NCBI GenBank assembly: GCA_964392445.1
Contig: CAYMPD010000020.1
Location: 1-19,203, forward strand
Reading direction: 5' to 3'
DNA from: an uncultured archaeon
GTDB lineage: Archaea > Aenigmatarchaeota > Aenigmatarchaeia > CG10238-14
DNA: 19,203 bases
Made by a program: the position numbers and the translations under genes. Positions 1-19,203 of this stretch are shown one piece after another (positions within the stretch are counted from its first letter, which is position 1; each line of letters starts with the position of its first letter). The notes under the pieces were generated by a model that saw only the letters and a program-made list of their open reading frames with translations, was not told the DNA's origin and made no database searches.

Positions 1-67
1 TCAATATCCCACCAATACCACCAAGGTTCTTGAACTGTTCACCCTCACGACTATCTGTGAAAATAAT
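1..67 (-). repeat. Second copy of the aRF1 3' end (gene fragment), truncated by the window edge
   Basis: Bases 1-55 are identical to 893-947, and 1-67 matches 893-959 with 3 mismatches (positions 56, 59, 60). It translates on the minus strand as IIFTDSREGEQFKNLGGIGGIL, versus IISTDSREGEQFKNLGGIGGIL in aRF1. An in-frame TAA lies a few codons upstream with no start codon in between. Confidence 0.95.
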
Positions 68-86
68 TCCTAAAAGAGTTTAATTC

Positions 87-545
87 CTATTCGTCTATTT
101 CATAAGATTTTTTCAAGTTTAAAACATCAACAACAAATTTTTTCGGAGTAATAAAATTAATTTCAGTATCAAATTTCTTCTTTAAGAAATGTCTATTAGT
201 AGAAATAAAGTAGCCTGGGTCAGATCTAATAGCAGCACAGAGATGTGGAAGATCTTTTTTGTTTATTTGATCCTTATATTTTTTAATTATATGTTTTATC
301 TCTTCAAAGGTTACTATCTCAACACCGGGTAGTGACTGGATATAAAAACACATATCTAATGCTTTTTGTCTTCCGTATCTTTTCTCGTACCATTTTCTTA
401 CTTCGAATAACGTGTGTGAAGAAATAACAGGTATGAATGATCCAAGTTCTAGACTTTCCATTATAAGGGCAGAATTAGATTTTTTGTGTAAACCAAAATG
501 AAAAACATTCGTGTCTAAATAAGCTCTAACTATCCTTAAGTCCAT
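87..545 (-). CDS. vapC: PIN-domain ribonuclease toxin (VapC-like)
   Basis: N-terminal YLDTNVF motif, acidic residue in TLFEV, DLPHL..A and late ISTNRHFL motif. It is 152 aa and overlaps the upstream antitoxin gene by 20 nt. Confidence 0.85.
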   Translation of the reverse strand: MDLRIVRAYLDTNVFHFGLHKKSNSALIMESLELGSFIPVISSHTLFEVRKWYEKRYGRQKALDMCFYIQSLPGVEIVTFEEIKHIIKKYKDQINKKDLPHLCAAIRSDPGYFISTNRHFLKKKFDTEINFITPKKFVVDVLNLKKSYEIDE

Positions 546-813
546 AATATTCCTTCATCTCCTCCCATATTTCTCCACGGATTTTATCCAATTCTTTTTC
601 AGTTTTTTTAATTTCTTTTTTTGTTAAATGAGTTCTTTTTTCTGTTAACCTTTCTTTTAAAAATCTATTCCTCTGAAAATTTTCGTATAAAATATATCTT
701 ACAGCAAACCTGACAAAATCTGATCTGTTAAGAAACGCCTTATCTTTTTCTAGCATATTATCTATTAAAGAGACGTCTTCTGTTTCGAGTCTAACCGGGA
801 TTGTTTTAGACAT
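526..813 (-). CDS. Ribbon-helix-helix (CopG/MetJ-like) antitoxin
   Basis: MSKTIPVRL beta strand followed by helix and NRSDFVRFAVR, the typical RHH pattern. It lies directly upstream of the PIN gene, with a GGTGA RBS 6 nt before the ATG. Confidence 0.8.
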   Translation of the reverse strand: MSKTIPVRLETEDVSLIDNMLEKDKAFLNRSDFVRFAVRYILYENFQRNRFLKERLTEKRTHLTKKEIKKTEKELDKIRGEIWEEMKEYYGLKDS

Positions 814-824
814 ATCACATCACC

Positions 825-842
825 GTATACATATATGTATAC
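825..842. promoter_or_regulatory. Perfect 18-bp palindrome, probable autoregulatory operator of the TA operon
   Basis: GTATACATATATGTATAC is its own reverse complement. It lies between a minus-strand TATA-like TTTATA (852-847) and the antitoxin RBS. Confidence 0.7.
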
Positions 843-875
843 AGGATATAAATAATTATCTATGATTGATTCCCC

Positions 876-2090
876 TTAACTAATCCTAAACCTCAATATC
901 CCACCAATACCACCAAGGTTCTTGAACTGTTCACCCTCACGACTATCCGTAGAAATAATCTCAACCTTACTACTGTAATTCTTGGCCTCTTCTGACAGAA
1001 CATCAATCAAATCTTTCTCCTCAACAACTTCCATAACCGACCCACAATTAGGACATTTGTGCTCTCTTCCGGGTTTAGCATCTTTGACTTGAGTTTCACC
1101 GCATTGACATTCTAACTTAACTCTAATCCAATCATAGGCCTCGCTTATGAGTAAAATTTCAATCGCACCTAACTCCATCGCTCTTTTAGTCTCATCTAAA
1201 CCGTAAACCGACAAACCATTGTCTTTTTGAAGATTTCCATAGAATTCTTCCATAAGTTTTCTTTCCTTGACTGCTGATGCTTCTTCGATTAGTTGTTCTC
1301 CCCGCTTGACTAGTTCCTGCAAACCCTGATCTCCAGTATAACTAGTATCAATAACCCCCAATTTCTTCTTCCTAAGTTGATGGTCTAAGTATTCGCTATC
1401 ATTGAATTTCTCCTTGAATGGTCCTGGTCCTCCGATGATTATTCCCTTGAGGTCTTCTTTTTCGGGTAAGAATAATCTGTTTGCTATTTCAGCGGTCTTT
1501 TTCATGTGGTCTTTTTTGGCTTCCTCTCTGATCCTTTGGTATCTCTGTTGGCTCCAGCCCCCCGCCTTCGTCTTCCCAGGAACCATTGACTCAACATGCT
1601 TTTCCAGAACGACTTTCTTGCCTTTCAAAAATCCAACATCTGCTCCACCACCGTCTATTACTATTAATCCATAAATCTCCTTCTCCCGAAGCATCTCTTT
1701 CAAGGGGTCAAGAACGAATGTCTGATCACACCAGTAAACCTTCCTGTTCAAAGGCTGAGGGGGTTCAACTGACCATAATTTGATGTCAGAACTTCCTTCC
1801 TTCTCAGAGATATTACCACAAAATACTATGAGACCGTTTTTGGGTGTTTTGTCCAAAACTTTCAAGTGATTCATTATTTTTTCCAGAGCATCTAGAACAT
1901 TGTTCCTGGTTTGTTTGGACTTAACATTCTGAGTCAAAGAATATTCGGACTGAAGCATGTTTTGGATTTCGTTAAGATTATAACCTGCGGGTACGTAAAG
2001 AGAAACAAGTTCTGTATGTCTACCTCTTATTTTTTCTAGACGTTTGACTAGTTTTTTCAGTTTTATCAGATTTTTATCGCTAAATACAAT
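876..2090 (-). CDS. prf1: Archaeal peptide chain release factor aRF1 (eRF1 family); true start uncertain, about 2084-2090
   Basis: The frame stays open 44 codons upstream of the ORF-track ATG at 1958 and encodes the conserved N-terminus (KLKKLVKRLEKIRGRHTELVSLYVP). It has NVKS (NIKS-like), YWCDQTF (YxCxxxF), an M-domain loop KTKAGGWSQQRY, a C-domain with CQC...CPNC Zn ribbon, and the terminal LGGIGGILRF. Confidence 0.95.
   Translation of the reverse strand: MVFSDKNLIKLKKLVKRLEKIRGRHTELVSLYVPAGYNLNEIQNMLQSEYSLTQNVKSKQTRNNVLDALEKIMNHLKVLDKTPKNGLIVFCGNISEKEGSSDIKLWSVEPPQPLNRKVYWCDQTFVLDPLKEMLREKEIYGLIVIDGGGADVGFLKGKKVVLEKHVESMVPGKTKAGGWSQQRYQRIREEAKKDHMKKTAEIANRLFLPEKEDLKGIIIGGPGPFKEKFNDSEYLDHQLRKKKLGVIDTSYTGDQGLQELVKRGEQLIEEASAVKERKLMEEFYGNLQKDNGLSVYGLDETKRAMELGAIEILLISEAYDWIRVKLECQCGETQVKDAKPGREHKCPNCGSVMEVVEEKDLIDVLSEEAKNYSSKVEIISTDSREGEQFKNLGGIGGILRFRIS
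893..959 (-). repeat. aRF1 3'-terminal segment duplicated at 1..67
   Basis: Direct repeat of 1..67 with 64 of 67 bases identical. Confidence 0.95.
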
Positions 2091-2191
2091 TCACCTTAGT
2101 GTAATTAGATTAAAAGAGAATTTAAATATTTTTGAGATTTATGAAGCTTATGGGTAAGGAAAATTATTAAAGAATCGCTAGAAAATGTAAA

Positions 2192-2596
2192 CTAATTTTC
2201 GTAGGTTGCAATAACGCTTTGTCCTTCCAATTTATCGATTCGAATGGGATGTTCAGTTTCATTCAAGTCTCTCTCTTCCCAGGTATATCTTATACCATCA
2301 TCATATGCATGTCTCCTTTCCGTAGTTTGATGTCTAACTTTATCTGCACTTATTATATAAGCTCTTATCGTGTCCCCAGCGGATATTGGCCAAGGACCTT
2401 CGAATTCTAGTCTTCTAACAGAGGTATCGGATTCGACATCAATTTCTAAATCATATCTACTTCCTGTGTATTTACTACGGCATGTTCCACCGACTATTTT
2501 CTCACCTAATGTTCTATAAATTCTTTTTCTATTTCCTCTAACTCCAACGACAGAACAATCTACTTCAACAACGAAATTCTCCCACTCTTCTGGCAT
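2192..2596 (-). CDS. Hypothetical protein, beta-rich (possibly OB-fold-like)
   Basis: 134-aa ORF with normal protein composition that fills the intergenic gap. No recognised family motif. Confidence 0.7.
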   Translation of the reverse strand: MPEEWENFVVEVDCSVVGVRGNRKRIYRTLGEKIVGGTCRSKYTGSRYDLEIDVESDTSVRRLEFEGPWPISAGDTIRAYIISADKVRHQTTERRHAYDDGIRYTWEERDLNETEHPIRIDKLEGQSVIATYEN

Positions 2597-2651
2597 GCAA
2601 TTAATTTATTTTTTCAATAATTTATTTATGATCTTATATCAAATAGAAACA

Positions 2652-3074
2652 TTAACCAACCCACAACCAAACCCTATACAAAACAACATTAAAAACAGTA
2701 TTGATAACCAGAAAATTCAAGAAAAATGGACCCAAACCACCAATTATCAACATCAGTCCAGTATTAATAACCTGATAAGCACCCAAGGAAACAAAAAATC
2801 CACTAGTACCAAGATAATATCCCAGAAGAACAGCACCTATCTGCGCGGGAAAAGACAAAGCAATGTACTTACTCTTCCTGAAGTGAATAAGCGTATGCTC
2901 GGCAAGAAGAATCAGACTAACAACTATCCCCGCACCTATCCCATAATTTATCCCTGCTAACCAAGAAGCAAAGAACAAAAAATCAATTCCAAGTATCTTA
3001 AGGAGTTTGAGTGAGAGAAAATTGACTAGTACATCCAAGACCAGAAACATCAATATGAACAGTAGTATGTGCAT
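2652..3074 (-). CDS. Small multi-pass membrane protein (possible ECF S-component-like)
   Basis: Almost wholly hydrophobic 140 aa with several predicted TM helices and a Gly-patterned segment (ASWLAGINYGIGAGIVV). The family assignment is tentative. Confidence 0.7.
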   Translation of the reverse strand: MHILLFILMFLVLDVLVNFLSLKLLKILGIDFLFFASWLAGINYGIGAGIVVSLILLAEHTLIHFRKSKYIALSFPAQIGAVLLGYYLGTSGFFVSLGAYQVINTGLMLIIGGLGPFFLNFLVINTVFNVVLYRVWLWVG

Positions 3075-3258
3075 GAATTAATTATAAGTTAATGAAGATT
3101 TTTAAGTTATGTAAGTTTGATTCTTATCATTGGATTTGAAATTGAAGAGGTTGAAGTATATACTTAACTATGAGGGGCTGGGTTTTGAAGAAATGAGGTA
3201 TTAAACAGTACAAGAACTGTGAAAATAATCATTGAATTTTGGAATATGAGGTTAAAAA

Positions 3259-3612
3259 TTACCAATATGAAGTATCTGGTAATCTTGTGACTCCGGTATT
3301 TTCAAAATTTGCGAGATAGTCCATTACTTGACACATCAGTAATCCAGTTCTGTGATGCAATGACTCTTCATAAATTTCTGGTTCTCTATTTTTGATCTGA
3401 TCCTGAACACAATCTTCCATCGTCAATGGTAAAACTACACCTAAGATATCAGTTAATATTTCACCATCTTCTTCACGCAAATTTCTTCTAAATCTTCCAA
3501 AAAACCCAGAATATCGAGATTTAACTCTCTCAAATTCTTCCATAGCTTCTTTATATCTTTTTTCTGCTTCTACCAAACTTAATCCAGCACCATATTCAAG
3601 TGGTCTTACCAT
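3259..3612 (-). CDS. Hypothetical protein
   Basis: 117-aa ORF with a helical N-terminus and no recognised motif. Confidence 0.65.
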   Translation of the reverse strand: MVRPLEYGAGLSLVEAEKRYKEAMEEFERVKSRYSGFFGRFRRNLREEDGEILTDILGVVLPLTMEDCVQDQIKNREPEIYEESLHHRTGLLMCQVMDYLANFENTGVTRLPDTSYW

Positions 3613-3729
3613 ATATTAAATTTAAAAAGTAAATCTTAAATATTCCATTGTCCCCTAAAACATCACCTAATCACAAAAATTCCGAAATAAAAATATTCTT
3701 TATATATAAATTTGAAATAATGAGATCAA

Positions 3730-4209
3730 TCACTTCTTCACATAAACCAAAAACGAGTATCCATCCCTATCATCTCTCTTAATCAACTCCCATTTATCAG
3801 GATTAATTTCTGGGAATTTAGCATCGCCCTTCGGCTTTCTATGAACCCGAGTAATATCTAACTTATCAGAGAAAGGTAAAGCTTGCTTGTAAACTGACGC
3901 TCCACCTCCGATAAAAATTTTCTCATAATCTTTTTTCTTACAGTAGTCTATCGCATCTTTTAATGACCCTTTTACCACAGTTCCTCCTTCAGGTTTGTAA
4001 TCTTCCCTTCTTGTAAGAACTATGTTTTCCCTTCCTTTCAACGGTTTTGTCGGCAAGGATTCATAAGTTTTTCTACCCATAATCACCGGATAACCTTCCG
4101 TCTCTTCCCTGAAATGTTTAAGATCCTCAGGAATGTACCAAGGAATATCATTCTCTTTACCAATAACATTATTCTCAGCTACTGCTGCGATGATAATTGT
4201 TTGGGTCAT
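3730..4209 (-). CDS. folA: Dihydrofolate reductase
   Basis: IIAAVAENNVIG, IPWYIPEDLKHF, VIMGRKTYESLP, PLKGRENIVLTR and IGGG motifs. ATGA overlap with thyA. Confidence 0.97.
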   Translation of the reverse strand: MTQTIIIAAVAENNVIGKENDIPWYIPEDLKHFREETEGYPVIMGRKTYESLPTKPLKGRENIVLTRREDYKPEGGTVVKGSLKDAIDYCKKKDYEKIFIGGGASVYKQALPFSDKLDITRVHRKPKGDAKFPEINPDKWELIKRDDRDGYSFLVYVKK

Positions 4210-5072
4210 ACGGCTATCTCAAATTTTATTCTTGGATGATGTTTGTAATTAATAACTTCTGAATCTGTATACTTCCAATCAAAGATAGAGGTGAAATTCT
4301 CTGTTTTGATCTTAGGTAATGGATAAGGTTTTCTTTTTAACTGTTCTTTTAGTCCGTCCACATGATTGAGATAAATATGAGTATCTCCTAGAAATCCTAC
4401 TAATTTGCCTTCTTTGGATCCCGTCTCTTTGGCGAGTAGATGTAATAGTAAACCATAACTGGCTATGTTGAAGGGTAATCCCAAAGCTGTGTCAACAGAT
4501 CTTTGACTCCATAACAAATTTAATCTATCATTCATAACTGTGACTTGAAAACTGTAGTGGCAAGGTGGTAAAGCCATGCTCGGGATATCAACTGGATTCC
4601 AAGAATTAACAATCATCCTCCTATCAGTAGGATTTTGTTTTAAGGTTTTGATAACATTCTTGAGTTGATCTACTCCTTTTCCTTTTGGTTTTTCATCATA
4701 GGATTGATATTCTGCACCAAAATTTCTCCATTGAAAACCGTAAATAGGACCTAATTCTCTTTCTTCCATCATTTTTTTCTGAGTTTCTTTGTCATGGGAA
4801 TAAGGAACTATATCACGCGAACACCATTCATCCCAGATGTGGTTGTTTCTTTCCTGGAGCCATTTCTTATCGGTTAGTCCTTTGATAAAGAATTCCAATT
4901 CGGATGCTACTAGTCTTAAAGGGACGGATTTGGTTGTAAGAAGTGGAAAACCATCTTTCATGTCATGCTTGAACATAACTCCCATAAGAGCAATAGTACC
5001 TGTACCTGTTCTGTCTCCTTTTTTAGAACCTTCTTCCAGTATTTTTTTGACTATATCTAGGTAAGGTTTCAT
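4206..5072 (-). CDS. thyA: Thymidylate synthase (ThyA)
   Basis: DRTGTGT, FPLLTTK, IWDEW, LGPIYGFQWR, catalytic MALPPCH, QRSVD..LGLPFNIASY and GDTHIY motifs. Confidence 0.98.
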   Translation of the reverse strand: MKPYLDIVKKILEEGSKKGDRTGTGTIALMGVMFKHDMKDGFPLLTTKSVPLRLVASELEFFIKGLTDKKWLQERNNHIWDEWCSRDIVPYSHDKETQKKMMEERELGPIYGFQWRNFGAEYQSYDEKPKGKGVDQLKNVIKTLKQNPTDRRMIVNSWNPVDIPSMALPPCHYSFQVTVMNDRLNLLWSQRSVDTALGLPFNIASYGLLLHLLAKETGSKEGKLVGFLGDTHIYLNHVDGLKEQLKRKPYPLPKIKTENFTSIFDWKYTDSEVINYKHHPRIKFEIAV

Positions 5073-5112
5073 CTAGTAATACCCTTAGTTAGTATTGTTT
5101 TTGAGAAATAAA

Positions 5113-5322
5113 TTAGTTTAGTGCTGCCTTTTCTCTTAATCTAAGCTGCCTTAAAACAGATGCTACCCTAACTGTTCTTTTCCACAAAGGAGAGGAAGAT
5201 TCCGGTGAATCTCTTATGCATACTGATAAAGCATTAGGAAAATCTCCATATCTTGAGCAATAAGTTCTATGTCCATCTCTTCCTTCCTTATATTGCGAAC
5301 ACCCTTCACATCTATCGTACAT
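5113..5322 (-). CDS. Small Cys-containing hypothetical protein
   Basis: 69 aa with four Cys (CEGC...C...C), co-oriented between glyA and thyA. Confidence 0.55.
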   Translation of the reverse strand: MYDRCEGCSQYKEGRDGHRTYCSRYGDFPNALSVCIRDSPESSSPLWKRTVRVASVLRQLRLREKAALN

Positions 5323-5361
5323 ATTCTATTAAAGGTTCATTAAACTCAAATACTTAACCCT

Positions 5362-6618
5362 CTATCGCCCATACAAAGGAAATTCCTCACACAAATCAGC
5401 AACTCGTCCCTTAAGATGTTTTAGTATCTTCTTATCTTTCTCATTTTTAACAAAAGCAGTAATTATTTTACCGATTTCTCTCATCTGAGGTTCTCTCATC
5501 CCCCGAGTGGTAACTGCAGGAGTACCTATTCTAACACCACTAGTCACCCAAGGAGGTTCAGGATCAAACGGTATAGCGTTCTTGTTCAAAGTAATACCAA
5601 TCTCTTCAAAAGCTACTTGAGCGTGTTTTCCCGTCATTTCTTTGTCTTGTAAATCTACCAACATAAGATGATTATCTGTTCCTCCAGACACTAATCGGAA
5701 ATTATTATCAATTAATTCTTTTGCTAATGTTTCTGCGTTTTTTACGATTTGTTGCTGATATTTTTTGAATTCCGGTCTCATTGCCTCTTTGAATGCTACT
5801 GCTTTTGCTGCGATTGTGTTCATTAATGGCCCGCCTTGTGTTCCTGGGAAGATGGATTTATCGATTTTTTTCGCATATTCTTCTTTGCACATTATCACTC
5901 CGCCTCTCGGACCCCGCAGAGTTTTCTGAGTAGTTGTAGTTACAAAATCAACATGAGGAAATGGTTCTGGATGTTCACCCGCGACTATTAACCCGGCTAT
6001 GTGGGCCACATCCGCTAACAAATAAGCATTAACTTTGTTCGCGATATAAGCAAACTCCTCGAAATCAACTGTTCTTGGATAAGCACTTGCACCACATATG
6101 ATCATATCTGGTTTAACTTCTTTGGCTATCTTCATGACTTCATCATAATCAATCTTCTCGGTGGTTTTATTAACCCCGTAAAAAGAAACAGTGTAATTCC
6201 GTCCAGAAAAATTAACCGGACTACCGTGTGAAAGATGACCACCATGCGATAAGTCCATCGAAAGAATTTTGTCACCAACATCAAGCATCGCGAAGTAGAC
6301 AGCAAAGTTGGCCTGAGTACCTGAGTGTGGTTGGACGTTTGCATGATCGGCTTTAAACAGTTTTTTCACTCTTTCCCTTGCCAAATTCTCGACTTCATCG
6401 TAGTATTTACAGCCACCATAATACCTCTTACCCGGATAACCTTCGGCATATTTATTTGTCATAACACTTGCTTGTGCTTGCATTACTGCAGAGCTGGCGA
6501 AGTTTTCTGAGGCGATTAGTTCGATTGTGTTTTCTTGACGTTTGATTTCATTTTTGATTGTTTTTGCAACTCGAGGATCTTTTTTTTCAACTTGTTCCAA
6601 TTTCTTGAACCATTTCAT
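5362..6618 (-). CDS. glyA: Serine hydroxymethyltransferase (bacterial-type)
   Basis: [52 protein letters not shown] (PLP lysine), FPGTQGGP and [14 protein letters not shown] motifs. Confidence 0.98.
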
Positions 6619-6751
6619 GAGTAATAATTCTTCCTGAAAAATTTAAGGTAATTTGGATGTTTTGATAGAAAAATTGGTTACTACTACATAATTGTCTTAT
6701 TTTAAAAGAGGAAGGATAAGGAATAAATCTTTAACATGTTTTTTATTAGGT

Positions 6752-6946
6752 ATGATAAAAGCCACCTACAAAGAAATTGAGAATGTTATATGTCCGAATT
6801 GCCAAGAGGAATCAACCTTTCACTCTGAAGGTGCAGGACCACATACTCTGTATAGGTGTTTGAATTGTAAAGATTGTAGCCTTACCTACGAGGCTATACA
6901 AGAGAGAAATCCAGAAAAAAGGATTAAAGCTGTGGGAAGATTTTAA
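6752..6946 (+). CDS. Small Zn-ribbon protein
   Basis: CPNC...CLNC pair. The second ATG (6752) is preferred to the ORF-track start at 6692 because the extra N-terminus looks like translated promoter sequence. Confidence 0.65.
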   Translation: MIKATYKEIENVICPNCQEESTFHSEGAGPHTLYRCLNCKDCSLTYEAIQERNPEKRIKAVGRF

Positions 6947-6980
6947 AAAATTAACTCAAAAAATTTAATTAGGTGTAAAT

Positions 6981-7619
6981 ATGCCGCTAAAAACCCTAGG
7001 TTTAGATTGGAGTGGAGTAGTTAGTGATGATAGGCACCCAGTATACGAAGCAAATATGAGACTTTTGGAAAGGTATGGAATACCTCGAATAGAATTTGAC
7101 GATTGGCTATCCCTCTCAAAAGGAAGTGCTTCTGAATTTTTAATTTATATGGGAGTAGAAGAACCTGAAGGTTATTTAGAAAATTTATATAAAAGAGAGC
7201 TTGATGACTTAGGAGCAGAGGGTGTAATTCCCCGTGCATATGAAGATTCTTATACTACCCTCAGAGAGTTAGATAAAAGGGAGATACCGATACTAGTAGT
7301 AAGTAGCCACCCAGAAGAAAATTTGAGACGCGAGGCAAATAGATATGGTTTATTGGCTTTTATTCAATTAATGATTAGTACTAGAGATAAATCTGAAGCT
7401 TTAAAAGAGGCCTGTGATCGATTGGAAACTCTCCCAACGGAATTATTGTATATTGGAGATACCATATACGATATAAGAGCAGGAAAATCTGCTGGAGTTA
7501 TAACCGGAGGCATTGCTGGTGAACCACAAAGAGGTTATCATTCAGATCAAAAATTAAGAGAAGAATCTCCAGATTATATATTTAGTGACTTAGGAGAGGT
7601 ATTGGAAATTTTTCTCTAA
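6981..7619 (+). CDS. HAD-superfamily hydrolase (Gph/phosphatase-like)
   Basis: Motif I variant LGLDWSG, motif II VVSS, Lys in RDKSEAL, and motif IV YIGDTIYDIRAG. Confidence 0.85.
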   Translation: MPLKTLGLDWSGVVSDDRHPVYEANMRLLERYGIPRIEFDDWLSLSKGSASEFLIYMGVEEPEGYLENLYKRELDDLGAEGVIPRAYEDSYTTLRELDKREIPILVVSSHPEENLRREANRYGLLAFIQLMISTRDKSEALKEACDRLETLPTELLYIGDTIYDIRAGKSAGVITGGIAGEPQRGYHSDQKLREESPDYIFSDLGEVLEIFL

Positions 7620-8288
7620 TATTTTCTCTATATGTTTTTTGAATTTCAACTGTCCAGAGATACTGTTATCCATTTCCAATCCAATCCATTTTCCAAAGAG
7701 AAATTTTGGAAGACTTTTTAGGTAGTCTAAATCCTTTACGTCTCTGACCATGTGTAGATCTGTATTCTTTTCGTAGGAATAACCATTCAGATGATTACAA
7801 ACAAAATATTCATGGGATTCTCGGTACTGAAGGACATAGTTAAAATCCTCGGAGGATTTCTGTTCTGCCACTTTGAAATGTGACAAATCAATACAAAATC
7901 CACCTATACGCTTCACTTTAACTAGATTTGAAACGAAATTATCTGTGTTCATTTCCAAATATAGGTTTTTATGGTAACCTTTCCATTTTTCTAGTATTTC
8001 AAAATGATCTTCGTGGATAGTAAAATACGTGCTATCAAAATTTTTAGAAAGAAAATCTAATTCTTCTTTTACCATATCATGCCGAATATGGACTAGGGGG
8101 ATTTTTTTAACTACAGAATTCAACAGGGAGTCATAAATTTTGTCTCTTTGGTATCTTTCAAACCTTTCCAAAAATAGAGCTATCTTAGAAATTTTTCTTT
8201 GTTCTATTTCTTTTAGTTTATTTTTCCAATCCCCTTCTTTACAACCAGTAACTCCAACCAATAATCTTTCAGAAAATTTTCCCTTCAT
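7590..8288 (-). CDS. Probable metal-binding TIM-barrel protein (xylose-isomerase/AP-endonuclease-2-like), function unknown
   Basis: Spaced candidate metal ligands LYLEM, CIDLSHF, NHLNG, DLH and IGLEM. It overlaps the HAD gene 3' end by 30 nt, convergently. Confidence 0.6.
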   Translation of the reverse strand: MKGKFSERLLVGVTGCKEGDWKNKLKEIEQRKISKIALFLERFERYQRDKIYDSLLNSVVKKIPLVHIRHDMVKEELDFLSKNFDSTYFTIHEDHFEILEKWKGYHKNLYLEMNTDNFVSNLVKVKRIGGFCIDLSHFKVAEQKSSEDFNYVLQYRESHEYFVCNHLNGYSYEKNTDLHMVRDVKDLDYLKSLPKFLFGKWIGLEMDNSISGQLKFKKHIEKILEKNFQYLS

Positions 8289-8309
8289 ATCAATATTATA
8301 CTATTTAAT

Positions 8310-8933
8310 TTAGAAATAATTTCGGAGATAATCAAACACAATCTGAGACCATCCTTCCATTTTATTTCTTACTCTTTTTGCCTCAAACAATGTCATCATC
8401 TTTCCTGATAATTTATCTTTTTCCCTGACTTCTATTCTGTTATTCAACCCTTCTACCAGAAATACCACACCAAAATGAACCCTTCCTACACTGTCCTTGT
8501 CATCGTTAATAAATCCAATTATCTTGGCATCATAGTCATAAGGATAATCCACTTCCTCCTCGAACTCCCTTTCCATCCCCTCCCAAAGAATATCAGTTTT
8601 AGCATTATCATCGATTGGGTTAATGTGTCCACCTATACCCATTGAGTATTTCTCGACTAGTCTTTCTTCCTCACTTCTTGGTAACCGCTTGTAAACGAAG
8701 TAATTGTTCTTATGTTTGAAGATTATGTATGGGATTATTTGTTTCATTGATTCATCCTGCTCAGCAGGGATTTTTTGTTTAGAAGAGGTTGTTTTTCTTA
8801 GGATGAATCTTGAATGTTTTTTGATTACATTCTCAAATTCTAGATTTTTTCTTGGCTGAAATCCTTCGAAGTATCTTTGATTTTTCTTTCCGAATAATTC
8901 TTTTCGGGGGACTACTAGTATCTTTTCAGGCAT
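8310..8933 (-). CDS. Predicted NUDIX-family phosphoesterase (COG4112-like)
   Basis: AEQDESMKQIIPY, YSMGIGGHINP, REFEEEV and VGRVHFGVVF motifs. Confidence 0.85.
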   Translation of the reverse strand: MPEKILVVPRKELFGKKNQRYFEGFQPRKNLEFENVIKKHSRFILRKTTSSKQKIPAEQDESMKQIIPYIIFKHKNNYFVYKRLPRSEEERLVEKYSMGIGGHINPIDDNAKTDILWEGMEREFEEEVDYPYDYDAKIIGFINDDKDSVGRVHFGVVFLVEGLNNRIEVREKDKLSGKMMTLFEAKRVRNKMEGWSQIVFDYLRNYF

Positions 8934-8988
8934 GGTAGGATTATTTATGATTCAAGATATTTGAGTGTTAATTTCTATATAAAAATTA

Positions 8989-9255
8989 ATGGTTAGAATC
9001 CAAGCCTCACCAAATTGGAGGGAATTACCGAGAGGAATAAGAAGAAGATTGGATAGGAGGTATAATAGACTTTTGCCTCTAAATTCTAATAGGATAAGAT
9101 TAACAGTTGACATCGGAGAGAGAGGTTTGAAAGAAGGCCAAGAGTTAACAGTATATGCATATGTTCACCAAAAAGAATCTAATGTTTATTATTATGTAGT
9201 ACGTGTAAATGGAGAATATTCTTCCATTGAAAATTGGAAATGTGTGGAGTTTTAG
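8989..9255 (+). CDS. Hypothetical protein
   Basis: 88-aa ORF filling the gap, convergent with valS. Confidence 0.6.
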   Translation: MVRIQASPNWRELPRGIRRRLDRRYNRLLPLNSNRIRLTVDIGERGLKEGQELTVYAYVHQKESNVYYYVVRVNGEYSSIENWKCVEF

Positions 9256-9262
9256 TTATTAT

Positions 9263-11614
9263 CTAAGAAATATTATGCATCTTAACTAAATCCTTCTCAA
9301 AGATTTTCAAATCAGCAGGAACTTCAACCTCAATCTCATCTTTCATACTCAGTCCTTGATCCTTTTTCATCTTCCAGACCTTACTGTTGAATTCAAGTAA
9401 CCTTTCCGTCGACTTATCCATCCCATAATCCCAATCCAATTCAGGATAAGAAACCGTGCAAATACTCTTGTCAGAATACAATTCCATCCACAGATAATCA
9501 GTGATGAATGGTATAATTGGAGATAGTATCTTGAGAATATTTTTCAGAACCGTATGGAGTGTATACCATGTAGCTTTCTGTTCCTCCTCACTGAATCCTT
9601 GACCATAAGCTCTTGACTTAACCATTTCAATGTAATGAGAAGCAAATGTATCCCAAACAAAATTCCTGATGTCCTCGGCAATAAGACTGAACTCGTAAAC
9701 TTCGTAATTTCTCTTAGTCCTTTCCACAAGCAATCTTAACTCATCAAGTATCCATTTATCAGAATCTGTTAATTTCAAATCTTCTTCGGGTTCAGGGTAC
9801 ATCGAAATAAACCTACTAACATTCCAGAACTTGGTCAAGAACTTGGCATTACCTTCAATCCTTTCAAATGAACAACGAATATCCCCTTTAGTAATATTAC
9901 CTTCAAGACATGACCAGATTCTGAAAGCCTCAGCACCATATTTCTCAAGAATCTCCTGAGGATCAATTACATTCCCTAGAGATTTAGACATCTTTATCCC
10001 TTTTTCGTCAACAACATGCATGTGTATCCAACAATGTTTGAAGGGTTCTAACCCATACAGATGCAGTGATTTCAGGATGGTGTAATACAACCAACATCTA
10101 ACAATCTCTTTACCCTGCGGTCTCATCGAACATGGCATATGCTCATTGAAGAATTTTTTGTCCCACAGATATCCCATAACATAAGCTTCAGATGAGGATG
10201 AATCAAACCAGGTATCAAATGTTCTTTCTTCTCCCCTCCATTTTTCCCCTCCACACTCCGGACATTTTTTAATCGGACAAGGATCTTTCCATGGTTGGTA
10301 GTATTTACCTTTCTCAGGAACATAAGTATAACCACATTTCTCGCAGTACCACAAAGGAACTTCTGTACCATAATAACGTCTTCTAGATAAAACCCAGTCA
10401 ATTGTTATTGAATTAATCCAGTTCATGAGTATCTGCTTACTTTCAGGGGCAAAGAATTTCATCTTATTTGAAACTTTTTTTAGTTCTTCTATGTAGTCGA
10501 CTTGTTTGAGGTAAAATTCCTTTAAGGCCACGAATTCGATTGGTGTTTTTGACCTCCAGCAGATTGGTTGTCTTTGGTCAGTAGTTTCTTGTTTAACTAG
10601 AAGATTTTGTTCTTCCAGCTCTTCAATTATTTTCTCTCTCGCTTCCTCTACTGTCATCCCCTTGTAATCTCCTGCGACCTTAGTCATCTTACCCTCTGTG
10701 TCAATCGCATAGCTAGGGTCTATCTCCAATTCTCTCAATGTCCTGATGTCTGTGTAGTCCCCAAATGAACAAATCATCATCAGACCAGAACCAAACTCCA
10801 TCTTGGCGATAGGATGAGGCATAATTTCGACTTCTAGACCAAATATCGGAACGACGGCTTTTTTATTTTTCAGATGTTGATATCTTTCATCTTCAGGATT
10901 GTATAAAACTACTTTACAAGTACACAGTAACTCGGGCCTTGTTGTAGCAATAATTATTTCTTCATCGGTATCTTTGACCTTGAACTTAAGATGGTTTAAC
11001 TTAGTTGTCTTTTCTCGGTATTCCACTTCGGCATCGGCAATAGCAGTTCCACACACTGAGCAGTAATTGGTAGGTTTAAGGTCCTCATAAATCAATCCCT
11101 TTTTCCAAAGATCTATGAATGTTTCCTGAGTTAATCTTCTATACTCGGGGTCATCGGTATCATATCTTCCAGATATCTCGTACTTGACATCCCACTGATT
11201 GCAACTCAATCCTAATCTTTTAAATGAATCTAAAGACTTATCACCTGATTTCTCGATCATTTCCTTGCATAATTTGATAAATTTTTCTCTTGGTGTCTCA
11301 TGCATATTAATTCCATAAACCTTCTCGGTCTGGACTTCGATTGGTAAACCGTTCTTATCTAAACCCAAAGGGAATAAAACTTCGTGACCTAGCATTCTTT
11401 TGGAACGAGCCATGATATCCTGCCATACATAAGTGTAAGCATGGCCAATGTGGATAGGTGTGTTAACATAAGGAGGTGGTGTATCGATTGAGAATAATGG
11501 TTTTTTGGAATTTTTATTGAATTTGAATAGCTGTTCCTCCTGCCACATATCCCACAAAGGTTTCTCTAAAGACTTATCCCATCTTTTTTTCTTGATTTTA
11601 GGTTTAAACTTCAT
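9263..11614 (-). CDS. valS: Valyl-tRNA synthetase (archaeal type)
   Basis: FSIDTPPPYVN..IHIGH (HIGH), ATTRPEL, WVLSRRRYYG, DTWFDSS and KMSKS motifs. It has no bacterial C-terminal coiled coil. Confidence 0.96.
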   Translation of the reverse strand: MKFKPKIKKKRWDKSLEKPLWDMWQEEQLFKFNKNSKKPLFSIDTPPPYVNTPIHIGHAYTYVWQDIMARSKRMLGHEVLFPLGLDKNGLPIEVQTEKVYGINMHETPREKFIKLCKEMIEKSGDKSLDSFKRLGLSCNQWDVKYEISGRYDTDDPEYRRLTQETFIDLWKKGLIYEDLKPTNYCSVCGTAIADAEVEYREKTTKLNHLKFKVKDTDEEIIIATTRPELLCTCKVVLYNPEDERYQHLKNKKAVVPIFGLEVEIMPHPIAKMEFGSGLMMICSFGDYTDIRTLRELEIDPSYAIDTEGKMTKVAGDYKGMTVEEAREKIIEELEEQNLLVKQETTDQRQPICWRSKTPIEFVALKEFYLKQVDYIEELKKVSNKMKFFAPESKQILMNWINSITIDWVLSRRRYYGTEVPLWYCEKCGYTYVPEKGKYYQPWKDPCPIKKCPECGGEKWRGEERTFDTWFDSSSSEAYVMGYLWDKKFFNEHMPCSMRPQGKEIVRCWLYYTILKSLHLYGLEPFKHCWIHMHVVDEKGIKMSKSLGNVIDPQEILEKYGAEAFRIWSCLEGNITKGDIRCSFERIEGNAKFLTKFWNVSRFISMYPEPEEDLKLTDSDKWILDELRLLVERTKRNYEVYEFSLIAEDIRNFVWDTFASHYIEMVKSRAYGQGFSEEEQKATWYTLHTVLKNILKILSPIIPFITDYLWMELYSDKSICTVSYPELDWDYGMDKSTERLLEFNSKVWKMKKDQGLSMKDEIEVEVPADLKIFEKDLVKMHNIS

Positions 11615-11717
11615 ATCTATTAGATTTGTAGGACGAGATTTAAAAATATCACTGTGGTTGTTAATTTTATCCTAAAGTTTGACGTTTATTTTTTAAACAA
11701 ATAAGGAATAGCATATA

Positions 11718-11999
11718 CTAAATCAATTTATCTCGTTCAGATTCGTAAAATGAAACGGCTTCTTGAAAATCCCCCGAAAGAGATTTCCCATATAGAAGAG
11801 CTATACCTGTTCTAATTAGTTTTCTCCTTGCTTCCACATAAGGCCCACTTTGATTCTCTATTAATTGATTCAAAAGTCTACCATATTTATTACTTAATCT
11901 ATCGAATTCTATTGGATCAAAATTCCTATTTTCTTTCAGTAAAGTTGCCATTTCTAGACCTATATCTACAAGTTCTAATCTCGGGTTTCTTTCATCCAT
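11718..11999 (-). CDS. Hypothetical helical protein
   Basis: 93-aa ORF with no motif recognised. Confidence 0.6.
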   Translation of the reverse strand: MDERNPRLELVDIGLEMATLLKENRNFDPIEFDRLSNKYGRLLNQLIENQSGPYVEARRKLIRTGIALLYGKSLSGDFQEAVSFYESERDKLI

Positions 12000-12032
12000 A
12001 TGGATAATTAAAAGATTATATTTATAAATAGT

Positions 12033-12758
12033 TCAAAAAAACTTTTCCAAACCAGGTTTCAACTCTTCAGGATCAATCTCCACAAGACCCTCATTCAACG
12101 CCAAACCAGCATTAAGAACAGGAACACCATCAACCCAAACTTCTTTCCGACCACGATGGGCGTGACCAGTTATAACCAAATCCAAGTCCTGCTCAAGCAA
12201 AACCTTCTCCATTCTTCCACAAGCCAACTCAGGATGACTTCTAGGATTTTCAGTACCAAGACTCTTGTAAGTAGGAGGATAGTGAATAAGAAGAATCTTG
12301 TAATCAACTTTAAGTTCAACAAGTAAATCCGCAATCTTACTAATTCTCTCGGTATAAGTCTCTGCGATTCCAGGGATATTATTCCTCTGCCACCAGGTTG
12401 GTCTATCCAGACTTCCTTTACTTCCAACTATACCTACTTTCTGACCCTCAATATCTACAACCACGCTCTCATCCTGAAGAAATGTCATCTCAGGATTTTC
12501 ATTTCTTATCTGCTCCCAATGCTGGATGAACTCATTATTACCAAAACAAGTAAATATCGGACAATTGATCTTTCCAAACATTGCATTTGAAACTTTCCTC
12601 AACTCTGTGAACGGTCCGGATTCTCTGGTCGCCTTTCTATCAATCAAATCCCCAGCTATCAAAAACAGGTCTGGCTGGATTGTGATGTTGTTTATTTCTT
12701 TAACAAACATATCGTAATGAACCGGTGAGTGGATATCTCCAGTTGCTGTTATTAACAT
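12033..12758 (-). CDS. Calcineurin-like metallophosphoesterase
   Basis: GDIH, AGDL, FGNNE, IHYPP and GHAH motifs in the canonical order. Confidence 0.92.
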   Translation of the reverse strand: MLITATGDIHSPVHYDMFVKEINNITIQPDLFLIAGDLIDRKATRESGPFTELRKVSNAMFGKINCPIFTCFGNNEFIQHWEQIRNENPEMTFLQDESVVVDIEGQKVGIVGSKGSLDRPTWWQRNNIPGIAETYTERISKIADLLVELKVDYKILLIHYPPTYKSLGTENPRSHPELACGRMEKVLLEQDLDLVITGHAHRGRKEVWVDGVPVLNAGLALNEGLVEIDPEELKPGLEKFF

Positions 12759-12769
12759 AAGTTATCTGT

Positions 12770-12805
12770 AGAATAGTTTTGGTTGGTAGGTTTTTAAATG
12801 TCTTT
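12770..12805 (-). repeat. 36-bp direct repeat copy 1, containing the TATA-like promoter of the metallophosphoesterase gene
   Basis: 34 of 36 bases identical to 13248-13283. On the minus strand it reads AAAGACATTTAAAAACC..., with the TATA-like box about 33-40 nt upstream of the ATG at 12758. Confidence 0.85.
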
Positions 12806-12821
12806 GTTTTGTTCAAAAAAA

Positions 12822-13145
12822 TTAATCTATGTGAGCTTCAGCTCTATATTGTGAAATAGATTCCTGTAAATATCCCCTTAAATCATGTTCTCTGAATCCT
12901 GAGTAAATCTCATTAAAACAACCTAAAAGACAATCAAGTACTTCATCTACTCCTTTTCTTTCAACGCCACCATCTAATTTACAGTATATATTTCTTTTAT
13001 CAGCAACAAGATTAGTCACAAAAAGCATTCGATTTACTCGAGATAATCTCCATCCCTCTCCTCCAAGAAAAAAATTTGCTTCTTCTTCGTAATGTCTCCC
13101 GTTCTCTGTACTTCCTCTAACTCTTCCACCGAAATCCAATGTCAT
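12822..13145 (-). CDS. Hypothetical protein between the direct repeats
   Basis: 107-aa ORF with no recognised motif. Confidence 0.65.
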   Translation of the reverse strand: MTLDFGGRVRGSTENGRHYEEEANFFLGGEGWRLSRVNRMLFVTNLVADKRNIYCKLDGGVERKGVDEVLDCLLGCFNEIYSGFREHDLRGYLQESISQYRAEAHID

Positions 13146-13247
13146 ATTAATCTAGTCCTAATAGTTGAAATTAAAACTTAAATAAGCCACCTAAATCCCC
13201 ATATTAACTTGATTTTATACAAGATAGAAGTCAAGGATGTCCTTTCG

Positions 13248-13283
13248 AGAATAATTTTGGTTGGTAGATTTTTAAATGTCTTT
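13248..13283 (-). repeat. 36-bp direct repeat copy 2
   Basis: agaataattttggttggtagatttttaaatgtcttt versus agaatagttttggttggtaggtttttaaatgtcttt at 12770. Confidence 0.85.
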
Positions 13284-13316
13284 ATTTCTTCAAACACGAG
13301 TAAAGCCTAATTTACC

Positions 13317-14078
13317 TTAGGACAAAAGGTCTTCAATCATGATGGGAAATGGTTTATAGGGTTGTTTGGCCCAATTAAGCCTCCCCCGTATTTCCTTCTC
13401 ATAATCCTGTGGGGATCCAGGTAAACTCGAAACTAATAGAGGATAAGCTTCATTAACCATTCTAGTAAATAAGAATCCATCAGCAACATTCATTAGTTTA
13501 ACAGAATCTCTAGTTATTTCACCCTCTTTTAGATCCTCTCCAATTCTCCTTCCAAATTCATCTAAAAGACGACCAAAATACCTTGCTAAATAATCTTCCA
13601 AGTAAGAAGGGACTCCCCACTCTATTTCTTCAATAGAATGATCAAAACCCCTGAAAGAAAATCTATAACCGGGTGACCGTCCCATTAACTCTTTTGCTAA
13701 AGGTGTTTCTGTTGAAATTCTACCCTGATACCTACTTCCACCATCTATATCACTAGTAGCTGCTATAAGATATCTCTCCATTTCATTTTCAATATCCAAT
13801 AACACAGATGCTCCTATTTCGACTTTTTGTATATTTGGAATCTCCTTCTTGGGTTTTATTACATTTTCATATTTATCTCTCTTAGCTCGTTGTTCTGCAA
13901 CTTTTTGACCAGCTACCATAAAATCTCTTTGTGCTTGTTCGAATGCAAAGTCTTCTTTCCAATCCAGATTCTCATCCGCTGCGTTTCCTATTTCAGCTTG
14001 AGAGAGGGTTCTTTCTCTAAACTTCCGAGCTAAATCAACATCCATTAAAAGATATTCAAAGTATAATATATCAGTCAT
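13317..14078 (-). CDS. GreA/GreB-family transcription elongation factor-like protein with a C-terminal extension
   Basis: EIGNAADENLDWKEDFAFEQAQRD aligns by eye with the GreA coiled-coil tip ([22 protein letters not shown]). The C-domain has VEIGASV and ISTETPLAKELMGRSPG. About 95 extra C-terminal residues follow. Confidence 0.75.
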   Translation of the reverse strand: MTDILYFEYLLMDVDLARKFRERTLSQAEIGNAADENLDWKEDFAFEQAQRDFMVAGQKVAEQRAKRDKYENVIKPKKEIPNIQKVEIGASVLLDIENEMERYLIAATSDIDGGSRYQGRISTETPLAKELMGRSPGYRFSFRGFDHSIEEIEWGVPSYLEDYLARYFGRLLDEFGRRIGEDLKEGEITRDSVKLMNVADGFLFTRMVNEAYPLLVSSLPGSPQDYEKEIRGRLNWAKQPYKPFPIMIEDLLS

Positions 14079-14126
14079 TGCTATCTACCCTTCTTTCAAA
14101 AACCAAAATTTAAATAAATTACAGTT

Positions 14127-14675
14127 TTATTCAGCATTTAAAACCCTTATAAAGTGTAATAATATAGATAGTGTATCTTTAACAGAGAGTTCCTCGTTAT
14201 CCAAAACTAAATCATAAATACTTAAATCGTCTAAATCAAATCCGTATCTCTTTTTCAGCCTCTCTCTAGATCTCTTATTTCTTTCTCTAACATTATTTAA
14301 AGCTACTTCCATAGGTGTTTCAATTCCTTTTAATGAATCTCTATAGACTACTCTACGAGCTGTTTCCTCTTCTGAACACTTAAGCCATATTTTAATAGCT
14401 TCAGGGCAAAGAAAAGCCCCTAAACGACTATCTATGATAACATTTCCTTCTTTATATGCTTTTAAAATCTCTTGATTTACAAAATCATCCACTTCTTCTG
14501 GTGCCCTAGCCACATATCTTATTAGTTCAGAATTAGATTCTTCTGCAATTCTCCTAAAAATTTCACCAGCACAGAAATAATCTAAACCTAATTCACCAGA
14601 AACTAATTTAGACATATAAGATTTTCCTGATCCTGAATATCCAGAAATTGTTACCGGTCTCATATCTTCATTCAT
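14127..14675 (-). CDS. Cytidylate-kinase-like NMP kinase (archaeal Cmk family)
   Basis: VTISGYSGSGKS P-loop, AGEIFRRIAEE, IIDSRLG, IWLKCS..ARRV..RD and RYGFDLDDLSIYDLVLD. The start was placed at the ATG preceded by GGAG; the ORF-track start is 14705. Confidence 0.88.
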   Translation of the reverse strand: MNEDMRPVTISGYSGSGKSYMSKLVSGELGLDYFCAGEIFRRIAEESNSELIRYVARAPEEVDDFVNQEILKAYKEGNVIIDSRLGAFLCPEAIKIWLKCSEEETARRVVYRDSLKGIETPMEVALNNVRERNKRSRERLKKRYGFDLDDLSIYDLVLDNEELSVKDTLSILLHFIRVLNAE

Positions 14676-14751
14676 TTTAAACTCCAATCTGAACCATAAT
14701 AACAAAGGTTAAACATAAATATCTTGCACTACTATGAAATGCTAGTATCCA

Positions 14752-16050
14752 ATGAAAGAAGCTATATTCAGTAGATACCCAATTTTAGAGACTCTTCCAG
14801 AATTAGCTGGCTACAAGACACTTTTTCTCAATTTAGGTGTTGACTGTGATTCAGATCTACAAGAAAGGCTATCTTATTTGTCTGAAATGAAGACGAAGCA
14901 CAGGATTAAGAAGCATAGAGTAAGAGATGGGAAGTTGATAGATGTATCCAAAGATACTTCAATAATCCCAAGCGAAGTAATTTTAGAAAGAGATGGGGAA
15001 AGAACTCTATCAAAAGTATCTTACAGACCAGACTCTCCACTGAAACTCGAAGTATATGATGGAGGGTTACATTTAGTAGATACAGAAACTGATGAAGAAT
15101 TAGAAGTTGGAATTCAACCTGTCCCCAGAAGGAGTTATTCGGACTTAAGAATACCTTCAGGAAGACGAGCACGTGAAGGCACGAAATTGAGTGATTACGT
15201 ACAAATTTTAGGGATGGATAGGATAGGTGTATTAGCATATTCTGGATGCCAACATTGGCTTGAAGGTAAAATGTGTCGTTTTTGTGATGAAAACCCAAAA
15301 AGATCAGGAGAACTGGGTGGTATGCCATCACTTAATACTTTAAGAGATTTCGATAACGACGTAGAGGAATGGTGGATGTACCATGGACCTGCTTATATAG
15401 ATGGAATAGCATATGCTTTTCAGGAATTACTTGAGACTGAAGATATATCACCCCATATTCATCTTCAACTGATGGCAGGTAATTTACAAGACGTTGAGGA
15501 AGAATGGGAGATTTGTACCGAAATAGCAACTACCTTAAATTCAGTGCGAGACTTATCTACTATAGATAGTTATCTAAATATTGTACCCCCGAGAGAGAGT
15601 AGAACACCTTATTTACAAAGGGGTAAATATCTTGGTTTCAGAAATATAGCGTTTAACCTCGAAGTATTCGGGGAAGAAAAATTTGAAGAAGTTTGTCCTG
15701 GAAAAGCAGAGTTATTTGGATACCAAAATATGGTGGATGCACTTAAAGAATCTGTTAGATATTTCGGTCATGGTAAAGTAAGGAGTAATTTCGTGTTGGG
15801 AGCACAACCAGTCCATGAACTTTTAAGAGGTATTAGAGAATTAGCCAAAGATGGTATAGTTTCAGATTATAGTATATTTGTTCCTAAAAGAGGGACCCCT
15901 TGGGCCAACAAGGAAGCTCCAAGTATGGAAACCGTTGTTAGATTCACAAATGAATTAGTAAATGTATACCGAGAACATGGTTTTAAAGGTATTTACTGTG
16001 GATTAAGCAGTAGATCCAATGTACTGCATGAAGTATTAGAGGGATATTAA
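14752..16050 (+). CDS. Radical SAM protein with an atypical CX8CX2C motif
   Basis: GCQHWLEGKMCRFC at 15247-15285. Downstream NLEVF...VCPGK, SNFVLG and IFVPKRGTP resemble the barrel motifs of BioB/LipA-like and MSMEG_0568-like radical SAM enzymes. Confidence 0.85.
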   Translation: MKEAIFSRYPILETLPELAGYKTLFLNLGVDCDSDLQERLSYLSEMKTKHRIKKHRVRDGKLIDVSKDTSIIPSEVILERDGERTLSKVSYRPDSPLKLEVYDGGLHLVDTETDEELEVGIQPVPRRSYSDLRIPSGRRAREGTKLSDYVQILGMDRIGVLAYSGCQHWLEGKMCRFCDENPKRSGELGGMPSLNTLRDFDNDVEEWWMYHGPAYIDGIAYAFQELLETEDISPHIHLQLMAGNLQDVEEEWEICTEIATTLNSVRDLSTIDSYLNIVPPRESRTPYLQRGKYLGFRNIAFNLEVFGEEKFEEVCPGKAELFGYQNMVDALKESVRYFGHGKVRSNFVLGAQPVHELLRGIRELAKDGIVSDYSIFVPKRGTPWANKEAPSMETVVRFTNELVNVYREHGFKGIYCGLSSRSNVLHEVLEGY

Positions 16051-16051
16051 A

Positions 16052-17116
16052 ATGAGGGATATAGTAGAAGATGTTAATAGATTTTCGGGTGGAGAGTTGA
16101 GAGTAAGAAGGGAAAATAGGCACGGAGTAATTGCGTATCACTATCCACATCGAAGAGAAGAACTGGTGTATCCTACAATGGATTTAGGGAAAGTTTTAGA
16201 AAAACATCAAATGGGATGGTTAGTAAAGCCTGGTAGACCAGGTTATCTAGTAAGAGCACCAGAAGATTGGTTAGTAGATATATCTGATCCCTTTAAAGCA
16301 CAAAAAGGATCACGTGATAACTTAGTCCTTTACAGGACTCTTAAAGAACTGAGATCAAATAATGGGATATATGACCTAATTGAAGACGCCAGAAGATTGG
16401 TTGGGGATATTGATGTTTACTTACTAGATGGTCCTTCTTTAGAAACAGAAATGAGGATAGCTGGAAGCGATTCAAGAATAGGTCAAGTTAAAAAAGAGTT
16501 ACTAAGACTCGCCAGAGAAACAGAAGAATGGGAAAAAAACGAAGAAATAACCAGAGAAGAATTACCCGAAACGAGAAAAATGGGTGTTAAAAGATATCCT
16601 TGGTTCTGTTGTTCGGATACTTCAAAAGAGTTCTACGAAAGAATTGAAAAGGTACATAGAGTCATATCTCCTCTATACAAGATTGAAAAAGTGATGAACG
16701 GATTCTGGAATGAAATACCTGATGCAGATGTATACATGTTTGTCCCAAAATCAGGTTTTAAGTTAGCATTAGGATTTGTTGACTACAGAGAAAGTTATGA
16801 TGACGTGATGTTTTGGGAATATCATGCAGGGCAGGCACTAGCTTACGAAGGACAAATGTTTCCCAGACCTTTAGAAGGAAGGAATGTGGCCATAATAGAT
16901 ATATCATATTCAGGTACTACACTTAATGAACTACATAAAAAAGTATCTGATGAAGGTGGGAGACCATCGAGAGTAGCCCTTTTCCCAAAATCAAGAAGAG
17001 CTGTATTATGCTCAGAATATTTTATATTTCTAGACAAGATGAGAGAATCTGATGAGGAAGAATTAGAAGATGATTGGGCAGAAGAATTATACGTTCAGAC
17101 TATGAGAAGAAATTAA
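16052..17116 (+). CDS. Two-domain protein with a C-terminal type-I phosphoribosyltransferase-like domain
   Basis: EGRNVAIIDISYSGTTL resembles the PRPP-binding loop (hhhhDDxxxTGxTL), followed by GGRPSRVALF. It starts 1 nt after the radical SAM stop. Confidence 0.65.
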   Translation: MRDIVEDVNRFSGGELRVRRENRHGVIAYHYPHRREELVYPTMDLGKVLEKHQMGWLVKPGRPGYLVRAPEDWLVDISDPFKAQKGSRDNLVLYRTLKELRSNNGIYDLIEDARRLVGDIDVYLLDGPSLETEMRIAGSDSRIGQVKKELLRLARETEEWEKNEEITREELPETRKMGVKRYPWFCCSDTSKEFYERIEKVHRVISPLYKIEKVMNGFWNEIPDADVYMFVPKSGFKLALGFVDYRESYDDVMFWEYHAGQALAYEGQMFPRPLEGRNVAIIDISYSGTTLNELHKKVSDEGGRPSRVALFPKSRRAVLCSEYFIFLDKMRESDEEELEDDWAEELYVQTMRRN

Positions 17117-17118
17117 AT

Positions 17119-17565
17119 TCAAATGTTTAAAATAATTTTGTTTTCATTCTTCAAATCAATGTTTTCCAGAAATTTTTTACTGTCTAAATCCATTTTTAAT
17201 CCATCTAATTGACTTTTATTAAACAATGATAATTCCACTAAATCACTTCCTTTCTTAAAATTATCGTCCTTAGGTTTCACAAGAAAGTCAAATACTATAT
17301 GGTGATGATTATCATGAAACTGTTCACCTATTCTGAGTAAACTGTATTTTTTCATATCAAGAAAAGTTTCTTCTTTCACTTCTCTTTTAAGTGCAGCTTT
17401 TAATTTTTCTCCTGCTTCAACTTTACCGCCAGGGATCGTCCAATAACCAGGTAAGAAATTTTTATTGGAATCTCTTTTTCCTAAAAGAAATTTACCATTT
17501 ATTACAATAACAGCATTAACAACAGGTATTATCTCTATTTCCATATAACTTAAATAATTATCCAT
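17119..17565 (-). CDS. NUDIX hydrolase (MutT/ADP-ribose pyrophosphatase-like); alternative start at 17544
   Basis: Complete Nudix box WTIPGGKVEAGEKLKAALKREVKEETFL, preceded by FLLGKR. Confidence 0.92.
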   Translation of the reverse strand: MDNYLSYMEIEIIPVVNAVIVINGKFLLGKRDSNKNFLPGYWTIPGGKVEAGEKLKAALKREVKEETFLDMKKYSLLRIGEQFHDNHHHIVFDFLVKPKDDNFKKGSDLVELSLFNKSQLDGLKMDLDSKKFLENIDLKNENKIILNI

Positions 17566-17585
17566 TTATTTAACTTTGTATTAGA

Positions 17586-18485
17586 ATGGAAGAAATAGAT
17601 TTTTTATCCATTGGATACATTTCTAGAACCAAAATAATTAAAGATGGAATGAAAAATGATTATATCGGGGGACCTTCTTTAAATGTGAGTAAAGTTTTAG
17701 CTTCATTAGGATATAAAGTTGGACTAGTATCTCCAGTAGGTCCAGAGATTACAGAAAATGAAATAAGAGAAATCGAAGAACTAAATATAGATACAAAAGG
17801 TATATGGAGAACAGACAGTACTTTTCAAGTTATAATCGACAATGAGAATCCTCCTCCTTTAGTAGTTTCTATTTCAGATCCAATAGTACTTGAAAGAATT
17901 CCAAGAGTTTATACCAGAACTAATAATGTCTACCTAGGACCTGTAATAAACGAATTATCTGCCGAAACTATACTAGAATTATATTCTCTTATACCTCATC
18001 CAAAATTCTTCCTAGATGTACAGGGTTATACTAGAAGATTCCAAGGTAGAATGATGCCTGATAAAGTCCTAAGATGGCCTAACAAAGACAGGATATTGAG
18101 ATATTTAGATGTAGTTAAATTAAATGAACGAGAATTGAATTTAGTAGTGGGGGAAGACTCGGAGAATCCAATGGAAGATTTAGGAGGAGACTTGAAAGAA
18201 AACGGTATTTTGATAGTAACTAGAGGGAGAAAAGGTTCCATTTTATATAAAGATGGAGAAAGAACAGATATTCCTCCTAGAAAATCCAAAGTAATTAGAG
18301 ATGCAACATGCGCTGGAGATTCATATATGGGTTCTTTTCTCAGTGAGTATTGTAGACATGGAGACTATATACAAGCAGGGAATTTCGCATCTGTGTATTC
18401 ATCACATATAGTTGAGAATATAGGCTTAGTTTTACCTAAGAGAGAAGAGATTCTACGTGAATTAAATGGACCAATGGGGATTTGA
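17586..18485 (+). CDS. PfkB/ribokinase-family carbohydrate or nucleoside kinase
   Basis: IGGPSLNVS..LASLG, FFLDVQG, VVKLNEREL, IVTRGRKGS and DATCAGDSY (DxxGAGD variant) motifs. Confidence 0.92.
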   Translation: MEEIDFLSIGYISRTKIIKDGMKNDYIGGPSLNVSKVLASLGYKVGLVSPVGPEITENEIREIEELNIDTKGIWRTDSTFQVIIDNENPPPLVVSISDPIVLERIPRVYTRTNNVYLGPVINELSAETILELYSLIPHPKFFLDVQGYTRRFQGRMMPDKVLRWPNKDRILRYLDVVKLNERELNLVVGEDSENPMEDLGGDLKENGILIVTRGRKGSILYKDGERTDIPPRKSKVIRDATCAGDSYMGSFLSEYCRHGDYIQAGNFASVYSSHIVENIGLVLPKREEILRELNGPMGI

Positions 18486-18540
18486 ACCCCAAGCCTTCTG
18501 GATGCGAACCAGACGATCTACCAGGTTGATCTATTGGCCC
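18467..18540 (-). tRNA. tRNA-Ala (anticodon CGC)
   Basis: Minus-strand cloverleaf GGGCCAA...TTGGTCC-A with a G3:U70 pair, anticodon arm TCTGG-TTCGCAT-CCAGA and T-loop TTCAAAT. No intron and no encoded CCA. Confidence 0.95.
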
Positions 18541-18649
18541 AGACTAGTTAATTATTATAACCACAAAAACTATAAACTATTGCCTTATTTTTAATTGAAA
18601 CTATATTGGGTTATTGTTTTAAGCAAAGAAGTTAAAATAAACTATTGCC

Positions 18650-18898
18650 ATGTCAGATATATGTGTTCACTGCGGTAAATTTGCTACTCATTACAACAAA
18701 GAAGGACAGCCTATCTGCTTAAACTGCTACAAAAATCCACCAAAAAGATACAAATGTAGTAAATGCGGGGACATAATGGTTATCAAAAAAGGTAAGTACG
18801 GTTCATTCTGGGGATGTTCAGGTTATCCTATGTGCGATCATACTGTTTCACTTAAAAGAGCGTTAGAAAAGGAAAAGAGTAAAAGAAATAAGAACTAA
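18650..18898 (+). CDS. Small double Zn-finger protein ending in a topoisomerase-I-type C4 Zn ribbon
   Basis: CVHC...CLNC followed by CSKCGDIMVIKKGKYGSFWGCSGYPMC, the classic topoisomerase C4 ribbon pattern. Confidence 0.85.
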   Translation: MSDICVHCGKFATHYNKEGQPICLNCYKNPPKRYKCSKCGDIMVIKKGKYGSFWGCSGYPMCDHTVSLKRALEKEKSKRNKN

Positions 18899-18933
18899 TC
18901 TTAAATAATTAATAGACAAATTAGTTGAAGTAA

Positions 18934-19008
18934 GGGCCCATAGCTTAGCCCGGCTGGAGCGTCCGACTGATAATCGGGAGGCCGTGAGTTCAAATCTCAC
19001 TGGGCCCA
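18934..19008 (+). tRNA. tRNA-Ile (anticodon GAT)
   Basis: GGGCCCA...TGGGCCC-A acceptor stem, anticodon arm TCCGA-CTGATAA-TCGGG and T-arm GTGAG-TTCAAAT-CTCAC. Confidence 0.96.
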
Positions 19009-19021
19009 TATAAGCGAGGCT

Positions 19022-19162
19022 TCAATTTAGCGGGAGAGCAGAAACCATCCCAAAATAAAGAATGTCGTGTTTACTGCGGTTAGGATACAGTCGTCTTAAC
19101 TTCTCCCATTTCTCAATCTCTGAACCCTTCAAAGACAGACAGATTTGCTCTATAGTTCCCAT
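19022..19162 (-). CDS. Small 46-aa ORF not in the ORF track (possible RHH-like DNA-binding protein)
   Basis: Hand-translated as MGTIEQICLSLKGSEIEKWEKLRRLYPNRSKHDILYFGMVSALPLN*. The strand-helix-turn-helix pattern is suggestive only. Confidence 0.45.
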   Translation of the reverse strand: MGTIEQICLSLKGSEIEKWEKLRRLYPNRSKHDILYFGMVSALPLN

Positions 19163-19203
19163 AGACCGGTATATTGAGTGAGTGAGAATTTAAGAGTTAC
19201 TGG

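Follow-up and report, generated by a model that had tools for sequence, protein, structure and literature searches.

Do the enzyme genes crowded beside a tRNA gene in the genome of an uncultured Aenigmatarchaeota archaeon form a working unit, and what might such a unit make? The question arises from a stretch of 19,203 nucleotides (the window), in which a first-pass annotation had noted five tightly packed genes ending in tRNA-Ala. ORF calling, ARAGORN, Rfam and HMM searches confirm the tRNA and the five ORFs, and the family assignments hold, by HMM scores or, for the PRTase-like protein, by structure and by PF00156 matches in its relatives. The genes encode a second archaeal-type (d)CMP kinase (cmk2; 14127-14705, minus strand), a radical SAM enzyme of 432 aa (rSAM; 14752-16050, plus strand), a 354-aa partner with a PRTase fold (16052-17116, plus strand), a NUDIX hydrolase of 148 aa (17119-17565, minus strand) and a divergent PfkB/ribokinase-family kinase of 299 aa (17586-18485, plus strand; PF00294, 83.2 bits), followed by tRNA-Ala(CGC) (18466-18541, minus strand). 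The claimed gaps are reproduced: 76 nt when cmk2 starts at its first ATG (14675), 1 nt between the rSAM stop codon and the partner gene, 2 nt between the convergent partner and NUDIX genes, and 20 or 41 nt thereafter. Tight gene packing is normal for this genome of 1.2 Mb.

From cmk2 to tRNA-Ala the strands run -,+,+,-,+,-. Because they alternate, these genes are not one operon; the operon consists of rSAM and its partner only. The tRNA-Ala gene, which the final 20 nt of the PfkB gene overlap on the opposite strand, is a bystander: no tRNA-derived direct repeat was found at the locus, and the tRNA adjacency to which the annotation had drawn attention is seen in two of 19 loci, on opposite sides of the core. 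The PfkB kinase, which had been counted as a member, fares no better. It is missing from all 18 other loci (1/19) and from the four other genomes of the genus, including the one that bears the module, and this genome has four PfkB genes; it is a neighbour that is not shown to belong. Could the whole cluster, then, consist of housekeeping genes that are unrelated and just happen to lie together in a genome this compact? Alternating strands, a dense genome with 16 NUDIX and four PfkB genes, and the failure of PfkB and tRNA-Ala to recur with the core would fit such an origin, but it is scarcely credible given rSAM-partner adjacency across two domains of life, concordant trees, Rosetta-stone rSAM-NUDIX fusions, extra cmk or gmk genes only where the module is, and the presence or absence of an entire block within one genus. 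Chance is refuted for the block at 13317-17565, and still stands for PfkB and tRNA-Ala only.

At the center of the block, rSAM and its partner constitute an obligate two-gene core. In 22 of 24 informative locus groups the two genes lie side by side on one strand, with rSAM upstream, and this order is held wherever the contig allows, except in the distant L046/L048 subfamily. Pairwise distances of the two proteins correlate (r = 0.84, reached by 0 of 2000 permutations). The discordant phylogenies for which the annotation had allowed do not appear; the two trees share the same clades and are concordant. Core hosts are DPANN-like archaea, CPR bacteria and Clostridia, and in three distant lineages the partner is present in 2 of 118, 3 of 162 and 2 of 201 genomes (~1-2% each). 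The module is a rare accessory that is shared horizontally among these three groups. A defence-island setting, also raised earlier, is anecdotal only (Avs-like STAND NTPase in L005, AbiEii in L036/L041, Fic in L011), and no homologue was found on viral contigs. The clusters of Clostridia look metabolic because they include a LysR regulator and lie in a chromosomal setting that is stable.

The first core protein is a member of the radical SAM superfamily, with a three-cysteine motif, C166-x8-C175-x2-C178, kept in 33-34 of 34 relatives, and a predicted model (pLDDT 94.9) that folds as a radical-SAM barrel. It scores 167 bits against NCBIfam NF045502 ('variant_rSAM'; cut-off 125), and its further invariant residues are C315, C416, H235, H237, K318 and R421. 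The best 30+ structural matches of the model are all radical SAM enzymes. The nearest are lipoyl and biotin synthases, MqnE and HydG, ahead of the nucleotide-acting viperin, MoaA and QueE (lipoyl synthase 4u0p_B, Z 17.7, 251 residues, rmsd 3.3; human LIAS, 17.0; MqnE, 15.3; viperin 5vsl_A, 12.0, 208 residues aligned, rmsd 3.4, rank 17; queuine lyase, 11.1; MoaA, 10.5; QueE, 8.9). The protein falls outside the viperin, LipA and QueE families. NF045502 and the RadicalSAM.org megaclusters 4-6-x share the CX8CX2C motif (megaclusters listed in PMC9477430), and are catalogue entries without an assigned function, partner or gene context.

The partner belongs to a rare, unnamed family of 137 clusters at 50% identity among 1.84 billion representatives. 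The protein itself has no Pfam or NCBIfam match, PF00156 included. Its predicted structure has a PRTase core fold in the C-terminal part: the VIA search gives Z 8.6-7.0 for approximately its first 20 rows, PRTases or PRPP synthetases occupy the ~35 rows at the top, and Foldseek and atlas searches give the same fold. Sequence comparisons point the same way, with six PRTases matched by a profile search among PDB sequences (E = 0.005-0.05) and PF00156 matches in 16 of 70 family members (best E 2.7e-5). The PRPP-binding loop of type I PRTases was defined by a neighbouring pair of acidic residues ahead of the S/T-G-x-T that binds the 5'-phosphate, together with a Pfam score above threshold. In the partner, the 5-phosphoribosyl-binding loop reads I-I-D-x-S-Y-S-G-x-T-L, in which one Asp (D283) and the phosphate-binding part are kept and the first acidic position is hydrophobic. 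Across 70 sequences, D76, H258 and D283 never vary.

Around the core, the functional unit in this genus is the block at 13317-17565, comprising a Gre-like gene, cmk2, rSAM, partner and NUDIX, and it is present or absent as a whole among the genomes of the genus. A congeneric locus (G008/L031) has the same five genes at 46-66% identity in another setting, with tRNAs to one side of them and MFS and AlaXM to the other, and in G006 the ValRS-Metallophos pair is kept and the block is missing. The kinase, divergently transcribed from rSAM with a probable start at ATG 14675, scores 106.1 bits against the TIGR02173 equivalog (cut-off 102.1) and has the P-loop G-x-x-G-x-G-K-S. Another cmk lies on contig C18 of this genome; genomes of the genus with the module (G000, G008) have two copies, the extra one beside rSAM, and those without it have one. 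The NUDIX protein (PF00293, 61.5 bits) has an intact R-E-x2-E-E and a full Nudix box (G-x5-E-x7-R-E-U-x-E-E-x-G-U) except for the last Gly, which is Phe, and in the congeneric locus (L031/L019) the corresponding place is taken by an orthologue of 59% identity. With 16 NUDIX genes in the genome, adjacency here may be partly due to chance; in this lineage, where CYTH proteins are lacking, the probable task of the enzyme is to trim (di/tri)phosphates for the module or to clear them away.

The fifth gene of the block, a Gre-factor-like (GreA/Rnk-like) paralogue at 13317-14078 on the minus strand, encodes 253 aa with a C-terminal extension of ~100 aa. Its C-terminal domain scores 27.4 bits against PF01272 (threshold 26.9) and 27 bits against the greA model (cut-off 139). 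The coiled-coil tip reads D-W-K-E-D, as against D-L-S-E-N in canonical GreA; the subfamily motif is D-W-H/K-D/E, with two acidic positions kept. It is the sole GreA-domain gene of this genome, none of five archaeal control genomes has one, and within the family the Gre-like gene occurs only in the two module-bearing genomes. We know of no target of a bacterial-type Gre factor in an archaeon.

Which enzymes accompany the core elsewhere? Accessories were counted over 19 non-redundant loci. The recurrence of the other families beside rSAM and the PRTase-like gene is borne out for the core itself, NMP kinases and NUDIX, and not for PfkB. Two frequent accessories had been missed: CYTH proteins, in 15 loci, and the divergent Gre-like subfamily, in ten. 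NUDIX genes occur in nine loci, in two of them fused to rSAM (rSAM-NUDIX fusions in some Clostridia: P0053, P0056, P0061). The kinases comprise cmk in three loci, gmk in three and weaker P-loop kinase matches in four; one complete Clostridia chromosome has two gmk genes, one of which adjoins the module. Because the kinases vary by lineage, no single base is indicated. The cmk genes are not orthologous across loci (archaeal-type in the window, bacterial-type in L009), and the NUDIX of the window has the Nudix box alone in common with the rSAM-fused one. Nucleotide-phosphate enzymes have been recruited repeatedly, and non-orthologously, by the core. Less frequent neighbours are a nucleoside hydrolase directly after the partner (3/19), nucleoside deoxyribosyltransferase (NDT)-like proteins (3/19), a His-phosphatase (2/19) and efflux transporters that adjoin the core (MFS in L031, ABC in L028/L029).

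The frequent CYTH gene, which follows the partner, bears on a reading in which an rSAM-modified NTP is cyclised by CYTH into a modified cyclic nucleotide, a signal that NUDIX would degrade, or a small cofactor is made. Its best NCBIfam match is cyaB, a class IV adenylate cyclase, at 40-49 bits (under the cut-off of 58), and in Clostridia a MoaA-like rSAM and CYTH pair ahead of the module echoes MoaA/MoaC logic. We consider this quite improbable: there is no CYTH anywhere in the genome of the window and the core is kept nonetheless, no receptor or effector gene is conserved near the core in the 19 loci, and CYTH proteins are triphosphatases more often than cyclases.

The hydrolases raise a different prospect, that the module serves salvage or house-cleaning: a base or nucleoside that is unusual, modified or damaged, for example one that small-genome symbionts scavenge from host RNA or DNA, would be turned back into a usable nucleotide. 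The nucleoside hydrolase or NDT-like protein would free the base, rSAM would remove or rearrange the modification as queuine lyase does, the partner would re-attach ribose-5-phosphate, kinases would re-phosphorylate, and NUDIX or CYTH would sanitise the pool. The PRTase fold of the partner, hosts that are CPR bacteria, DPANN-like archaea and small-genome Clostridia, the LysR regulator of the Clostridia clusters, and the structural match to queuine lyase, a precedent for a salvage rSAM, are consistent with this account. The hydrolases are, however, found in a minority of loci, the module is carried by just ~1-2% of related genomes of the same lifestyle, the Gre-like paralogue and the near-universal CYTH are left unexplained, and the adjoining efflux transporters suggest export rather than import. 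Salvage is unlikely, and we rank it above the other alternatives.

The same hydrolase, which comes after the core just as the futalosine pathway has MqnB after MqnE, and the high structural rank of MqnE, could also reflect radical adenosylation of the MqnE/HpnH type, in which the 5'-deoxyadenosyl radical of SAM is added to a non-nucleotide substrate and the "nucleotide" enzymes process the adenosyl moiety. A 5'-C-linked adenosyl group would, however, offer no 5'-phosphate to NMP kinases, CYTH, NUDIX or the 5-phosphoribosyl-binding loop, and menaquinone or hopanoid genes were not found in the loci, which makes this reading very improbable.

In the reading that we prefer, rSAM and its partner are probably the core of a nucleotide-modifying module, as judged from the chemistry of their gene neighbours. 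It is a reasonable supposition, and one along the lines of the first-pass annotation, that a non-canonical nucleotide is produced, activated and detoxified by the block. The NMP kinase, which is cmk here and gmk or another P-loop kinase in other loci, would raise the supply of NDP or NTP, on which rSAM would perform radical chemistry. The partner, with its retained loop, may hold the substrate or build it from base and PRPP, and CYTH (elsewhere) or NUDIX (here) may cut back the product's tri- or diphosphate or dispose of any surplus. Such a route would yield a nucleotide or nucleoside of a non-canonical kind.

Literature searches gave no description of the module, in line with the earlier remark that the combination was not recognised as a named system; related systems are nevertheless instructive. 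One characterised pathway was found in which a radical SAM enzyme, a PRPP-dependent PRTase and a tailoring Nudix hydrolase work together towards a nucleoside analogue, that for tubercidin, with the QueE-type rSAM TubB, the PRTase TubE and the Nudix hydrolase TubG (PMC6112128). The two-domain partner is far from TubE-type PRTases and has lost one of two acidic PRPP-loop residues, and the deazapurine hosts are Streptomyces, as opposed to CPR bacteria, DPANN-like archaea and Clostridia. Deazapurine (toyocamycin/tubercidin) biosynthesis is rejected: GTP cyclohydrolase I (FolE), QueD and QueC occur in none of the 19 loci, and the match to QueE is low. Lipoyl synthase identity is also rejected, since the N-terminal CX4CX5C auxiliary motif is lacking (no Cys is conserved in the N-terminal 160 residues) and the protein reaches just 16.3 bits with NCBIfam LipS2, for which the cut-off is 270. 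On the side of resemblance, the rSAM family has the extra invariant C315 and C416 and a conserved C-terminal S-S-R-S motif; the motif recalls the C-terminal Ser motif of LipA, and is a lead only. In contrast to lipoyl and biotin synthases, the neighbourhood of the module is nucleotide-related and without a lipoate or biotin link.

A close parallel is with viperin (RSAD2)/CMPK2 and the prokaryotic pVips, in which a radical SAM gene also lies beside a dedicated extra NMP kinase. The accessories of the module run parallel to those of viperin as well, with kinases and, for some viperins, a domain predicted to be a triphosphatase or cyclase and fused to the enzyme (bioRxiv 10.1101/2023.09.13.557418), and both occur across domains in a few percent of genomes or fewer. 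The enzymes themselves differ: the viperin motif is CX3CX2C, the rSAM of the window has no viperin match in NCBIfam at E <= 0.01 and none to the PADLOC pVip models, and viperins lack the PRTase-fold partner that the module rSAM needs; a Gre-like factor often accompanies this rSAM. In PADLOC-DB v2, rSAM, partner and PfkB are without match; cmk matches pVip-kinase and VakA, and NUDIX the candidate PDC-S07, as generic family resemblances. By analogy with viperin/CMPK2, the most likely role of the module would be in conflict, through an antiviral or antimicrobial nucleotide analogue, and the Gre-like factor may connect the product to RNA polymerase. Several of the observations above weigh against this explanation: the structural rank of rSAM nearer to lipoyl and biotin synthases, MqnE and HydG than to the nucleotide-acting enzymes, the lack of viperin matches and of homologues on viral contigs, the anecdotal defence context, the metabolic look of the Clostridia clusters, the many NUDIX genes of this genome, the variety of kinases and a Gre factor of bacterial type in an archaeon. 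We hold a conflict role to be possible, somewhat short of an even prospect. For our best explanation as a whole, which joins the five-gene block, the horizontal core, nucleotide chemistry and a conflict role, the balance is even. More doubtful is a specific version, a new class of nucleotide-analogue synthase unrelated to viperin, in which a LipA/BioB-like CX8CX2C rSAM with an obligatory PRTase-fold subunit would make a toxic or chain-terminating nucleotide for antiviral or inter-microbial use by DPANN archaea, CPR bacteria and gut Clostridia, with the Gre-like factor protecting or targeting RNA polymerase. The product might contain sulfur, because the rSAM has two extra invariant cysteines.

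Nucleotide-acting radical SAM enzymes have been a source of antivirals, such as the ddhCTP of viperin, and of nucleoside antibiotics. In both domains of life where the core occurs, all its gene contexts indicate nucleotide phosphates, and the module, with its 2-5 genes, is a defined target, small and clonable, in the search for a new modified nucleotide and for new radical chemistry. It also shows genes shared between CPR bacteria and DPANN archaea, the accessory biology of both of which is almost unknown, and through it a Gre-factor-like protein of an archaeon may gain a function for the first time.

The source genome (1.2 Mb, 94.9% complete, low GC) is archaeal, as indicated by an eRF1/Pelota-type factor and an archaeal-type cmk. 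Its window carries, in succession, a Gre-like gene (13317-14078), which is the sole GreA-domain gene of the genome, cmk (14127-14705, minus strand), the radical SAM (rSAM) gene P0001 (14752-16050, plus strand), a 354-aa ORF, P0002 (16052-17116, plus strand), a NUDIX gene (17119-17565, minus strand), PfkB (17586-18485, plus strand) and tRNA-Ala(CGC) (18466-18541, minus strand). P0001 scores above the cut-off of NCBIfam NF045502 ('variant_rSAM'), and P0002 is without a Pfam or NCBIfam match of its own. The first-pass annotation took the stretch from cmk to tRNA-Ala for a candidate five-gene modified-nucleotide pathway next to a tRNA. The coordinates of those six features, the gaps between them and the family assignments are all borne out; the interpretation finds partial support, and its set of genes has to be redrawn, with PfkB and tRNA-Ala removed and the Gre-like gene brought in. 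Since the strands alternate, a shared transcript is possible only for the rSAM gene and P0002, which are separated by 1 nt.

The limits of the unit are set by comparison within the genus. The partner of the rSAM protein, P0002, is present in 2 of 118 genomes for the order as a whole and in 2 of 5 for the genus. Five genes of the window recur in the congeneric genome G008 (locus L031) at 46% (Gre-like), 62% (cmk), 66% (rSAM), 62% (partner) and 59% (NUDIX) identity; for ValRS, identity between these two genomes is 78%. The surroundings are not shared, L031 having tRNAs on one side and MFS and AlaXM on the other, and the congeneric genome G006 keeps ValRS-Metallophos with no gene of the block after it. 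The unit is therefore 13317-17565, and the module moves as a block. PfkB, which none of the four remaining genomes of the genus has, and tRNA-Ala lie outside. Archaeal cmk is single-copy in three congeneric genomes and one of a sister genus that are without the partner (G005, G006, G007 and G012), and is present twice in the source genome and G008, where the extra copy adjoins the rSAM gene. Within the family, the Gre-like gene occurs in these two genomes only, next to the module.

Several other features of the window and genome were recorded. Two AT-rich copies of a 40-nt direct repeat (12770-12809 and 13248-13287; 93% identity), TATA-like when read on the minus strand, occupy the intergenic regions on either side of an orphan ORF of 107 aa (12822-13145). 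The ORF separates Metallophos from the Gre-like gene, and the repeat may mark a scar at the block's left edge or a promoter that was duplicated. At L031, a 130-nt tRNA match, probably intron-containing (7033-7162), and two more tRNAs lie just beyond the Gre-like end of the block. The final 20 nt of the PfkB ORF (18466-18485) overlap the opposite-strand tRNA-Ala; this overlap may be genuine, or the C-terminus of PfkB may be wrongly placed. Between tRNA-Ala and tRNA-Ile(GAT) is a gene for a stand-alone 82-aa topoisomerase-I-type C4 zinc ribbon protein (18650-18898, plus strand). DHFR, ThyA and SHMT lie in a row (3730-6618, minus strand), giving this small archaeal genome the whole folate-dependent thymidylate cycle in one cluster. 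Elsewhere, the genome has 16 NUDIX-domain genes, several in tandem (contigs C7, C12 and C17), unusually many for its size, and tandem ribonucleotide-reductase large-subunit-like ORFs of 702 and 742 aa (C4, 67764-71307).

The rSAM protein and its partner form an obligate core. All five look-ups begun from rSAM homologues (34-50% identity) found a P0002 homologue directly downstream, and the order rSAM then partner, adjacent and co-directional, holds in 22 of 24 informative non-redundant locus groups from genomes and metagenomes. The two that depart from it, L046 and L048, come from fermentation and gut metagenomes and carry a distant partner subfamily in an NRPS-like cluster. In that region (L046, 7078-11867, and L048) the partner is bracketed by a HAD phosphatase, a BtrH_N-like protein and an adenylation-PCP didomain, with a related rSAM gene 4.7 kb off; the context looks like a natural-product cluster. 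A word-based search returned 6 relatives of P0002 and 89 of the rSAM protein; by exhaustive profile search, the P0002 family comprises 137 clusters among 1.84 billion representatives, nearly all of about 340-370 aa. Pairwise distances in the two families correlate (r = 0.84, reached by none of 2000 permutations), a correlation of a kind that relatedness alone inflates. The two trees recover the same clades and agree in topology, and the window's clade (the window, L031 and L033, then L005) is embedded in a set of CPR and DPANN-like sequences. Complex prediction for the pair scored 0.00, which is neutral on binding. Longer rSAM fusion forms (757-2160 aa) were not found, which is weak evidence. 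One Saccharibacteria MAG holds two whole-module copies on two contigs (L022 and L023), identical in gene order over about 7 kb, reflecting a duplication or else the binning of two strains as one.

P0001 has a C-x8-C-x2-C motif in place of the canonical CX3CX2C; CX8CX2C megaclusters are catalogued without function at RadicalSAM.org (PMC9477430). The confidently predicted structure (pLDDT 94.9) shows a radical-SAM barrel into which an N-terminal beta domain is inserted. A sequence search against the PDB gave no match; by structure, lipoyl synthases match best (Z 17.7 and 17.0), followed by MqnE, HydG, BioB and PylB, with viperin (Z 12.0), queuine lyase (11.1), MoaA (10.5) and QueE (8.9) lower. 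When membership was tested, the protein fell outside the viperin, LipA and QueE families. Beyond the cluster cysteines, little or no variation is seen at C315, C416, H235, H237, K318, R421 and an S-S-R-S motif at the C-terminus. The partner (model pLDDT 90.9) has a type I PRTase fold in its C-terminal half (Z 8.6; the leading rows, about 35 of them, are PRTases or PRPP synthetases), and 16 of 70 family members match PF00156. In its loop, I-I-D-x-S-Y-S-G-x-T, the portion that binds the 5'-phosphate is retained, as is one acidic residue of two, and D76, H258 and D283 are invariant in the 70 sequences. A feature search of the ESM Atlas with the partner gave just weak viral 'hypothetical' rows.

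Accessory genes were counted at 19 non-redundant loci with context. CYTH is found at 15, usually as the next gene on the same strand, a Gre-factor-like paralogue at 10 (in-operon in L011, L026, L035 and L036) and NUDIX at 9, including rSAM-NUDIX fusions of 694-705 aa and one split form. Weaker matches to P-loop kinases occur at four loci; cmk, gmk, nucleoside hydrolase and nucleoside deoxyribosyltransferase-like genes at three each; HD at two to three; His-phosphatase at two; and PfkB at one, the window. The core is repeatedly associated with enzymes of two kinds, those adding or removing phosphates on nucleotides and those breaking glycosidic bonds. CYTH is found nowhere in the source genome, where NUDIX takes the equivalent place. 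Recruitment is often non-orthologous: cmk is archaeal-type in the window and bacterial-type in L009, and the window NUDIX, considered as an orthologue of the fused NUDIX, was rejected as such, the Nudix box alone being common to both. Such recruitment speaks for a common functional requirement over inherited gene order. The module-linked Gre-like copies share a tip motif, D-W-H/K-D/E-N/D, that retains both acidic positions; in canonical GreA of the bacterial genomes concerned, the tip reads D-L-S-E-N. The genomes of Berkelbacteria and Saccharibacteria encode canonical GreA elsewhere and the divergent copy adjoining the module.

In Clostridia, LysR, a MoaA-like rSAM (138 bits to archaeal MoaA, under the cut-off) and a second CYTH precede the module (L009, 5264-6735; L028, 6242-7719; L008, 5376-6853), placing a second rSAM and CYTH pair within the same operon. 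The Clostridia NUDIX, free (L009, 9807-10673) or rSAM-fused (P0053, residues ~420-694), has at its N-terminus a domain similar to a portion of the LeuRS editing (CP1) domain (PF13603; leuS_bact positions 298-363). Of the two gmk genes on the complete Clostridia chromosome, one adjoins the module. Rfam elements, riboswitches included, were sought in 18 loci and the window, and tRNAs alone were found. At L005, the rSAM-partner-CYTH operon is directly followed by the gene for a STAND-type NTPase of 2038 aa (11006-17122, minus strand), which matches the Cap4 nuclease weakly and looks like an Avs-type defence gene.

The module is rare and shared across domains, with true partner matches in 3 of 162 genomes of the class of the Berkelbacteria genome and 2 of 201 of the order of the Clostridia genome. 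A phage origin was rejected, as a pattern scan of IMG/VR viral contigs found no relative of either core protein. Integration at tRNA-Ala was likewise rejected: there is no tRNA-derived direct repeat and no GC anomaly, and a tRNA adjoins the core at just 2 of 19 loci, on opposite sides. ValRS lies near the core in the window and in Berkelbacteria, which raised the idea of self-resistance to an aaRS-inhibiting nucleoside; a resistant copy was rejected, since ValRS is single in the genome and syntenic with Metallophos in module-less relatives. A new ribonucleotide reductase was rejected because the genome already has class I/II-type RNR genes.

The rSAM substrate would be a nucleotide, and the invariant Lys and Arg would suit its phosphates; the partner would bind a 5-phosphoribosyl group, kinases would feed the pathway, and CYTH or NUDIX would trim the product. 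Tubercidin biosynthesis is a precedent for a trio of rSAM, PRTase and Nudix (PMC6112128). A conflict role is the likeliest single role, though less likely than not: it is favoured by patchiness, horizontal sharing, divergence faster than that of ValRS, efflux pumps close by and some neighbouring TA or defence genes, and weakened by LysR-regulated chromosomal contexts and a lack of PADLOC hits. The main rival is that the module salvages an unusual base. Literature on rSAM with CYTH, Nudix, cmk, PRTase or TTM yielded no description of the module. It is real, conserved and undescribed in the literature searched, and it is experimentally tractable.
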